From positions 640,001 through 704,000 of the forward strand of contig CAWFAK010000005.1 in the NCBI GenBank assembly GCA_963813715.1: a stretch of 64,000 nucleotides of DNA, read 5' to 3'. The first letter of the stretch is position 1, and each line of letters starts with the position of its first letter. The position numbers and the translations under genes are program-made. The notes beneath the pieces were generated by a model that saw only the letters and a list, made by a program, of their open reading frames with translations, was not told where the DNA came from and did no database searches. Shown here piece after piece: positions 1-64,000 of the stretch. This DNA comes from an uncultured Planctomycetaceae bacterium. GTDB taxonomy: Bacteria > Planctomycetota > Planctomycetia > Planctomycetales > Planctomycetaceae.

Positions 1-14
1 TTGCTGATTGGGTC

Positions 15-953
15 ATGCTCGTGCTCGTAACCGTCGCGATTCTCAAATACCGTCGGAACAAATCCGCCCAATACCGATTTCTCAGTCAAAACCGAGCCAA
101 GCTTTTGGAATGGATCGGGACCACCCGGTTCCCGTCACGCAGCACGTACTGTGAGCGTTATCGAAGGGCCCATCGCCTGTTTCAGGTTGCCGTTCGTCTT
201 CAAGGCAGGTGTCTGTTGAAGCATCAAGTCGGCGACGCACGTTGTGTGGCTGTCGACAAAAGCCTGATTCGGTCGTTGGGTCCGAAGTGGCCAAAACGGC
301 TGCGCATCCAAGGAAAGCTTTTGCGGGGTGTGGACCGTGAGAGCACGTGGGGCTATTGCAAGCACCATGGTTGGGTCCAGGGCTACTCCTACGAAGTCCT
401 ACTTTCTGCGGGGAAAAAGGGACTTGTTGTGCCCCTCTTGGCGTCGGTGAATCAGGCTCACTGGAGTGAGCACCGGTCATTCCCCGAAAAGATTCCACAC
501 TTGCCTCGACCCACCAAGTACGTCTTGGCGGATAGCGGCTACGACGGCAATGACCACGCTGACGCCATCGAGCGAGATTCGCGTGGCAACCCGACAGGCC
601 GGCGGTTTTTATGCCCTCAAATCTACCGAGGAGGACATCGTCGCCAGCCGGGACCATTTCACGACGCACATCGTGCTCGAAGAGAAGTCCGCACTCGCCG
701 GGAGGCGCGATATCAGTACTTCCAGACGAAGACAGCCCGGCTTCACTATTCGCGGCGAGGCAGAACCGCCGAGCCGTTCCACGAATGGTTCAAATCCACA
801 TTCCAACTTCACGAGCGAGCCTGGCACCGTGGCTTGGACAACAACCGCACCCAAGTTCTCGGCGCCCTGTTCGCCTACCAGCTACTCGTTCGCTACAACC
901 GCCGAAAACACAAACACAACGGCTCAGTTCGCTGGATCCTCGACGGCCTCTGA
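15..953 (+). CDS. DDE transposase (IS4/IS5/IS982-like, DDE_Tnp_1-type); 5' end may lie outside the window
   Basis: Motifs VAVDKS, TWGY..HGWVQGY, VLADSGYD and YSRRGRTAEP.HEWFK resemble the DDE catalytic segments. The stop is followed by a probable IS end at 954-967. Confidence 0.8.
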   Translation: MLVLVTVAILKYRRNKSAQYRFLSQNRAKLLEWIGTTRFPSRSTYCERYRRAHRLFQVAVRLQGRCLLKHQVGDARCVAVDKSLIRSLGPKWPKRLRIQGKLLRGVDRESTWGYCKHHGWVQGYSYEVLLSAGKKGLVVPLLASVNQAHWSEHRSFPEKIPHLPRPTKYVLADSGYDGNDHADAIERDSRGNPTGRRFLCPQIYRGGHRRQPGPFHDAHRARREVRTRREARYQYFQTKTARLHYSRRGRTAEPFHEWFKSTFQLHERAWHRGLDNNRTQVLGALFAYQLLVRYNRRKHKHNGSVRWILDGL

Positions 954-966
954 ATTCCCGGATCCC

Positions 967-1107
967 CTCGAGCAAGCTCAACCGTGGCACCCCAGGCAAA
1001 TCTTCGCTCGGAAGGCACCCCTTACTGGCGTGGGCGTCTTTCGACGGCCTCGCCCGCCGCGTAGAAAACTGATCTTGGACGAATCGCATTTTTGTGGCTG
1101 AATGGAA
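967..1107 (+). repeat. REP-headed leader element, copy A
   Basis: CTCGAGCAAGCTCAACCGTGGCACCCCAGGCAAATCT...CGTAGAAAACTGATCTTGG...TTTGTGGCTGAATGGA shares three blocks, in the same order, with the reverse complement of 18608-18731. Confidence 0.8.
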
Positions 1108-1190
1108 GAAGCGACTCTGTGCGCCGACGGCTGAGCTTGTGCGCGGAGTGCTCAGCTGCGTGACCGTGCGGCGACGTTGCCGAAGCGTCA

Positions 1191-1600
1191 TCGATTCGGG
1201 ACGGGCTACCGGTCAGTTTTCGATCCAGGCGAGTTGAAGTCCGGTCCGGACACATTCTCAGAGGGACAGGATTGGGGGACGGGACTGGGACGGGACCGGA
1301 TCGGAATGGGAGGGGCGGGACGCGGGACGGGACACGTTGTTTCATCGAGAGAATCCCGGCGAATTTGCCCTCGACCGGCTCGGTCCGGACACGCGAGCGG
1401 GGGACGGGACCAGTCAAAAAAGGTCCGGTCCGGACACATTCCGTCACAGCCAAACGGACCAGACCGGGAACATTTTCACCACAAAGGCACCAAGGCACAA
1501 AGAAATCCGACTTGCTGGGTAATGTTTGCTTTGTGTGTGACCTCCGGCGGGACGAATTGAAGTTGGGACGGGACACAAACACCGGGACGGGACTGATTTC
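1191..1600 (+). repeat. Cluster of CGGGACGGGAC / GTCCGGTCCGGACAC motifs
   Basis: About ten same-strand copies. GCGGGACGGGACACGTTGTTTCA recurs near 2995 (one mismatch), 3137 and 33588. No credible ORF. Confidence 0.75.
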
Positions 1601-1617
1601 CGGTAGGGCAGGCTCTG

Positions 1618-2969
1618 TGTTGAGACCGGACACATGGGTGACAAGTGTTCGGACACATGGGTAACAGGTTTGGCGGGGAAGGCAAAGGCTGCGTGAGCGT
1701 AGCGAATGCAGCCTTTGCCTTCCTCGCGTCGGAAAATCACGTCCCCTCCGCGTTCCGGTCTCGCAGATCAATGCGGGCAATCTTCTGCGAGCAATAAAAC
1801 ACCTGCCAGACTCCCTCGGTCGTCGTCGGCCGAAGAGCGACGGCTTCGCCCGAGAACGCCTCGCTGATCTTGATCACTTGTCCTCGAAAACTCAGTTGCC
1901 CCACGGGATTCACCTTGCGGACTTCGTCTCCCTCGTCGTATTCGATCGGCGGAAGATGCTCCGGAAACTCACGTCGGCTGACCACGTAACGACTACCAGG
2001 CACTCTCAGCCCCAAGGCCTCGTGAGGACGCTCGTGGTTATACGTCTGACGCCAACGATCGAACTCCCGCTGCACCTCCCCAGAGTTCGCGAAGGCCCGG
2101 CCGCGCAACACTTCCGCCTGCAGCGTGCGGTGAAATCGCTCTTCCTTCCCTTGCGTCTCGGGGTGGTAAGGGCGGCCATGGATCACGCGAATGTTGTGTC
2201 GCAACAACCAGACCGACAGCTTCGTGTAACCTCCGCGACGGTGGGTGACCGCCCAGGGCGTCCCGTTGTCCATCAACATCGACCAGGGAAGGCCGTAACG
2301 TCGAAAGACGCCCTGCAGACTCTCCCGAACGGTCTCGGATCGCTGGTTCAAACAGGCCCGCAGCCCCAAGGAGTAGCGAGAGTGATCGTCTGTGATCGTC
2401 AACGGGTGGCAGCGACGACCGTCGACCATGCGGAAATCGCCCTTGAAATCCATCTGCCACAACTCGTTGGGCGCCTCCCGCTCAAACCGCTGCACGGGGG
2501 CACGCCGGAGTGACTCCTCCTGCTCGATGCGGCCATGACGACGCAAAATCGCCGTGATCGTGCTGGCGGCCGGGACCGCTTGACGCCCCAGGGCCAACAG
2601 ACGGGCCCGCAGCTTGCGACCTCCCCAGACCGGGTGCCGATCCCGCAGCTCCAGCACCTCCGCTTCAATGGCCGCGCTCGTCGGCTCGCGAAAATGCCGA
2701 GGACGACGCGAACGATCCACGCACGGTTCGCCCAATCGAACCCGGCCTAACCACTTGTAGCCGGTCTTCCGCGAAATCCCAAACCGCCTGCACAGCACAG
2801 CGACCTTCGAATTTGGCGACGACGCCAAACGGCAAAACTCTTCCCGCATCGACACAACGTCACACTCCTGCCACGGCATCCGTCTCCCTCCTGGAAAGGA
2901 AGACCTCAGCCTACAAAAAGTGTTACCTATGTGTCCGAACGACTGTTACCTATGTGTCCGGTCTATACA
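1618..2969 (-). mobile_element. Complete IS481-family insertion sequence, 1352 bp
   Basis: TGT...ACA termini. Inverted repeats TGTTGAGACCGGACACATGGGTGACA and TGTATAGACCGGACACATAGGTAACA, each with an internal second copy. 5-bp target duplication CTCTG at 1613-1617 and 2970-2974. Confidence 0.95.
1737..2879 (-). CDS. IS481-family transposase (HTH + rve integrase core)
   Basis: MPW start, FGISRKTGYKW HTH, WQMDFKG, DDHSRY, MDNG, QGKEERFHRT, YNHERPHEAL. Confidence 0.95.
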   Translation of the reverse strand: MPWQECDVVSMREEFCRLASSPNSKVAVLCRRFGISRKTGYKWLGRVRLGEPCVDRSRRPRHFREPTSAAIEAEVLELRDRHPVWGGRKLRARLLALGRQAVPAASTITAILRRHGRIEQEESLRRAPVQRFEREAPNELWQMDFKGDFRMVDGRRCHPLTITDDHSRYSLGLRACLNQRSETVRESLQGVFRRYGLPWSMLMDNGTPWAVTHRRGGYTKLSVWLLRHNIRVIHGRPYHPETQGKEERFHRTLQAEVLRGRAFANSGEVQREFDRWRQTYNHERPHEALGLRVPGSRYVVSRREFPEHLPPIEYDEGDEVRKVNPVGQLSFRGQVIKISEAFSGEAVALRPTTTEGVWQVFYCSQKIARIDLRDRNAEGT

Positions 2970-2989
2970 CTCTGCCTGCCGCCGACATG

Positions 2990-3390
2990 GGGAGCGGGAC
3001 GGGACACATTGTTTCACCGGGAAACAAGCGGCATTTGTGCGGAGCGAAACGGGACGGGATCGAATTGAGACAGGCGCGACGGCGAGCGCAGCCTGCCCCA
3101 CAAAATTCAGACGCAGACTTCACCTTTCCAATTTAGCGGGACGGGACACGTTGTTTCACCGAGCCGATCCCGGCGAATTTGCTCCTTCGCTCAGCCCGCC
3201 AAGCTCGATCGAGCGCGGCGGGACCGCGAGCCCGCGGGGACCGCAATTGGATCGCCCGCCGCCCGCGAGCCGGTCTGCTGGTGGTGGGGATCCGTTTTCA
3301 CATAAGGGAGAAAAGGATCCCCAGCAGCGCGATGCGGCAACTGTCCCGCGGTGACAAGAAATTCATCCCCGGCGGGGTGGGGACGCTTTT
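2990..3390 (+). repeat. Continuation of the CGGGACGGGAC motif cluster, with a GGGGATCC...GGATCCCC hairpin and TTCATCCCCGGCGGG block
   Basis: Blocks shared with 33480-33630 (+) and 58250-58300 (-). Confidence 0.7.
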
Positions 3391-3461
3391 ATTTGATAGG
3401 GGACTCCGAAGTTGGCGCCACCGACTGGCTTTGCCTAGAAAACCGCGTTAGCGCGCCTGGA

Positions 3462-3680
3462 TCAGCGTCCGTTCCAGAAAATATATCGCTCAACCCACGG
3501 AGAGACGGGCTTCCCATTGATTGTGTGCCAGGGCATTGGCAGACAGCCAACGCGCAGCATGTCGGCAGTCGCTGAGGCAGCGATCCGCTGGGCACTTAAC
3601 AGCGCGGACGCGACGATGAACAAAATCGCGACCCAGTTGCGAGAGGATCTTCGGTAGGAGTGGAGTAGATCGTCACTCAT
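3462..3680 (-). CDS. Small hypothetical membrane protein (72 aa), probably leaderless
   Basis: Hydrophobic segment WVAILFIVASALLSA. TACAAT (3687-3692, minus strand) lies 6 nt upstream of the ATG. Confidence 0.45.
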   Translation of the reverse strand: MSDDLLHSYRRSSRNWVAILFIVASALLSAQRIAASATADMLRVGCLPMPWHTINGKPVSPWVERYIFWNGR

Positions 3681-3743
3681 GCCGCGATTGTACCGGCAGC
3701 GAGTCACCGGAGTGACCAGATTCTGCACAGCACCGACTCGGAC

Positions 3744-3851
3744 GGGTGGCGGGGGCGCTCCGCTTCGCGGAAGCCCCTGTCTTGTCGTGATCCTTGCCCG
3801 CTGAGGTAGGCCGATGTTCCGGGGCTTCCGCTCCGCGGAGCGCCCCGGCCA
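3744..3851. repeat. REPIN (inverted pair of GGGTGG-headed REP hairpins), right arm interrupted by IS110
   Basis: GGGTGGCGGGGGCGCTCCGCTTCGCGGAAGCCCC ... GGGGCTTCCGCTCCGCGGAGCGCCCCGGCCA|CCC. Near-identical arms at 58792-58959. Confidence 0.85.
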
Positions 3852-3879
3852 TCTATGAGAAGGGTAGCGTCAAGGGTTG

Positions 3880-4120
3880 GTTTTTGCGTTTGAAGTGGTG
3901 ATCTGGGCGATGCGGTACGCTCAACCATCTATTCGGGATCACCAACGGTCTGGAACAGGTCCGTCGATGTCGCCAGGAAGCCGACTTTCGAGAGACGCCC
4001 CATTCACCCTTCGAAGGTCGCTCTTTTGAGGGAACGCCTTCATGGCCGGGGGCGGGGTCGTCTGTGGGTCGTCGCAGCGCTTTCGATCGATGTTTTGTTT
4101 TGTGCTCTCCTGCCAAGGTC
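3880..4120 (-). ncRNA. Predicted bridge/seek RNA of the IS1111-type element (boundaries approximate)
   Basis: Segments match target-left+core (4043-4051), core+target-right (4005-4009), donor-left (3977-3981) and core+donor-right (3926-3932). Confidence 0.7.
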
Positions 4121-4126
4121 AGGGAT

Positions 4127-5146
4127 TTAAGTCGGTTGCTGGCTGAGCGAGTAGGGTTGGCCCGTCTTCAAGATCGCTGTCATCAGGCACAACAACCGGC
4201 GGGCCACGGCGACGATCGCCTTCTTGGCACGCACGCGCAACTTCAATCGTTCATAAATCCGACGCCAACGTAACGAGTGCTGAACCAGCCGCCAGGCGGC
4301 TTCGACCAGCGTCGAGCGCAGCAGCGTCGAACCGTTCTTCTCCAGGTGCAGCTCCCGACTCTTGCCCGCACTCTCGCGTTGACCCGGTGAGAGCCCTGCG
4401 TAAGCGACGACCCGCTTTTGCGAACCGAAGCGATCAATGTCTGCCAACTCGGCCAGCACAACTTCGGTGGTCACGAAGCCCACTCCGGGGATCGTCCGCA
4501 ACAGCGTCCGCGCTTCCTGCTCGCAAAGCGGCGCCGCCTCGGCGAACTCCTTCAGCCGGGCGTTGACGGCCAGCAGCTGACGCCTCCCGAAGTGCAACTC
4601 TTCGACCATTTGATCCACGGCGAACCGATCCGCTCCCAAGAGAGGCACTTGGGCGAGATACGCCAACCCGTCCACGGTGAACAGACTGGGACGATCCGCG
4701 TTGTAGTCGCAGAGAATGCGGCGCAGACGGTTCTTGACGGAGGTCAATCGCCGTTGAACGCCGCCCCGCTGACGCACCAGTCGTCGATGCTCATGCTGCC
4801 GCGGAGTCGCCCGGTAAGACGTCGGAATCATGTCCAAGGCCAGGAACTCCGCGAGGATTTGCGCGTCGAGCCGATCGCTTTTACGCGTGCTCTCGGCAAT
4901 CACACGCAGCTTCTTGGGGTGGGCCAACAACACGCGATGGGCCACGGGCTCGATCAATCGCACGAACCATTCGTAGCTGGCGGTCGCTTCCACGACAGCC
5001 TCGAACTCCCCGAGCCTCTCGAAAAATGCGAGGATGCTCCGCTCTTCGCCACAACGCACGGTCCGACGCTCCAAGACCCGCCGCAATTGGTCGACGACGC
5101 AAATCGTGATAGTCTGCTTGTGTAGGTCGCAGCCGGCAAATTTCAT
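4127..5146 (-). CDS. IS110-family DEDD recombinase/transposase
   Basis: GCDLHK, VEATA and KSDRLDA (DEDD RuvC fold); TIPGVG, YAGLSP..RESAG (catalytic Ser), AIVAVARRL. AAGGA RBS. Confidence 0.95.
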   Translation of the reverse strand: MKFAGCDLHKQTITICVVDQLRRVLERRTVRCGEERSILAFFERLGEFEAVVEATASYEWFVRLIEPVAHRVLLAHPKKLRVIAESTRKSDRLDAQILAEFLALDMIPTSYRATPRQHEHRRLVRQRGGVQRRLTSVKNRLRRILCDYNADRPSLFTVDGLAYLAQVPLLGADRFAVDQMVEELHFGRRQLLAVNARLKEFAEAAPLCEQEARTLLRTIPGVGFVTTEVVLAELADIDRFGSQKRVVAYAGLSPGQRESAGKSRELHLEKNGSTLLRSTLVEAAWRLVQHSLRWRRIYERLKLRVRAKKAIVAVARRLLCLMTAILKTGQPYSLSQQPT

Positions 5147-5400
5147 GGCGGTGTCCTTTTGTGGAAACGGTTTGCAACAAACTCCGTTTACCACGTTCAA
5201 GCACAACCACCAACCGGCTCGGCCTACCTCTTACCGCTCCTCATAGCTTCACCCCTGACGCGCCGCCGGATCCAAAAGCCGCAGCGTGTCAGGGGCATGC
5301 CCCTGGGTTTTGAGGGGTGACGCCGATACACTGCGCGAAGATTGCACGGGTCCTGGGATGATTGGCGCGAACAGCCTTTTTGCCTACGGAGAATGTCGAG

Positions 5401-6149
5401 ATGGCGTCCGACGCGGAACCACGAAAGCCGGCCTATAAACGGGTGCTGCTCAAGCTGAGCGGCGAGAGTTTTTGCCGGCGGGGCGAGTCGGGCATCAGCA
5501 TGACCGAGGTGGCCGCCATTTCGGCCGAGATCGCCGGCGTGCATCGGATGGGCGTGCAGTTGGCGATCGTCTGCGGCGGCGGGAACATTCTCCGCGGGCG
5601 GGAGTTCGCCGCCGTGAGCGCGGCCATCAATCCGCCCACCGCGCACTATATGGGGATGCTGGCCACGGTGATCAACGGACTGGCCCTGCAGGACGCGCTG
5701 GAGAAGATCGGCGTGCCGACGCGGTTGCAGACGGCCATTCGGATGGAAGGCGTGGCCGAGCCGTTCATTCGTCGCCGCTGCGTGCGACATCTCGAGAAGG
5801 GGCGGGTCGTGATCCTGGCGGCCGGGACCGGCAGCCCGTTCGTGACGACCGACACGGCAGCCGCCCTCCGGCGCGGGAGATCGAGGCGGACGTGTTGCTC
5901 AAGGCGACGAAGGTCGACGGAATCTATTCAGCCGACCCGGAAAAGAATCCGCACGCCGTCCGCTACTCTGAGATCACGTTTCAGGACGTGCTGCGGCAGA
6001 ACCTGCAGGTGATGGATGCGCAGGCCATTCATCACTGCATGGAGCACGGCATTCCGATTCTGGTGTTCAACTTCCAGCAGAAGGGCAACATCGAACGGGT
6101 GATCGCCGGCGAGCGGATCGGCACCCGCGTGATCCCCTCGCCCGCCTGA
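5401..6149 (+). CDS. pyrH: UMP kinase (one apparent frameshift near 5870)
   Basis: [18 protein letters not shown] and [16 protein letters not shown], then [14 protein letters not shown] in a second frame. Upstream of frr. Confidence 0.95.
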
Positions 6150-6315
6150 GGTTCGTCGCTCGGGTTTGCCGCCCGCGCACGGCGTGGCGCGTTGTCCGCA
6201 CGGGTCGTCCAACTGCTTTGCAACCCGCTGCCGATTCGGTAATTTGAAGCGCAGCCGGAGCCGCCAGACGAAAAGCGCGGCCGCGGCGGGACGATTTCTT
6301 TAAGGGAACGCGATC

Positions 6316-6876
6316 ATGGACCAGGACGAAATCTTGCTGGACGCCGAAGAGCGGATGGAGAAGGCCGTTGCCATGCTGCAGGGGCAGATGCAAGGTCTTC
6401 GCACGGGGCGTGCGACGGCCGGCCTGGTCGATTCGATTCGTGTCGACTATTACGGCTCGCCGACTCCACTGAAGCAGATCGCCAACATCAGCATTCCGGA
6501 GCCGCAGCAGATTTTGATTCGTCCGTTCGACGCGTCGTCGCTGAGCAACATCGCCAAGGCGATCCAGTCGAGCGACACGGGATTGTCGCCCAATTCGGAC
6601 GGCCGCGTGATTCGCCTCAACGTTCCCGCCCTGTCGACCGAGCGGCGGCGGCAATTGACGTCGCGTGTGAAGGAATTGGCGGAAGAGGCCCGCATTTCGA
6701 TCCGCAACGTCCGTCGCGACGCGAACAAACACGCCGACCAGGGTCAGAAGGATAAGAATCTGACCGAGGACGAGTGCGATCAGACGAAGGAGCAGGTGCA
6801 GGAGTTGACCAAGAAGTTCGAGGGCAAGGTCAACGACATGGCCGCCGCCAAAGAAAAAGAAGTGATGAACGACTAA
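6316..6876 (+). CDS. frr: Ribosome recycling factor
   Basis: LRTGRA, YYGSPTPLKQIA, PNSDG, IRNVRRDA. Confidence 0.97.
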   Translation: MDQDEILLDAEERMEKAVAMLQGQMQGLRTGRATAGLVDSIRVDYYGSPTPLKQIANISIPEPQQILIRPFDASSLSNIAKAIQSSDTGLSPNSDGRVIRLNVPALSTERRRQLTSRVKELAEEARISIRNVRRDANKHADQGQKDKNLTEDECDQTKEQVQELTKKFEGKVNDMAAAKEKEVMND

Positions 6877-7292
6877 GGCGGCCGAACGGCCGTCCACTGG
6901 CCCGGCGACTTGAACCGGTGACCCGGCCCTACGACCGGAGCTGCGATCTGGCCCGGTAGCCTGGAGCGTTGGCAGGCCGGCCGGCCGCAAATCTTTCCCA
7001 TCTTCGCTAGCGATCAGAGGCCGAACAACCGCCATTGCCGCGAACCGCAGCCCGCGGGACTCAGCTTCTTATGTTGAGCGCCGATTGAGCGCCGCCAAAC
7101 TTTCGCGCGACCGGACGGGTGTTAGAAACGGAACCGTCCCTCGCGACGATCGGGGCGATTCGGTTCCATCGGGTGAGCCCCGTCCTTTCAGGCAGCCGAT
7201 CATGGTCAATGCGACGGATTGCGCTTTGCGTAACACTTTCTCCGCGCATCACGAACTAGCCGAACGGTTCGCGGGCGCGAGATGGACGGAAC

Positions 7293-9089
7293 ATGGATCG
7301 TTCCAAGCCGCTGCGGCGGCTGCTCCCGGTGGGAGTGCTATCAGCTGCCGGACTCGCAGGCTGCGCGAGTTCGCCGGCCTATCGCCCGGTGACGACGTCT
7401 CCGACACCGCCGAACCCGGTGGTCGTGAGTCCGTCCGCCGCGGCGCCCGGCCCGGTCGGCCCCGCACCGACCGCTCCCCCGAGTGCGCCCGTCAATTCGA
7501 GCCCTGCTCCAAACGCCGAACCGATCGTGGCACCGCCGGCCCTTCCCGCGCCTCCTCAGGCCGTCGATGCGCCCCTCGTTCCGCCGCCTCCTCCAACCGG
7601 CATGCCGGCGCCACCCGTGAGTGAAACAGCGCCGCCGAGCAGTCCTGCGGGGATAGGGCCGGGCGCGGCCGTCACCGAGCCCTTGTTGAGCGCGCCGATG
7701 GGCGTGCTGCAGACGCCGCTGCCGTCCCCGCCTGTCGTCGTGCAGCCGAGCGAGCCGGCGCGACTGACTGCTCCCGGACCGACTGAGTCGATCGCCCCCA
7801 GCGTTCCTGCAGCCACTGACGCGACGCCCGCACCGGCGACGAAGAAGGCAGCCGCGAAGCCGGCCGATCCGCCGCTGAGTCCGCTCGCTCGTCTCCGGAA
7901 AAAGTTCCACTCGCTGACGCATCCGGCGAAGCCAACTAAGAAGGACGCGGACGCGCTGGCGGCCGGCGATGCGAAGGCTGGCGTGACCGTCGCGAGCGGC
8001 CCGCGCATGCCCATTCCGACGGCGAGCGTTGGCGTGGCCGCCCGAGTGGAAAGGCCGCCGCTACATCCGCTCTACGCGTCGGATGAAGGTGAGAGCCTGC
8101 CGCCGATCGCCACGAGCACGCAAACGGCGCAGGTCGAAGCGACCGCGCGGCCGATCGAGCCGCTGGTCCCGCCCGCGCAGCTCGCGGTTCCGGCCAGTTC
8201 ATCGAGCAACAAGATCGAGCAATGGCCTAACGGCGGCGATGCCCCGCCCAGCGAGCAGCCGGCAACGGTCAAGGTCGAGGGCGTCGAAGACTTCACGGCC
8301 ATCTCGCCCGAGGAGTATCGCGCGACCGTCGCCAAGATCAACGCTCCGGACAGCGGGCCGACGATCATCGACATGTCCAAAACACCGGCCGAAGTTCCAC
8401 CTGCCGCGCAGCAGCAAGTGCAAACGGCGCAGCCGAAGACACCCGAGCCCCCCGCCGTCCCCGCGGCAGCTCAGTCGTCGACCCGTGAGACGAGCCCGCC
8501 GATGGTCGTGATTCCGCAAGCCGCTCACCGAGTGACCACTCCGGCCAATCCGGTTGAGCCGAGCAGCCCGGCGACTCCCAGCGCATCGCTGGTTGCGCGG
8601 AACGTCGAGTCGCCAACGGATCCGTCTGCCGCTCCGCCGACGTCAGCTGCTTGGTCGGCGCCTTCCGTGCCCGGGCAGACGATTCAGACGATCTCGAACA
8701 AAAATCCCAGCGAGCCGACACCGGTTGCCGCGAATTCGGGCGGCCCCGCGCCAATCAGCGTGAATTCAAATGCCAGTGTGAACCCGAATGCCGGCTTCGC
8801 GTATCAGCCGGGTTGGACTCCGGTCCCGGCTCCCGTCGAGCTGCCGGCTTCTCCGCCGAGCCCGACGGCATCCGCGGTTGTCCCGCGAGCGACGAGCGCA
8901 CTGCGCCCGGTCGCATCGACCGCGCCGCTAAATTATCCCTCGGCGACGGCTTCCCAGCCGATCGTCGGCGGCCGTTACGGACAACCCGTGTGGATGCAAT
9001 CTCGGGGCAATTCGCCGTCGACCGGCAGCAGCCCCATTTCTAATCCGCCGGCGCAGCCCAGCGCGTTGCGCGATCTGGCGACGCCCTGA
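7293..9089 (+). CDS. Pro/Ala/Ser/Thr-rich putative lipoprotein, largely disordered
   Basis: Signal peptide with lipobox LAGC; low complexity throughout. Confidence 0.7.
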   Translation: MDRSKPLRRLLPVGVLSAAGLAGCASSPAYRPVTTSPTPPNPVVVSPSAAAPGPVGPAPTAPPSAPVNSSPAPNAEPIVAPPALPAPPQAVDAPLVPPPPPTGMPAPPVSETAPPSSPAGIGPGAAVTEPLLSAPMGVLQTPLPSPPVVVQPSEPARLTAPGPTESIAPSVPAATDATPAPATKKAAAKPADPPLSPLARLRKKFHSLTHPAKPTKKDADALAAGDAKAGVTVASGPRMPIPTASVGVAARVERPPLHPLYASDEGESLPPIATSTQTAQVEATARPIEPLVPPAQLAVPASSSSNKIEQWPNGGDAPPSEQPATVKVEGVEDFTAISPEEYRATVAKINAPDSGPTIIDMSKTPAEVPPAAQQQVQTAQPKTPEPPAVPAAAQSSTRETSPPMVVIPQAAHRVTTPANPVEPSSPATPSASLVARNVESPTDPSAAPPTSAAWSAPSVPGQTIQTISNKNPSEPTPVAANSGGPAPISVNSNASVNPNAGFAYQPGWTPVPAPVELPASPPSPTASAVVPRATSALRPVASTAPLNYPSATASQPIVGGRYGQPVWMQSRGNSPSTGSSPISNPPAQPSALRDLATP

Positions 9090-9110
9090 CGCGCAGTTGA
9101 GAAGCACAGT

Positions 9111-9350
9111 TTAGGGCGGATCGTAGCCACCCGGATGGAAGGGGTGGCAACGCATGATTCGCCAGACGCCTCGCGCACTTCCCGAGAACACGCCGTACTT
9201 CCGCACGGCTCCGATAAAGTACTCGCTGCACGACGGGTGAAAGCGACAGCGCGGGCCGAGCAGCGGACGGATCAGCAGTTGATAGACCCGAATCGCGCCG
9301 ACAATCAGCATCTCGGGGACGAGCGTCAGAAAGCGGACGGCCGAATTCAT
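9111..9350 (-). CDS. yidD: Membrane protein insertion efficiency factor
   Basis: YQ...CRFHPSCSEY...RCHPFHPGGYDPP; follows rnpA. Confidence 0.95.
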   Translation of the reverse strand: MNSAVRFLTLVPEMLIVGAIRVYQLLIRPLLGPRCRFHPSCSEYFIGAVRKYGVFSGSARGVWRIMRCHPFHPGGYDPP

Positions 9351-9724
9351 GTCGCGGGCCCGTTCTGCTGGCCGAGCTGCCGGGCCAGCCGCATCGCCAG
9401 TTTCACCAACGATCGCTGGTAGTCGGCCAGTTCAGCCGTCGCGGCGGTCGAGCGCTGCGGAATAAGAATCAAGTCCAGGTCGTTGGGCAATTCGTGCTGC
9501 GAGAGGCGAAACGCCTCCCGCAATAGACGCTTGAGGGCCGAGCGGCGGACTGATGGGCCGAGCTTGCGCGAAACGCTCACACCGAAGCGCGTGCGGTGCA
9601 GGACATTCGGGGCGGCCCAGACGAGCAAGTGTCCGTCGGCCGCGCGGATGCGGCGGTCGTAGATGCTCGCAAACTCGCGCGAGTTCTTGATCCGCCGATT
9701 TCGAGGCAGCGCGAAGGACTTCAC
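9347..9724 (-). CDS. rnpA: Ribonuclease P protein component
   Basis: RFGVSVSRKLG.SVRRSALKRLLREAFR, DLILI. Confidence 0.92.
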   Translation of the reverse strand: MKSFALPRNRRIKNSREFASIYDRRIRAADGHLLVWAAPNVLHRTRFGVSVSRKLGPSVRRSALKRLLREAFRLSQHELPNDLDLILIPQRSTAATAELADYQRSLVKLAMRLARQLGQQNGPAT

Positions 9725-9739
9725 AGGGTCGTCCGGAAG

Positions 9740-10181
9740 TTAGATGGGCGTGTGGCTTGAAGCGTCCGAGCCGGGCTCTCCGTTATCGGCGCCGCTTTCG
9801 GTCGAAGCCGATGCAGCGGGGGCCGCAGGCTTCGGCCTTAAATACCAAAGGGGATCGGGAGCGGTCGGCGGCCGCGGCTTGCCTCGGGCCAGGTTGCGGA
9901 CCGAGCGTCCCCAGCTCACGATCATCGCCAGCAGTGACAGTCCGATCACCAGCACGCCGACCCAGAGCGACAGCGCCAGCAGGAATTCGTTGTTTTTGAG
10001 GTGTCGCCGGGCGGCGGGATCGGGGGCCGGCACTGCGGGCTTCTGTGCCTGGTCCGGAGCGACGGCGGGCTTGGGTTCTTCAGCTGCCACTCGGGGCGGC
10101 GCCGAATGGGCCAAGAATCCCACTGAATGCCACTAGAAAGGGCACGGCGACGTGCATGAGCCAGACAGTGCGACGTCGCAT
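9740..10181 (-). CDS. Hypothetical membrane protein (probable frameshift near 10100)
   Basis: One long TM helix. Signal-like N-terminus in a different frame. Co-directional with rnpA. Confidence 0.55.
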
Positions 10182-10400
10182 GAGCAGTCCGCGACTGGAT
10201 GTGAGAACCCGTTCCGCGACAGAATGACATCAACGAAACAATCCTAGGCAGGTCCCCGACCGTCGACAATGCCGGCGTTCTGGGCCGTCCGCGGGTCAGC
10301 TTTCGTAATGGTTTTCGCCCCCCGATTGGTAACTCTCGTTGCCAAAATCCCGTATTTTTCGTAGATGACCGCCCGGGCATTGAATGCAGGAGGGCGGTCG

Positions 10401-13400
10401 ATGAACGGATCTCGCATTCCCCGGTCGGTCGTGGCGTTGGTTGGGGCGATGGTCGGTTGGGCGTGGCTTTACTCGCGCCTGAGCGATCCGCCACACGTCG
10501 ACCGGCCTCGGGCGGCCCTCGTCGCGACGATTCCCGCGCAGCCGACGGCTCCGGCTACGCACACCATCTGCGGTCGCGCGCTCGACGCCCATGGAGCGCC
10601 GACGGCGGGCGCGACCATTTGGCTCACACGGCACGAGAAGTCGGACTTCGACCTCGCGGGCTCCACAATCTTCGCGCAGACGCAGGCAGGGGCCGACGGA
10701 CGGTTCACCTTGGCTCCGCTACCGTCTGCGCTCGAGCAAAGCTCCGAGGATCCTGCGGAGTTCGAGGTCTGGATCTGGAAGCCGGGCTTGGCAGTTGCGC
10801 GCACGAGCTTTTTCGGCACTGCACCCGCCGAGCCGTTGACCGTCTCGCTGCTCGACGAAAGCCCGCTGACCATTCACTTGCGGCGGCCCGACGGATCTCC
10901 CTGCAGCGACGCGACAGGGACCCCCATGCTCGTCTGGTCCGCGGCCGATCACAAGCTCAAGCTGCCCCTGCCGATCTGCGAGCGACTTAAGGCGAGCAGC
11001 GCGGGAGACGGCCGTCTCCAAGTTTCCGGGTGGCACCGTGGCCGCGTCGCGGTTGCCCTTGAGACAAAAGAATTCGGCGTGCAGACCGCTGAATTTGATA
11101 TCAGGCCACACGACGACACGCCGATCGTCGTGACGCTCCGGTCGACGCAGCCGTTCGAAGGTCGTGTCGTGCCGCCCGAGGGCGCGAAGGCTGACCTGTC
11201 GACCTTGCAGGTCGTCCTGCGGCAGTCGTCCCTCTCTCCCGCGCAAGCAGCGGGCAAAAACGCTTCGCAGGATCAACCGGCGTCGTGGGTGGTCTGGCTC
11301 GATGAATATGTGGTGCGGCCCGATCGAGACGGACGTTTTAGGATCCCGCACTTCCCGAGAGCGACGCGTGGTTCCCTCCGTCTTCACATCCAGGGCCTGC
11401 ACGCTCTGGGCTTCGCCGACGATCGCGATTCGTCCTGCGAAGTGAGCGACCTGCCGGCGGGCAAGACCTTGCAGATCGACCTGCCCGCGCGCAAAGGTGT
11501 CTGGACGACCTGGGTCGCCCGCGACGCTTACACGAAGCGGCCGCTGACGGGCGTGCGGGTCAGCCTTTTGGCGTCGAACGAATTCCGCTGCAGCGGCCGG
11601 ACCGACGCGAACGGCTGCCTGCGGGTGTGCCTGGCTGCGGGCGAGACGTACGCCATCGAGTGCGAGCTGCCCGATGGCTATCTGCGGACGCTGTTTGGCC
11701 CCGAGGCTTATGTCGAGATTCCCGGCGGAGTCACGCATTGCGAGCCGCCGCCGATCGAGCTGGTCCGCGGCTGCCCGATCGTAGGTCGAGCCGTTGACGC
11801 GGCGGGGCGTCCACTGGCCGATATTCGCATTCGAGCCGACTGGCGGACTCGCGAAACGAAGGCGGGGAAGAAGCCGGCCGACGTCAGCCAATGGGTCAGC
11901 ACCGATGAAGACGGACGTTTCCGCTTCGAGCAGGTGGAAGCTGGCGCGGATGTCCGACTGACAGCAAGCTGTGCGGGAGCCTTGCTCACGCAGCCTGTCA
12001 CGATCGTCGCCGGCGATGAGAAAGCGATCCTCTTACAAGAACCACGGCGCGAACTCGTCGCGCTCAGCGGCCGTTTCTTAGGGAGCGATGGGAAACCGCT
12101 GGTCGGCGCTCAGGTCGTCGTCGAGGTGGCCGATTCGCCCGATGCGCTCGGACAATTCCGCACGACGGTCGAGACCGACGGGTCGATTCGTACGCCGCCG
12201 CAATTTCCGCGGCAGCTCAAGTATCGGCTGACGGTTCGTTCCTTGCTCACCAACGTCGCCTCGTCGGTCTGGTTGTGCCCGGCCAGCTCCGGGAACCGCT
12301 TCCCTGATCTCGCGGTTGATGCGTCGAAGATTTCGGCAGCGTCCAAGCTCTTGGGTCCGGAAGTCGTCGCGCGAGTCAATGGCCAGCCGATCTTCGCCTC
12401 GGAACTGTTGGAGCGAGCGGCCGTCGAATCGCTCAACGCCGATGGGCTTAACCTGCTGTCCGCCGGCAAAAGCCTGGCAAACGGCGGCATTAAAGAAGAA
12501 GAATTTCGAGTCCTGCAAGAGACGGCGATCAAAAAGTTCCTTTCCGGTTTCGTGCGGACGCGATTGCAATCGCAGGGCTACCGCAGCCTGCTGGACGCCG
12601 AGCAAATGCGGAAGTCGGAACAGGCCATCGACCGGGAATTCGACAAATATGTGGAGAGGCTCGAGCGGGACTTTGAGGTCAAGTCGCCTCAAGGGGTGGA
12701 TGAAAAGCTTCGGCAACCAGGGTACGTCGCTGGCGAGCCTCAAGGCCGAATTCCGTTACCGTTGTGTGCCGACGAATACTTGCGGGGGATCGCCCAACAC
12801 ATGAGTCCCGTGGACCGTCCGCAAATGCTCGCCTACTACCAGGCGCATCACGATCGTACGCCATTCCCGAAAAGGTCACTTGGCAGTTATTGGAAATCAA
12901 TTTCGACCACCAGCGATTTACGACTTCCAAAACGACAAGTCAAAACGCGATCCAGCGATTCTTCGGATGGCCGTCTATCGAAACGAATTGGCCACGAAGC
13001 TGGGGCAAGGATTGCGGACGAAAAGGTCCGGCCAGCCTGCGTTGTCGCACGATAACTTGCCCGGTTCACTGTTCGAGGACGGCCAGTCGAAAGCCGCGGA
13101 AAACAAGCGGACGGCCACAGCAACGCAGTTCGCGGAGGCCGATTCCAGTCAGCGATTCCACGGATCCGGAAGCTCATCGAGACGGCTTCGTATGGTCCGA
13201 CGACATGAAAGAGTTCTACGGCCGAAAGAACGGCCTGAAGGTCTTGGACGACGCCTTGGCCTGCTTGCGCAAGGGCGAGTCGTTTGCCGCCGTCGCGACA
13301 AAATTCTCCGACGGCCCCCGCGCCGAACAGGGAGGATGGCAGCGACCGACGCGGCCGGAAAGCATCGTCGACGACAAAACCGCCGCGATCCTCCACCAAT

Positions 13401-13669
13401 TGGCTGAGGGCGAAACGAGCTCGGTGATCGAGACCGACCACGCCTTCCGCGTAATTCGCCTGGTCACCCGCCTGCCGGCCGGCTGGGTCCCCTTCGAGGA
13501 CGTCGAAAAAACGATCCGCCAGGATCTCGACCAGGAACGGGCCCAGCAAGCGCTCGACGTGCTGGCGTCGCGAGCGACGATTGAGTCGGCCTTTCCGCTA
13601 GAGGCCTCTTGGAAAAAAGTGCCGTCCCCTGCCAGTCCGTCCCCTGCCCCCGAGTCGGGCGTTCCGTGA
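10401..13669 (+). CDS. Large exported protein: carboxypeptidase-regulatory-like beta repeats + SurA-N + parvulin/rotamase PPIase (frameshifts about 12710-13130)
   Basis: Repeated GR..D..G.P..GA / TD.DGRF.. motifs; VVARVNGQPIFASEL; GESFAAVATKFSDGP..EQGG; IETDHAFRVIR; PFEDV. Confidence 0.7.
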
Positions 13670-13687
13670 TTGAGCCGGGAGGCCGCG

Positions 13688-14659
13688 TCACCAGAGTCCG
13701 TTGCGCGGAGATTGCGGCTCGATTCCAGCCAATTCGCTGTAGAGTTTCTGGGCGGCTTCGCTCGTTTCGTGCGGGATGACGATCTTGACCACCACGTATT
13801 GGTCGCCGCGCTCGTGCGTTTTGGGATTGAGCACGCCTTTGCCGCGGAGCCGCAGCCGCGTGCCGCTGGAGGTGCCCGGCGGCACTTTCACGTTCACGTG
13901 TCCTTCTGAGAGCGTGGGCACTTCGATCTTGGTGCCGAGCGCGGCTTCGGACGGCGTGATCGGCACGTCGACGAGCAGGTTACTCCCCTCGCGGTGGAAG
14001 TAGGGGTGCGGCGAGACGTGGACGGTCAGCAGCAGGTCGCCCGCCGCGCCGCCGCCAGGGCCTGGCTGCCCTTGGCCGGCCAGCCGAATCGTGCCGCCGT
14101 CCTGCACGCCGGGCGGAATCTTGACGGTGATCCGTTCGGTTTGATCGCCCCGGCGAATCTGCAGGCCGTGATTGCCCCCCTCGGCGGCGACGTTGAAGGG
14201 AACGGTGACATCGAAGTTGATGTCCTCGCCCTTCCGCGGTTCGGCTGGCCCCTCCGAATGGCGGAAGGACTCTTGGCGAAATCCCCCGGGGAACGGGCCT
14301 TGTTCGAACTGGCCGCTGCCGCCGTGATGCGCGTCGCCGCCGAAGATGTGGCTGAAGAGGTCGCTCAAGTCGACCGCATGGGTGCCGTCCGGGCCGCTGG
14401 CCCAGGCCGTGCGGTAAGGTCCGCCGCCGCGGCCACCGTTGAAGGCATGGCCATAGCGGTCGTATTGAAGCCGTTTCTCCGCGTCGCCCAGGATGGAGTA
14501 GGCCTGCTGTACGCGTTTGAACTGGTCGGCCGCGTCTTTATCACCGGGACGGACGTCGGGGTGATACTTGCGCGCGAGCTTTTTGTAGGCTTTGCGGATT
14601 TCCTCGGCCGAGGCGGTGCGGGAGATGCCGAGCGTTTTGTAGTAATCGATTTCTGCCAT
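13688..14659 (-). CDS. DnaJ class B chaperone (CbpA-like, no zinc finger)
   Basis: J domain with HPD, G/F-rich region, DnaJ_C (LRLRGKG). Confidence 0.92.
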   Translation of the reverse strand: MAEIDYYKTLGISRTASAEEIRKAYKKLARKYHPDVRPGDKDAADQFKRVQQAYSILGDAEKRLQYDRYGHAFNGGRGGGPYRTAWASGPDGTHAVDLSDLFSHIFGGDAHHGGSGQFEQGPFPGGFRQESFRHSEGPAEPRKGEDINFDVTVPFNVAAEGGNHGLQIRRGDQTERITVKIPPGVQDGGTIRLAGQGQPGPGGGAAGDLLLTVHVSPHPYFHREGSNLLVDVPITPSEAALGTKIEVPTLSEGHVNVKVPPGTSSGTRLRLRGKGVLNPKTHERGDQYVVVKIVIPHETSEAAQKLYSELAGIEPQSPRNGLW

Positions 14660-14859
14660 GGATAAAACCGCGCCTGGCAGCGCGGCAGATCATTCTAGGG
14701 AGCGCCTGCGCGGGCGATTCAAGAGCCGGCGCTCGCACAAGCATCCTTTCGCTTGCTCAGCACGGCCCCTATGCTAAGGATTCGCCGTTCACGTGCCGAT
14801 GAGCGGCCGAATGCAACGCCTTGCGGACGTTGCCCGTCTCTCCCCTCGAGCCCGTTCCC

Positions 14860-16225
14860 GTGCTGAAATTCGCGATTCGCAACCTGATGACGCGGCCCAT
14901 GCGCAGCGTGTTGTCGCTGGTGGGGCTCACCGTGGCCATCATGGGGATGATCGGACTCTTTTCAGTCGCCAAGGGACTGGACGAGATGGTCGGCAAGACC
15001 TTCGGCCAGATCGAGGGGCTGGTGGCCATGCAGCCCGGGGCCCCGATCCCGATTTTTTCGCGACTGCCCGCGTCTTGGGGCCCGGAGATTGCCAAGGTCC
15101 CCGGCGTGAAACTGGTCAGCCCGGAAGTTTGGGTGCGGGCCAACGTCATCGACGGCAAGATGATCATCAGCCCGCCCCGCTTTTTGTTCGGAATTGAAAT
15201 TCCCACGCGACTGCAACTGAAAAACCGCGTCTATCGCAAGGACATGATCTCCGGCCGCTATCTCACGGAGGCGGACAAGGGAACGCTCAACACGGTCGTC
15301 AGCAAGTCGATTGCCGACGAGTTTCACAAAACGATCGGCGACACGCTGAACGTCGCCGGCAGTGATCTCAAGATTGTCGGAATTTACAATTGCGGGTCGC
15401 TGTTGTTGGATATCGCACTCATCGTCGATATCGACGAAGTCCGCAAGATCACTCGGTTCGGCAACGACTCGGTCTGCGCGTTCTACATCGAACAAACGGG
15501 CGACGTTCCCGATAGCGAGCTGGCGCCGCGGATTCAGCAAGTTTTCAAAGGGCGGGAAGTCGAAGCCTGGCAGCCCTCGACCAGCCGCGAACCGTTGGAA
15601 AGCGGCAACATGCTGTTCGACCTGTTCGTGCGACTGCTTTCGCGAGTGACGCTGCCGACCGCCGCTCTGGGGAATGCCTCGCTGGGTTCCGGCGACGGTC
15701 ACGCGGCCGGCAAGTCGGGTGACGCAGCGGCAGCCCGCACGACCGCGTCAATCAAAGGGAGTCCACCGTTGTTGCCGGTGGAAGTTCGCAGTCCCACCGA
15801 CTGGGCGAGTCGCTTCCAGGACTTCAGCGCGGACCTCGATTTGTTTCTGGCGATCATGAGCGGGATCGGCGTGACGATTGCCGTCTTGAGCATCGTCAAC
15901 ACGATGCTGATGAGCGTCACCGAACGGATCATCGAGTTCGGCATCCTCAAGGCCAACGGCTGGTCCCGCTACGACGTGTTGCGGTTGATTACCTCGGAGA
16001 GCGCGGTGCTGGGATTTCTTCGGCGGAATCTTTGGCTGCATCGTCGGTTGGTTGGCGACGCGCGGCATCAATTCGATCTGGCCCGACCGCATCTACCTCG
16101 TGGCCACGCCCGGCCTGCTGTTGTTTGGCCTGGCGTTTAGCACGGTCTTGGGCATCTTCGGCGGTCTCTATCCGGCGGTGTGGGCGATGCGAATGATGCC
16201 CATGGACGCGATTCGCCGCGGGTGA
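14860..16225 (+). CDS. ABC transporter permease, MacB/FtsX family (frameshift near 16020)
   Basis: AIRNL..RPMRS.L; NTMLMSVTERIIEFGILKANG; C-terminal YPA..AMRM.PMDAIR in a shifted frame. Confidence 0.9.
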
Positions 16226-16251
16226 GTTTTCGTTTCGGTTGCAGCGCGACG

Positions 16252-16968
16252 TCAGACTGAGACGAGTTCCTTCATTTCGCGGACGGCCCGTTCGAAGCCG
16301 ACCATCACCGCGCGGGCCACGATGCTGTGACCGATGTTGAGTTCGCTGACGCCGGGGATGCGGGCGACTGGAACCACGTTGCGGTAGGTCAGGCCGTGGC
16401 CCATGTGTAGAAGCAGTCCCCGTTCCCGGGCCCAGTGTCCAGCGTCGATGAGCTGCGTCAGTTCGGCCTCTCGATCGGCCGGATTCGTGGCGTCCGCGTA
16501 TCGGCCCGTGTGCAGTTCGACCGCGTGGGCGCCCAGTTGCTCGGCCGCGTCGATCTGGGCCCGATCGGCGTCGATAAACAGGCTCACCTCGATGCCCGCC
16601 TCCAGCAGACGGTCAATGCAGCGAGCGACGCGCTCCCGATTGCCGACGACGTCGAGGCCGCCTTCGGTCGTCACTTCCTCGCGCCGTTCGGGAACGAGAG
16701 TCGCCTGGTCCGGATGCACGTCGATCGCAATCTCGGTGATGCTCGGCTCGGCCGCCATCTCCAGGTTGAGCTTCACCTGCACCGTTTGCTTCATCACGCG
16801 CAGATCGCGGTCTTGAATGTGCCGACGATCCTCGCGGAGGTGCAGTGTGATGCTGTCCGCCCCGGCCAGCTCGGCGAGAGCGGCGGCCCACACCGGGTCG
16901 GGCTCGATCGTCCGGCGGGCCTGTCGGATCGTGGCGACGTGGTCGATATTGACGCCCAGTCGTGGCAT
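16252..16968 (-). CDS. pdxJ: Pyridoxine 5'-phosphate synthase
   Basis: [46 protein letters not shown]. Confidence 0.98.
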
Positions 16969-17148
16969 CGGCTCTCCTCGCTACCTCAAAACTGCTGCCT
17001 GATTCTGCACAGTTTACCCGCCTTTGTGCTTACCCGCCGTTGTGCCCACCTCGACACGCCGGGAGCGCGGCCAGGCTCACGCGACTGGATCGTCCATCGC
17101 AATTTGGCACCTCCCAGCGCATCGCTTGGATGGGCCTGTCCTGCAATG

Positions 17149-17182
17149 CATGGCCACGCAAAGCCATGGGCCATGGCACTCC
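17149..17182 (-). repeat. REP-like hairpin
   Basis: Reverse complement GGAGTGCCATGGCCCATGGCTTTGCGTGGCCA; same GGGTG(C/G)-like head as other REPs here. Confidence 0.5.
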
Positions 17183-17206
17183 ACCGGCCACTTAGGCAGT
17201 AGGCGA

Positions 17207-17290
17207 CGGGGTGACTGGGGTCCATGTGTTAGCCGCGCGCCCAGGTCCACACCGCCGGTCTCCTTGTTCAAATGAAAGTGTCCGGACCGG
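17207..17290. repeat. Partial array unit (right half of the ~205 bp unit)
   Basis: ACCGCCGGTCTCCTTGTTCAAATGAAAGTGTCCGGACCGG (17251-17290) is identical to 18055-18094. Confidence 0.9.
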
Positions 17291-17308
17291 GTAGTGGGGG
17301 CGTTTGAA

Positions 17309-17701
17309 TTACGGTTTTTCGCGATTGGCACGGGAATTTGTGGAGCGAGGGCGCATCGCCTTGTCGACGTTCCAGCCAGAGAGATGGTCTCGGAACTGGC
17401 CTGCATGCTGGTCCCAGATAAGGTCGAAGTGAAGGCGGAGCGCTTCGCCTCGCGCGTCGTCAATCCAGAATTCGACGCGGTTAGTCAGTGTTGAGCCTCC
17501 GGTTTGAGGCCATCCAATCTTCATCGCATCGCAGGACTCGCTAAAAGACATTCCCGTCTTCAGCCGTTGCTCGGCAATGCGGAGAGGGCTTTCGGCAAGT
17601 GGATTGCCACCGATGCTCGCGATGAAGAGCGCCGCGAGGACCATGATACCGAGACATTGGGGAACGGCCTTGATCCAGGCCGTCGGTACTTCGTCGCTCA
17701 T
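17309..17701 (-). CDS. Hypothetical membrane-anchored protein (130 aa), cassette ORF2
   Basis: N-terminal TM helix followed by RLKTGMSFSE, reminiscent of the SmpA/BamE-like I..GM motif (inference). Confidence 0.55.
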   Translation of the reverse strand: MSDEVPTAWIKAVPQCLGIMVLAALFIASIGGNPLAESPLRIAEQRLKTGMSFSESCDAMKIGWPQTGGSTLTNRVEFWIDDARGEALRLHFDLIWDQHAGQFRDHLSGWNVDKAMRPRSTNSRANREKP

Positions 17702-17705
17702 GCCG

Positions 17706-17849
17706 TCATTCCGCGCGACCTTCGTAGTCGAGGATCCCCCGAACCCGATAAGACCCATATTGGGCGTATGATGCGAGCAAAGCGAACGCGAAGGCGAGCA
17801 CTGTGAGCACGACAACCGCAATGAATACGTATCGCTTGCTTCGGCTCAT
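17706..17849 (-). CDS. Small membrane peptide (47 aa, MSRSKRYVFIAVVVLTVLAFAFALLASY...), cassette ORF1, leaderless
   Basis: Translated by hand, as it is below the ORF-track cutoff. TAGAAT at 17856-17861 lies 6 nt before the ATG. Basic N-terminus plus one TM helix. Confidence 0.5.
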   Translation of the reverse strand: MSRSKRYVFIAVVVLTVLAFAFALLASYAQYGSYRVRGILDYEGRAE

Positions 17850-17875
17850 GCCGTCATTCTAGCGGCGGCCACCCC

Positions 17876-18510
17876 CCGGATTCAGACTTCGCCCTAAAAG
17901 CTATCCGCTGCGCCTCTTAGCACCGGTCTAAATCCGAATTGTGAAGATCAGACCGGACCTGACTCGATTGGCAGTGACGCTATCTAAGCCAATCACGCCT
18001 GAGCCAATCAGGGGGGTGGCTGCGTCGAGGGGTCAGGCTCGCCCCCAGGTCACAACCGCCGGTCTCCTTGTTCAAATGAAAGTGTCCGGACCGGATTCAG
18101 ACTTCGTCCTAAACTGCAGCCATTGCACCTCTTAACCCCGGTCTGAATCGGAATTGTGAAGATTAGACCGGACCGGACCTGACTCGACTGGCTGCGACGA
18201 TATCCGGGCCAAGCGGGAGAGTAGCTTGGTCGAGCCGTCAGGCTCGCCCCGCGGTCCCGGACCGCCGGTCCCTGTCTGTAAATGAAAGAGTCCGGACCGG
18301 ATTCAGACTTCGCCCTAAACCGCAGCTGCTGCGACGCTTAACTCCGGTCTAAATCCGAATTGTGAAGAGGAGACCGGACTGGACCTGACTCCGATGTTGT
18401 GCTCGCAGTCGAGCCCAGCTCGGGTGGCTGGGGTCGAGCCGTCAGGCTCGCCCCCAGGTCCGCAACCGCCGGACTCGTTGTTCAAACGAAAGTGTCCGGA
18501 CCGGACCTGA
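17876..18510. repeat. Tandem array of three structured units (17876-18090, 18091-18296, 18297-18500)
   Basis: Each unit starts CCGGATTCAGACTTCGYCCTAAA, contains GTCTRAATCSGAATTGTGAAGA, GGACCTGACTC and GTCAGGCTCGCCCC, and ends AAAYGAAAGWGTCCGGA. Confidence 0.95.
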
Positions 18511-18607
18511 CGTCATCCGGCTACCGACCACGCCGTCGATGCCCATCAATGTTGCGGCCATTTCATCCCCGGCGCAAGCCGATCTCGGCCGTCACGACGG
18601 GGCCAAA

Positions 18608-18731
18608 CTCCATTCTGCCACAAATTGCCAACCAACCAAGATCGGTTTTCTACGCCGCTCAGTTTCTCGGTCGCTCGGCCGGAATGCAGACGGGAGATTT
18701 ACCGGGGGTGCCAGGGTTGAGCTTGCTCGAG
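18608..18731 (-). repeat. REP-headed leader element, copy B
   Basis: Reverse-complement homolog of 967-1107. Confidence 0.8.
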
Positions 18732-18796
18732 CGTGCTCTTAACGGGTTCAGCAACCGTCGTCATCAGGCGGAAGGAGCAAAGGGGCAGACGCACGG

Positions 18797-20790
18797 TCAA
18801 TCGCCGTTCGGGCCGTCGATCACCAGCGTGCAATCTGGCAGGCTCTCGAGGAACTGTCGGCCGTACGGTTTGCTGCGAATCCGCGGATCGAGAATCGCGA
18901 CCTGCCCGGTGTCCGCCTTGCGGCGAATCAGGCGTCCGAAGCCCTGCTTGAGTTTGATCACGGCCTCGGGCACCTGGTATTCGATGAAGGGATTGCCCCC
19001 TCGCTCACGAATCGCCTCCAGCCGCGCCTCGAGCAGCGGATGATCGGGCACGCTGAACGGGAGCTTGGTGATGATCACGTTCTGCAGCGCGTCGCCGGGC
19101 ACGTCGACTCCCTGCCAGAAGCTGTCGGTGCCGAACAACACGCCGGCGGCGTCCTTGCGGAAGCGTTCCAACATCAGCGAATTCGGCAGCCCGTCGGACT
19201 GGCAGTAAAGCGTGTATTGATGCCGGGCGAACCATTGAGCGAGTCGCTCGGCACAGCTCTTGAGCATTTTGTAACTGGTAAACAGCACAAACGCGCGGCC
19301 GTGCGTTTCCGTCACATGGTGTTGGATGCGTTCGCAGACCGCCTGCTCATACTCACGGGGATGGGCGGCCGGGTCGGGCATGCCGTCGGAGAGGATCAAT
19401 CGCGCCTGACGCTTGAAGTCGAACGGGCTGCCGAGCCGGCACTCGTCGGCGGCGCCAGCCCCCAGGCGGTCCTTAATGAAGTCGAAGCTGCGCTTGCCGA
19501 CGGCGAGCGTGGCGCTGGTGAGGATCACCGTCTTCACCCGGTCGAAGAGTTCGCTCTTGAGCACCGGGCCAACTTCGATCGGTGCACAGTGCAGCTCGGT
19601 GCGCGGCCGTTTTCCCTGTCGGACCTCGATCCAGTAGACGCAACCGGGCAACGACTGCTTGAGCCAGGCCGCCAGCGATTGGCCCAGCTCGATACAGCGC
19701 TGGGCGGCGGCCGTCAGCTCGATCGACTGTTCTTCGTTCACGATCTCCTTCGCGGCAGAGTTCATCGTCGCTGCCAGCTCGGTGAGCGCGGGGGTGACTT
19801 TGTTCACGACGTCGAGCGGTTGTCGGAGGCGGCCATTTTCGCTTCCGTGAACCTCGTGCCAGTCGCGGAGATCCTCGAGCAAGTCCCGCACACCGTGGCG
19901 GATGCGGTCGACCAGCCGCTGCGCGTCGAGAGTTTGTGGTGCACCAGCAGGCCGCGCTGCGTGTAGTCGTTGTAGAGCTTGTTGAGCAGGTAATCGAACT
20001 GTCCGCTGGTGAGCGTCAGTCCCATCCGGTCGCCGGCGACCGCTTCGACGGTGTGAGCTTCGTCGAGCACGACGACTTCATAATCGGGCAGCAAGCTCAC
20101 CCCTTCCCGCCGCAACGCCAGGTCAGAGAAGAAGAGGGCGTGATTGACCACCAGGACGTCGGCGTCCCAAATCCGCCGCCGCGCCTGGTAATAGAAGCAG
20201 TCGTTGTACGTGGGGCATTTTTTCCCCAGGCAATTGCCACGATCGCTAGCGACTTCGTCCCAGACGTTGGGGAACGGCCGCAGCGACAAATCGCTGCGCG
20301 TGCCGTCGGTCGTCCGCCGCGACCAGTCGAGGATCGTCTGCAGCTGCTCGAATTCCTGCTCCTGAAAGAAAATCGATTTGGCCCGTTCGACGGCGGCGTT
20401 CATCCGCCGCAGACTGATGTAGTTCCCGCGCCCTTTCGCCAGCACGCACGAGAACTCAACCGGCAGCACTGAACGCAGAAAGGGGATGTCCCGCGTGACG
20501 AGCTGTTCCTGCAGGCTGATCGTGTGGGTCGAAATGACGAGGGGCTTGCGGGGGCGTTCCGTGGTGCCCGTCGGATCGTGTTCCGCGGTGACTGCCAGAA
20601 TGGCCGGGACGAGGTAGGCGAAACTCTTGCCCACGCCAGTTCCCGCTTCGACCAGCAAATGCCTCGACTCCGCGATGGCCCGCTCGACCGCTTCGGCCAT
20701 TTCCAGCTGCTGTGGCCGGTGTTCGTAACTGTCGAGGCGCCGGGCGATTCGGCCGTCACTGCCGAGCACGGAGGTGGCATTGAGCGTCAA
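18797..20790 (-). CDS. dinG: DinG/YoaA-family ATP-dependent DNA helicase (frameshift near 19920)
   Basis: RPQQ Q-motif, EAGTGVGKS, DEAH, LTSATL, LFTSY, QGVDVPG, QGFGRLIRR. Confidence 0.9.
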
Positions 20791-21009
20791 AGCGAGCAGA
20801 CTCCCTCCGCGGACCCAATTCCGATTCGGAAGGAATTCTAAGTCTTACCGTGCGCCCGGGGGAGGGCTGGGCCAGCCAATCAGCGGAATGAAAGTTGCTT
20901 TTGAGTGCTTTCGGACGAAGAATAAAGGCGTGTCGAAGCGAATTCGTCTGATCGACCTTACTAAAAGACTCGTTTCCACAACGCCACTCTTAGCGCTAAG
21001 GAGCCAGGC

Positions 21010-21535
21010 ATGTCGAAGGTCTTTGCAATCGGACTGGCTGCTGCGGTGATCGGTTTCGCAGCCAGTCAGCCAGCCAACGCCGGTCATCGTCGTTGCTGGG
21101 GATACGGCTGGTATTCGTATCCGTCTTACTCGGGCTACACCTACTCGAATTACGGCACGTACTCCAACTATGGCGCAGTACTATGCGCCGTCGGCACCGG
21201 TGGCCACGAATATTCCGCCGGCCCCGAGCGGGCAGGTGGCTCGCACGGATAACGGAGTGTATCGCAGCTTCTCGGATGAACCGGGGCAGACGGCTCCGAC
21301 TCCGACCTATCAACCGGCGCCCGCGCCGATCGCCGTCGCGCCAGCCGGCTCGTCCGATTACGGGACAGACGGCAACCCGTACGGTGGCAGCGGAGTGACG
21401 ATCGGCGGCGTGCCGAGCCCGGCTTCGAACTATGGCACCGCCAACAACCCGTCCGGAACGGGAGGAATGACGACGTTCGGTGGCGGGACGTATTCTGGCA
21501 ACACCACCGGTGGCACGGCCGGTCACCCATATTGA
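21010..21535 (+). CDS. Secreted Tyr/Gly/Thr-rich low-complexity protein (frameshift near 21170)
   Basis: AAGGAG RBS, signal peptide ending ANA, YRSFS motif, downstream terminator. Confidence 0.6.
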
Positions 21536-21605
21536 TCGGCTGAGATCGATCGGGTGGCGAAGCCCGAAATCAATGGTGCGGCTGCCTGGGCAACGCACTG
21601 TGGAT

Positions 21606-21654
21606 AAAAAAACGGCCCGGTGGGAAGATTTCTGTCCCGCCGGCCGTTCGTTTT
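21606..21654. terminator. Probable bidirectional intrinsic terminator
   Basis: A-tract, AACGGC-CCGGTGGGA...TCCCGCCGG-CCGTT stem, then T-tract, between convergent genes. Confidence 0.6.
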
Positions 21655-21713
21655 CAATCGCTAGGCTATTTTCGGACTGCTCTGCGGGAGTCTGCGCAAA
21701 ATTCGTCCAGCGC

Positions 21714-22721
21714 TTATTGTCTCGTGCGCGGCGCACTGTCCGCTGCCACCTGAGCGGAGGCTGGAGTCGGACTTGTCATGGAGCGAGCCCAGCGTGCGGC
21801 GTGTTCGGTCCAAATGGAGTCGTTCAGGCTCCGTTCCAGTTCAAGCGATCGCTCGCCGTAGACATCGCGGAGCGCGGCCTGCCAATCCTTCTGCTGGCTC
21901 GCGGCGACGAAATCGAGACATTGCGCCGGGGTACCCCAATCGAGGAGCAGGCCTACGAGGGCCACGCTCTGTCCGTTGAACGCGTCGCGATATGCGAGCT
22001 GGGGGCGCGAGCGAACATTGACGAGATCGCTCAGCGAATAAATCGCGCCGTGGCTGGCCGCTCGACGCAATTCGGTCAATCGCCGTTTCAGTTTCTCCGG
22101 CGATTCCGCGAGCATCGCAATGCCTTCGTCAGCCCAGGGTGAAATTCGTTGTTGCGAGAAACGATCCGCCAGGACGACGTGCATCAGTTCGTGCGGCAGG
22201 CTTTCCGTATTCCAATCGAGGGCGTCTGCTCGGAAGTCGATCCGTCGCAGGACGACCCGTCCTTGATCGAGGCCGATCGACGAACAGCCTGAAGTCGTTT
22301 GACTCCCGGGACCCACGCAGGCCACGTAGGCGTTCGTGTCGGGATGGACCACCACCTCGCAGAAGGGCGTCCATGCGGCGGGGTGCGCGTCACCGAGCCA
22401 ACGCTCTCGAGCGCCGAGGGCCAGCCGTTCGCAGGAGGCGGCCAGCTCTCGAATGTTCGCCTCGGACGTGCACCAGTAAATCCGAAAATTGGCCGTGCGG
22501 GCGACCCAACTGTTCGGGCACGGGCACGAGGACGGGCAGAGCATGATCGCCGGATCGGGACTTGTGGCCTCCGGTCGAGGTCGGGCGGCGGCGACCGGTG
22601 AATCGTCGGCCCGTGTTACCGAGCCAGACAACGCAGCGAGAATCGTGGAGGCGAAAATCAGCGAAAGGGGAGTCGGCGAAAGGAAACGGGGCGGGACGCA
22701 AACCCAAGCAGCCAAGCGCAT
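21714..22721 (-). CDS. Secreted gluzincin (peptidase MA-like) metallopeptidase
   Basis: LPHELMHVV ... PWADEGIA; signal peptide. Confidence 0.75.
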   Translation of the reverse strand: MRLAAWVCVPPRFLSPTPLSLIFASTILAALSGSVTRADDSPVAAARPRPEATSPDPAIMLCPSSCPCPNSWVARTANFRIYWCTSEANIRELAASCERLALGARERWLGDAHPAAWTPFCEVVVHPDTNAYVACVGPGSQTTSGCSSIGLDQGRVVLRRIDFRADALDWNTESLPHELMHVVLADRFSQQRISPWADEGIAMLAESPEKLKRRLTELRRAASHGAIYSLSDLVNVRSRPQLAYRDAFNGQSVALVGLLLDWGTPAQCLDFVAASQQKDWQAALRDVYGERSLELERSLNDSIWTEHAARWARSMTSPTPASAQVAADSAPRTRQ

Positions 22722-23015
22722 CGAGACTCCCTTTTCCGGAGCCAAGCGCTTGCCCAAGGTCTGCGCCAAGTTTTCCGGGTCGGGATCGCTTTAGGAATCT
22801 TCATGCCGGGCTTTTTGATTTGCGATAAGTGATTGCCTTGTAATTGTTTATGGAAATGATAGATGGCGATGTGTGCGCTCGAGTTGCGCAGTGCCGCCAA
22901 TTCTTCATGCACGTTTGGCAATCGGCAAAAAATTAACTGGGCCAGGGATTTAGGGCGAGGCGGGCCCAGCGCGGCGCGAAGGGGAGGATCTGGCAAGCGG
23001 TGGCCGAAAGCGGTC

Positions 23016-23091
<76 letters not shown>

Positions 23092-23376
23092 GAAGTCATT
23101 TTGGGCCGCAAGGTTGCGATCGCATGAGGGAAGTCCAGCGGCCGAGGCGTTGTCTCGCTCACTCTAGGCCGGGCCAGATATACTGTCAATAAGCCGCTTC
23201 GGCGGCAGAAGATCGGTCGACGTGCGGCGAAATGCTTTGTCGCCCGCCTGCGGTGCCGGCCGCTTGTCCGCGCGTCTCCCGGGTTCGATGGCGACTCGCA
23301 CGAGGTTCCTGCGATCACAGAGCCAATCACCGTTTCTCCCGTTCACGCGGCCACGGCCGACCCTGCGGGTGTCCGA

Positions 23377-25293
23377 GTGGCGCGGCCGACGCCCGACCAG
23401 GGTCTGTCGAGTGAGGCACTGCGCGAGTGCGGCGCCAGCGTGCGGGACATTCAGACGGCTGCCGCGGACTTGGCTTCCGCGGTCGGACTACTGGGTTTGC
23501 CGTCGCTCGAGGCGCGGGAGTGGTATCGACTGCTGCGCGAAAAACTCGTGCCGCAGCTCGGAGCGGATGCTTACCTGATCGTGGCCGTGGTGGGCGGCAC
23601 GAACATCGGCAAGAGCGTCATTTTCAATCACATCGCCGCCAGCCCGCTTAGCGCCAGCAGCCCGCTGGCGTCGGGCACGCGAAATCCGGTGTGCGTCGTC
23701 CCCGCGGGCTTCGAGCATTCGCACGAGCTGTCCGCGATTTTCCCGGAGTTCAGCCTGCGGCCGTGGGCGAGCGTCAGCGACGCGCTCGCCGACACTCCGG
23801 ACGACCGCATTTATTGGCGGTCGGTTTCCGGGACGCCGCCAAATTTGTTGATTCTCGACACGCCCGACATCGACAGCGACGTGCAGGTGAACTGGAAACG
23901 GGCGGACGGCATCCGCCGCGTGGCCGACGTGTTGATCGCCGTTCTCACGCAGCAAAAGTACAACGACGCGGCGGTGAAGCAGTACTTCCGCAAAGCGGCG
24001 GAGGAAGGCAAGCTGGTCCTGGTCGTGTTCAACCAGTGCCAGCTTCCCGACGACGAGGCCTATTGGCCCCTTTGGCTGGGGACGTTTTGCCGCGAGACGG
24101 GCGTTTCGCCGCGGCTCGTTTATATCGCCCCCAACGATCGCCGGGCGGCCGAGCAAGGCGGCCTGCCCTTCTTCGAGAAGCCGCCGAACGCGTGGCAGGG
24201 CAACGGCTCTGCGAGCCAGCCCGCCGCAACGGCAACGCCCGCCGACCTGGCCCACGACTTGTCGCAGCTGAAATTCGCCGAGATCAAGCTGACCACGCTG
24301 TCGGGCGCGCTCGAGCATTTGATGTCGCAGGAAACAGGACTGCCTGCGTTTCTGCGGGAGGTGCAAGCCCGCAGCGCCGAGTTCGAATCGGCGGCCAAAT
24401 GGCTTTCATCGGAGAGCGTGATCAAGGTCAGCGATTGGCCGTCGGTGTCGAGTTCGCTCTTGGTCGCGGAAATTCGCGCGTGGTGGCGACAACGCCAGCA
24501 CGGCGTCGCCCGTAGCGTCCACGAGTTTTATGACACGGTCGGCCGCGGCATGATGTATCCCTTCCGGCTGGCCAGCGACAAACTGCGCGGCCCCTCGATC
24601 AGTCGAATCGACCAGTATCGGCAGAACGAATGGGGAGCGATCCTGAAAGTCATCGAGGATCTCTACGACCGCCTCAGCTGGCTGTCCGAATCGGCCAATC
24701 CGCTGCTCAAGCCGTTCCTCGGGCAGATGCTGGCGGGCAAGTCGCGTCAGCAACTGTTGGAACAACTCCGCGTTGACCATCAGCGCGTCGACATCGCCGC
24801 CGAGCTGGCGCAGACTGTCAACTCGGAAATGCAGGCCTTCAAGGAAGGTAACCCGGATCTCTACAACATTTATCGACAGCTGACCAACTTCTCCGCCGCC
24901 ATTCGTCCGCTGACCAGCGTGGCGTTCTTCACCATCGGCTTGGGGCCCGCGCATGAATTGGTGGTGCACGGCCTCACACCGATCGCGGCCGACCTGGCAA
25001 CGGGCACGGTCGCAGTGGCGGGAGGCGATGCGATGCTGGCCGGCGGCGCGAGCCTGCTCGAAACGCGGTTTCGCCGGCTGCAAGCGGCCTTCACGAAGCG
25101 CCGCGTCGATTGGCTGCTGAAACGTCTCAATGAACAAGTCTTTGGAGCAGTCCCCGGCGATCTGCAAACTGCCGCAACCGTTCCTCAGTCTGCGACCTAT
25201 CGCAGGCTGGCCGAGGCCGTCGGCCGCTTGGACAATCAGCTCGCCGATATCACGAAGCCTTCGCCCGCGGTCGGCGTGGCGGCGACACGCTAG
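23377..25293 (+). CDS. Dynamin-like / TRAFAC GTPase A
   Basis: G1 GGTNIGKS, G2 T, G3 DTPD, G4-position NQ; long helical C-terminus with hydrophobic segments. Confidence 0.75.
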   Translation: MARPTPDQGLSSEALRECGASVRDIQTAAADLASAVGLLGLPSLEAREWYRLLREKLVPQLGADAYLIVAVVGGTNIGKSVIFNHIAASPLSASSPLASGTRNPVCVVPAGFEHSHELSAIFPEFSLRPWASVSDALADTPDDRIYWRSVSGTPPNLLILDTPDIDSDVQVNWKRADGIRRVADVLIAVLTQQKYNDAAVKQYFRKAAEEGKLVLVVFNQCQLPDDEAYWPLWLGTFCRETGVSPRLVYIAPNDRRAAEQGGLPFFEKPPNAWQGNGSASQPAATATPADLAHDLSQLKFAEIKLTTLSGALEHLMSQETGLPAFLREVQARSAEFESAAKWLSSESVIKVSDWPSVSSSLLVAEIRAWWRQRQHGVARSVHEFYDTVGRGMMYPFRLASDKLRGPSISRIDQYRQNEWGAILKVIEDLYDRLSWLSESANPLLKPFLGQMLAGKSRQQLLEQLRVDHQRVDIAAELAQTVNSEMQAFKEGNPDLYNIYRQLTNFSAAIRPLTSVAFFTIGLGPAHELVVHGLTPIAADLATGTVAVAGGDAMLAGGASLLETRFRRLQAAFTKRRVDWLLKRLNEQVFGAVPGDLQTAATVPQSATYRRLAEAVGRLDNQLADITKPSPAVGVAATR

Positions 25294-25305
25294 AATCTCG
25301 TCAGC

Positions 25306-27117
25306 ATGACCACTCCCGAACTCGCCCAACTGGAAGCCCTGTCGCAAGTCGACGAGATTGTCGAGCGGCTCACGCGGTGGACGGCCGAAGAAACATCCTG
25401 GGAGCCCCTCCGCTCGTGCCGCGCTCTTTTGAAGCGGGTGCTCTCGCGGGTCGATTCGCTCCGCATCCGGCTCGAGGCCCCACTGGTCGTTGCCACGTTC
25501 GGAGGCACCGGCACCGGCAAGAGCACACTGGTCAACGCGATCATCGGCCGGGAGTGTGCCCGCACCGGCCGGCAGCGACCGACGACGACGCGCCCGCTGC
25601 TCCTCGTTCATCCCAACACCGATCTGAGCACGTTGGGGTTTTCGACGGAGGAATTCGATGTCAGCCGCGTCGACGCGCCCCTCTTGCAGGACATTGTTCT
25701 GATCGATTGTCCGGATCCGGACACGTCGGAGAGCGACGCCAAAGGCAGCAATCTCCAACGGCTGCACGATCTGCTGCCGCACTGCGACGTATTGATCTAT
25801 ACCTCCACGCAGCAGAAATACCGTTCGGGCCGCGTCACGGACGAGCTGGGACTGGCCTCCAATGGCTGCCGATTGATTTTCGTGCAGACGCACGCCGAGC
25901 TCGACCAGGACATTCGCGATGATTGGCGACGGCACCTGGGCGCGCACTATGACGTGCCGGAGGTCTTCTTTATCGACTCGCTGCAAGGTTTGAAGGAACA
26001 GCTCGCCGGCGGGCGGCCCTCCGGCGATCTCGGCCGATTGCAGCAGGTGCTGACCACCCAACTGTCGGCCGCCCATCGAGTCCAGGTCCGCCGTTCGAAC
26101 CTGATCGATTTGCTGCATTCGGCCGTCGAACATTGCCGGAGCACGCTCCGCGAATACGATCCGTCGCTCGCCCAGCTCGAAGGGGCCCTCGAAAACCAGC
26201 ACGCGCGGCTGGTGCGGTCGTTGGCCGACAACCTGACGAGCGAGCTGAAGCGCAGTAGCGCCCTCTGGGAGCGGCGGTTGCTCGCCTCCGTCACGCAGCT
26301 GTGGGGGTTCAGCCCGTTCTCTTCGCTGTTGCGGCTCTATAACGCGATGGGCGGTCTGGTGGCCTCGCTGACTCTGTTACGGGCCCGCTCGTCGGCCCAG
26401 ATCGCGCTGATCGGCGCGGTGCAGGGGTTCCGCTGGCTGCGGGCCCGTCAGCAGGAACAGCAGGCGGAGGGGCGGCTCGAGCGACTCTCGGCCACGAGTG
26501 CCGACGACAGCATCCTGCGCGAGGCCCAGGTGCTGATCGCCGGCTACGCCGGCTCCGGCGGCTTCGATTCGGGTCTCGTCCAATCGGACTCACTGCAAAC
26601 GCTGCGTAAGCAGGCGCTGCAGCTCGAGGAAGAATTCCTGGCCGACGCCAGCCGGCGGATCGATCAAATCATCGACGGCCTCGTCGCCCGCGATTCGGGC
26701 TGGCTGCCCCGGCTCTGCTACGAGACGCTGTTCGCAATTTATCCGCTGTTCGTCCTGATTCGCGTCGGCAAGAACTTCTTTTATGACTCGATGTTCGGCA
26801 ACATGCCGCTCTTCGCGACGAGCTTCTACGTCTCGGCCGGACTGTTCTTCTTGCTGTGGTCGTGGCTGTTCGTGATGTCCTTCTGCCGCCGGCTGCGACG
26901 ACACCTCTCCGGCGAGATCGAAGAGCTGGCTCAGTCGCTGGCCGAACAGAGAATCACCGGCGAAATGTTCCCACCGCTCGCCGAGGCTTGCCGCCAGGCT
27001 CGCCTGCAGCGCACTCGCCTCGATGCAATCGCCGTCACGATCGGTGGTCTGCGCCCGGAACGGAGCGGCACGCTCGGCGCACCTCGCGCGGCGGCCCGGC
27101 GGCTTGTTACCGCGTAG
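25306..27117 (+). CDS. Dynamin-like / TRAFAC GTPase B with C-terminal TM helices
   Basis: G1 GGTGTGKS, G2 RPTT, G3 DCPD, G4-position THAE; two TM helices near the C-terminus. Confidence 0.75.
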   Translation: MTTPELAQLEALSQVDEIVERLTRWTAEETSWEPLRSCRALLKRVLSRVDSLRIRLEAPLVVATFGGTGTGKSTLVNAIIGRECARTGRQRPTTTRPLLLVHPNTDLSTLGFSTEEFDVSRVDAPLLQDIVLIDCPDPDTSESDAKGSNLQRLHDLLPHCDVLIYTSTQQKYRSGRVTDELGLASNGCRLIFVQTHAELDQDIRDDWRRHLGAHYDVPEVFFIDSLQGLKEQLAGGRPSGDLGRLQQVLTTQLSAAHRVQVRRSNLIDLLHSAVEHCRSTLREYDPSLAQLEGALENQHARLVRSLADNLTSELKRSSALWERRLLASVTQLWGFSPFSSLLRLYNAMGGLVASLTLLRARSSAQIALIGAVQGFRWLRARQQEQQAEGRLERLSATSADDSILREAQVLIAGYAGSGGFDSGLVQSDSLQTLRKQALQLEEEFLADASRRIDQIIDGLVARDSGWLPRLCYETLFAIYPLFVLIRVGKNFFYDSMFGNMPLFATSFYVSAGLFFLLWSWLFVMSFCRRLRRHLSGEIEELAQSLAEQRITGEMFPPLAEACRQARLQRTRLDAIAVTIGGLRPERSGTLGAPRAAARRLVTA

Positions 27118-27240
27118 CGGTTCGCTAAGCTTGGCTGAGGGTCCGCGGATCAGACTGCGGGATTTGCCGACTCGCTCAGAATTGCGACCAGAGCGGCATG
27201 GGCCAGTTAGGCTCGGCACGCACCACGCAACGCCGGCTCG

Positions 27241-28092
27241 TTACGGCATAGCGCGGGGTGCCGGTGCTAGCTTGAAGCGTGTCGGAGCACCGGATGCGTC
27301 GGGCACTGCCGGCGTTTGGGGTGTCGGTGTTTCGGATGAGGCCGGTGGTGCCGGTGCTGGCTCAGCTGGAGGACCAGATTGGTGGGGCGTTACCGGTCCA
27401 GTGGGTGTAATCGAATTGGATGCCCAGGGCGAGCACGGGCAACCGCTCTGGAACTGCTGCGCAAGATTCACGTACTCGGGAGCGGGAACGGCATAGATTT
27501 CCGGCGGGATCACGCGGTAGTGCACCCACAGGGTCCAGTCGACTCGAGATTGTCCCGGCTCGCCCGGAAGGGCGTTGCCCATCTCGGCAGCTTTTTGGGT
27601 ATCCAAATTCCCCCAGACAGTTTGCCCAAACTGGGTTTCGACCAGAGCCAAGCTCTGAAGGGCAAATGCGTTCATCGGATCTGCAACGAGTTGGGCTCTG
27701 AAATAGGTGGCGGCGCCATCCAGAAGGACAAAGCGTTTGCCGAGGTCGTCTTTGGCGAATTCAGGCGAGTTGCGTTGCCCATCCGAGAGCTCGATGGATT
27801 TGGCATTCGCAGACTCGCTGGTAACCGTAAAGGCGCGTGGCGTCGAATTCGCGGTCTCCGAGTCAGCTGGCTTCTCTGTTAGAAACACGGTTGCACCTTT
27901 CCAGGTGCCCGTTTGCGCCTCGGCGACGGAAGAAAGAGTGAGCGGCAGAAAGACGGCGATGCAGATCTGCGCACTTTGCCATAGCAGGGTCCCTGGGAAC
28001 GGGAGATCATGATGTCCGTATCCCAGATTACCAACGCCTGAGCCCAGTCGGCTAGAGGGTATCCTCGCTCTTTCGGACTGTCTTACATCCAC
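27241..28092 (-). CDS. Hypothetical exported protein (true start probably downstream of 28092)
   Basis: Signal-like segment ending AEA; Pro-rich tail; follows the large gene on the same strand. Confidence 0.5.
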   Translation of the reverse strand: MDVRQSERARIPSSRLGSGVGNLGYGHHDLPFPGTLLWQSAQICIAVFLPLTLSSVAEAQTGTWKGATVFLTEKPADSETANSTPRAFTVTSESANAKSIELSDGQRNSPEFAKDDLGKRFVLLDGAATYFRAQLVADPMNAFALQSLALVETQFGQTVWGNLDTQKAAEMGNALPGEPGQSRVDWTLWVHYRVIPPEIYAVPAPEYVNLAQQFQSGCPCSPWASNSITPTGPVTPHQSGPPAEPAPAPPASSETPTPQTPAVPDASGAPTRFKLAPAPRAMP

Positions 28093-28105
28093 ACGGCCTA
28101 CTGTT

Positions 28106-31100
28106 CTAAGGGCTTGTAGCCGCGGGCGTCGTGGTCGTGCCCGGCGCAGTCGTTCCAGGCGTTGCGGTTGCCGCCTTCGCGGCCGCGGAAACGAGCGTCA
28201 CCGTCAGCTGATTGACAATCGTGAGCTTCGGTTGCCCTGTCCCAGAAACGGTGGCGTTCATGGTGAAGGACGTGTTCGAGGGGCCGATCGGTTTGACGGC
28301 GCCGAACTCGTACTGAATGACGTTGAACACATTGTTTGCCAGATTCGTGAGATCCTGGCCGGTGATTGTCAGCACGTGCGTGGTGGTGTTGTAATTTGTC
28401 GGCGCTGTCGAACCCGTCCCGGGAACAATTGTGATTTTCTGCGGGGAGACTGACCGACTGGCTGCCCCGCCGAGCGTCAACGTCAGTGTCACAGTGCTGT
28501 CGGAGGGAACCTGATATTGGGTTCCCATGTTGAGCGTCAGCGAGCTGGTGCGTAGAGGGGAGGATCGGCCGCAGCAATCCCGAGCCCCTTGGCGACGTAT
28601 CCCAGCGACAGTTGAGTACTCGTCCACTGAGGCTGCGAGACGACTGGCGGAGTTTGGGTGGCTCCCGAGGAATCTGATCCCCCGCCAGCAGTGCCGCCCG
28701 ACGCCGGAGCGAGGTTGCCCGAGCCAGTCTTCCCAAGGTGCCAGGCTGGAATTAGCAGATGGGACGTCGCCCCGTAAGGTGTGGGAAAGGTGCACGTCGA
28801 CAAACGTGAAAGCTGGCCAACTGTAGACGGCGATCGCAACGCTAACTGTGCACGGAGCGACACCGGAACCTTGTAACAGCATTGAAAGCGTGTCGGTACC
28901 GTTGTAGGCGGCTTTCGGCTTATAGGTCAGGCCATTGACTGCCGTGTTAAGCCGGTCAATGGTGCCGGTCACCGTCATTGAGCCCGTGCCATTAGCCCCC
29001 GTGGTGAAGCAAAGTCCATCGGTAGAACCCAATGCGAGCGTCCCGTTGTTTACTTTAAGCGTCAACTGCTGGAGCGTGCCAGGCAATCCGGGATCTTTTA
29101 ACTGGATTGCGTCGTTTCCAAACCGGAGGATCCCTCGATTGCTGATGGACTGTGTGGGACGCGTGTAGATCGAAGTCACCGCGGCCGGCGGTGGAGGCGA
29201 GGAAGAAGCGTCTGGCGATCTGGCGTCGCTTGTTTCACTCGTTGGGTCCTGCCAACCGCCGTAGACTTCTCCCGTATCCTCGACGATCGAAATCGCATTC
29301 GCTGGAATCGTGACCTTCATCACCTGCCTGCTGAGGAGTTCGGAGTTCGCCGCGATCTCCTGGCCACCGGCGATGACGCGAGTTTGATGGACGCTGAAGT
29401 GGTTTCCGATCAGGAAGATCGTCGTAGAGCCGTCGAGATTGATCGCGGGGGCGCCGTACCAACCCAGCAACTCCGGAGCCAGGTCCGTGACGCCGGTGTT
29501 GAACATGGCGAATCCGCCCAGAGTGTTTTCATAGGGCACTTGAACTGACATCGATTGCAGCGGCAATTTCGCAGCCAATTGGTGAGCGCTGCTGCTGCAG
29601 GCGATCCACCTCTCCATTCAGATAGCAGTGTGGATCGCTGACCATCTGGGCCCCGTCCTGGATCCACTTGGCCTGCTCGCTCAATCGGACGGCGGTGGTG
29701 GAATTCAAGAGTTTGCGATGCGGATTGTCCAAAGCGAACCAGTTGCTGCTGGCACTCATGTCGGCATACGGAACAAACGAAGGCATGATCACGATAGCCA
29801 CGCACTCGCGGATCCCCGGCTCGAGCATCCGTTCGCGCAAGAAGTTGCTTGCGGTTTGGTCCACCGCAAAGCAGATCCTGGAAGAAGACTTTGACGTTGC
29901 TGTCGGTGTCCGGCGTCTGAAAGCGGGGATAGAAGCGCCATCCAAAGGTCTCCGACCCGTGGGAAAAACCAACCGTCGTGTTGTTGATCGCGATCGTCTC
30001 CATGTCCATCTCGAGGCGGCGGGCAAATTGAAACATGTTGTTGGCGCTTAGGTTTCCGCTCACGAACGCCATGGACATCGCCAACTGCATTTCGCGCCGC
30101 ATACTGTAGCTGTCGGCGATGTTCTGCTGGTCGTCCTCGGGGTCCAAGGCAAAGACATGGATCGGCCAGCGACACTGCACGTATTGGTTGAAGTTCTGTG
30201 CGCGCTTGTGGCGACGGCTCGGGTGAGAAATAGTCGAGCCATTCCCCTTGCAGTTGAAATCCACCGCGCGCCGCGGCGGCTTCGGTCATGTCCTGCGTCA
30301 GTTGTTGATTGAGCAAAGCCGAATCGACAAGGATCGCCCACGCCAACGCCGGTGTCACTTGCGACTTTAGTGTCGCCCCAGTCGCGGACGTCGGCCTCGA
30401 AGGCATTCCGCATCGCGTCAATCTCAGCCGTGCGCAGGCCTCGAATAGCGCTGACCAGCGGCGGGCTGCAAAAACGCCACAGATCGATTCGTGTCTGGCC
30501 GGTCGCAAAGTTGTGGGCGGCGTCTCTCAAAAAGGCATACGACCCGTTCAGTTCTTCGCGGATATAGGATTGCACGTCGGGGTAGTGCACGACACCCTTA
30601 TTCGGCACCGCAAAGGTGAGCTGATAGGTTCCTGATAAAATTTCATTCACGTACGCCTTTCCATAGATATCGACCATCTGGGACGGTGGAAACGGTCGTT
30701 GTGCAACCTTCAGCCGAGTGGCAGAGCCGAGTTGGCGATTCAAGAGAAGCCCTACCTTATCGCTCACTGGGACTGAGATCCGTATGGCCGCCGTTAGTTG
30801 TCCGAGTTGTGTCTCTGGAAGGGCAGTGGAGATTCGGCGGGGTTGTGCCGCACTTGTGGAGGACGGCTGGGGCTTCTTCGTCGCTTCGTAAAGCACGCTC
30901 CTCAGGTCCCAGTCATTCAGGAGCTGAGTCATCGGAACGGCAATCTGATCGAGCAGATCGTTAACGACCAGATTGCGAAACGTCATCGGCAGCAGTTCTT
31001 CGTGCAAGTGCGGCGTAATCGAAAACGTGATCTCCGCCCCATAGCGCTGTTGCGTCTGACGACCGGGCAAAACGGACACGGGAATCCGGACAAGGTTGAG

Positions 31101-31838
31101 CGAATACCCCGGTGAGTCGGCCGTGTCGTCACCGTCGTTGATCCGGCGCAGTTCCTGCAAATGGTTGATGTATCGAGCCATTTGTTCGATTTGGACAGTC
31201 GGTTCCAGGCTAAGCCCCTTCTGACCGAACACTGCAAAGCCGGGCATCGGCTGCATGAAGGCCGGAGTGCGGGTGACGTTGTTGAAGGCGTCAAACGTGC
31301 CGGTGAAGTTTCCGTAGGGATTGGACGTCGACGGCGTCGAGGTGCCCGACCCACCGCCGCCTGAGCTGGAAGAGCTCGACGAGCTGCTCGAGCCTTTCGA
31401 CGTGCTCCCGGTCGGCGATCCGCTTGACGCGGCCTGCGCGGTGTACGAGAGCGCGAGGGCATCGGCCGCATAGGCCTGGTCGCTGCGCGAGACCGCTCCC
31501 TGCAGTGTGGGCTGGAAAGTCGTCAGCTGCGTGAGCATCTGAGTCTCGAATTCCTCCCGGTACATCGTGAGGCGAGCCTGGCCCCAAACGGAAGGCTGGT
31601 CGGCGACGATGCTCCCGTCGAGTTCGACGTGCCGGTCGAGCGCGTCGCACTCGCGGGCGAGATCGTGCAGGGTGGGCGGCCCGCAGAATTGCAAATTGTC
31701 GGCGGGTTCGCCTTCCGAGAAACCAATCGGCGAATCGATTAGGCCGATTGGCTCACAGGAGCTCGTCACCAGCGCAGTAACGATCAAAGCAACTACGACG
31801 AGCGACGAGCGTACGCTCCAACGTTGCACAGATTGCAT
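28106..31838 (-). CDS. Large (about 1200 aa) putative lipoprotein with a cadherin/Ig-like adhesin module; several frameshifts
   Basis: Overlapping minus-strand ORFs join into one reading. Signal peptide ending TSSC. LTLKVNNGTLALG...VTGTIDRLNTAVNGLTYKP..AYNGTDTL resembles adhesin Ig-like repeats. Confidence 0.6.
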
Positions 31839-32197
31839 GGCAATCCCATTTCCGGCCAAAGTGCGAAGTGGATTTGAAGGAAGAATGACGTGGTGCAATT
31901 TGGGGAGGCGGATCCGGTGAGATGGGAATGAAACCGGAAGCTGCACGCCCGATTAGTCGTTTATTAGATCGACTGACGGATCTTGGAAAATTAGGATGGT
32001 TCTGCAGGTTTTTCGGGCAGGGGGCGAAATATTGGACAAAGTCGCCGTAGGAAATGCACTGAGATTCGTGCCCAAAAACCCGAGTTTTAAAAGTAGAAAA
32101 GCTGGATAAACTCAAAAAATACGTAGAAAAGGAGGGGCCGCTGGGCTTAAAGTATTTGGGAACTTCTGTTCACCAATTCCACAAGAGACTCGCACCC

Positions 32198-32799
32198 ATG
32201 CGACAACTTCTCGTGCTGTGCGTACTGTTTTCGATGGCCGGCAAAGCCTTTGCTGCCGATAACGCCACTCCTAATACACCGTCGGATTCGACGGCAACAA
32301 ACAAAACACCGAAAGAGAAAGAGAAGGATCTCGTATTCGCTAGCCGTGGCAACCTCCTACACGCTGGCAAAAACGCCTTCCTCGACAACTCCAGCGTTGA
32401 TCGCCCGACTGATCGCGATCGATACCCTCGGAGAGGTCTGGCGCCAATTCGCAGGAGGCCGCGTCACGGCTGCAGCAACTAGTGGCCTTGATCTACACGA
32501 CGGGTGTAAGTCCTGACGACAAATCCATCTTCGCGATACATGTGATCCATGCGCTAGGCAAATGCGGCTGGCGAGGAGCAAGGCATGGTAGGAGATTTGG
32601 CCAACATTGCCGGGGTCGATCCAGCACTGACGCCGATCATCCAGCAAGCCGTCAGCGACATCGGTTAGCTCCAAAGCCCCGACTCCGACCCAAGCCCGCT
32701 CAGAACCAGCAACAGCAGCCACCAGACCCCAAGGTGATCGCTGTCCAAACTCAGTTGAAGGCCGTGCAGCAGGCGTTGACGCGCTTAGTAAGGCAGTGA
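32198..32799 (+). CDS. Hypothetical secreted protein (frameshifted)
   Basis: Signal peptide ending AFA; coiled-coil-like C-terminus in another frame. Confidence 0.45.
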
Positions 32800-33479
32800 G
32801 CGGACTTCAGACTGCAGTTGGCCAACTCCCGGGAGCGCAGCAGCCGGCGATGCCATAGTCTCGACGCGCGATTCGCTTAGCAGTGGCGCGGGGGTCAAGC
32901 CACCTTTGGTGACCACTAGTTGCGTCCGGTGGGCAAGCGTACGTCATCCGACTGCGGCGCCGGACAGTACGTCAATCGCCCCGGACGCGACATCGTAATT
33001 GCGCCGACGAGCAATATCCGATCTTGGGCAACCAGCGCGCTCAGCGTCTGGCTCTGCTACGCGAGCGATATGACTGTGTGAAGGACGATGGCGGCGGCGA
33101 CGTTGTCGACGCTCTCTCGCTGCGGAAGTGCCGCCTCCTCAGAGGCCTGAAGAGGGGCTCGGTTTGCGTGCTTGCCCACCCAAAAATCTTTCCGAGTAGT
33201 TTCCACGCGCGAAGAAACTTGGGGTTCGTGGTAGCCGCTGTTGCCGATACGCTGGAGGTAGGGGGCGTGCTGCGACGCTGGTATGCGCCGGGGAACTCTT
33301 CGTTACCGGGAGCGGGTCGTGCTTGGTCCACACCGAGCGGCCGGCGGTCAATGTGTGGCCGGTGGGTCGGGTCACATTGTTTCAATAGGTACTTGCCCCA
33401 CCTTGTCACCTGCTCACCGCTCATTCCTCTGTTCGGCTCCGAGGCAGAGCCAGTCGGTATTTGTCCGGAGCGGAAAGAT

Positions 33480-33880
33480 GCTCGGCGACGACGAAAGTTT
33501 CGTCCCCGGCGGGGTGGGGATCCTTTTTTCGGTAGAGGGGAAGAATCCCCGGCGCCTCCGGCAGACGATTCGGGACGGGGCACGGCGGCGGGACGGGACA
33601 CGTTGTTTCATCGAGAAAAGCGCGGCGAAATAGACCTTCCACCCGGGTCCCGAGAGCGGCTGAAAGTGCGGGACACATTGCTTTGCGTCCACGGTCCCGC
33701 GTCCAAAGTCGCAGGGAGCACGAGGGAATCGTGCTGGCGGTGGGACGGGGCATATCCTCTTGCTTGGTAGTGGATCCACCAGGACGGTGACCCAGCGCCG
33801 GGACGGAACGCAAGGAGCTGCTCCCTCCGAATCCAAAGCGGACTGGCGAGGGAAGGAACGGGACGGGACGCGGGACTGGT
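33480..33880 (+). repeat. CGGGACGGGAC motif cluster, third locus
   Basis: TTCGTCCCCGGCGGGGTGGGGA, CGATTCGGGACGGG and GCGGGACGGGACACGTTGTTTCATCGAG are shared with the 1.2-3.4 kb cluster. Confidence 0.8.
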
Positions 33881-33899
33881 TAGCGGTCGCCGGGCCGCA

Positions 33900-36152
33900 T
33901 CAGTGCCTTTCGGACACGACGTCGATGGCGCCAGACGCCACGTCGTATATCGCGCCGACGATGAGAATGCGTCCCTCTTTCACCAGGGCGCTGATCGTTT
34001 GGCTCTGCTGAGTGATCATCTCCACCGTTCGCAGGACGTTGGCGCGGGCCACGCTGTCGACGAGCGCGTTCTGTTCTGGCTGCGGGAGCCGGTCGTAGTT
34101 GCGAGTTTCGCCCGCTGCGATGGCATGTTGAATGTCGCGGAGAATCGGCTCGATGTGCTGGCAGCCGGTGACCTGGTCGAGCGGTTCCGTCAGTCCGGCC
34201 GTTTTGACGGCCGTAGTCACCGCTCCGCAGCGAGTATGGCCCAGGACGAGAATGAGTTTGGCTCCAGCGACGGCGCAGGCGTACTCCATGCTGCCCAGCA
34301 CATGCTGGCTGGCGACGTTGCCGGCGATGCGCACGCTGAAGATGTCCCCCAGGCCCATGTCGAAGATCAATTCCGCGGGACTGCGCGAGTCGATGCAGCT
34401 TAAGACCACGGCGAGCGGATGCTGCCCGGCAGCCGTCGCCCGCACCTGGCCGACCAGGTCGCGAGTGAGCCGTTTGCCGCTGCGGAAACGCTCGTTGCCT
34501 TGCTTGAGGATCTCGAGCACCTGTTGCGGGTTGACCTTGCTCTGTAGCTCGCGCGTCGAGTAGTCGACGTACTGCACCTGGTCCTCAATCTGATACTGCT
34601 CGCGGAAGCCGAGGACGCTGACTTCCACGCCGCGGGCCGGGGCCGTCTTTTCACGGAAGTCGCGGATCAGGTCGAGGATGTCGGGATCGATGTAATCGGT
34701 GTCGACCGCGTCCAACAGCACATGGCCGCCCGCGGGCACCTCGTCAAAGAGCTTGGAGAGCGCGGCCCGGTTCAAAAAGCTGACCTGGTTGGCAAGTGCA
34801 ATGTGCAGCACTTCCCCGCCGAGGTGCTTTTCCTCGAAACGGCGGATCGGTTGGCGGAGGTTGCTCATCAGAATGAATGTGAGGCTCACGGCCAGACCGA
34901 TGAGGACGCCGGTGAGCAGATCTGTGAAGACGATCGCCAGCACCGTCAGCGCGAAGGGCAGGAACTGGTAACGCCCCTCGCTCCACATTTGTTTGAAGAG
35001 CGACGGCCGGGCCAGCTTGGTTCCCGTCATCAGCAGGATGGCAGCCAGGCACGAAAGGGGAATCGCGTTGAGCCAGGTCGGGATTAGAACGACGCAACCC
35101 AAGAGCAGCAGGCCATGGACAATCGTCGCCACTTTCGTCTTGCTGCCCGAGTTGACGTTCACCGAGCTGCGGACGATCGCCGAGCTGATGGGCAGTCCGC
35201 CGATGAGCCCGCAGGCGACATTGCCGATCCCCTGTACCCAGAGTTCGCGGCTGGAGGGGGAGCTGCGTTGGTGCGGATCGATCTTGTCGACGGCCTCGAG
35301 ATTCAGCAGCGTTTCGAGCGAGGCGACGGCGGCGATGGTCAGGCCGGCCATGTAGACCGCCGGATTATTCAATTGCGAGAAATCGGGTGATCGGAGGAAT
35401 CCGAAAAACTCGGTCGCACTGCGGGCCACCGGGACTTGCACGAGGTGTTTGAGGTTAACGGCCCACGGTTCGCCCATCCGCGTAAGCAGCAGGTTTCCGC
35501 CGGCGCCGAATAGCACCACGACCAACGGTGCTGGAATCGGCAGTTTCTTGAGGATGCTCAACCGCTCCCAGAGAACGAGAATTGTCAGCGACACGATACC
35601 GATCAATCCCGCGCCCCGATGAAATCGGAACAGCGAGATCCACAGATCGGAAAACGTGTTCTGGCCGTCGGCCGACTGGTAAAAGGCCATGTCCCCTTCG
35701 GGGTCTGCATCCCATCCCAACAGGTGCGGTGTCTGCTTGAGAATCAGGAGCAAACCGATGGCCGCCAACAGGCCCTTAATCACGCTCGAGGGAAAGAAGG
35801 CGGCGACGAAACCGGCCCGAGCGACGCCGAGCGCGATCTGAATCAGCCCCGCGACCACGATCGCCAGCAAGAAAGCGTCAAACGAGCCGACGGCGACGAG
35901 TTGTACCACGACGATGGCCGTCAGCCCGGGCGAGGGGCCGCTCACGCTCGTGTGCGACCCGCTGAGCACGCCGACCACCATGCCGCCAACAATGCCCGCG
36001 AGTAACCCCGCGAAGTAGGGGGCATTCGAGGCGGATGCCACTCCCAAACACAGCGGCAAGGCCGCAAGGAAGACGACCAACCCGGCGACAAGATCGTTTT
36101 TGAGCGTGTCGGCGGAGAGGGGCTTGAGAGACGGACGCTGCACTTGAGACAT
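33900..36152 (-). CDS. SulP/SLC26 anion transporter fused to beta-carbonic anhydrase
   Basis: DLVAGLVVFLAALPLCLG, SVSGP, IVRSSVN; C-terminal CIDSR, RIAGN, LGHTRCGA. Confidence 0.93.
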   Translation of the reverse strand: MSQVQRPSLKPLSADTLKNDLVAGLVVFLAALPLCLGVASASNAPYFAGLLAGIVGGMVVGVLSGSHTSVSGPSPGLTAIVVVQLVAVGSFDAFLLAIVVAGLIQIALGVARAGFVAAFFPSSVIKGLLAAIGLLLILKQTPHLLGWDADPEGDMAFYQSADGQNTFSDLWISLFRFHRGAGLIGIVSLTILVLWERLSILKKLPIPAPLVVVLFGAGGNLLLTRMGEPWAVNLKHLVQVPVARSATEFFGFLRSPDFSQLNNPAVYMAGLTIAAVASLETLLNLEAVDKIDPHQRSSPSSRELWVQGIGNVACGLIGGLPISSAIVRSSVNVNSGSKTKVATIVHGLLLLGCVVLIPTWLNAIPLSCLAAILLMTGTKLARPSLFKQMWSEGRYQFLPFALTVLAIVFTDLLTGVLIGLAVSLTFILMSNLRQPIRRFEEKHLGGEVLHIALANQVSFLNRAALSKLFDEVPAGGHVLLDAVDTDYIDPDILDLIRDFREKTAPARGVEVSVLGFREQYQIEDQVQYVDYSTRELQSKVNPQQVLEILKQGNERFRSGKRLTRDLVGQVRATAAGQHPLAVVLSCIDSRSPAELIFDMGLGDIFSVRIAGNVASQHVLGSMEYACAVAGAKLILVLGHTRCGAVTTAVKTAGLTEPLDQVTGCQHIEPILRDIQHAIAAGETRNYDRLPQPEQNALVDSVARANVLRTVEMITQQSQTISALVKEGRILIVGAIYDVASGAIDVVSERH

Positions 36153-36339
36153 GGAATTGAAGTTCTTCAGAAGGCGTCGTCGGCCGGCGTTGTCCCTTTG
36201 GTTTGCCCGCCCGTCCGAGAGCAACCGATCGTATCGCCGCGTCCCGCGGTTGCCAACGACGTCGCCGCAGTCGTTCGCCGAGCGGGCGCGCCGATTTACC
36301 CTGCCGGTGGCGCCGGCTACGATTACCGCGGGAGGCCGG

Positions 36340-37573
36340 ATGACCCTTGATGCCTGTTCGACGTCGGAGCCGCGGCGCGACGCCAAATCGCTGGTGATAC
36401 TTCCCTCAATCGGAGCCGTGCCGCACGCCGACGGGCAGATCACCATCACGCGCAAATTTCTCGACGGCGTCGCCGAGATGGCGCGGCACTGGCCGGGTCC
36501 CGTCGAGGTGATTCTGCCGCCGCTCGAGGCGGCGACCGACAATCTCGATTCGATTCGGATCGACCCCCGCGAACGCGGCATCTCGATCAAGGTCATTCCG
36601 TTCGAAGACAACCTGCGGATGACCCGAGAACTTGAGGGCGCCGGGATCGCGCTGGCCTCCGTTTATTACAAGCTCAACAACGCGGCCGTGTGGTGCGGGA
36701 AAGTTCACGTCCCCTGCGTCTACGTCGCCGAGTACACGTTGAAGACCCGGCTGCAGATTCTCGATACCGAAGTCTCCAATCCTCTGGTCCGCGCGCGGCG
36801 ACGGCTCTGGGAATATGGTCAGGAGCGTCGGATCAAGGCGGCTCTCCGCATCTCGGCCGGCGTGCAATGCAACGGCACTCCCACCCATGACGCTTATCAG
36901 CCGATCTGTCCCAGCTCGCTCTTGTTCTTTGACGGTCGCGTCGAGCGGAGCTTGCTGATCTCGCCCGATGCGCTCGAACGACGGCTCGAAGCTCTGCGCC
37001 GGTCGTCCGCTACGGTTGGCCTTCTCCGGTCGCCTGATCCGAATGAAAGGCGCGGACCATCTGCCGCTCGTCGCCCAAGAACTCAAGCGGCGGCGAGTGC
37101 CGTTCGAGCTGACCATCTGCGGCGACGGCGTTCTTGCGGACAGTCTGCGGCAGCAGATCCGTTCGCTGGGGCTGGAAGACTGCGTGCGGATGACCGGCGT
37201 GCTCGACTTCGCCCGCGAGCTCGTCCCCTTCGTGAAAGAAAAGGTCGACGCCTTTGTCTGTTGCCACCGGCAAGGCGACCCCTCGTGCACGTATATCGAA
37301 ACGATGTCCTGTGGCGTGCCCATCATCGGTTATGCCAACGAGGCTCTCGACGGCATCTTGCGGCGAACGCCCGTGGGCAGTGGTGTGCCCATCGATGACG
37401 TCTCGGCGCTGGCCGATGCCATTGCCCGTTTGCATGCCGATCGCGAATCGCTGGCCGCAATGTCGCGCCGCGCCCTCGATTTCGCAGCGGACAACACGTT
37501 CGAGGAGACCTTTCGCAAGCGGATCGAGCACCTGCAAGGGCTCGCGCACGAGCGAAGCCAAGACCAGGGCTGA
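36340..37573 (+). CDS. GT4-family glycosyltransferase (frameshift near 37005)
   Basis: FSGRLIRMKG, ICGDG, IETMSCGVPII; GGAGG RBS. Confidence 0.85.
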
Positions 37574-37867
37574 GACTCTCCACTTCTGCGAGTCGGGCCA
37601 CTTCTGCAAGTCGGGATGAGCGGGCGGCGTCGAAACGGCGGCACCGGCCTGAAGGCGTTCCAAAAGCGAGGGACTCGGGTTTTCCAGTTCGCCCGTCGCG
37701 GTCTCCAAAGCTAGGCAGAGCGTTTGCCATTCGTTGACGGCGAGGCGACAGGCCTCGCAGGTCGCGAGATGCTGGTCGAAGGCCAACCGCAGCTCCGCGG
37801 GCAACTCGCCCGCCAGGTAATCGTCGAGTGAGTCACAAAGAACAAAATCGTCGGTCAGCTCATTCAT
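37540..37867 (-). CDS. Zinc-finger (ZAS) anti-sigma factor, apparently truncated (3' boundary uncertain)
   Basis: C...LDDYLAGEL...HLATCEAC; overlaps the ECF sigma stop; frame runs on antisense to the GT gene. Confidence 0.7.
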
Positions 37868-38400
37868 TGCTGCTTGTCGTTCCCGATCGGAGGGCGGAGT
37901 TGATCGCCGTCTTTTCCGTTTGCTCGCGCAGTCGTTTGCGGGCCAGGCTGAGATTGACCTTCACCGCGTTCGTGTTGATTCCCAAAACATCGGCCACCTC
38001 ACTCGCCGAAAGCCCTTCGACCGCGACCAGGTACAGGACGGTGCGTTGTTGCACGGGCAGGCCGTTGAGCAGGCTGAGGGTCCGCTCAAGGCTCTCACGC
38101 AATTCGCTGCACTGCTCGGGCGTCGGCTCCCGATCGGGAGCGTCTTTCGGTAGAGGCGACCACAAGGCGCTCCGGACCCGGCTTTGCCGCAGCTCGTCCT
38201 TCCAAATATTGGCGGCGATGTGAAACAGCCAGACCCGCTCGGCCCGCGTGTCCTTAAGTTGCGAGCGGCTCTTCCAGGCACGCAGAAATGTCTCCTGAGT
38301 CAGAATCCTCCGCGCGATGGCGATCTCCCGTGAGCCGCAGGCGCGAGGCGGTACACGTGCGGGAGATGCTCGGCCAGCCCTTCGCGCACCGATCACCTGA
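37860..38400 (-). CDS. ECF sigma-70 factor (5' part frameshifted)
   Basis: LTQETFLRAW, WLFHIAAN, LP..QRTV.YL..VEGLS..EVADVLG...VKVNLSLARKRLR. Confidence 0.85.
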
Positions 38401-38624
38401 CAGCGGCTGAGGGATGAGTGGAGTCGATCGCGGCGAATCGCGGAACTCGGCGGCACCAAGGCTGATCGCAGTCTAACTAAGAAGACGAGCCCGAGGCGAA
38501 AAGGTTAAAGAGAAAACCTCGCAGATTGGTGACTTGCACGCGGCTCGTATGCTCTGGGGCCGACCGGACGCAATAATGTGGGCCGGCGGCGAACCGGAGT
38601 TGCCACGATTCAGGCGAAGGTCCT

Positions 38625-39986
38625 ATGAAAACCATCATCGAACCGTTTCGGATCAAAGTCGTCGAGCCCTTGCGCTTCCGAACTCGCGAAGAGCGAGAGG
38701 CGATCGTGCGCCAGGCCGGCTTCAACATGTTCTTGATTCCGGCCGAAGACGTGCTGATCGACTTGCTCACCGACAGCGGCACGGGGGCGATGAGCAGCCT
38801 GCAGTGGGCAGGCGTGATGGCGGGGGACGAGAGCTACGCCGGCTCGCCCAGTTTCTTCCGCTTCGAGAAATCGCTCCGCGAGATCACCGGCTTCGAGCAC
38901 ATCCTGCCGACGCATCAGGGGCGAGCCAGCGAGCGAATTCTCTTCGAGCTGTTGGGAGGAGCGGGACGGGTCGTCCCCAACAACGCCCATTTCGACACGA
39001 CCCGGGCCAATATCGAGCATTCGGGGGCCGAGGCGATCGACCTGCCGATTGCCGAGGCGCGGCAGCCGCGCCTGCGTCAGCCGTTCAAGGGGAACATGGA
39101 TGTCGCCGCGCTCGAAGCGCTCATCGAGCGGGTCGGCCCGACGAATGTGCCCGTCGTGATGTGCACCGTCACCAGCAACAACTTCGGCGGCCAGCCGGTC
39201 AGCCTGGAAAACCTGCGGGCGATCCGCAAAGTCTGCGACCGCTTTCGTCTGCCGCTTTTTCTTGGACGCCTGCCGGTTTGCCGAGAATGCCTGGTTCATC
39301 AAACAGCGGGAGAGCGGTCAGCAGCGATCGGCCCGTGCCCGGCGATCGTGCGCGACATGTTCGACCTGGCCGACGGAGCCACCATCAGCGCCAAGAAAGA
39401 CGGCCTGGTCAACATCGGCGGCGTGCTGCTCCTGCGCGACGAGGCCCTCTTCCAGCGGGCCAGCAACCTGCTGATCCTCACCGAGGGGTATGTCACGTAC
39501 GGCGGCCTTTCCGGTCGCGACCTGGAAGCGATGGCTCAAGGCTTTCGCGAAGTGCTCGACGAAGACTATCTCCGCTATCGCATCCGCAGTGCCGAGTATG
39601 TTGGCGAGAGACTGCTGGCCGGCGGCATTCAAATCATCGAACCGCCGGGGGGACACGCCATCTACATCGACGCGACGGCCTTCTGTCCGCACATCCCGGC
39701 CGAGCAATTCCCCGGGCAGGCACTGGTCGTCGGCCTCTACCGCCACGCCGGTATTCGCGGAGTGGAGATCGGCTCGGTGATGTTCGGCGGAGGCGGCCAC
39801 GAACGGCCGGCGCTCGAACTGGTGCGGCTCGCCTTTCCCCGCCGCGTCTACACGCAATCGCACATGGACTACGTGGTCGAGGCGACGATCGAACTCTTTC
39901 GCGAACGCGACAAACTCCGCGGACTGAGGATCCTGTCCGAGCCACCCGCGCTGCGTCACTTCACGGCCCAGTTCGAGGAGATCTAG
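38625..39986 (+). CDS. tnaA: Tryptophanase (PLP beta-eliminating lyase); compensating frameshifts about 39260-39335
   Basis: EPFRIKVVE, IDLLTDSGT, PTHQGR, SAKKDG PLP lysine. VEIG and LRHFTA are tryptophanase-type (tyrosine phenol-lyase has ERG / LRFFTA). Confidence 0.85.
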   Translation: MKTIIEPFRIKVVEPLRFRTREEREAIVRQAGFNMFLIPAEDVLIDLLTDSGTGAMSSLQWAGVMAGDESYAGSPSFFRFEKSLREITGFEHILPTHQGRASERILFELLGGAGRVVPNNAHFDTTRANIEHSGAEAIDLPIAEARQPRLRQPFKGNMDVAALEALIERVGPTNVPVVMCTVTSNNFGGQPVSLENLRAIRKVCDRFRLPLFLGRLPVCRECLVHQTAGERSAAIGPCPAIVRDMFDLADGATISAKKDGLVNIGGVLLLRDEALFQRASNLLILTEGYVTYGGLSGRDLEAMAQGFREVLDEDYLRYRIRSAEYVGERLLAGGIQIIEPPGGHAIYIDATAFCPHIPAEQFPGQALVVGLYRHAGIRGVEIGSVMFGGGGHERPALELVRLAFPRRVYTQSHMDYVVEATIELFRERDKLRGLRILSEPPALRHFTAQFEEI

Positions 39987-40021
39987 CGAGTCCAGCCGCG
40001 GTTCGAGAGGGCGAGGTGCCG

Positions 40022-41029
40022 ATGTCTCACTTCATCTGCGTCACGTGCGGGACTCAGTTTGCCGCCAGCGATCGGCCGCCGGACAAGTGCGAAATCTGCC
40101 AGGACGAGCGGCAATATGTCGGTTGGAGCGGCCAACAGTGGACCACGCTCGAGCAACTCCGCGAGTCTCACCGCAGCGTCCTGCGGCTCGAAGAACTGGG
40201 TCTCTACGGCATTGGCATGGAGCCGTCTTTCGCCATTGGCCAGCGAGCCTTGTTGGTCACGAGTCCGCACGGCAACGTGCTCTGGGACTGTATCCCGCTC
40301 CTTGATCCGGCTCTGCTCGAAATGATCCGCGGCATCGGCGGGCTGGCGGCCATTGCTATCAGCCATCCGCATTATTACGCCAGCATGGTCGAGTGGAGTC
40401 GCGCCTTTGATTGCCCGATCTTCCTGCATGCTGCCGACCGGCAATGGGTCATGCGGCCGGATGCGGCCGTCACGTTTTGGGAAGGCGAGACGAAGACCAT
40501 CGGAGCCGGCCTGACGTTGATTCATTGCGGCGGCCATTTCGACGGCGGCACGGTCCTCTATTGGCCGAGCGGGGCGGACGGAAGAGGCGCCCTCTTGAGC
40601 GGCGACATTCTTCAAGTGGTGCAGGATCGCCGTTGGATCAGCTTCATGTATTCGTATCCCAACCTGATCCCGCTCTCCGCGCCGGCCATCCGCCGGATCG
40701 TCGCGGCGGTCGAACCGTTTCATTTCGAACGGATCTACGGTGCGTGGTGGGGGAAAGTCATCGCAAAGGACGCAAAGGAGACGGTGCGACGCTCCGCCGA
40801 GCGATACATCAAGGCGATCTGCATCCGGAGACGACGGTTGACAAGGCAACATGAATTGCAGAGCGAACGCAGCCGAATCGGAAGCACGGAGAAGCGGCCC
40901 TGGAAACAAGAAAGCCACAAGCTCCACGTGATGAGGAACTTGCGGCTTATCTGGAGCGAGGCCTGGGAAGACCTTGGGAACGAGAAGCAAAGTGAGAGAT
41001 CCCGGTATGGCCGAGAGCCCGCTGCGTAA
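40022..41029 (+). CDS. MBL-fold metallo-hydrolase with N-terminal Cys motif (conserved part ends about 40820)
   Basis: CVTCG...CEICQDERQY, SHPHYY, GGHF.G, LSGD. Confidence 0.85.
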   Translation: MSHFICVTCGTQFAASDRPPDKCEICQDERQYVGWSGQQWTTLEQLRESHRSVLRLEELGLYGIGMEPSFAIGQRALLVTSPHGNVLWDCIPLLDPALLEMIRGIGGLAAIAISHPHYYASMVEWSRAFDCPIFLHAADRQWVMRPDAAVTFWEGETKTIGAGLTLIHCGGHFDGGTVLYWPSGADGRGALLSGDILQVVQDRRWISFMYSYPNLIPLSAPAIRRIVAAVEPFHFERIYGAWWGKVIAKDAKETVRRSAERYIKAICIRRRRLTRQHELQSERSRIGSTEKRPWKQESHKLHVMRNLRLIWSEAWEDLGNEKQSERSRYGREPAA

Positions 41030-41522
41030 CTTTGCAATTCGACCGGCGGGGCCGGCGGATGTGCCGGTCATTCTGTCGCTGATTCGAGACTTAGCCGAAT
41101 ACGAGCGGCTTTCGCATGAGGTGGAGGCGACCGAAGAGTGTCTAGGGCGTAATCTGTTTGGAGAGCGGCAGTACGCGGAAGCGCTGATCGGCGAACTGAG
41201 GGGAGAGCCGGTCGCCTTTGCGGTCTACTTTCACAACTTTTCGACATTCCTGGGCAAGCCTGGGCTCTATCTGGAAGACTTGTTCGTCAAACCCAACGCG
41301 CGCGGGTTGGGGATCGGCGGAGCGATCCTGCGGCGCCTCGCACGAATCGCGGTCGAGCGTGATTGTGGTCGACTAGAATGGTCGGTGCTGGATTGGAACA
41401 AGCCTGCAATCGCGTTTTACGAATCGCTGGGTGCAATTCCGATGGGCGATTGGACGATTCATCGAGTGACCGGGAATGCTTTGCGATCTTTGGCAGAGTC
41501 GGAGGGGAAGAGGTCGCAATAG
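41007..41522 (+). CDS. GNAT N-acetyltransferase (SSAT-like)
   Basis: IRDLAEYE, LYLEDLFV, RGLGIG, WSVLDWN..AIAFYESLGA. Confidence 0.9.
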   Translation: MAESPLRNFAIRPAGPADVPVILSLIRDLAEYERLSHEVEATEECLGRNLFGERQYAEALIGELRGEPVAFAVYFHNFSTFLGKPGLYLEDLFVKPNARGLGIGGAILRRLARIAVERDCGRLEWSVLDWNKPAIAFYESLGAIPMGDWTIHRVTGNALRSLAESEGKRSQ

Positions 41523-41800
41523 GAAGGATCCCGACATGGAGGCACGGACTCGTGATGATCGACACTCTGCCGCCTCTTACCTGTTGGGCGGCGTGGACAA
41601 CTCACGAGAACGACTTGGCGCATTGGAACAAACTCGTCAACGTGCCGAGCCGGCCGAGGTCGTCGGCGTCCCCTCAACGAGGGTCCAATTCACAGCCCTT
41701 CGATCGTCGCAACCGATTGCAATACACCGCAATGCCACCCGCGTGATGTCCCCAAATTGTCCCCAAATCAAATCAGACCGTACTCCGACTCGAAAACGAA

Positions 41801-41831
41801 AATAGCCGCAAACCCTATGATTTGCGGCTAT
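41801..41831 (-). terminator. Hairpin terminator downstream of tRNA-Asp
   Basis: ATAGCCGCAAA-loop-TTTGCGGCTAT followed by a T-tract on the minus strand. Confidence 0.65.
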
Positions 41832-41838
41832 CTCTGAG

Positions 41839-41912
41839 CGAGGCCGACGGGATTCGAACCCGCAACCCCCGGATCGACAGTCCGGTGCGCTAACCAATTG
41901 CGCCACGGCCCC
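41839..41912 (-). tRNA. tRNA-Asp(GTC), CCA not encoded
   Basis: GGGGCCG/CGGCCTC acceptor stem, CCGGA-CTGTCGA-TCCGG anticodon arm, GGTTCGAATCC. Confidence 0.97.
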
Positions 41913-42021
41913 AAAAACAGCCGCATCACCCGGTTTTGGTGATGCGTCCCGTGATTCTAGCCGGTTGAGAATGTCGGTCAAGCGTCGAGATTTTCGGTCT
42001 GACCGGCCTCCCTTGGCCCGC

Positions 42022-42837
42022 TCAGACGCTTTCGGCGACCGCCCGCATCGCCTCGAGACCCTGCCGGGCGACGGTCCGCGGGTCCTGGGCCCACAGGTCT
42101 TCGCGAAACAGCTCCAGCGAAAGCCAGCGGTTGTAGCCGACCTGCTTGAGCAGTTGCAGCATGCGCCGCAGGTCCAGGTGGCCGCGGCCGGGCATCACCC
42201 GGTCCTTGTCATGCTGTTCGCCGCGCGGCGGACTCGTCGGCGTGTCGTTGAAGTGGCAGATGGCGATCCGCTCGGCCGGCAACTTCGTGAGCGACTCGAA
42301 CGATCCGCCGCCGCGGAAGATGTGGAACGGGTCGTGGACGATGGTGGCGTCGGGATGCTCGGATTTGGCGATGATTTCGGCCGCGTCCTCGATCGTGTTG
42401 ATGTCCTCGACAAAGCCGAGATATTCCATCGCCGGCTTCACGCCGATCTTGCGGCCGATCTCCAGCAGTTCGTGATAGTTGCGGGCTCCCTGGTCGTGAT
42501 CGGCTCGGCCGCCGGGCGGCCCTGCAATGACGTGAATCGCGCCGAGCTCGGCGGCCTGGTTCATCCGCCGCTTGCATTCCTCCAGCTCGCGGACGTGCTC
42601 GGGCCCAGTCGTCTCGAACCAGCCCTTGAGGTAAATGGTTGTGGGCACGGTCAATCCGTGATCGGCCAGCGCCCAACGCAGCTCGGCCAGCGTGCCCCCT
42701 TTCTGCAGATGAGCGTCGATATCGTCGTGCCAAAGCTCGATCGCCTTGTAGCCGGTTTCGCCGGCGATGCGGATTTTGTCCAGGATCGGCGTCGGCCGGA
42801 TCGTGCTCGAATTCAGGCAATAAATGAAGTCGGCCAT
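42022..42837 (-). CDS. Sugar phosphate isomerase/epimerase (xylose-isomerase-like TIM barrel)
   Basis: E, DPFH, HFND, R.MPG.G, SLELF metal ligands. Confidence 0.85.
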   Translation of the reverse strand: MADFIYCLNSSTIRPTPILDKIRIAGETGYKAIELWHDDIDAHLQKGGTLAELRWALADHGLTVPTTIYLKGWFETTGPEHVRELEECKRRMNQAAELGAIHVIAGPPGGRADHDQGARNYHELLEIGRKIGVKPAMEYLGFVEDINTIEDAAEIIAKSEHPDATIVHDPFHIFRGGGSFESLTKLPAERIAICHFNDTPTSPPRGEQHDKDRVMPGRGHLDLRRMLQLLKQVGYNRWLSLELFREDLWAQDPRTVARQGLEAMRAVAESV

Positions 42838-43100
42838 CGGTGCGTTCCTCGCAGAAATGATGTCGTTCCATACCCTACTCCAGCGGGCGGGTCGAGGGAA
42901 CGGCCGGGACCGGCCAGGCGATTCGAGATCCGAGGCTGGAATCTGCTGTCGCGGCCGTCATCGTGCTAGAATTCCCAGGGACCGTTAGAGGGCTGGTCGG
43001 CGGCATTTCTGGGTGGTTCACAACCGCCGGCCGCTGGACCGCTGGGCTGGGTTGTGGGTCATCCGCCGATTCCGTCGCGGATGCTGTGAGGAGATGTTGA

Positions 43101-44831
43101 ATGTCCGTTGCTGAAACCGAACTGCGTCGCAAGCAGATCGAACAAGCCGAAGAGCTGCTTTTTTCGGGGCCGCAGAAGGCGGGCTTTGCGAAGGACCTGT
43201 TCTTCGGCCGCTTCCGGTCGGAATCGATCTTTCCGTATCCGTCGCTCCCGCCCGAGCTCGAGAGCGCGACGCGGGAGGCAGTGAACGAGGTCCGCGCCTA
43301 CTGCCGCGATCACATCGACGCCCCGCGCATCGACCGGGAGTCGCGCATTCCCGACGAAGTCGTGCGCGGGCTCGGGCAGATCGGCGTGCTGGGGATGTGC
43401 GTGTCGCCGCAATATGGTGGCCGCGGATTCTCCCAGCAGCAGTATTGCCGCATCATGGAAGTGATCGGCGCACATTGCGGCGGGACGACGGTGTTCGTCA
43501 ACGCCCATCACTCAATCGGGGTGCGGGCGATCGAGCTGTTTGGAACGAAAGAGCAGAAGGAGCGTTGGCTGCCGCCCGCGTGCTCGGGCGAAACGCTGGC
43601 CGCCTTTGCGCTCACCGAGGCCGAGGCCGGTTCCGACGCGGCTAACGTCCGCACGACGGCGACTCCCACGCCCGACGGCCGTGGTTACACACTCAACGGC
43701 GGCAAGCGCTACATCACCAACGGCGCGATCGCCGGCATGCTGACGGTGATGGCTCGCACGCCCGATCCGAAAGACTCGGACGGGAAAGTGACGGCCTTTA
43801 TCGTGACGCCGGATATGGCCGGATTTGAAGTGCTCGAAGAGCGGATGGACAAGGTCGGCATCCGCGGCACCGCCACCGGACGTCTCGCATTCAACAACAT
43901 GTTCGTGCCCAAGGAAAACATCCTCGGGCAGCTCGGCAAGGGGTTGCGGCTGGCACTCACCGTGCTCGACTTCGGCCGCACGACATTCGGAGCCAGCTGC
44001 ACCGGTTCGGCCAAATTCTGCGTGCAGGAGGCGGTCCGCTACGCCAACGAACGCAAGCAATTCGGCCAGACCCTGGCGCAGTTCGAGCTGGTGCGCGAAA
44101 AGATCGCCCTGGCGGCCGCCGAGTGCTACGCGATGGAGAGCGCCACTTATCACACGGCCGCGCTCATCGACACGGGGGCCGAGGACTACATGCTCGAAAC
44201 GTCGATGATCAAGCTCTTCGCCAGCGATTCGCTCTGGCGGATCGTCAACGACACGCTGCAAATCCACGGCGGGGCCGGGTTCTTCACCGATCGGCCCTGG
44301 GAGCGGATGATGCGCAATGCGCGGCTCAACCTCATCGGCGAGGGAGCCAACGACGTGCTGCGGTGCTTCAACTGCATGGTCGGTCTGCGCAACGTCGGCA
44401 AAGACCTGCAGGATATCCTCAAAAAGCCCTGGCGGGCCGTGACCCTGTGGAAAACGGCGCCGGCGATTCCCGTGCGACACAGCATTCTGCAGTCGCCAGC
44501 CGGCACGCTCTCCAAGCAGATCGCCCGCTTCGCCCGTGCGTGCACGAGCGCGCTCATCAAGTATCGCGAAAGCATCATCGACCACGAGTTTGTCCAGGCC
44601 CGGATCGGCGACCTGGCGACGGAGCTGTTCCACATGAGCTGCGTCTACGCTCGGCTCACGGGGCTGCTCTCGAACGACAAGATCGACGACGCCACCCGGC
44701 AGCGCGAACTGCAAACGGGGCTGTGTTATCTGCGGATCGCCGGTCGCCGCAACGCCCAACGGTTCGCGGCCCTCAAGTCGAACGACGATGACGAGCTGAA
44801 CCGCACGGCCGGAGCGTGGCTGGGCAAGTGA
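43101..44831 (+). CDS. Acyl-CoA dehydrogenase (VLCAD/ACAD9-like long form)
   Basis: AFALTEAEAGSD, LNGGKRYITN, K.GIRG, RKQFG, QIHGGAG, IGEGAN; C-terminal extension. Confidence 0.92.
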   Translation: MSVAETELRRKQIEQAEELLFSGPQKAGFAKDLFFGRFRSESIFPYPSLPPELESATREAVNEVRAYCRDHIDAPRIDRESRIPDEVVRGLGQIGVLGMCVSPQYGGRGFSQQQYCRIMEVIGAHCGGTTVFVNAHHSIGVRAIELFGTKEQKERWLPPACSGETLAAFALTEAEAGSDAANVRTTATPTPDGRGYTLNGGKRYITNGAIAGMLTVMARTPDPKDSDGKVTAFIVTPDMAGFEVLEERMDKVGIRGTATGRLAFNNMFVPKENILGQLGKGLRLALTVLDFGRTTFGASCTGSAKFCVQEAVRYANERKQFGQTLAQFELVREKIALAAAECYAMESATYHTAALIDTGAEDYMLETSMIKLFASDSLWRIVNDTLQIHGGAGFFTDRPWERMMRNARLNLIGEGANDVLRCFNCMVGLRNVGKDLQDILKKPWRAVTLWKTAPAIPVRHSILQSPAGTLSKQIARFARACTSALIKYRESIIDHEFVQARIGDLATELFHMSCVYARLTGLLSNDKIDDATRQRELQTGLCYLRIAGRRNAQRFAALKSNDDDELNRTAGAWLGK

Positions 44832-44872
44832 CGCCGGGTGACGGCCGGTTTTCAAGCGCGCGGAATCTCGCC

Positions 44873-46153
44873 ATGACCACGCACGACACGGCGTTCCAAT
44901 TTGCGGCCGCCAATATTCGCTTTGGCTCCGGAATTACGGGCGAGGTTGGGGACGATTTAAACGATCTCGGCGCGCGGCGGACGATGGTGGTGATCGATCC
45001 GGCGGTCCGCGATTCGTCCACGGGTGAGACCGTGCTGGCGTCGCTCAAGGCCGCACGAGTCGATTTTGAGGTCTACGATCAGGTCGTCGTCGAGCCGACC
45101 GATGCCAGCTTTCAAGCGGCCACGGCCGCTGCCCGCGCGGGTAAGTTCGACTCGTTCGTGGCCGTGGGCGGCGGCAGCACGATCGACACGGCCAAGGCCG
45201 CCAACCTGTATTCGACCCACGCGGCGGCGTTTTTCGACTTCGTCAATGCGCCGATCGGCCGCGGGCTGCCGATCCCGAGCCCGCTCAAACCGCTCATCGC
45301 CATCCCCACGACGGCCGGCACCGGCAGCGAAACAACGGGCGTGGCGATTTTTGATTATGTCGAAAAGCATGCGAAGACGGGAATCGCCCATCGCTACTTG
45401 AAGCCGACCTTGGGCATCGTCGACTCGGATAACACGCGGCAACAGCCGGCCGCGGTTGCCGCGTCGGCGGGTCTCGACGTGCTGAGCCATGCGCTCGAGT
45501 CCTACACGGCCATTCCTTACACTTCGCGGCCGCGGCCGGCCCGCCCGCTCGAGCGGCCTGCTTATCAGGGCTGCAATCCGGTGAGTGACTTGTGGTCCCT
45601 GAGGGCTCTGGAGCTCGTCGACGAATTCTTGCAGCGCGCGGTCGACGACCCGTCAGATACCGAGGCCCGCAGCCACATGCTGTTGGCGTCGGCGATCGCG
45701 GGACTTGGTTTCGGCAACGCGGGTGTGCACTTGCCGCATGGGATGTCCTACCCGGTAGCGGGCATGGTGCGCTCGTTCCGCCCGGTCGGCTATCGGGTTG
45801 ACCATTCGCTGGTGCCGCACGGGATGTCGGTCATTCTGCACACGCCGGCCGTGGTGCGATTCACGGCCTCGGCCTGTCCCGAGCGTCATTTGCGAGCCGC
45901 GAAGGCCCTGGGGGCGGACGTCGACGACGTGCCGCTCGAGGATGCGGGCGTGGTGCTCGCCGATCGCGTGATTCAGTTCATGCAGGCGACCGAGATGCCC
46001 AATGGGCTCAAAGCGGTGGGTTACACCGAGGCGGACATTCCGGCCCTCGTCGAGGGGACGCTGCCGCAACACCGCGTCACCAAGCTCTCGCCGCGGCCTG
46101 CCGGGCCCGAAGAATTGACGCAGCTCTTCCGCCAATCGCTCACGATCTGGTGA
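44873..46153 (+). CDS. Hydroxyacid-oxoacid transhydrogenase (Fe-ADH family, ADHFE1-like)
   Basis: GGGSTID, PTTAGTGSETTG, KTGIAH, YQG.NP.SD, FGNAGVHLPHGMSYP, PHGMSV. Confidence 0.88.
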   Translation: MTTHDTAFQFAAANIRFGSGITGEVGDDLNDLGARRTMVVIDPAVRDSSTGETVLASLKAARVDFEVYDQVVVEPTDASFQAATAAARAGKFDSFVAVGGGSTIDTAKAANLYSTHAAAFFDFVNAPIGRGLPIPSPLKPLIAIPTTAGTGSETTGVAIFDYVEKHAKTGIAHRYLKPTLGIVDSDNTRQQPAAVAASAGLDVLSHALESYTAIPYTSRPRPARPLERPAYQGCNPVSDLWSLRALELVDEFLQRAVDDPSDTEARSHMLLASAIAGLGFGNAGVHLPHGMSYPVAGMVRSFRPVGYRVDHSLVPHGMSVILHTPAVVRFTASACPERHLRAAKALGADVDDVPLEDAGVVLADRVIQFMQATEMPNGLKAVGYTEADIPALVEGTLPQHRVTKLSPRPAGPEELTQLFRQSLTIW

Positions 46154-46381
46154 GCGTCGCGAGCCGTTTTGCTCGTTTCCGACGGATCCCCGGAAGTTTC
46201 GTCGATCTTCTCGCGCAATCAATCGGCAGATTCTGCCGATCGGGTCGGCGGACGCTAAAGCCGTCTTGCCCGTTTCGCGGCGCGAATTAGAATCCGGCTC
46301 GTCCCTTCTCTCCCACTCGAGCGTTCCCTTCCTTTACGTGCTTTCTGCCGCGCGACCAACGCGGTGGAAAGGAGTTTCGCG

Positions 46382-46702
46382 ATGAATCTGCCGCACCGAC
46401 TGGCACGCTCTCGTTTCCTCCTGGCTGGATGTACGGCCGCCCTGATCGTCACGCTCAGCGGTTGTGCCGACATGCTGCCGGATTCGGACACCTGGGAAAA
46501 GTGGTCGCCCTCCAACATCTGGTATCGCATGCAGCCCACTCAACTGGGCCGCTTGAATGAGGGAAACGGCATCGCCTCCGATGTCTACTATTCCGTGTCC
46601 GATGACCGCGACCACGATCGGGCGACGGCGCTGAATCCAGGGACCGATCATGCGACGACGGTCGTCCAGCCGATCGAGAACGCGGCTCCGACAACGCCCT
46701 GA
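46382..46702 (+). CDS. Small hypothetical lipoprotein
   Basis: AAGGAG RBS; lipobox LSGC. Confidence 0.65.
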   Translation: MNLPHRLARSRFLLAGCTAALIVTLSGCADMLPDSDTWEKWSPSNIWYRMQPTQLGRLNEGNGIASDVYYSVSDDRDHDRATALNPGTDHATTVVQPIENAAPTTP

Positions 46703-46703
46703 G

Positions 46704-47647
<944 letters not shown>

Positions 47648-47651
<4 letters not shown>

Positions 47652-48970
47652 GACGAGCGTCCCTCATCATCGCGCAGCGGACGGCCGGGCGATGGTGGAT
47701 CTGGCGGCGAAGTCCCGGGTGGTGGACCGGCAGGAAACAGTCCGGGGTGGGCCGGCACCGCGCCCGCAGCGGGATAGCCCGGTGGCGGTCCGCCCCAACC
47801 ACTAGCGGGCGGGCGCCCATCCGACGGTGCAGGCGGCCGGAAATCGTCCGCGGTGCCAGGAGGGACGCCCCGCCAGCCTTCGCCGCCGCGTTGACCGGGC
47901 ACGTTGCCGGGCGCTCCGAACGTCGTGGCCAGCCGTCGAGCCAGCTCGCGATGCAGCATCTCGGGGGTTGCCCGCTGGTGCTCGGGAACGAGCACGCCGC
48001 ACGACAGGAAGTATTGAAACGCCTGGTCGAGCGTCATGTTCAAATCGATGATTGCGCTCTTGGGAACGGTGACCACCCAGCCCGTCATGGGCATGGGGGC
48101 GGCCGGGATCATGATGCTGACCATCGGCTCGCCGGCGGCCAGCGTCATCTCCATCAAGCTTTCACCCATCGCGAAGCCGATGGTCCAGATGCCGCGACGG
48201 GGAAACTCGACCGCCACCACCCGATTGTACGCGACGGCCCGCTCGGAAAAGAAAAAGTCGGTCACCTGCTTCACCGACGAATAGATGCTGCTGATGATCG
48301 GCAACCGCGCGAGCACCAGCAGCTCGAAACGGCTCAGGAGCCACTGTCCCATGCGGGCCGTGACGAATCGTCCAAGAAAATAGAGACCGATAATGGTCAG
48401 CGCCGTCGCCAGCGCGCTGAGCGAGCCCAGGCTCTTGAAATACCGAAAGGTCACCAGCTCCATGTAGAGGCCGGTGGCGGTGGCGGGCCAATCGACGGGC
48501 CGCATCCGCGACGCCACTTGCACAAAGTCGGCATACGGGACGGCCCGTTCGCCGAACGGAACATACGCTTCGGCGGCGAGCCTGGTCTGCAAGTCGGCCG
48601 TGTTGCGCCGCCGCCCGTTGACCTCTAGCTCGTTCAAGTACTGCTGGGCCAACGCGGGGGGCAAGCGGTAATCGCTGCCGCAGAATTCGAGCGGCGGCAA
48701 GCCGGGGGCCGATTCAAACTCGGAGGTCGGCCGCGACTTATCGATGATTTCGGCAATGACGAAGCGAACGCTCGTCGTCACCGGGCTGACGACGTACCCG
48801 TAGATCATCTGGCCGATCCAAACCAGGATCACGAGAGTCAGGATCGGGGGGAGGACGATCGCCAGCCCTTTGAGGAAGAACTGGGTCGGCGTTGCTTTTT
48901 TGGGTGGGGGGGCCGGCTTTTCGACAGGTTCCCCTGAGCCGAGCGGATCCGCGGGTGCAGGGGTTTCCAT
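47648..48970 (-). CDS. DUF502 domain membrane protein
   Basis: FFLKGLAIVLP..LT, LPIISSIYSSVKQV, VEFPR.G.W..GF, P.TG. Confidence 0.85.
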
Positions 48971-48974
48971 GTGA

Positions 48975-49862
48975 TCAGCGACTTGTGCCAGCGCGTCCGG
49001 CGAGCGGCTTGAGCCCGACGCAGCGGGCAATCACTGCCACTCGGACGGATGCGGCCCCCGCATCGAGCAAGGCTCGCGCGGCCTCATCCGCCGTCGCACC
49101 GGTGGTCAGCACGTCGTCAACCAAAAGGATGCGGCGTCCAGCGACTTGGGAGGCAAATCGCCCGGGAACGCGAAAGGCGGTTCGCAGATTCACGCGTCGC
49201 CGAGTTGATGGAAGACTCGACTGCTTCAGCGTCCGGCGAGACTTCGCGAGTATAGAAGTCGCCATCCGCACCCGCAAGCGGCGCGAAAGCACGCTCGCCA
49301 GCGTTTCCGGCGTTTTGGGCGGGCCCAAAAATGCTTCGCTCCAGTGGTGGGGAACCGGAACGATCGCCTCTGCCTGGGCGGCCAAGAGGTCCAGTCCCTC
49401 TTCGACAAACAGCGTTTCGGCGAGCGCCGCGGCAAGCTCCTCGCACCCCGGCCGCTTGGCGGCCAGGCACATCTCGCGGAGCCGCCCCTCGTAGACGCCC
49501 AGGCGAATCACCGACTCGAAATGAAAGCGGTCGCGCCGGCACAGCGAACAGTCGGGGCGGTTGCCGAGAAACGGCCCGACCGGTGCGGCGCAACGCCGAC
49601 AGCGCTCGCCCACGGGACCAATTGCCGCCTCGCGACACTCGCGACAGAGACGGGGCAACAAGTCGTACAGCCCCCGTAAGGGAAGCTCGCGGCGGCAGCC
49701 GGCGCAGCGGGACGGAGCAGCGACGGCAAAGGCCGCGGCCAGCAGCCCGTCGATCAGCCGCCGACCGCGGCCGAAGAAGTTCGCGCACGACGGATTGGCA
49801 CGCGGGTCGTGATTTTCCCCGGGAGGAACCGGCTCAGACGGGGCGCTGCGGACAATTCGCAT
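48975..49862 (-). CDS. ComF-family phosphoribosyltransferase-like protein (start uncertain)
   Basis: Double Zn-ribbon CxxC motifs, IVPVP.H, LLVDDVLTTGAT. Confidence 0.88.
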   Translation of the reverse strand: MRIVRSAPSEPVPPGENHDPRANPSCANFFGRGRRLIDGLLAAAFAVAAPSRCAGCRRELPLRGLYDLLPRLCRECREAAIGPVGERCRRCAAPVGPFLGNRPDCSLCRRDRFHFESVIRLGVYEGRLREMCLAAKRPGCEELAAALAETLFVEEGLDLLAAQAEAIVPVPHHWSEAFLGPPKTPETLASVLSRRLRVRMATSILAKSRRTLKQSSLPSTRRRVNLRTAFRVPGRFASQVAGRRILLVDDVLTTGATADEAARALLDAGAASVRVAVIARCVGLKPLAGRAGTSR

Positions 49863-50067
49863 GCGATTGGACTCGCCCGATTATGTCGTTTATGCGGAAG
49901 TTTCCTGTTATACGGGGGGGCAAAACGCCGATCTAGGATCACGGTGTCCGGAAAGCCGGCCGGTTCGGCCGTTTTCGGCATGACCAAACATTTCACGGCG
50001 GTTCGCGTCGCGCAATGCCAGGACGTCGAACTTTCGACAGGTCGAAACTGGAAAAGGAGACGAATCC

Positions 50068-50370
50068 ATGCGGATTCGCGTGGCGCTTGGTTCGCTGATC
50101 GTCGGTCTGATGCTGGTCATCGTCGCGGGTGTGTCGCCCAAGCAGGCGACCGCCGCCAACGAAGGACAGCCGAGCGACTGGCAGCGGTTCTACTACTACC
50201 CCTACGTCTACTATCCGTCGAACTTCCAGAAGCCGATTCAGTACGACCATATGTACTACCGCTATCCGCCGGCCCGCCAGATTCCCGTGTACAACACGGC
50301 CTGGCATAACTTTTATCCCGAGCCGCATCCGTGGCACGCCGGGCACGCGTTCATCCTGGACGTGTTCTAA
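50068..50370 (+). CDS. Small secreted Tyr/Pro/His-rich protein
   Basis: AAGGAG RBS, signal peptide, own terminator. Confidence 0.75.
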   Translation: MRIRVALGSLIVGLMLVIVAGVSPKQATAANEGQPSDWQRFYYYPYVYYPSNFQKPIQYDHMYYRYPPARQIPVYNTAWHNFYPEPHPWHAGHAFILDVF

Positions 50371-50410
50371 GGCGAAGCCCGGCGCGGGAAATCTCAAACA
50401 TCGATCACAG

Positions 50411-50443
50411 GCCCACGGACGACCGTCCGTGGGCTTACTTTTT
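50411..50443 (+). terminator. Intrinsic terminator
   Basis: GCCCACGGAC-GACC-GTCCGTGGGC then TTACTTTTT. Confidence 0.8.
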
Positions 50444-50460
50444 GAGGCGACGTCCGCCGG

Positions 50461-51051
50461 TCAGCCTTCGATGATCAACTTTTGAATCTGCTTGAACTCG
50501 GGCGTTCCGGCCTTTTCGCACCACTCGAACAGAACCGACTCAACAGTGGTCAGGGTCGCGCCCGAGGCGGCCATCCGCTCCAAGGCGACTTTCGCATCGA
50601 GTTCGCCGCGACTGCCGACCGCATCGACCGGGACGTAAACGCGAAAGCCCCCGGCGATCAGGTCCAGCACGGTCTGCATCACGCAGACGTGCGTCTCCAT
50701 GCCGGCGACCACCACCTGCTCGCGCTCGTCGGTCACGTCGGCCGCCTGCCCCCAACCGAGCACCGCGGCACAGCTGAAAATCACCTTCTCGACGCGGGGG
50801 CCCATCCGCGTGGCCAACTCGGCCGTGGTTGGTCCCAAACCTTGCGGATACTGCTCAGTGCCATAAACGGGGACGGAGACGATCTTCGCCCCGTCGATCA
50901 GCCGCCGGCAGTTGTGCACCAGTCGCGGGCCGTTGGCAATCGGCGGCAGCAGCTTGTCCTGCACGTCCACGATCAGAAGTCGGCTGTTGGTCGCCGACAG
51001 CAAATCGGGATTGCGGACGTAATCGGCTGAGTTCTCGCGGGGTGCGGTCAT
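50461..51051 (-). CDS. Isochorismatase-family hydrolase (YcaC/ISOC-like)
   Basis: IVDVQ, TEQYP.GLG.T, K..FSC, GMETHVCV.QT. Confidence 0.9.
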   Translation of the reverse strand: MTAPRENSADYVRNPDLLSATNSRLLIVDVQDKLLPPIANGPRLVHNCRRLIDGAKIVSVPVYGTEQYPQGLGPTTAELATRMGPRVEKVIFSCAAVLGWGQAADVTDEREQVVVAGMETHVCVMQTVLDLIAGGFRVYVPVDAVGSRGELDAKVALERMAASGATLTTVESVLFEWCEKAGTPEFKQIQKLIIEG

Positions 51052-51437
51052 CGTGACGGTCCGCGGATCCAGATCGCTGCGTTCGTGACAAATCTCACCA
51101 ACCCAAAACTCACCGAACGATTATTGCGGCGAGTTCGCCCGGTTGCCAGCCGCACGGCTCCAGCGGTGCGTCGGAACTCCGTTGCGCAGTGGCGGATTGG
51201 GCAGTCATCGACTATCTTATTCGGGCGCGGTCATTTCGCGTTGGTTGACAGTTTTCGCAATGGAGTTGCGAGCGAAGTCGAATCGTTCTGAGGAGCTTCG
51301 CCGCCGCGGATTCCCGCGAATCCTTTCGCGTCCTAAACCGTTGGAAGCGTCCGGAGCGACGCCGGTTTTCTGCCGCGTGTGACCGAAAATTGTTGCAGCC
51401 GGCCGTCATGGCCAGCGGCAGCAAGAATGAGCTTGTG

Positions 51438-53174
51438 ATGAGCGACGAAAACAAACCCTCGCAGGCCGAAGCGGTCGGCGAACCCCTGAACGCGACACAC
51501 AATCAACTGGCTGCCGCGGTCGAACCGGCCGAGGGCGTGAGCGACGCGTCGACAACCGAGGTGGCCGTCGACGTGGAGAACTCGCCGCTCGGCGCTTACC
51601 GGCGCGATCGCGTTCGCGCCCGGATGGCCGAGCGCTCGGGTGAAGAACCGCGTGCATCCGGCGACTCCAATGAACCGCGCGATTCGTCGCCGGTCGGGGG
51701 CGAATCGGACGCGGGCGATCCCCGAGCGCCGAGGCACTCGCCCGTCGAGGAGCCCGCGCAAGCGGAGCCCACGGCTCAGCCGGTTACCGAATACGCCAGC
51801 GCCGAACATACCGGTGAGCAGCAGTCGAGTGCGGACGAAGAGGCCGCCGCGCAGCCGTCCAAGAAAACCGAGTCGCCGGCACCGACGCGGGCGGTCGGCA
51901 CCATCGAAGTTCCACCGGCAAACCAGCAGCTCGACGCGGCCCTCGCGGCCGAAATCGACGCGGCGATGGCCAGCAGCGATTTGAGCGAAAGTACGCCGGT
52001 CGCGTCGTCGGCCGTCGAGACCGAGGAAGAGCACGGCGAGAAGCCGCCCGAAGAGACGCTGGAAAAGGGCCAGCATCTCGCGGGCCGCATCCAATCGATT
52101 CACGGCGACGGCGTGCTGCTCGACCTGGGCTATCGCTCGGCCGGGCTCGTGCCGTTGCGGCAGTTCGTGTCCGGTAAGAAGCCCGAAGTCGGGCAGCGCA
52201 TCGAAGTGCTGGTCGACCGCCTGGCGCCGGATGAGGGCCTGATTTATCTCAATTTGCCCAAAGGACTGCGACGGATCGCCGGGAACTGGGACCAGCTCTC
52301 GAAGGGGCAGATCGTCGAGTGCCTCGTCAACCGCACGAACAAGGGCGGTTTGGAAGTGACGGTGAGCGGCCTGCGGGCCTTCCTGCCGTCGAGCCAAGTC
52401 GAGCTGGGATTTGTTACCGACCTCGAACAATACGTCGGTCAAAAACTGCGGGCGGAAGTCGTCGAGGTTAATGCGAAGAAGCGGAACCTCGTCGTCAGCC
52501 GCCGGGCCTACCTGCAGATCGAACGCAAAGAGGCCGAAGGGGCCTTTTGGGAAACGGCCCAAGTCGGACAGACCTTCACGGGCAAGGTGAAAACGGTCAA
52601 GGACTACGGCGTCTTCGTCGACTTGGGATCGGTCGACGGCTTCCTGCATATCGGCGAGATGAGCTGGCACCGGTTGAAGCATCCGTCGGAGCTGGTGAAG
52701 GAAGGCCAGACGGTCGACGTCAAAGTCCTGTCGCTCGATCCCGAGAAGAAGAAAATCGGCCTCGGAATGAAGCAGCTCGTCCAGAATCCCTGGACGACCG
52801 CGGCCGACAAGTATGCCGCCAACTCGGCGGTGACGGGCAAGGTGACGCGGATCGCCGACTTCGGAGCGTTCGTCGAACTGGAGCCGGGGCTCGAAGGGCT
52901 GATCCACGTCAGCGAACTGGATCACAAACGAGTCCGCCACGCATCCGACGTCGTGAAGCCGAACCAGATCGTCACGGCTCAGGTGCTCGAAGTCGATCCG
53001 GAGCGAAAGCGAATCAGCCTGTCGCTCAAGGCGCTGCAGGCCAAACCGGAAGAACCCAAACCCGTCGAAGAGCCGGTCGAGGCCTATCAGCGAAAGCGCA
53101 AAGGTCCCCTCCGCGGCGGAACGGGAAGCACCGGACCGGGCGGACTCTTCGGCAATCCGTCGGACTTTCGCTGA
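51438..53174 (+). CDS. Ribosomal protein S1-like RNA-binding protein (four S1 domains, long acidic N-terminal extension)
   Basis: NKGGLEV..RAFLPSSQ, YGVFVDLG.VDGFLHI.EMSW, FGAFVELEPGLEGLIHVSEL. Confidence 0.88.
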   Translation: MSDENKPSQAEAVGEPLNATHNQLAAAVEPAEGVSDASTTEVAVDVENSPLGAYRRDRVRARMAERSGEEPRASGDSNEPRDSSPVGGESDAGDPRAPRHSPVEEPAQAEPTAQPVTEYASAEHTGEQQSSADEEAAAQPSKKTESPAPTRAVGTIEVPPANQQLDAALAAEIDAAMASSDLSESTPVASSAVETEEEHGEKPPEETLEKGQHLAGRIQSIHGDGVLLDLGYRSAGLVPLRQFVSGKKPEVGQRIEVLVDRLAPDEGLIYLNLPKGLRRIAGNWDQLSKGQIVECLVNRTNKGGLEVTVSGLRAFLPSSQVELGFVTDLEQYVGQKLRAEVVEVNAKKRNLVVSRRAYLQIERKEAEGAFWETAQVGQTFTGKVKTVKDYGVFVDLGSVDGFLHIGEMSWHRLKHPSELVKEGQTVDVKVLSLDPEKKKIGLGMKQLVQNPWTTAADKYAANSAVTGKVTRIADFGAFVELEPGLEGLIHVSELDHKRVRHASDVVKPNQIVTAQVLEVDPERKRISLSLKALQAKPEEPKPVEEPVEAYQRKRKGPLRGGTGSTGPGGLFGNPSDFR

Positions 53175-53209
53175 GCACTGGCGAATGGCTCGCGGCTGTG
53201 GACCGCGCC

Positions 53210-53953
53210 CTAAAGCAGCGTGTCCAGCAGCATCCGTAGCTTTCGCAGCTCGAGCGGTCGCTCACTGGCATTTTCGGTCGTGGGCAGGATGTCGACCGAG
53301 AGCGCCCGGGTGTATCCCTGCCGCTTGAGCTGGTTGATGAGCCGCGTGTAATCGAGCTCTCCCAGCCCCACCTGCACCTGCAAGCTCTGCGACGTCGAGT
53401 CGCGGAGATGCGTGTGGTAGACGTAGGGGAAGACCTGGTCGTACGAGCGGCCCGCGTTGTTGCCGACCATGTAGTAGCTCGGATCGAGCGTCAGTCCCAG
53501 ACCGCGGACCGCCTGGCACAGCTCGACGGCCGTGTGGGGATCGTCGGTGAGGTGCCCCGCTTCGGTCTTGATCGAAAGCCGAATGCCGTCCGCGCTCGTC
53601 AGCCGCACGAACTCGCGGAGCCGATCGACCTCTGTATTGAACGGCGTTCCCAGCGGTGAAGCGGGAATGGTGATCTGCGTGATCCGCAGCAGCTTCGCCG
53701 CTTTGGTGATGCCGGCGAGCGTGGCCGCGGGGACATCTTGGGCCAGGCAAAAGCCGACGGCGGTGAGGCGTGTCGTCTCGCGGTAGCGGGCGAAGAACTG
53801 GTCGGGATCCTTGGCGACTTCGGCCGGCTTCAGGTGGGGACCGTCGTCCGAGAGCCAAATCTCAAGCTTGTCGTACTCGAGTTCGACGAACAGCGAGCAC
53901 GACTCCTCGAAGGTGCGGTCGGCGAAACAATGGGTCGATGCTGAAACGAACAC
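53210..53953 (-). CDS. Xylose-isomerase-like TIM-barrel protein
   Basis: LTLDPSY, HTHLRD, VGLGELDY, LSVD; GTG start with GGAG upstream. Confidence 0.75.
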   Translation of the reverse strand: MFVSASTHCFADRTFEESCSLFVELEYDKLEIWLSDDGPHLKPAEVAKDPDQFFARYRETTRLTAVGFCLAQDVPAATLAGITKAAKLLRITQITIPASPLGTPFNTEVDRLREFVRLTSADGIRLSIKTEAGHLTDDPHTAVELCQAVRGLGLTLDPSYYMVGNNAGRSYDQVFPYVYHTHLRDSTSQSLQVQVGLGELDYTRLINQLKRQGYTRALSVDILPTTENASERPLELRKLRMLLDTLL

Positions 53954-54323
53954 CCCGTCACTCCGTTGTGGGGGACCTGAGCCCGGCTGGCGACCATTTG
54001 GAACCGCGAGTTGCGGCCGCTGGCGATCGAACCCCAAGAGAGCGCTCAGGACCCGACCCAAATTGTTCGATATAACCCGTTATTTTCCAGACTGTTATGT
54101 CGCGAGGCCCGGATTGGATCGGGTCCTGAAACCGTCCCGGTAATTTATCGCGATTGAGGTGGTTCTGCAAGATCGCGGAACTTTGACGATGCCGCCGAAA
54201 ACGTCTTTCAGAACGATTCTCCACATTTTGCGGGTTCTTTGGCCGATAAAGAAAGACAGGCCCAGCGCCCGCGCGGCGCCGGCTTCACGGTTCGGCGAAA
54301 CCAGCCCTCAGGAAGACCAAACG

Positions 54324-54782
54324 ATGAATGGAAAAATTGTCTTGGGACTGACCCTCGGCATGCTCGGGCTGGCCTGCGCCGGTTGCGCGTCCGATCCCGG
54401 CATCGTTCGCGCTCAAGCTCCCGGACCCGACGGCGCGATGGCCGCCGGCCCGGCTCCCAACGGCGTGGTCTACGGCACTCCCCAGAATCCGTGCCCCGAA
54501 TGCGGGTCGACCGACGGCACCTGCTTGCACTGCTGCCTGGGGGGCTGCCTGGCCAACTATCAGCCCCATCATCGCTACTGGTCGCACTACTGCCCGCCCG
54601 ATGCCGGGACGTGCCGCCTCGGCAGTAACGGTTACTGCTTGCCCAGTGTGGCCTGCGACCATGGGCCGCTCGTCTATCCGCCGAACCCCACTCCGGGGGC
54701 GATTGTGCAGTACCCCTACTACACGTGTAAGGGGCCGGACGATTTCTTCTGGCCGCCCATCAACCAATCGGGCACTCGCTAG
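54324..54782 (+). CDS. Cys-rich secreted protein / lipoprotein
   Basis: Signal peptide with CAGC; about a dozen Cys; C-terminal VQYPYYTCKGPDDFF. Confidence 0.7.
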   Translation: MNGKIVLGLTLGMLGLACAGCASDPGIVRAQAPGPDGAMAAGPAPNGVVYGTPQNPCPECGSTDGTCLHCCLGGCLANYQPHHRYWSHYCPPDAGTCRLGSNGYCLPSVACDHGPLVYPPNPTPGAIVQYPYYTCKGPDDFFWPPINQSGTR

Positions 54783-56560
54783 TTAAATCCTGTCCAAACT
54801 CGAAACGGCACTGGCGGCTTGTCCGCCAGTGTTTGTTTTTGGGGCAGGCGGAAAGGCAGACGCCCGCCGCACGAAGACCAGGGCCGTCTCGTCTTTGTAG
54901 GCCAACGACCACTCGGCATCCGTTCGCAGTGCGTCGGCGAGCGCCGCATGCTGATCGTCGTCGACGATCACCGTGTTGACGCGGTACTGCCGCAGAATCT
55001 CCTGCCAGCCGTCGTCGAGCGTGATCACGCGGACATAGTCCTGCCAGACCGGCGGCGGCAGCAAGTGGGCGTGCGAGGCGGCGAACACCTGGAGCCCGGG
55101 CGGACCGGCCCACAGCAGGTAATCGCCCCATTCCATCGGGTTGAAGATCTGGCCATGAGGCGGATGAGCACGCAGATAATCGGTCGCATCGAGCGGCGTG
55201 GCGGCGGAAAAGTGCTGGCGGCGGTCCGTGCGCATGATCTGGGCGAACAATCCGTCGCCCAGCGGCGTCAACAGCAGCGCGCACACCGCGACGACGACCA
55301 GCACGCCCGCGGAAACCCAGCGGGTCGACCACGCGACCCAAGCCCGGCGGAGCCGCGGGAAGATCCGGCCCGCCGACTGAATTCCCGACGGCAAAGCCCG
55401 ACTCCGCGCGTCGCCAGCGCTGCGCGACGGCTGAAGCGTGCAGCGACAAATAAAACGCGGCCAGCGGCCCCCACCAGACGATCATCCGCGAGGTGGCGAG
55501 CATCGCCCCGCCCAGCCCGACGAGCAACAGAATCTCGGTCGCGGGAATTCGTCGTGGCGTCAGCGCGTAGAGACCGAGCAGACCCAGGCTGACCACCAAG
55601 GCCGCCCGAGCCTGCCACATCCACCAGCCCAGCGGCTGCCATTCGACGAGGTCCTGCAGATTGGCGTTCGAGGACAGCTCCCACGCGGCCGGGAAAATTC
55701 GCCAACCGTAGGGATTCAGCAGGCACGCGACAGCGGCCAGCATCAGCACGATCAGGCCGCGCCGCACGCGGCGATCCTCATGCACGGCACGCAGGCGACC
55801 CGTGCGACGCAGCAAATCGACCGCGCGACCGCACAACGAACGCCGCCAACAGCGCCAGCCCGATCAAGAACGATCCGTGCAAATTGGCCCACGCGGCAAA
55901 TATCAGGGCCGTCGCCAACGCGGCCAGTCGGAAGCGCGTTGCCGTCCCGCGCCACGCGCCACCGGCCGCGAGCAGGAAGACGCCGAGAAAACACGCGGAG
56001 CCCGCCAGTTGCGGTCGCATGATGGCCAACTGCTGCCAGTCGACCCAAACGTAGAGCGCAGCGGCCAGCGCGGCCGCCGCGGCCGAACCCGTTTTCCGCA
56101 GTGTGCACAGCGCTAACAGGCCGACGCCGATGATGACGGCAGTCGCATACAGGAACTGCAGTGCTTCGACGCCTCGACAGCGCTCGGCCGCGTAGCCGAT
56201 CACTTCGCTCAGCCAGGAGAAGTCGACAAACGGCACGCCTTGGCACAGCGGCAGCAAGGGCTCCGTCGCCGGAATGTTTCTTTGTGCCACGATCAGCCGG
56301 CCGTAAGCCAGGTGTCCCCACAGGTCGGTGTGCCAGAGCGGGCGATGGCTCAGGTAGACGAAGAACGCCGCCAGCCCGACAAACAGCGCGAACGTCCCCA
56401 ATCGGCAATGCAGCCACGTCGGTTCTCGCGGCGTGGTCGGCAGACAATTCCAGCCGAAGCCGCGTCCCAATCCCCATTCGTCGTCGGCAGTGATCGTTTG
56501 TCGGGAATCGCTCGGCGAATGCGCATCGATGCCCGGCGCTTGCGGACGCGTGGACATCAA
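54783..56560 (-). CDS. Polytopic membrane protein, GT-C-like (frameshifts near 55820 and 55390)
   Basis: DLWGHLAYG, RPQL, WANLHGSF, LLNPYG, EW.P, WGDYLLW spread over three frames. Confidence 0.7.
54807..54831. repeat. REP hairpin
   Basis: GG-CACTGGCGG-CTTGT-CCGCCAGTG, perfect 9-bp stem between convergent genes. Confidence 0.65.
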
Positions 56561-57834
56561 CGCACCACGAAGCTGAGCGATTCGATGACCGCTCGGCCCG
56601 ACTTGGCAAACGGGCGGGGCAACGGCTGAGCGCGCCCACGCTCATCGACGGCCCGGCACCGCAGCGCATAACGGCCGGCCGGCAATCCCGGATGGACTCC
56701 CGCCCAATGGGCGCAGGTCAGCTTCATCGGCCACGTGCGGGGGCGGCCGGTCGCCGAGTCGAACCCATGCAGCGGCAACGGGAGTTGATCTCCGGGCAAA
56801 CCGCCGCCCCACTTCTTAGCGTCGGGCGGCGGCAGGATCGCGACGTCGCGCCAGTGCGCCTTTTGCAGATACGGGTCATCCTCCGGCGGCTCGTCGTCTT
56901 CCGGACTGATGAGAATCTGCACCTTGCTCAGCCCGGCGATGCCGACTTGCGCATAGCCCGACAGCGGAATCGATTCGCCCTTCTTCGCCACGTCGGGGTA
57001 GGCGAGCGTGGCGGCAAACGTTTTCATCGGGCTGTCGACGTCGTTCCCCTGCTCGGCGTAGGTGTCGTTGGCATGGGGCAGGTTGGTCAGTACCACGTGC
57101 GAGAGCCACTTGATCGACTTGAACCCGTAGTGCTCGGGCACCACGATTCGCACCGGACCGCCGCGACGAGGCGTCAGCCATTGGCCGTTGAGCTTGTAGC
57201 AGAGGATCACCGGCGGCAGATCGAAATAATCGTCGAACACACGGCCGATCGGCAGGGAGCTGCGGAACATCTGCTTCGGATTGTCGTTGTGGTAGCCGTA
57301 ATAGAAGACGCGTCGCAGGTCCTCGTGCGGCTCGGTCATCCACACCAGCTCGCGGAGCGGCACCCCTTCCCAGATGCCCATGCCGAGCGGGCAGCCAAGA
57401 TTGAGGCACGTCATGATCTTGGGAAATCGCACGGCCTTCGTTTCGGCTAGCTTCATCAGAGCGGCAAAATCAATCGCGGTCCCTTCGCTCTTGGTAAGCG
57501 GCTTGCCGAGCCGCACCGGATGCTCGGGATCGGACAACACTTCGACCCGCCACGTCTCACGGGTGAGACCGACGGCCCGTTTGCGATCGTCGGGCAGCGT
57601 GTGGGGAATCGGTTTGCCGCGAGAAACGTCCTCGAAGCCGTCGGGCGGCGTGAGGTAGCTCGCAAACCGCGCTTCCCGCTCGGGCTGCTTCTTCGACCGG
57701 GGCGACGCAGCGCGAACCAACCGCGGTTGTCCGAGCGCGGCGAGGGAACTCAAGCCGGCGCAGAAGAAGCGGCGCGTCAGAGTTTGATGCTCGAGGAGGA
57801 ACCGAGGCGGCTTGCGCATCGCGTGCCTTTTCAA
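56557..57834 (-). CDS. Molybdopterin-dependent oxidoreductase (sulfite oxidase family), Tat-exported
   Basis: TRRFF signal, Mo-ligand Cys in MTCL, WEGVPL, YKLNG.WL...RGGPVRIVVP.HYGFKSIKWL, RAVD..G..QP. Confidence 0.85.
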   Translation of the reverse strand: MKRHAMRKPPRFLLEHQTLTRRFFCAGLSSLAALGQPRLVRAASPRSKKQPEREARFASYLTPPDGFEDVSRGKPIPHTLPDDRKRAVGLTRETWRVEVLSDPEHPVRLGKPLTKSEGTAIDFAALMKLAETKAVRFPKIMTCLNLGCPLGMGIWEGVPLRELVWMTEPHEDLRRVFYYGYHNDNPKQMFRSSLPIGRVFDDYFDLPPVILCYKLNGQWLTPRRGGPVRIVVPEHYGFKSIKWLSHVVLTNLPHANDTYAEQGNDVDSPMKTFAATLAYPDVAKKGESIPLSGYAQVGIAGLSKVQILISPEDDEPPEDDPYLQKAHWRDVAILPPPDAKKWGGGLPGDQLPLPLHGFDSATGRPRTWPMKLTCAHWAGVHPGLPAGRYALRCRAVDERGRAQPLPRPFAKSGRAVIESLSFVVR

Positions 57835-58196
57835 CCGCCGATCTCAGAAGGCGTCCGGAGTCTGGTATCCCACTCAATACCGCAATCCGGGCAGTAGTAA
57901 CAGAGGGGCGTTCCAAAACCGAATTGCTCGGTCGTTGGCTTGCGGATCGTCCGGCCGCAGGAAGGGCAGCGGTAGCTCCGGAAGCGAAACCAGTCAAAGA
58001 CCATTCCGAAAACCACGCAGCCCAGAAAGGCTCCGACCGACGCCCCCAACCGCCAGCCCCCCGCGTCGAAGTATTTCACACAGAGGGCGAGGGCAATCAC
58101 GGCCGGGACGACGTAGACGAGATTGCCCAACACGTACCGTCGGCCGAATTCCGGGTCGCGACGGTACGCTCGCTCGTGAACAGGAGTATCCGGCAC
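57831..58196 (-). CDS. Small two-TM protein with C-terminal zinc ribbon
   Basis: Two hydrophobic helices, CPSC...CPDC; stop overlaps the next start. Confidence 0.65.
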   Translation of the reverse strand: MPDTPVHERAYRRDPEFGRRYVLGNLVYVVPAVIALALCVKYFDAGGWRLGASVGAFLGCVVFGMVFDWFRFRSYRCPSCGRTIRKPTTEQFGFGTPLCYYCPDCGIEWDTRLRTPSEIGG

Positions 58197-58249
58197 TTTC
58201 GAGCCCTCGGGTCAAATTTCGCAGCGGCGCGTTCGATTTCGCGCGGGAC

Positions 58250-58300
58250 AACGTGCCCCCTTATGTCAAAAAAAGTGGTCCCGTCCCGCCGGGGATGAAA
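58250..58300 (-). repeat. Single module of the CGGGACGGGAC family
   Basis: Reverse complement TTTCATCCCCGGCGGGACGGGACCACTTTTTTTGACATAAGGG; compare 3361-3375 and 3295-3308. Confidence 0.7.
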
Positions 58301-58306
58301 GTCCTG

Positions 58307-58585
58307 TTATCTGTGGGAAGCCCAGATGCGATACCCGGTCTCCCTCCGCTCGTGCTTCTCGAACCGGCAGGGGACGATCAGGCCGTCATCGAGCAGGGAG
58401 CGAAGCACGACCCTGACCTTCGACGTGGTGAGTTTCAGCGTGTCGCGGAAATGCCGGGCGGTCTCTCCGTCGGGTTTGCCCGCGAGCACTTCGAGCACGC
58501 GCAGCCGATGCCGGGCAAAGGTCGCCGCCTTGCGTCGCAGCCGCTGGCTTTGGGAGATTTCGGGAGTCAGCTTTCCAGGTCGCAT
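58307..58585 (-). CDS. Small putative winged-helix protein (start uncertain)
   Basis: RVLEVL...ETARHFRDTLKLTTSKVRVVLRSLLDDGLI...Y fits a wHTH pattern. Confidence 0.5.
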   Translation of the reverse strand: MRPGKLTPEISQSQRLRRKAATFARHRLRVLEVLAGKPDGETARHFRDTLKLTTSKVRVVLRSLLDDGLIVPCRFEKHERRETGYRIWASHR

Positions 58586-58791
58586 CAGGTGGCCACAACT
58601 CGGCGGGGCATCCTTTGATTCTAACCGATGCGGAATTTGCCTCGGGCCCGTTTTCCGACTCGTACCCATTGATCGATATTGGGTTACGACAAATTTTGCT
58701 GAAACCGGCTGCGCGCGGGGCGAGGGGCAATACGGGAGCGCCTCGCCCTTGCCGTTGCAAAGCAAGGTCGTGGCGGCTCGTTCAGAGCTAC

Positions 58792-58959
58792 GGGTGGCGG
58801 GGGCGCTCCGCTTTGCGGAAGCCCCCGTTGGCCTTTTAGCTATTCGTTCGACATTCCGTCAGTCTAGACGATCCTCGTCCCATCGTTTGAACGCTGCGAC
58901 ATCCTCAGCAGGTTAGCCGACGCTCCGGGGCTTCCGCAAAGCGGAGCGCCCGGCCACCC
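58792..58959. repeat. Intact REPIN (inverted REP pair)
   Basis: GGGTGGCGGGGGCGCTCCGCTTTGCGGAAGCCCC (58792-58825) and GGGGCTTCCGCAAAGCGGAGCGCCCGGCCACCC (58927-58959). Confidence 0.88.
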
Positions 58960-58988
58960 ATCCGCAACGGCATTCGAGCGGGATCAGG

Positions 58989-61174
58989 TTATTCCGTGCG
59001 GCTCAGGCGTTCGGCGACGATCTCGTCCGTCAGCGGCGGAGCTTCGATCGAAAGCGGAGCGCCCGCGGCATGGTAAACGGCCGAAAGGGGGGCCAGCTCC
59101 TCGGCGGGAATATTGGCCGTGCCGAAGACGTCGAGATGCGTGGGAGCGATGAGCGCCGCCAGGCCGCCGAGGCCGCCGTACTTGAGCGCGCCGGGCAGAA
59201 ACATCGGATCGGTCGTCGCGGGAATCTTGCGGTAACTCAGCCCGTGGGCGTCGGCCAGCACGTCCGAGACGCGCTCGTGCAAGAGGCCGGCGGCCAGCAG
59301 GACGCAGGGACCGGCTTCGCCCGTGCCAACCAGGTGAATCTTGCGGGCCTGGTGGTTCGTCGCCAGGCCGACCGCCGTCACGATGTCGTGCACGCGGCTC
59401 GAGGCAACGGTCGGGTTGTAAGCGAACGTGAAGGCCGCGTACTTCTTGATCACCTGCGGCGGTTTGGCGGGGGGATGCGACTCGGCGAATTCGCCAGTCA
59501 GAAACAAGTCGGCCGAAACGACCGCTTCGCCCGCGGCGAGCAGTTTGCGCACGGCTTCGGTCGGCTGTCCGTCGGGGCCGAGCAGGTGCGACTTGCCTTG
59601 TCCGTCGAACCAGAAGACGGCCGTGCCGCGGAACGATTTCGGACGCAGCAGAATCCACGGGAGCTGCGTTTTGTCGTCGCTCCGCACGGCCCGACCTTTG
59701 ATCAGCTCGGTCCCGTCGTCGAGGCGCGTCGTGTGCAGCGGGTTCTCGCGCCAATCGGCCGAGGCGGGAGGCTCCGCGTTGTTGAGCATCACGCGGGCCG
59801 CGGTGCCCACCACTTCGCGATAGTGCGGCAGACCGGCCGCGTCTTTTGGCAACAGCTCGGCAAACTGGCTGTCGGCGACGCCGGTGAGGTAATCGCGGAG
59901 GGCCTTGGTGTCCTTGGCATCGGAGGGCTGCGGGTGCTCTTTGTCGTAGACGTGTAAATTGTTCGGCTCGATGGGCTGGAAGTCCGCCTCGACGATGGGC
60001 GTCTTGTGGTCGAGGCCCAGGTGGGCGTTGAACCAGCCGTACATCATCTCCCGCGCGACCTGGTTGTAATTGTGGGCGAACTGCGGGAAGCACTTGGCGA
60101 AGACATGGTCCGACTCGCCGTAAAGGCCGTAGATCTTTTTCAGCTCGGGCAGGCCTTTGCGTTCGATGTCGATCGTCCAGTCGTGGGCCCCGCTCATCGC
60201 CATCGGCTTGGGGGCAAACAGCGCGGCGATCGCCACGTTGTTGATGCCGACCCGCAACAAATCGGCGTTCTCGCAGACGCAGCCCCCCTGCATGTTGGTG
60301 GAGACCATGACGGCCGGAAAGGCGACCGCGGGCCGCGGGTCGACGGCGCCGAGCAGGAACGTCTGCGTGCCGCCGCCGCTGGCGCCGGTGACGCCGATGC
60401 GTTGCGGATCGACGTCGGGGAGCGACTGCAGAAAGTCGAGCGCCCGGATCGAATTGAAGGTCTGCAGCCCGCACTCGCTCTGCAGTCGGAGATCGGCCTC
60501 GGCATCGGTGATGCCGCCGAAGTGATCGAGGGGCTTGTTGTCGGCGTAGCCGACCATGTCGTAGTGAAAGACGACGCAGCCCAACCGCGCGAGTCCGACC
60601 ATGCGGGCTTGCAGCGGGTACCGGCGCCGGACATGTGGCTCTCGGCCTTTTGTTCGAGCTGCTTCTGGGCTTCTTTCTCGCCCGCGTCGTAAAGGCGGCC
60701 GTTGGCCCAGTGGCCGTGCGGGCAGAGCACGCCGGGCACTTTGCCGACGATCTTCGCCGGGCGATACAAGTTCCCCGTGACGTAGTGGCCAGGCAGGCTG
60801 GCGAAGAAGACTTTTTCGACGGTGTAGTCGCCGCGATCGATCTTGCCGTGAATCACCGGATGCAGCGGCTCTTTGGGAAGCATGGGCCAGAGGCCGGTGG
60901 CGACCAGCACGCGTTCGCGGATCGCCCGGGCCTGCTTTTCCCAGCCCGCCTTGGTCGACGCGGGAGTCCAGGGATGGTTGTGGTCGCCCAGCAGGCGCAT
61001 GCGGCCGTAGCGGGGATCGTCGCGGATGTCCGGGCCGGCGTCGTCGATCAGCGCCTTCTGCAGCGTCGGTCTCGACGGCGGCCCTTCCGTGCCCCTGGGG
61101 ACCTGCGCGAGGCAATCGCCGGAGAGTGCCAAACAAATCGCAAGGCCGAGCGCGACGAGATGCGGCAACTTCAT
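58989..61174 (-). CDS. Secreted acetylxylan-esterase-like alpha/beta hydrolase (frameshift near 60628)
   Basis: Signal peptide, YTVEKV, VTGNLYRP, CPHGH, YDMVGY, IGVTGASGGGTQT nucleophile, CVCE. Confidence 0.85.
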
Positions 61175-61342
61175 GGGACGTGTCTCTCGGAGAAGAACGA
61201 TCGGAGCGCGGGGAGGATTGGCGGCGGGCGTCAACGTTTCGATGCACAGCGGATTGATGCACCGGTCCGATGCGCACGGTTTGCCATGCACCGGCTGTAG
61301 CGTATGCTGGCGGGCGAAGAGAGGCAATTGACCGGGAATTCC

Positions 61343-62600
61343 ATGATCGTCGCCGGCCGGGTCGTCAGCACCGAGCGGGTTGAACCGAGCCAGATCCGCA
61401 TCGAGGGAGAGCGGATCGTGGAGGTCGGCCCGCGGCTCGGCCGACCCGACGTCGAGTTCGGCGACGATTGCCTGATCTTTGCCGGCATGGGCGACATTCA
61501 CATACACGCCCGCGACGATCCGAGCGGCAAGGAGGCGTACAAGGAAGATTTTTGCACGGCGTCGGCCGCCGCGCTCCATGGCGGCGTCGTCCACGTGGCC
61601 GACATGCCGAACAATCCGGCCGCCCCGATCGACGATTCGTCGTACCGGGCGAAGGAGGCGCTGGTCAAAACGCCGCCACGTGCCGATCCAGATCACGCTC
61701 TACGCGGGCATCGGCCCGAGCACGCGTCCGCTGTCGTTTGCCGTTCCGTATAAGGTCTACATGGGGCCGAGCGTCGGCGACCTTTATTTCACGTCGCTCG
61801 AACAGCTCGACCGGACGCTGGCCCAGTACCGAGGTGCGAATGTCAGCTTTCACTGCGAGGACCCCGTGCTCCTCGAACAGCATCGCGGCGAGCCGACGCA
61901 CGAGCGGCGACGCCCGCCGGCTTGCGAACTCTCGGCCACGCAGTTCGCGCTCCAGATGATCGAGAAGTACGAGCTGCGGGGCAAACTGTGCCATTACTCG
62001 GTGGGCGAAGGGCTGCCGCTGATTCGCGAAGCCCGCCGCCGCGGCCTGCCGGTCACCTGCGAAGTCACGCCGCACCATCTGTATCTTCGATGAGACGCGG
62101 ATCACGGACGAGAACCGCGGCCGCATGCAGATGAACCCGCCTTTGCGCGGACCGTCCGACCGGACCGTGCTGCTCGAAGCGCTCCGCAATGGCGAGTTGG
62201 ATTACCTGGCCACCGACCACGCGCCCCACACGCTCGCCGAGAAACAGAATCCGCAAAAGTGTCCGTCCGGGCAACCGCACCTCGATACTTATGGCCCGTT
62301 CGTGACGTGGCTGATCGTCGAAGCGCGGATTCACGCCCGAGCGAATTGCCGCGGTGTGCAGTGACAATCCGGGGCAGTTCGTCAATCCCTATGCGTCCGG
62401 GCTCAAGTTCGGGCGAATCGAGCCCGGCTACACGGCTTCGCTGACCGTGCTGAATTTGGCTGCGGCCAACTCAGATCACTCGCGAGCACCTGAAAACAAA
62501 GTGCGGCTGGTCGCCGTTCGAGGGACTGACGTTCCCGGGTTCGGTCGAGGCCGTGTTCATCGCGGCGCGCGAGGCGAGCGCGAGCGTCAGTTGCGTGAAT
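61343..62600 (+). CDS. pyrC: Dihydroorotase / cyclic amidohydrolase (several frameshifts)
   Basis: DIHIHAR, DMPNN.P, KVYM, FHCED, CEVTPHHL, MNPPLR, ATDHAPH, KCGWSPFEG. Confidence 0.8.
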
Positions 62601-62631
62601 AGGCGAGCGTCCAGAGAGAATCGTCGCAGAG

Positions 62632-63655
62632 ATGAAGCGAACTTGCTCAACGTGGCGATTGCTAACGTCGTCGATCGCGACACTGGCGGCCGTCACGGTC
62701 TTCGCTGGCTCGCAGCGGAGCGAACAATCCGCCCGCGGACAAACCAGCGATCGTCGTGGCCGAGACGGCGGCCCGCAATCCGTGGACGAAGCTCGAGCTC
62801 GACCAGGGGGCCGACGCGTTTCGCTTTGCCGTCGTCTCCGACCGCACGGGCGGGCATCGGCCGGGCATTTTTTCGCGGGCCGTGCGGATGATCAACCTGC
62901 TGCAGCCCGAGTTCGTGATGTCGGTGGGCGACTTGATCGAAGGCTACAGCGAGGACCCCGGCCAATGGGCCCTCGAATGGTCCGAATTCGAAACGAACGT
63001 CGACCGCCTGCAGATGCCCTTCTTCTTCTGCACGGGCAACCACGACATGTCGAACGTGCCGATGAGCGAAAACTGGAAGCGGAAGTTCGGCCGCAGCTAC
63101 TACTCGTTCCGCTACCGCAACGTGCTGTTCGTGGTGCTGAATTCGGAGGAGCCGCGGCCGAAAGACCAGGACTACCGCTTCAGCCCCGAGCAGCAAGAGT
63201 GGCTGCGGCAAACGCTGCAGCAGAACGGCGACGTCCGCTGGACCTTCGTCTTCTTTCATAAGCCAGTCTGGCGCGAGGCGATGGGCGACCCCGTAGCCCA
63301 GGGGTGGACGCCCATCGAGGATGCGCTGGCGGCGGGCGACCGGCGCTACACAGTCTTCGTCGGCCACGAGCACAACTACGCCAAGTTCGTCCGCCACGGC
63401 CGCGAGTACTTCATGCTGGCGACGACGGGAGGCGGCTCGAAGATGCGGGGCGTCGACTACGGCGAATTTGATCACGTCGCCTGGGTGACGATGAAAAATG
63501 GCCAACCGGTGATCGCCAACGTTCTGCTCGACGGCGTGCAGCCCAACGACGTCCGCAAGGAACGCGACTTGCCGCGGTTCCCGTTGCCGCAACGAGCGCC
63601 CAGCCCGCGATCCAAATCCCCCGAGCGACGAGCCGCGACTCCGGCCGGCGTCTGA
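62632..63655 (+). CDS. Secreted calcineurin-like metallophosphoesterase (frameshift near 62750)
   Basis: SDRTGG, GDLIEG, GNHD, FFHKP, GHEH; signal peptide in the upstream frame. Confidence 0.88.
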
Positions 63656-64000
63656 TTCTGGTCCGCAGTTCCCGAGCGACCGCGTGAACCCAACGCGTAG
63701 ATTTTTCTCGCGGGTAAAGCGCTGGCCATCCTGAGCCTTGATCGGTCTTGACGAACAGATCTGCCCTGATACGATCAGCGCATCCATGTCGCAGCCCCCG
63801 AGACCCCATGTCTTGGGGGTTGCGGCGTTTATACAAACGGGGCGGCATTTTCGAGATCCAACCCGTTGGTTCGAGACAGCTTGCGTTTCGAATCTCCCGC
63901 CGCTGGAACTGGGGTAATGACCAGTGGCTAAGAACCGCGTACCCGGCAGGAAGAAGCAAGAGCGTTCACCGCTCGCCCCGCTGACGGCCGAAGAGGCGCT

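What the first reader, a model, noticed from the sequence alone, without database searches (positions are those of the whole stretch)
3849..5254. IS1111-type bridge recombinase with a readable guide RNA programmed against a host REP
Seen: the empty target is CCCCGGC-CA-CCC and the circle junction is ATAGCTT-CA-TCTAT. The non-coding region downstream of the recombinase, read on the minus strand, has in order CCCCGGCCA (4051-4043, 9/9 match to target-left+core), GGGUG (4009-4005, complement of core+target-right), GCUUC (3981-3977, partial donor-left) and AUAGAUG (3932-3926, 7/7 complement of core+donor-right). Known: IS110/IS1111 bridge (seek) RNAs carry target and donor guide pairs like this, and IS621 also targets REPs. 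Inference: an intact programmable recombinase with a CA core. A TTGACG -35-like hexamer near the right end would face the circle junction.
Basis: partly seen in the sequence, partly recalled or inferred. Interest (0 to 1): 0.8.

Follow-up and report, generated by a model that had tools for sequence, protein, structure and literature searches.

The report
REP-targeting IS1111-type bridge-RNA insertion sequence
This is an intact copy of a known kind of RNA-guided jumping gene (IS110/IS1111 family), and its guide RNA can be read from the sequence and matches the small host repeat it inserts into; it is a clear example, not a new mechanism.

Summary
Window 3850-5251 is a 1402-bp IS110-family element with an intact 339-aa DEDD transposase on the minus strand. 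It is one of 8 copies in this genome. All 8 sit in CC(C)GGC-CA-CCC-like sites, and 6 of these are at the edge of a REP-like hairpin repeat.

The 275-nt non-coding stretch downstream of the transposase holds a conserved 155-nt RNA block (4064-3910, minus strand). It has four helices supported by compensatory changes across 18 related elements.

The 5' strand of the first loop changes together with the downstream flank. In 11 of 17 relatives it matches its own flank at 8 or more of 9 positions. Only 2 of 198 mismatched pairs reach that score. The donor loop matches the element's own ends, fully on one side and partly on the other.

A soil-metagenome contig carries the empty site of one copy with a single CA. 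The 3' non-coding region, the subterminal inverted repeats, the 339-aa length and the guide order all fit the IS1111 type.

RNA expression, a circular intermediate and reprogramming were not shown. Verdict: supported, a new member of a known kind, modest interest.

The parts
3743..3777 (-). Unoccupied partner REP in inverted orientation. It ends in CCCCCGCCACCCG, one base off the target.
   Evidence: Together with the next REP it forms the long hairpin that produced the spurious miRNA-model hits.
3821..3846 (+). REP-like hairpin (GGGGCTTCCGC-NNNN-GCGGAGCGCCCC) whose 3' edge carries the insertion site.
   Evidence: 34 matches in the genome to a loosened pattern, 6 of them followed directly by the element.
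3843..3849 (+). Target half CCCCGGC. In transposase orientation this is the right target (RT).
   Evidence: 8 of 8 copies have CC(C)GGC, CCCCAGC or CCTCGGC here.
3850..3851 (+). Core dinucleotide CA (TG in transposase orientation), at the junction with the element's right end.
   Evidence: The empty-site contig has a single CA.
3852..3875 (-). Right end of the element in transposase orientation. It holds the subterminal inverted repeat CTCATAG (3859-3853) and the -35-like TTGACG (3873-3868).
   Evidence: TTGAC lies at a fixed distance from the end in 18 of 18 related elements; the -10 across a modelled junction is weak.
3910..4064 (-). Conserved 155-nt bridge/seek RNA block with four helices: P1 4063-4054/4001-3993, P2 4041-4035/4020-4013, P3 3992-3988/3924-3920 and P4 3975-3965/3944-3934.
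   Evidence: 86.8% of cells paired, 18 of 31 pairs with compensatory change, 0 of 500 shuffles as high; the MFE of this RNA alone gives all four helices.
4042..4053 (-). 5' strand of the target-binding loop. CCCCGGCCA (4051-4043) is the reverse complement of core+RT, so it acts as an RTG.
4002..4012 (-). 3' strand of the target-binding loop. GGGUG (4009-4005) is identical to LT+core, so it acts as an LTG.
   Evidence: cognate match of 5 to 7 out of 7 in all 17. L051 and L052 change to GGCCG together with their flank.
3976..3987 (-). 5' strand of the donor-binding loop. GCUUC (3981-3977) is a partial complement of core + left-end tip, so it acts as an RDG.
   Evidence: 5 of 7 here. The triplet next to the core matches 3/3 in 8 of 17 cognate pairs against 4 of 176 non-cognate pairs.
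3925..3933 (-). 3' strand of the donor-binding loop. AUAGAUG (3932-3926) is identical to the right-end tip + core, so it acts as an LDG.
   Evidence: 7 of 7 in 16 of 18. L051 and L052 change to AUAGACG together with their end CATAGACG.
4127..5146 (-). Transposase/recombinase gene, 339 aa, intact in this copy.
   Evidence: D7, E53, D91, D94 and S259 are invariant in 17 homologs.
5147..5249 (-). Short left end (103 nt) with subterminal inverted repeat CTATGAG (5246-5240) after a 3-nt extension AAG.
5250..5254 (+). Second copy of the core CA (5250-5251), then target half CCC (5252-5254). In transposase orientation this is the left target (LT).
   Evidence: CA then CCC in 8 of 8 copies.

Best explanation
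Window 3850-5251 is a complete, probably active IS1111-type member of the IS110 family of RNA-guided insertion sequences.

Its DEDD/serine recombinase is encoded on the minus strand at 5146-4127. The non-coding region downstream encodes a bridge (seek) RNA of about 155 nt with two internal loops.

The first loop reads the target on both strands. [quoted passage not shown] These are written in transposase orientation.

The second loop reads the abutted ends of the element. AUAGAUG corresponds to the right-end tip plus core. GCUUC partly corresponds to the core plus left-end tip.

Recombination at the shared TG/CA dinucleotide would insert the element at the 3' edge of a REP-like hairpin, with no duplication beyond the 2-nt core.

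Shown here: the anatomy, the conserved structure, the guide/flank covariation, target specificity in this genome and three others, and an empty-site allele.

Inferred from the family: transcription together with the transposase gene from a promoter made at the circle junction, RNA processing, binding of the RNA by the recombinase, and the strand-exchange chemistry.
For: **Protein.**
- It matches PF01548 and PF02371.
- It scores 217.8 bits against NF033542, cut-off 140.
- Its C-terminal half aligns with the IS621 and ISCro4 transposases in the PDB (E about 1e-13). S259 sits opposite the serine in the ESGSS stretch of IS621. That this is the catalytic serine is recalled from the literature.
- D7, E53, D91, D94 and S259 are invariant in 17 homologs.

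**Copies and target.**
- There are 8 copies at 97.8-100% identity, all with the same flanks.
- 6 of the 8 lie in a REP family of at least 34 copies.
- One Logan contig of run X9, which is on record as an RNA library, joins both flanks of the C7 copy through a single CA.

**Structure.**
- Of 31 proposed pairs, 86.8% of cells are paired and 18 pairs show changes on both sides. None of 500 shuffles reached any of the measures. Sliding the partners by 1 to 3 columns drops pairing to 33-48%.
- The MFE of the 155-nt RNA alone reproduces the four helices.

**Target guide.**
- Cognate loop against flank scores 8 or more of 9 in 11 of 17 relatives and 7 or more in 13 of 17.
- Non-cognate pairs score 8 or more in 2 of 198 and 7 or more in 5 of 198.
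- Multi-copy relatives each have their own consistent target that fits their own guide: G237 with 4 copies, G197 with 4 and G102 with 3.

**Donor guides.**
- The LDG matches 7 of 7 in 16 of 18. Guide and end change together from TG to CG in L051 and L052.
- The RDG triplet matches 3/3 in 8 of 17 cognate pairs against 4 of 176 non-cognate pairs.

**Guides within this genome.** All guide positions are invariant among the 8 copies. Variation inside the RNA block is confined to the apical loop of P2, at 4024-4030.
Against: - No evidence of the RNA itself. The runs were laid as contigs, and contigs from RNA libraries do not prove transcription.
- No joint of circular type was seen.
- No Rfam family matches.
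- The 281-nt non-coding region folded alone is no more stable than shuffles (z = -0.98).
- In the single-sequence fold, CCCC of guide 1 pairs with GGG(U)G of guide 2. This intraloop pairing is not part of the covariation-supported consensus.
- Helix P3, which closes the donor loop, is weak. One of its 5 pairs shows compensatory change and 83% of cells are paired.
- The RDG match is only 5 of 7 here.
- Four of 17 relatives fit their flank poorly: L040 3/9, L045 5/9 (a truncated copy), L050 5/9 and L051 6/9.
- No sigma-70-like promoter was found in the linear element. The junction -10 is poor, 2 of 6 here.
- 4 of the 8 copies carry an extra base at column 4513 that breaks the frame. This may be assembly error.
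Confidence: 0.9

Rival explanations
1. The guide-like segments are chance matches in a GC-rich non-coding region. The recombinase would then choose its target through protein-DNA contacts with the REP hairpin.
For: The 5-mers GGGUG and GCUUC are not significant on their own. The genome is 63% G+C. The whole non-coding region folded alone is unremarkable.
Against: The 9-mer is unlikely by chance. The loop sequence changes with the flank in relatives that have at least 9 different targets. The loop is held between helices with compensatory changes.
Confidence: 0.02
2. The element family uses the RNA, but this genome's copies are relics that no longer move.
For: 4 of 8 copies have a +1 base at column 4513, and one of them also has an in-frame stop. 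No circular joint was seen.
Against: Four copies, including this one, have full open frames of 339 aa. The copies are 97.8-100% identical. One insertion is polymorphic, with an empty allele in a soil sample. Illumina-based contigs of 4 runs show no indel at 4513 (table 4), so the frameshifts may be assembly errors.
Confidence: 0.1
3. It belongs to the IS110 subgroup proper (like IS621) and not to the IS1111 subgroup.
For: NCBIfam and Pfam do not separate the subgroups. The only solved relatives found are IS621 and ISCro4. The residue after S259 is Ala, not the usual Gly.
Against: - The long non-coding region is downstream: 275 nt against 103 nt upstream.
- The subterminal inverted repeat CTATGAG is 7 bp, 9 of 11 when extended.
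- The protein is 339 aa, inside the 330-350 aa range given for IS1111 transposases.
- The guide order is top-strand complement first.

The last two criteria are taken from PMC11187229 (sections read).
Confidence: 0.07

Closest known systems
ISEc11, ISKpn4, ISPa11 and ISPst6 (IS1111 family) with their seekRNA. Source: Siddiquee et al. 2024, PMC11187229. I read the abstract, sections 6, 9 and 13, and passages.
   Same: - The transposase has the same size (TnpEc11 is 339 aa).
- There are subterminal inverted repeats.
- The non-coding region is downstream.
- The guide complementary to the top strand lies 5' of the bottom-strand guide, and the two overlap at the insertion point.
- The conserved block of 155 nt compares with the 154-nt 'long seekRNA' of ISEc11.
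- A -35 near the right end faces the junction, as in the published P-junc promoters.
   Different: - The host phylum is different (Planctomycetaceae) and so is the target.
- The sequence is unrelated at the RNA level as far as tested. There was no Rfam hit, and I made no direct comparison with those RNAs.
- A second loop that matches the element's ends is clear here. The passages I read describe target matches only.
- Ala, not Gly, follows the conserved Ser.
IS621 bridge RNA. Sources: Durrant et al. 2024, PMC11208160, passages read. Solved structures 8wt6 and others appeared as matches.
   Same: - There are two internal loops, one for the target and one for the donor.
- Each loop reads both strands and overlaps a 2-nt core.
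- The fold is DEDD plus a serine.
- IS621 is also said to insert into REPs, but that statement is recalled and not from a call.
   Different: - The RNA lies 3' of the gene, not 5'.
- The guide order is reversed: RTG-LTG-RDG-LDG instead of LTG-RTG-LDG-RDG.
- The long guide is on the RT side (9-10 nt) and the short one on the LT side (5-7 nt).
- The core is TG, not CT.
- The two stem-loops abut directly, since P1 ends where P3 begins.
- Only the C-terminal half of the protein aligns significantly.
ISPpu9 and ISPpu10 of Pseudomonas putida (PMC12288879, abstract only).
   Same: They are IS110-family elements present in several copies and inserted into REP sequences. They have circular intermediates. 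A hybrid junction promoter is reported for ISPpu10.
   Different: The REP family and host are different. The role of the RNA in ISPpu9 is reported as dispensable. No experiment exists for the present element.

Membership tests
IS110 family (DEDD transposases) | N-terminal DEDD/RuvC-like domain plus C-terminal Transposase_20 domain | tested here: met
   PF01548 (E = 1.8e-14) and PF02371 (E = 5.7e-23), both above cut-off. NF033542 scores 217.8 bits against a cut-off of 140.
IS110 family (DEDD transposases) | Catalytic D-E-D-D and a conserved serine | tested here: met
   D7, E53, D91, D94 and S259 are invariant in 17 homologs. E53, D91/D94 and S259 align with the corresponding residues of IS621. 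Activity was not assayed.
IS110 family (DEDD transposases) | Site-specific insertion with no duplication beyond a short shared core | tested here: met
   All 8 copies have the same flanks, with CA at both ends. The empty allele has one CA.
IS110 family (DEDD transposases) | Circular intermediate with abutted ends | not testable with these tools
   Only contigs could be laid, and no go-back joint was listed.
IS1111 subgroup | Longer non-coding region downstream of the transposase gene | tested here: met
   275 nt downstream (4126-3852) against 103 nt upstream (5249-5147).
IS1111 subgroup | Subterminal inverted repeats of 7-17 bp with short terminal extensions | tested here: met
   CTATGAG starts 1 nt from one end and 3 nt from the other, not counting the core. 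It is 7 bp perfect and 9 of 11 when extended. It is conserved in the relatives.
IS1111 subgroup | Transposase of 330-350 aa with the motif GL-P----S(T)G | tested here: inconclusive
   The protein is 339 aa. The residues are G251, L252, P254 and S259, but residue 260 is Ala and G261 follows. The paper also mentions TA variants.
IS1111 subgroup | Transposase groups with curated IS1111 members in a phylogeny | not tested
   No named IS1111 transposase could be fetched. One search failed, and the plasmid hits are all annotated only as 'IS110 family'.
Bridge / seek RNA | Structured non-coding RNA with internal loops in the long non-coding end | tested here: met
   Four helices, 18 of 31 pairs with compensatory change, and the single-sequence MFE agrees. 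P3 is weak.
Bridge / seek RNA | Loop strands match both strands of the target and covary with it | tested here: met
   Exceptions: L040, L045, L050 and L051.
Bridge / seek RNA | A second loop matches the donor (the element's ends) | tested here: met
   The LDG matches 7/7 in 16 of 18, with a TG-to-CG co-change. The RDG is partial, 5 of 7 here, and shows triplet covariation.
Bridge / seek RNA | RNA is expressed, binds the recombinase and is required, and changing it retargets the element | not testable with these tools
   No raw RNA reads were available, and contigs from RNA libraries cover the whole element. The natural series of different guides is indirect support only.
REP (repetitive extragenic palindrome) | Short imperfect palindrome repeated many times, often in inverted pairs | tested here: met
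   34 matches to the loosened pattern, with a hairpin of about 11 pairs and one bulge. At least 9 are in inverted pairs. Extragenic location was not checked systematically. Y1 transposase genes exist in the genome, but no link was tested.

The most novel reading that the evidence does not exclude
This Planctomycetaceae clade is a natural reprogramming series with rules that differ from IS621.

- A 9-10-nt RT-side guide has been rewritten to at least 9 different host repeats.
- The LT-side guide stays GGGUG in 15 of 18 elements.
- The second core base may not need to be shared between donor and target.

Evidence for the last point comes from two independent insertions, L041 and L042. In both, the left junction keeps TG while the right junction has TA. 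Their RT guide reads TA, and the host's empty repeats carry GGGTA.

If the effective crossover were after the first core base, or if core mismatches were tolerated, this would widen the sites such recombinases can be aimed at.
Probability: 0.2. Interest if true: 0.5.

Novelty: new member of a known kind. Interest (0 to 1): 0.3.

Why it matters
RNA-guided IS110/IS1111 recombinases are being developed as programmable genome-insertion tools. This element adds nothing new in principle.

It does give a fully readable example outside the Proteobacteria, with all four guides, the target repeat, occupied sites and one empty site in hand. It also comes with 17 relatives whose guides have drifted to other host repeats.

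Such a natural series can be used to derive guide-length and core rules for the IS1111 branch, which is less well studied than IS621. For genome annotation, it explains a 1.4-kb repeat and its preference for one REP subtype in a soil planctomycete.

Tried and rejected
- **Rfam.** No real family matched. The weak miRNA-model hits at 3747-3851 only reflect the hairpin made by two inverted REPs.
- **Fold of the whole 281-nt non-coding region.** It was not informative (z = -0.98).
- **The search for related loci with the single protein.** It gave only 7 loci, so the genome search in the family was used instead.
- **Plasmid protein search.** It returned 1165 records, all under 60% identity and all annotated generically, so it could not assign a subgroup.
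- **Known IS1111 member for comparison.** Fetching the ISEc11 record named in PMC11187229 failed. One E. coli plasmid hit carried no annotation for the matched stretch and was not used further.
- **The search of earlier findings.** It was closed.
- **Reads.** The element occurs in soil-metagenome contigs of 16 studies, including 6 RNA libraries. Contig depth cannot show transcription, and no circular joint was listed. I draw no conclusion on expression.
- **Promoter scan of the linear element.** It found no promoter and one terminator-like site inside the gene, fewer than in shuffles.
- **Modelled circle junction.** It gives a good -35 but only 2-3 of 6 in the -10, so the junction promoter remains an inference.
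- **Coding potential of the non-coding region.** The 87-aa ORF at 3853-4116 was rejected as a gene. The homologous regions differ in length by amounts that are not multiples of three.
Full report
**What is there.**
The window holds a 1402-bp element from 3850 to 5251, counting the CA dinucleotide at both ends. A 339-aa open frame on the minus strand (5146-4127) matches Pfam DEDD_Tnp_IS110 and Transposase_20. It scores 217.8 bits against NCBIfam NF033542, 'IS110 family RNA-guided transposase', cut-off 140. Its C-terminal half aligns with the solved IS621 and ISCro4 transposases, and S259 sits opposite the serine of their ESG stretch. D7, E53, D91, D94 and S259 are invariant in an alignment of 17 homologs.

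**Copies and target.**
The own genome (7.49 Mb, 18 contigs, 82.6% complete) has 8 full-length copies at 97.8-100% identity. All 8 are flanked in the same way. The left flank ends in CCCCGGC (4 copies), GCCCGGC (2), CCCCAGC (1) or CCTCGGC (1). It is followed by CA, then the element, then CA and CCC. The only bases shared between the element ends and the site are CA, which fits a 2-nt core.

Six of the 8 left flanks are the 3' arm of a hairpin repeat, GGGGCTTCCGC-N4-GCGGAGCGCCCC. A loosened pattern finds this repeat 34 times in the genome. At least 9 of these are in inverted pairs, and several unoccupied copies end in GGCCACCC. A second subtype ends in CCCCCGCCACCC and is never occupied.

The exact 12-mer CCCCGGCCACCC occurs 4 times in the genome. 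The name REP is therefore fair, although I did not check systematically that all copies are extragenic.

**An empty site.**
The element is present in contigs of soil metagenomes from 16 studies. Laying four of those runs gave one contig in run X9 with two loose ends. These ends are the left and right flanks of the copy at C7:224421-225869, as printed, joined through REP...CCCCGGC-CA-CCCG. This insertion is therefore polymorphic and the empty site has a single CA. No joint of the circular type was listed. Contigs cannot show transcription, and I draw nothing from their depth.

**The RNA.**
Searching 301 genomes of the same family (Planctomycetaceae, by the record titles) found the transposase in 29 at E <= 1e-40. 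I took 17 relatives of 75-47% amino-acid identity, and with the window copy this makes 18 elements. All 18 have the long non-coding region downstream of the gene. All 18 also have TTGAC at a fixed distance before an end of the form CATAGA+core.

A block of about 140-200 nt aligns across all 18. RNAalifold found two stem-loops. A four-helix structure that I wrote from the alignment was then counted on it.
- 86.8% of 547 cells are paired.
- 18 of 31 pairs have changes on both sides.
- None of 500 shuffles reached any measure.
- Sliding the 3' partners by 1 to 3 columns dropped pairing to 33-48%.

P1 has 6 of 9 pairs compensatory and 98.7% of cells paired. P2 has 5 of 7 and P4 has 6 of 10, so these three helices are well supported. 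P3, which closes the second loop, is weak, with 1 of 5 pairs compensatory and 83% of cells paired.

For the window copy the block is 4064-3910 on the minus strand. Its minimum-energy fold on its own reproduces all four helices. In that single-sequence fold the CCCC of the first segment pairs with the GGG(U)G of the second. That pairing is not part of the covariation-supported consensus. The 281-nt region folded whole was uninformative. Rfam has no matching family.

**The four segments.**
- CCCCGGCCA (4051-4043) is on the 5' side of the loop between P1 and P2.
- GGGUG (4009-4005) is on the 3' side of that loop.
- GCUUC (3981-3977) is on the 5' side of the loop between P3 and P4.
- AUAGAUG (3932-3926) is on the 3' side of that loop.

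In transposase orientation the target reads GGG-TG-GCCGGGG. The first guide is therefore complementary to the top strand of core plus right target. The second guide is identical to left target plus core.

**Covariation with the target.**
I compared the 5' loop strand of each element with the reverse complement of core plus 7 nt of downstream flank. For the 17 cognate pairs, the scores out of 9 were as follows (L048 has no flank because the contig ends there).

| Score out of 9 | Number of cognate pairs |
|---|---|
| 9 | 6 |
| 8 | 5 |
| 7 | 2 |
| 6 | 1 |
| 5 | 2 |
| 3 | 1 |

Among 198 non-cognate pairs whose targets are at most 5/9 alike, 2 reach 8 and 5 reach 7. The poor cognate cases are L040 (3), L045 (5, a truncated copy), L050 (5) and L051 (6, which I count by hand as 7 contiguous pairs if one G:U is allowed).

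The relatives have at least 9 different right targets. Three multi-copy relatives each show a consistent target that fits their own guide: 4, 4 and 3 copies in G237, G197 and G102.

The 3' loop strand matches the 5 flank bases plus core at 7/7 in 5 elements, 6/7 in 7 and 5/7 in 5. Most share GGGTG. The informative cases are L051 and L052, where guide and flank are both GGCCG, and L043 (CGUGUG against CGTATG).

**Donor side.**
AUAGAUG equals the last 7 bases of the right end, including the core, in 16 of 18 elements. In L051 and L052, guide and end both read ATAGACG.

The 5' strand of the donor loop is more loosely matched, 5 of 7 in the window copy. The three bases next to the core-adjacent position do follow the left-end tip (GCU/AGC, GUG/CAC, GAG/CUC, GUU/AAC). 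They match 3/3 in 8 of 17 cognate pairs against 4 of 176 non-cognate pairs.

Among the 8 copies in this genome all four guide positions are invariant. Variation inside the RNA block falls only in the apical loop of P2, at 4024-4030.

**Subgroup.**
The features used in the literature for IS1111-type elements are described in PMC11187229 (sections 6 and 9 read) and PMC11208160 (passages). They compare with this element as follows.
- Non-coding region downstream: 275 nt against 103 nt upstream.
- Subterminal inverted repeats: CTATGAG, 7 bp perfect and 9 of 11 when extended, set in by 1 and 3 nt.
- Transposase length: 339 aa, within the 330-350 aa range.
- Guide order: the top-strand-complementary guide lies 5' of the bottom-strand guide.
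- GL-P----S motif: present, but the next residue is Ala and not Gly.

I could not place the protein in a tree with curated IS1111 members. That part of the membership is therefore untested.

**Promoter.**
It is conserved as TTGAC in 18 of 18 elements. In a junction modelled in a script, the best -10 has only 2 of 6 matches here and 2-4 of 6 in the relatives. The linear element has no sigma-70-like promoter. A junction promoter is published for this family (PMC11187229, passages) and is a reasonable inference here, but it is not shown.

**How it most likely works.**
The steps below are inferred by analogy with the published systems. After excision to a circle the ends abut as ...CATAGA-TG-AAGCTATG.... 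Transcription from the junction reads the transposase gene and the downstream RNA. The RNA is bound by the recombinase. One of its loops holds the junction and the other holds a REP edge. Strand exchange at TG then inserts the element.

Shown here are the sequence anatomy, the conserved helices, the covariation of both loops with their DNA partners, the site specificity and one empty allele.

**Comparison and verdict.**
The element is the same kind of thing as ISEc11, ISKpn4 and ISPa11 with their seekRNA. [quoted passage not shown] - The host phylum and the target repeat are different.
- The core is TG.
- The RT-side guide is long and the LT-side guide is short and nearly constant.
- The two stem-loops abut directly.
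- An SAG stretch replaces SG after the conserved serine position.

It is a new member of a known kind.

Noticed in passing
L041 and L042 (relatives in G293 and G251); empty repeats in G251, G293 and G237: In two independent insertions the left junction has core TG but the right junction has TA. Their RT-side guide reads UA. The hosts' empty repeats read GGGT[A/G][A/G]GCCCGAAT: 12, 18 and 30 copies against 0 for the reversed control, and all 12 in G251 are GGGTAAGCCCGAAT. The second core base therefore seems to travel with the right-hand arm.
   Followed up: partly
window column 4513, seen in the copies at C12:9577-10978, C12:90466-91868, C7:435598-436998 and C7:224424-225826: Four of the 8 copies carry one extra base (C or T) at the same column, which breaks the transposase frame. 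Illumina-based contigs of 4 soil runs show no indel there. These may be assembly errors and not real pseudogenes.
   Followed up: partly
window 1737-2879, minus strand: A 380-aa ORF about 1 kb to the left of the element looks, from its translation, like an integrase-type (rve-like) transposase of another insertion sequence. This impression is recalled. It was not searched.
   Followed up: no
window 5252-5320: Directly right of the element lies another palindrome (CCCCTGACGCG...CGCAGCGTGTCAGGGG) between the insertion site and the start of a UMP-kinase-like gene (ORF from 5362). The element therefore sits in a repeat-rich intergenic region about 110 nt upstream of that gene. The gene name is my reading of the translation and was not searched.
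   Followed up: no
G000:C3:75290-75631 and 7 other places: The genome has 8 matches to Pfam Y1_Tnp (PF01797), the family that includes REP-associated tyrosine transposases. No link to the REP family described here was tested.
   Followed up: no
L050 (G252) and L040 (G078): In these two single-copy relatives the downstream flank does not fit their own RT-side guide (5/9 and 3/9), while the upstream flank fits (7/7 and 6/7). They may be off-target insertions or later rearrangements.
   Followed up: no
window 3700-5400 in public runs: Near-identical copies of the element occur in soil and rhizosphere metagenome contigs of 16 studies. Six of these runs are on record as metatranscriptomes. The host lineage or the element is therefore widespread in soils.
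   Followed up: partly

Follow-up and report, generated by a model that had tools for sequence, protein, structure and literature searches.

IS231/MIC231 of Bacillus cereus is an example of a MIC, and long relatives of IS1 form the ISMhu11 subgroup (ISfinder). IS1 itself is not known to be site-specific, a point against the transposon reading proposed below. The attC consensus of integron cassettes is RYYYAAC ... GTTRRRY. MIC, MITE and transporter IS are used here as defined in the part of PMC3129680 that deals with them, and the hallmarks of the IS1 family are direct repeats of 8-9 bp and GGnnnTG ends (Table 8 of PMC10425158 and the corresponding passage of PMC6807381). According to the passages on REP-targeting ISs in PMC1525189 and PMC2817692, ISPpu9/ISPpu10, ISPa11, ISPsy8, ISRm19/22 and, in BIMEs, IS1397 repeatedly insert at one set position within an abundant palindromic repeat of intergenic DNA that itself forms tandem composite arrays, as is the case here. 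Passenger-carrying IS/MIC and repeat-targeting IS are kinds already known, and the present element is a variant of these. None of the REP-targeting elements listed above is known to belong to the IS1 family. A literature search on the IS1 family together with ISMhu11 gave no papers, and one on planctomycete repeats and ISs listed none in which these elements are described.

The window, by which we mean the whole 64,000-nt stretch of DNA analysed, contains an array of 206-nt repeat units with a two-gene insert at its first junction. We consider that 17290-17875 is probably a non-autonomous, right-end-decayed derivative of a passenger-carrying IS1-family transposon, inserted at TCCGGACCG. On this reading it belongs to a targeted mobile element that lands repeatedly at one short palindromic site, and not to an integron-like capture system. 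The features of the locus are as follows.

17081-18790, no strand assigned: whole block of partial unit, cassette, array and tail
17207-17290, plus strand: partial 206-nt unit, profile positions 122-206 (nhmmer E 1.7e-12)
17278-17290, plus strand: 13-mer core GTGTCCGGACCGG closing the partial unit, read from the sequence
17281-17289, plus strand: left target copy TCCGGACCG, read from the sequence
17290-17308, plus strand: left terminal inverted repeat GGTAGTGGGGGCGTTTGAA with a GGnnnTG tip, 0 mismatches to the repeat consensus used
17309-17701, minus strand: ORF2, 130 aa, beginning MSDEV...; one membrane helix is predicted at the N-terminus
17325-17335, plus strand: conserved sub-terminal module TTGGCACGGGA
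17696-17711, minus strand: ORF2 start module GAATGACGGC-ATGAGC, which repeats the ORF1 module exactly over 16 nt
17706-17849, minus strand: ORF1 (47 aa), the leading gene of the cassette, with a single membrane helix
17844-17868, minus strand: putative promoter/leaderless-start module GCCGCCGCTAGAATGACGGC-ATGAGC
17869-17879, plus strand: right edge, CACCCC followed by CCGG, compared with the right ends of the copies on contigs C7 and C8
17880-18094, 18095-18300 and 18301-18504, plus strand: three full 206-nt units (profile E 1.5e-53 to 4e-59)
18505-18757, plus strand: 'tail' after the array, conserved after most arrays of the 206-nt family

The left flank, ...AAAGTGTCCGGACCGG, stops at 17290 and CCGG-ATTCAGACTTCG picks up at 17876/17880, while intact GTCCGGACCGG/ATTCAGAC junctions are found at 18094/18095 and 18300/18301. 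Between the two CCGG lie about 585 bp (17291-17875) with two minus-strand ORFs. The first-pass annotation had described a two-ORF insert placed precisely at the array junction, and this is confirmed by the partial unit running to 17290 and the full units starting at 17880. The resemblance between the partial and full units around the insert is beyond chance, as given by the E-values of a repeat profile made from 12 full units. The insert is foreign to the repeat, as had been proposed, and its position is precise and recurrently used, with 4/4 GGTAG-type ends following the core at a unit junction. The 13-mer core, a compound palindrome (GTCCGGAC / CGGACCG), has 75 copies against 0.93 expected, spread over several repeat families and tandem arrays. 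Occupied copies amount to 4/24 at unit junctions against 0/51 elsewhere (hypergeometric p ~0.009, for copies that are not independent of one another).

In the genome, GGTAGTGGGGNCG begins all four segments that follow ...GTCCGGACCG, each at the first unit junction of its array and in the same orientation. Likewise, all four genome matches to TCCGGACCGG plus GTA[AG]TGGGG fall at unit junctions, namely in the window and at C7:437069, C8:493671- and C5:559604-, and the left end of the window copy recurs at C7:437078, C8:493662(-) and C5:559595(-). The C7 and C8 copies, of 791 bp and 2921 bp, are bounded by GGTAGTGGGGGCGTTT.. and ..CCCCATTACC, and their left and right terminal repeats, with GGnnnTG tips, match at 15/19 and 11/19 positions. 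Each of the two copies sits between perfect 9-bp direct repeats TCCGGACCG, with right ends reading ...GTACCCCATTACC / TCCGGACCG / GATTCAGAC, and when the element and one 9-bp repeat are taken out, the intact junction is back. The duplications are within the 8-9 bp of IS1, and GGTAGTG... and GGTAATG... stand at both ends of these copies. The C7 and C8 targets are the same, so the identical duplications could stem from one insertion, with the locus itself being duplicated later. The window copy has such a tip at its left end only, and on its right side just CCG(G) of the target copy is left; no right inverted repeat was found at 17860-17879, and a proposed remnant of it, ACCCC, is too short to be meaningful. 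The C7 copy combines both repeats, the duplication and passengers with the absence of a transposase; the window copy shares the passengers and the absence of a transposase but has neither right repeat nor duplication. Without a right end it no longer falls under the MIC definition.

The C8 copy has a gene for a 313-aa protein, which matches Pfam DDE_Tnp_IS1 with 38.8 bits (cut-off 24.1). IS1 is also its best NCBIfam family (E 3e-16), yet at 59.8 bits this match stays below the cut-off of 100. Relatives at E<=1e-10 made up 7386/8000 scored candidates, and most of the 120 matches listed carry PF03400 and bear the source name 'IS1 family transposase'. The C8 gene is intact; more copies of it lie on C15, one of them frameshifted. 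C8, C15a and 2/3 of the relatives' copies examined have a hairpin and right repeat after the transposase gene, and in C15b these lie ~1.5 kb past the gene. A leftward CATTCTAGCGG promoter motif is located directly upstream of the transposase start, which is the point where the window copy breaks off. As the C8 element carries passenger genes, its 2921 bp (4 kb on C15) exceed the 740-1180 bp given for IS1 in the relevant part of PMC10425158; a shorter inner IS of ~1.2 kb is possible within it.

Taken together, in the canonical element the left inverted repeat (GGTAGTGGGGNCGTTTGAA + TTGGCACGGGA) is followed by at least one small membrane-protein gene, read leftward from the TAGAAT/leaderless-ATG module, and then by the divergent gene of an IS1-type DDE transposase; beyond it come a hairpin and the right inverted repeat. 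It would have inserted into the compound palindrome TCCGGACCG between two 206-nt units, duplicating 9 bp, and the transposase presumably moves these ends. The window copy may have arisen by a deletion from the far side of the passenger promoter into the right target copy, which would have removed the transposase, the right repeat and 6 nt of the duplication and left TIR-L, ORF2, ORF1 and the promoter abutting CCGG/ATTCAGAC. This copy has neither right repeat nor 9-bp duplication, so that its own transposition is only made likely by the sister copies, and lacking right end and transposase it is probably immobile now. CCGG had been reported on both sides of the insert and is indeed present, G17290 belonging to both the left repeat and the flanking CCGG. 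As CCGG occurs in every unit junction, the pair alone is uninformative; the duplicated target of the sister copies is the 9-bp TCCGGACCG, and we read the flanking CCGG as a remnant of this duplication and not as a 4-bp recombination core.

The same annotation had noted a -10-like box, TAGAAT, just inside the edge and no transposase, and both observations were borne out. The box occupies 17856-17861 of the minus strand and the ATG at 17849 is 6 nt beyond it, with no evident -35 box; a consensus scan of 16900-18900 gave 0 sigma-70 promoters. The promoter/start module has exact 25-28-nt copies in genomes G002, G003, G005 and G011. The cassette promoter may well work, and ORF1 and ORF2 are probably still expressed from it, the former without a leader and the latter closely coupled to it. 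Neither ORF matched Pfam or NCBIfam above cut-off. The ORF1 helix has a Kyte-Doolittle 19-residue mean of 3.02, and its in-frame homolog in G002:C3 has 45 aa, a 6-nt indel and the same stop. ORF2, whose final 9 codons run into the conserved end module, is an orphan passenger gene, with 1 homolog only (98% identity) among 5.8 billion proteins and an uninformative best score of 0.81 in the ESM Atlas. For a typical MSDEPK family member 10 homologs were found, of which 9 carry the label 'hypothetical' in their source and 1 has no name. The TTGGCACGGGA module recurs upstream of many MSDEPK-type gene starts.

Insertions at this site have been gained or lost between species. In the sister genome G002, the array on G002:C21 has two cassettes at its first junction; the orthologous array here, C7:791579, is empty, and the flanks are 92% and 91% identical. 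Occupied junctions were also found elsewhere in G002 and on two metagenome contigs. Cargo varies between loci, five further occupied junctions bearing other cargo than the window's, so the check for other arrays with different cargo, which had been suggested earlier, came out positive. The array-borne left ends comprise four spacer subtypes, each of which also occurs outside arrays, including in G003. The C8 array has its G002 orthologous site at contig ends (C10 end, C17 start) and thus offers no empty-site test. A scan of a genome collection with a 17-mer gave 81 loci, mostly single chance hits in unrelated phyla, and multiple hits came only from the MAG of G002 and one other Planctomycetaceae MAG. 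The metagenome scan used too loose a pattern, and among 121 loci listed 2 were real occupied junctions (L218 and L219), too short for their cargo to be read.

The cassette, or its gene content, might have arrived by homologous recombination or gene conversion between conserved modules, without local transposition, the modules being the partial unit and left repeat on one side and the promoter/start module or a unit on the other. As an account of the window copy this is rather unlikely, although the lack of a right repeat and duplication would agree with it. It is also consistent with the orthologous C5b/G002:C2 arrays, whose flanks are kept (93-95%) but whose cargo and left-end subtype differ, including the gene beside the left repeat, and with G002:C3, where the ORF1 homolog is followed by the conserved GGAATGACGGCATGAGCGA module and then by a different second gene. 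The window and C8 left ends are identical at 47/50 nt (94%), against 76% for their partial units and 75% for their first units, a contrast in favour of transposition; what these two copies share is only the ~50-nt end and not the genes, which speaks for exchange at the modules. Apart from this pair, pairwise identities overlap (63-88% over 56 nt for left ends, 68-76% for partial units and 74-81% for first units), a point against the transposon reading. The ~80-nt direct repeats on either side of the G002:C21 cassettes speak for exchange and fit unequal crossing-over equally. However, such exchange leaves the arrival of the first cassette at the junction unexplained, as well as the perfect 9-bp duplications and inverted repeats of the C7 and C8 copies, and at 25-50 nt the conserved modules offer little length. 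Exchange would complement transposition without replacing it.

The integron logic put forward at first pass could take the form of an unlinked site-specific recombinase that places self-promoted circular cassettes into the core within GTCCGGACCGG, in one orientation and at the head of the array. Integron cassettes are indeed alike in being short one- or two-gene modules that stand in one orientation and in tandem, with a recurrent insertion point and strain-variable cargo. Junction, orientation and first position agree at 4/4 loci as well as in G002 and on the two metagenome contigs, most cassettes lack a transposase, the core has the compound palindrome that is a frequent trait of recombinase sites, and each G002:C21 cassette closes with a core copy. 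C15 and G003 have cassettes lined up head to tail, each with a single left repeat; the core, however, is missing from these junctions. Three of these tandem cassettes share a similar C-rich 9-nt stretch ahead of the repeat, unlike independent insertions with random duplications. Integron cassettes moreover differ in having IntI and attC-type ends, whereas here each cassette has its own promoter, IS repeats and a target duplication. No integron integrase reached the cut-off (best match to TIGR02249 78.2 bits against 265, in a genome 82.6% complete), and the 11 Pfam Phage_integrase matches include no tyrosine recombinase next to any array, the nearest, C15:30892, being 22 kb off. The remark that attC ends are lacking was correct: the junctions read ...GTCCGGACCGG/ATTCAGAC and ...CCGG/GTAGTGGGG, with no GTTRRRY at the crossover point. 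Capture at a 4-bp core is not supported, in view of the IS-type repeats and 9-bp duplications of the sister copies and the IS1-family DDE transposase in one of them, and we judge integron-like capture in general very unlikely. It is hardly credible that nothing here is mobile and that repeat units were duplicated or spread around two resident genes in a one-off event. The cassette might be old, given that ORF2 has no relatives, and the entire 1.7-kb block (17081-18790), beyond the cassette alone, is missing from the orthologous pdxJ-helicase spacer of G002; contigs of runs X2 and X18 likewise join ~16977 to ~18783-18816. Against this stand the five other occupied junctions, the orthologous array empty here and occupied in G002, the terminal repeats and duplications, and the presence of the same cassette type in G003, in which no 206-nt units were seen.

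The IS1-type transposon of the preferred reading shares with IS1-family transporter IS/MIC a DDE transposase with the IS1 Pfam domain, GGnnnTG repeat tips, 9-bp direct repeats, passengers between the repeats and transposase-less copies that retain their ends. It differs in that its passengers, small membrane-protein genes, bring their own promoter and a conserved module for a leaderless start, left-repeat-only cassettes stand in tandem and the target is one exact repeat position. Unlike the REP-targeting ISs, the element transports cargo and inserts at a 13-mer core where 206-nt units meet. A RAYT link was looked for, and the core lay within 1.5 kb of 1/8 Y1_Tnp matches, on one side only. A tempting integron-like reading thereby gives way to a testable and mostly conventional one, a cargo-bearing IS1-family transposon with a precise target in a host repeat. 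If confirmed, an IS1-type DDE transposase would strongly prefer one site, a 9-bp compound palindrome, and one orientation, a property useful for targeted insertion tools and as a case of DDE enzymes reading repeats. Across the genus there would also be a pool of small membrane-protein genes, self-promoted and leaderless, moving as IS passengers and exchanged at short conserved modules, and the 13-mer core, common to several abundant soil-planctomycete repeat families, would evidently be a landmark for mobile DNA. A bolder version, which we regard as unlikely, is that these cassettes form a modular shuffling system of a planctomycete genus, swapped at left repeat and start modules, set in tandem and docked one-way at array heads via the 13-mer core. 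In function this would amount to an integron analogue in which a DDE transposon is combined with repeats of the host and the arrays act as landing pads or as expression and insulation platforms.

Short-read contigs of run X1 cover 17773-17951, including the right junction, with 0 differences, and X1 is possibly the sample of origin. Parts of the cassette are without cover in X2, X15 and X18; no sequencing run contained over 0.21 of the words. The four runs examined are contigs and hence give no transcript starts or strands, and RNA-library contigs over pieces of the unit and tail are not evidence of transcription. Neither an empty-junction allele of the window locus nor a circle junction was seen among the contig joints, which cannot exclude either.

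The array, with units that are 72-75% alike, escaped Tandem Repeats Finder, and Rfam at a permissive E<=1 gave 0 matches in 16900-18800. RNAalifold on 20 units gave -11.96 kcal/mol on the plus strand with 14 pairs, 1 of them with a compensatory change, and a second run under a looser model gave -56 on the plus and -63 on the minus strand; no conclusion on an RNA is drawn from either run. The sole terminator-like hairpin in the consensus scan of 16900-18900 is weak, lies at the core (minus strand, 18506-18494) and is not above shuffles. Over >=460 nt the tail is 75-79% identical to those of 5 other arrays; 3 further arrays gave shorter matches, and identity to G002:C2 is 82%. Another unit of the 206-nt family is interrupted by an IS110-family element, at a different position from the cassette site.

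The window sequence (G000:C5:640001-704000) runs through ...TTGTTCAAATGAAAGTGTCCGGACCGG to 17290 and picks up again with CCGG/ATTCAGACTTCG at 17876/17880, and the uninterrupted form of this junction stands at 18094/18095 and 18300/18301. A repeat profile was aligned from 12 full units of the genome under study (G000) and then used to search the whole genome. The features at this locus were located as follows:

17207-17290: partial 206-nt unit (profile positions 122-206; profile search, E 1.7e-12)
17309-17701, minus strand: ORF2, 130 aa, between partial unit and first full unit
17706-17849, minus strand: ORF1, 47 aa, between partial unit and first full unit
17880-18094, 18095-18300 and 18301-18504: three full 206-nt units (profile search)

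Junction sequence, profile and ORF positions thus agree with the first-pass annotation, which described a repeat interrupted at its junction by a two-ORF insert. The exact 16-mer GAATGACGGCATGAGC lies ahead of both ORFs, and ORF1 is in addition preceded by TAGAAT (17856-17861, 6 nt ahead of the ATG). Short-read contigs of run X1, which may be the source sample, match 17773-17951 across the right junction with 0 differences.

In the 7.49-Mb genome, the profile search located about ten arrays, each of 1-3 units:

Repeat arrays of G000 (profile search)
C5:557086-559646
C5, the window
C5:383015-384231 (weaker)
C7:435018-438071
C7:791547-791955
C8:490306-493749
C12:51016-51458
C15:53010-53672
C17:329586-330092
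C17:726458-728655

Every array starts with the partial 3' part of a unit, and most run on into a conserved tail, about 250 nt long. When 40 relatives were searched with one unit, full units were found only in G002 (same genus) and short partial matches in G009 and G010; the same search of G003 found none. The last 13 bases of the unit, GTGTCCGGACCGG, have 75 genomic occurrences, where 0.93 would be expected. At least four intergenic repeat families in G000 and G002, some of them in tandem arrays (e.g. C8:291007-291568), have this 13-mer as their core. Elsewhere in the window, this 13-mer lies at about 1253 and 1437 on the minus strand. In organisation the units are like BIME-type composite repeats (PMC2817692). 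No Rfam family matched the repeat locus, no convincing conserved fold was found for the units (1 of 14 pairs compensatory), and Y1 transposases showed no consistent link to the core in the genome.

When the junctions of all arrays were compared, ...GTGTCCGGACCG followed by GGTAGTGGGG.CG... and, about 16 nt on, by TTGGCACGGGA was shared by four loci, namely the window, C7:437078, C8:493662(-) and C5:559595(-), which are all of the genome matches to this pattern (4/4). The far end of the C7 and C8 copies reads ...(T)TTCA(C/A)AGTACCCCATTACC, TCCGGACCG, GATTCAGAC. In these two copies the inverted terminal repeats match at 15/19 and 11/19 positions, with tips GGTAGTG/GGTAATG, and the 9-bp target stands as a perfect direct repeat on both sides of the element; once the element and one repeat copy are taken out, the unit junction is normal again. 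On the minus strand, the C8 element (2921 bp) carries a 239-aa ORF and two small genes of the MSDEPK type. A 313-aa ORF adjoining its right repeat matches Pfam DDE_Tnp_IS1 above cut-off. Its best NCBIfam family is IS1, with a score below that model's cut-off, and it has thousands of homologs, most among those listed being labelled IS1 family transposase by source. Ends of the form GGnnnTG and 8-9-bp direct repeats are IS1-family marks according to PMC10425158 (Table 8) and PMC6807381. The C7 copy (791 bp) has both ends and the duplication without a transposase, and fits the mobile insertion cassette as defined in PMC3129680. Three more copies of the C8-type transposase gene all lie on contig C15; the same hairpin and right repeat stand behind the gene in one (C15a) and about 1.5 kb beyond it in another (C15b), as they stand behind 2 of 3 copies examined in G003 and G002.

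In the window copy, the left repeat (17290-17308) is intact and 94% identical over 50 nt to that of the transposase-bearing C8 element; between these loci, identity drops to 76% for the neighbouring partial unit and 75% for the first unit. Its right edge, GGCCACCCC plus CCGG, lies 14-18 nt past the TAGAAT module; the right repeat is gone and only CCG(G) is left of the right target copy. This leftward promoter motif (CATTCTAGCGG, plus strand) is also present in complete elements, where it lies directly upstream of the transposase start. In the simplest reading, a deletion would have taken away the transposase gene together with the right repeat and six bases of the duplication. The CCGG pair flanking the insert, proposed earlier as a 4-bp crossover core, would thus be the leftover of the 9-bp duplication seen in the C7 and C8 copies. 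The best-supported mechanism is that a cargo-carrying IS1-family element transposed into a palindromic hot spot of the host repeat and that its right end then decayed at this locus. This would make it a variant form of two known kinds, the transporter IS/MIC and the repeat-targeting IS, rather than a new class; IS elements aimed at repeated palindromes are known (PMC1525189). At G000:C7:435604-436993 (L012), another unit is broken in two (profile 1-131 and 124-206) by a gene for an IS110-family transposase (Pfam DEDD_Tnp_IS110), so the 206-nt repeat is used by two different IS families. A further copy of this IS110-type IS lies inside the window at 4703-5137 (-).

The insert is real, and so is its site-specific character. 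Every occupied junction is the first of its array, and all have the same orientation. Occupied cores number 4/24 at unit junctions against 0/51 among other 13-mer copies (p about 0.009, the copies not being independent). Taken together with the spacer that leads to TTGGCACGGGA, the left ends sort into four types:

Type A: window, C8, metagenome locus L219
Type B: C5b (occupied C5 array), metagenome locus L218
Type C: C7b (occupied C7 array), G002:C21
Type D: G002:C2

Copies of each type lie outside arrays as well (C15, C5:1499009, G003). The G002:C21 array is the ortholog of C7:791547-791955 (flanks 92.1% identical over 1978 nt and 91.0% over 2351 nt), and its first junction holds two cassettes where the G000 array holds none. 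The orthologs C5b and G002:C2 are both occupied and differ in left-end type and adjoining gene. Other arrays with different cargo at the same junction, the check suggested at first pass, were found (C7, C8 and C5). Taken together, these comparisons argue that one exact site has received insertions or replacements several times. At about 1440-1470 of the G002:C2 locus (L046), a tRNA-like T-arm/acceptor fragment lies on the reverse strand between cassette promoter and array.

Recombination at short conserved modules may have brought the window copy to its site or changed its make-up, and is the main rival or complement to its transposition, of which its own sequence bears no direct sign. Cassettes on C15 (100-113 kb) and in G003, each with a left repeat, 1-2 small genes and a TAGAAT module, follow one another head to tail and have only one repeat each; a similar C-rich 9-mer precedes three C15 left repeats; the G002:C21 cassette lies between direct repeats of about 80 nt; and the ORF1 homolog in G002:C3 has a different gene right after the conserved start module. 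Such recombination clearly reshuffles cassette content. The C7 and C8 copies could come from one shared ancestral event; divergence ranges of ends and flanks overlap, the window/C8 pair excepted. The G002 pdxJ-helicase spacer is without the entire 1.7-kb block (17081-18790), not just the cassette, no duplication was found at the block borders against G002, and the short spacer recurs in contigs of runs X2 and X18.

The integron-like logic proposed initially holds for the outcome (small cassettes of varying content that enter at a fixed point and in one orientation) but not for the machinery. No integron integrase was found (top score 78 bits, cut-off 265), and none of the 11 tyrosine recombinase matches adjoins an array; as the genome is 82.6% complete, there is room for an unlinked recombinase. 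Unlike integron cassettes, each cassette here has its own promoter, and the ends are not attC-like, as had been noted. Three features stay unexplained: the 13-mer core, the 206-nt arrays and tail, and the one-ended cassettes in tandem. They leave room for a system-level reading, a modular small-gene cassette system, which we consider unlikely.

ORF1 and ORF2 each have one strongly hydrophobic N-terminal helix. Because a 45-aa ORF1 homolog in G002 differs by an in-frame 6-nt indel and shares the stop, comparison supports ORF1 as coding; its 6-nt TAGAAT-to-ATG distance suggests a leaderless transcript. A single relative of ORF2, 98% identical, was found among 5.8 billion proteins, and no family in Pfam, NCBIfam or ESM Atlas. 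ORF2 starts with MSDEV, and another 17 genome ORFs open with MSDEPK, their first ~30 nt and upstream GACGGC being conserved at the DNA level. The promoter/start module (GCTAGAATGACGGC-ATGAGCGACGAACCGAAG, encoding MSDEPK...) lies at 17844-17868 and 17696-17711 and at 18 further G000 loci, and exact copies of 25-28 nt are present in four further genomes of this genus (G002, G003, G005, G011). We take both ORFs to be passengers that have spread through the element more than through any host pathway in common. The module heads a genus-wide family of small membrane-protein genes with differing bodies, as if swapped there. On C15 (131 kb), which may be an island or plasmid, positions 100000-113100 hold a dense tandem series of cassettes, each built from a left IS repeat, 1-2 small genes and a TAGAAT module, interspersed with IS1-type transposase genes, two copies being full-length.

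A consensus promoter scan of the cassette region found nothing. The tail (18505-18757) carries TTGGTT-N16-CAGAAT on the minus strand with TG ahead of the -10, which the scan did not list; it may be a promoter whose transcripts would cross the units in the direction of the cassette. A DinG-like helicase (18797-19891 and 19804-20790, minus strand) and an FtsX-like permease (14821-16140 and 16052-16225, plus strand) are each two overlapping ORFs in different frames, either true frameshifts or assembly indel errors. One short repeat family at 18681-18779 has at least 15 copies in G000 and several in G002 and G003, and a second at 17126-17185 has copies in G005 and G011.

Follow-up and report, generated by a model that had tools for sequence, protein, structure and literature searches.

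Rolling-circle transposons, such as IS91/ISCR and the Helitrons, have one fixed and one variable end and produce no target duplication. Elements of the IS1 family carry terminal inverted repeats, generate a 9-bp target duplication and encode a DDE_Tnp_IS1 transposase. In the portions of the REP literature considered here, the BIME unit is composed of two inverted REPs and a linker (PMC3333891, PMC6006769), and one study, whose main text does not contain the word 'helicase', has proposed that RAYT amplifies REP arrays in a rolling-circle-like manner (PMC3333891). The spread of REP-containing arrays is not yet explained: RAYTs require single-stranded DNA, and the part of the REP/RAYT literature examined names no dedicated source of it. 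In SaPIs, according to the section of the study used here, a C-terminal winged helix binds short iterons located just 3' of the gene (PMC9371898).

Here we describe a tandem array from an uncultured Planctomycetaceae bacterium, found in a stretch of 64,000 nucleotides that was analysed as a whole and is called the window below. A literature search, mainly of the main texts of open-access papers, returned nothing relevant to a helicase-linked element family of the kind reported here. The initial annotation had regarded the array as a candidate for an undescribed system, which is borne out in that the array belongs to an undescribed family and nothing in the literature searched matches it.

Organization of the array

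The array sits between two genes assigned by Pfam, pdxJ (16252 to 16968, minus strand; PF03740, E = 3e-98) and a dinG-type helicase gene (18797 to 20790, minus strand). The latter is spread over two reading frames, at 18797 to 19891 and 19804 to 20790; frameshifted-looking genes are frequent in the assembly, probably as a result of read errors. Three full units and a half unit had been claimed at this locus, and their coordinates were reproduced, with unit 1 at 17876 to 18090 (215 bp), unit 2 at 18091 to 18296 (206 bp), unit 3 at 18297 to 18500 (204 bp; features of this leader-proximal type of unit reach 18508) and the half unit at about 17208 to 17289. All three full units are on the minus strand, and their pairwise identity is 77 to 85%. 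A profile built from these same units recovers them with nhmmer E values below 1e-60 and gives 33 matches at 11 loci genome-wide, each locus having one to three units.

Each unit contains a TAA-N19-TTA module, an inverted pair (CCGGTCT/AGACCGG in unit 1), a single REP and a core motif. These lie at 17895 to 17919, 17923 to 17956, 18014 to 18048 and 18082 to 18092 in unit 1, at 18110 to 18134, 18138 to 18171, about 18220 to 18252 (a decayed REP) and 18288 to 18298 (a core variant) in unit 2, and at 18316 to 18340, 18344 to 18377, 18422 to 18457 and 18492 to 18502 in unit 3. A 20-mer at the end of unit 3 (18489 to 18508) equals the 3' end of two helicase genes, which account for 2 of its 8 occurrences in the genome. 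The half unit (17208 to 17289) is made up of a decayed REP, a linker and the core motif at 17278 to 17288, and its last 9 bp (17281 to 17289) are an IS target. The GACCGGAC motifs attributed to the units are present in them.

In an alignment of 44 distinct copies of the conserved half of the unit, the core, both trinucleotides (TAA and TTA) and the inverted pair show 97 to 100% conservation, compared with 73% for the 19 bases between TAA and TTA. The TAA-N19-TTA spacing is free of gaps in all 44 copies, and the offset of TAA from the core is identical in 17 of 17 matches. The module is bordered by a 10-bp direct repeat, and the centre of unit 2, counted by hand, is about 48% G+C, where the genome as a whole has 63%. 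The conserved feature of the unit is thus the motif together with its spacing and, as both are kept while the interiors drift, the pattern suggests protein sites on double-stranded DNA. The proposal that stems and motifs are conserved while interiors drift holds for the motifs, but the stem carries no compensatory signal. The inverted pair itself is present in the units, but it has a near-invariant mismatch in 42 of 44 copies and is lost from divergent copies; the REP hairpin is likewise present, with its best copy at 18422 to 18457, but decays in most units.

Divergent and related units occur elsewhere. At locus L141 (genome C5:382800-384500), a gene of about 240 codons sits between two of three divergent units, and at L022, which has a single unit, the stretch between two units is absent by comparison with L141. 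Loci L142, L143 and L144 hold a sister module with a unit-like layout and another interior, in about 10 copies, in which the inverted-pair stem is not kept.

The leader and the cassette are found at one locus with the units, as the initial annotation had it. On the leader side, a bipartite motif at 18610 to 18650 (minus strand) consists of a 15-bp box, a 15-bp spacer and an extended -10-like box; it is directed into the array and forms the polar start of the element family described below. The outer part of what had been called the leader (18681 to 18795) is a REP doublet (REPIN) of a family other than that of the in-unit REP, with its first REP at 18707 to 18740, a decayed second REP and the usual flank kept. 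This doublet marks the leader-side boundary, and in a contig of run X18 the sequences come together again at 18783. On the far side, the similarity to the empty site of G002 ends near 17080, close to a distal-end motif (17088 to 17111) that is found elsewhere only in the paralogous C8 array and that array's orthologues and lies near the far boundary of the element. A palindromic repeat at 17126 to 17180 belongs to another REP-like family that is multi-copy in relatives.

A polar family of leader and core motif

The core motif, GG[AT]C[CG]GGACAC, has 314 matches in the genome, which fall into 117 clusters, and every one of the 80 clusters with several matches has a single orientation. The search for leaders used a split weight matrix, for which ten array leaders served as the training set, and a threshold of 22 bits. 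This gave 78 matches at or above threshold in the genome versus 2 in the reversed genome. A core motif follows within 2 kb downstream on the same strand of 57 of the 78 leaders, with none upstream and none on the opposite strand; after removal of the 10 training sites the count is 47 of 68. Viewed from the motifs, a leader lies upstream of 51 of the 80 multi-motif clusters and downstream of none. From a leader up to the host gene that follows, these loci are mosaics of motif modules and REPs, and dozens of gene-less loci, the window array among them, share the order and strand of leader and core. The window array is one subfamily of this leader-plus-motif family. The elements show no replichore or lagging-strand bias (29 versus 24, with a weak skew).

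A second member, of a different subfamily, is located in the window at 1047 to 1576 (genome C5:641047-641576). Further motif copies are found near 3007 to 3149 and at 33601, and an IS110 at about 4130 to 5149. One match to the 17-base core pattern was seen in a viral contig (L191).

A solitary helicase gene shares the leader and the core motif

Clustering of the open reading frames near the motif clusters yielded IS transposases and one other recurrent gene, encoding an AAA_25 ATPase with a weak MarR-type winged helix (a MarR_2-like match below cut-off). This helicase-like gene is present at 11 loci in the genome, several copies being frameshifted. The bipartite leader motif occurs also before these AAA_25-wHTH genes, and 4 of the 78 leader matches directly precede AAA_25 genes; they were recovered with the split matrix only, a full-length ungapped leader matrix returning no helicase gene. 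At the 3' end of the helicase gene the core motif is found at 5 of the 11 loci (in three sequence lineages), the exact motif being absent at the other 6, and in relatives at 17 of 27 loci with no antisense case, these loci being paralogues and not independent of each other; the background is 23 of 2066 long open reading frames. Since the first in-gene copy of the motif also encodes a conserved peptide, the association of motif and helicase could be partly a coding one. The leader pattern and the multi-copy helicase are present in the same 7 of 12 genus genomes, which, as they form a single clade, are not independent events, and the leader pattern is found in none of 49 other relatives. None of the loci compared has a TAA-N19-TTA module next to an intact helicase gene; the module is present in just 2 of the 12 genus genomes, and the link between unit and helicase is made by the leader and a core of 11 to 20 bp.

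The helicase gene has a relative in other genera, in which Prim-Pol, PriCT_1, AAA_25 and a MarR-like winged helix are fused; the two share 40% identity and the same Walker A variant, and the genes of these Prim-Pol-type relatives end in short inverted repeats round a central palindrome. From these features we infer that the helicase gene is a primase-less relative of Prim-Pol-helicase replication proteins. A predicted structure (pLDDT 77.5) gave DnaB, KaiC, RAD51/RecA and T7 gp4 as best matches, with low confidence in the P-loop region. A PDB sequence search found no true relative, and no relative of the helicase was found among viral contigs. The genes adjoining the six helicase loci scanned are host genes or IS, with no integrase and no primase among them.

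Copies of the helicase gene, 87 to 99.7% identical, lie in unrelated flanks. Their common stretch starts with the leader or a REP and ends in a motif-rich tail, often with a REP, and no terminal repeats or target duplication were seen in the 12 paralogue pairs read. Where the core motif is present at their 3' end, the helicase genes have iteron-like short repeats directly 3' of a gene with a C-terminal winged helix; the array has the repeats without an adjacent gene. Some paralogues (L087, L084 and L123) end in other inverted motifs, which resemble other abundant dispersed repeats of this genome, and the loci together suggest one motif type per helicase paralogue.

Distribution and spread of the array

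Outside this genome, the full array was found in 1 of 60 relatives. An exact 23-base pattern matched 5 stretches of genome_contigs, all from one Planctomycetaceae record set and not treated as independent of the genus search, and 16 stretches of metagenomes, 15 of which could be placed by their flanks at loci of this genome. The array as a whole is restricted to a single lineage. Between pdxJ and dinG, the entire block is absent from G002 and from contigs of runs X3 and X18. Unit number and cargo vary between strains, in line with the earlier expectation.

Copies within an array are not homogenized, identity of the conserved module being 89.4% within and 88.6% between arrays. In the variable part, the similarity between leader-proximal units from different loci (0.82) exceeds that between neighbours at one locus (0.76). 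Because of these two results, a two-unit block was probably copied whole together with its leader, with local gain or loss of units later. We consider it probable that the array descends from the helicase-gene element and is non-autonomous. With somewhat less confidence, and on balance, we favour the fuller reading that it is a REP-bounded, non-autonomous copy of that element, with origin-like modules, that was dispersed as a block.

The initial annotation had offered a BIME-like mosaic as the conservative alternative, and this describes the units in so far as they lie outside genes, hold REPs and serve as IS targets, but each has one REP and consists mostly of an origin-like motif module whose core motif and leader also belong to a helicase gene family. 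As a mechanism, it would mean that RAYTs or REP-REP recombination copy a REP with its flanks, and that the helicase-derived motifs hitchhike unbound. The REP present in every unit and the cognate RAYT of the leader-side doublet family, which flanks a RAYT gene on contig C3 and has multiple copies in G003 and G009, would fit such a process. Published precedents, as given in the parts of these papers considered here, include large REP clusters that are reiterated in tandem with their flanks (PMC3733652), cutting and rejoining of such units by TnpA-REP, and REP arrays as IS targets (both PMC3333891). The REP is, however, the most decayed part of the unit, while motifs and spacing are kept; there is a single REP per unit, in uniform orientation, instead of an inverted pair; the copies within an array are not homogenized, as the figures above show; and the strict polarity from leader to motif holds at dozens of loci, some of which lack these REPs. 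We therefore regard passive copying of this kind as rather unlikely, and continue with the reading of the array as a block copied from the helicase-gene element.

Only a minority of loci have a RAYT close by. The genome has 8 RAYT matches, of which 4 lie within 2.5 kb of a core motif (compared with 7.8% of random positions) and 1 lies within 2 kb of a helicase gene. In G003, a helicase gene lies no more than 2 kb from 5 of 15 RAYT matches (binomial p = 2e-7). Among 37 fetched helicase loci a RAYT adjoins 4, one of them probably spurious, and several RAYT types are involved; a common preference for repeat-rich gaps could explain the adjacency. The in-unit REP is abundant as single copies in relatives and forms a normal doublet on contig C9; of 38 loci scanned, 4 have it near a RAYT, in no case on both sides.

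Transcription and RNA structure

The units might instead matter as transcripts: in such a scheme the elements would be mobile promoters or sources of non-coding RNA, the leader transcribing through the units and either the RNA or read-through being relevant. The extended -10-like box of the leader, perfect before two helicase genes and here directed towards pdxJ, would suit this, as would the short contigs from four RNA runs that overlap parts of the units and leader and the folding of unit 2, which is somewhat better than that of shuffled sequences (z of -2.6 and -2.8). On the other hand, a strict sigma-70 promoter scan made no call at the leader, and the contigs, assembled from runs with small shares of such sequence, are silent on strand, start and level, and come from RNA libraries that may contain DNA. 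The two strands of the units also fold alike. An Rfam search of the array returned only a chance match (E = 1.1).

No compensatory base changes are supported in the conserved stems across the 44 copies of the conserved half and the 30 whole units used for a consensus fold. In the stem of the initial annotation, one position fails to pair in 42 of 44 copies; one double change occurs, and 417 of 500 shuffles score as high. The second inverted pair is kept better than the first, and its weak covariation signal (8 of 500 shuffles) can be produced by relatedness alone. In the consensus fold the covariation term is only -0.26 kcal/mol, and the REP hairpin is not part of the fold. The suggestion of a processed structured RNA is thus unsupported, since there is neither covariation nor an Rfam match, and we consider a role of the array through its transcripts improbable.

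A stretch of about 100 conserved bases with short inverted repeats occupies the interval between leader and start codon of several helicase genes (L082, 2150 to 2300; L083, 2530 to 2700; L085, 2250 to 2420), and could be a structured 5' leader RNA.

Insertions in the units

The cassette at 17290 to 17875 (585 bp) is a truncated passenger element of the IS1 family. It starts at 17290, directly after the 9-bp sequence in the core, with its left terminal repeat; the right end, most of the second target copy and the transposase are missing. Its passengers are two micro-genes on the minus strand. Micro-gene 1 (17706 to 17849) encodes a hydrophobic product of 47 aa, is accompanied by a -10-like hexamer at 17856 to 17861 and has a stop that overlaps the next cassette junction, and micro-gene 2 (17309 to 17701) encodes 130 aa with an MSDE-type start, in an enclosing open reading frame without a Pfam match. 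The micro-gene family is found at about 49 sites with a common start junction. The left end follows the identical 9 bp in three further arrays of this genome and at loci L002, L066 and L070. The C7 and C8 copies have both ends and the 9-bp target duplication; the C8 copy is full and encodes an IS1-type transposase (PF03400, E = 1e-9), which the C7 copy lacks. Corresponding sites without the element were also seen: L074, the orthologue of the C8 array, has an empty site with one copy of the 9 bp, and at the window locus a contig of run X3 passes from the half unit to the next unit with no insert. L071 carries a different IS1 remnant at this locus.

Other elements use other positions. An IS110 is inserted in the REP of a unit, at a site that is unoccupied in L065 and L070. 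Inserts flanked by 8-bp duplications, tentatively assigned to IS1595 by their end sequences, are found in the linker at a site that is empty in L070. The IS1-family, IS110 and third IS type enter fixed positions of the units and bring cargo with them. A literature search, mainly of open-access papers, found nothing on IS1 passenger elements. At L090 (genome C15:99000-117000), IS1-family elements with micro-gene passengers are arranged in tandem, some of them 9 bp from the end of another copy. The motif that closes micro-gene cassettes matches the inner part of the IS1 left end.

That the units are recombination sites for some site-specific recombinase, with cargo gained and lost between them, is very improbable: symmetric motifs at fixed spacing, the 10-bp direct repeat flanking the module, the gene between units at one paralogous locus and the absence of exactly the inter-unit stretch at L022 would suit a recombinase, but the nearest integrase-family match on the contig is about 490 kb away, none adjoins the six helicase loci, the cargo here and in C7 and C8 arrived with IS ends and target duplications, and homologous recombination suffices for loss between direct repeats. 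The earlier idea of a dedicated recombination-site array is thereby set aside, the cassette being an IS1-family insertion. The array likewise differs from integrons and cassette arrays, having no adjacent tyrosine recombinase and showing 9-bp and 8-bp duplications at its inserts. Sites of the attC type were considered and rejected, as no integrase lies near the array and their terminal boxes are missing from the units. Three integrase loci that seemed close to family members proved on inspection to have other neighbours.

A model for the spread of the array

The array keeps the polar start motif and the short end motifs of the helicase-gene element, which are predicted helicase loading sites, without the helicase gene and within REP boundaries, and is likely to be a non-autonomous copy of that element. 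It is best read as an IS landing site and as a gene-less member of the polar family that is tied to a solitary, multi-copy helicase. The helicase genes would descend from Prim-Pol-helicase replication proteins in which the 3' end of the gene harbours an origin made up of short inverted repeats, and given this descent the motifs are predicted to be iteron-like sites for the winged helix. A helicase acting in trans would load on the motifs and unwind the DNA, and a RAYT would nick at the bounding REPs. A rolling-circle-like copy would then place the block of leader and units elsewhere, occasionally adding a unit. IS1-family, IS110 and a third type of IS would subsequently enter the fixed unit positions and bring in cargo, and it is these insertions that are observed directly.

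That helicase and RAYT together perform the copying is a tentative proposal. Its broadest form, to which we give slightly less credence still, is a two-part copying system new to bacteria: a helicase of the phage-satellite type, having lost its primase, would have turned into a free mobile gene with many copies; loading on its own iteron modules, it would feed single-stranded DNA to REP-cutting RAYTs, and helicase genes and gene-less origin-plus-REP arrays would spread across the chromosome in the manner of Helitrons and seed insertion hot spots. The clade offers a candidate source of single-stranded DNA in a multi-copy helicase with matching putative loading motifs at dozens of sites. If true, this would explain why IS1, IS110 and other elements, together with their small passenger genes, accumulate at these loci. 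Should the motifs be no more than hitchhikers, they still form a repeat family that is restricted to this lineage, stems from a replication module and has not been described before.

Comparison with known systems

The 585-bp insert is related to IS1-family elements with passenger genes by the terminal inverted repeats and 9-bp duplication of its C7 and C8 copies, of which the window copy keeps the left end, by the DDE_Tnp_IS1 transposase of the C8 copy, in which all three hallmarks are found together, and by the existence of empty sites. It differs in its missing right end and transposase, in having as passengers micro-genes with a common start junction, and in that the element repeatedly picks the same 9 bp of the unit core.

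With rolling-circle transposons the family shares one fixed and one variable end and the lack of a visible target duplication (the ends being those seen on comparison of paralogue pairs, as opposed to exact empty sites), as well as head-to-tail copies and an HUH nuclease and a helicase nearby. In contrast to them, the element has no HUH gene of its own, its candidate nuclease being a RAYT in trans whose genes are separate and adjacent at a minority of loci, and no fixed target sequence is apparent.

The helicase-initiators (Rep) of SaPI/PICI (PMC9371898) resemble the helicase of this genus in the C-terminal winged helix and the short repeats at the 3' end of the gene. A further likeness to that system lies in the relatives of the family, which carry a primase at the N terminus and have a central palindrome with short inverted repeats around it. 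The ATPase here is of the RecA-fold AAA_25 type, and not of the SF3 or MCM type. Moreover, the copies in this genus have no adjoining primase, integrase or island genes, lying among host genes or IS and without a relative in viral contigs, and the origin-like modules are dispersed gene-less over dozens of chromosomal sites.

The BIME-2 and atypical BIME arrays of E. coli, as far as the relevant part of PMC3333891 describes them, are like the array in being extragenic tandem mosaics that contain REPs, vary in number across loci and strains, are IS targets and occur in genomes with RAYT genes. They are unlike it in that here each 205-bp unit has one REP and the copies at a locus are not homogenized (77 to 85% identical in the window), and in that the conserved part here is a motif module of fixed spacing under a polar leader common to a helicase gene family. 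While it falls outside the BIMEs, the SaPI/PICI replicons and the IS91-type elements proper, the array is best read as working like a BIME on a satellite-type origin.
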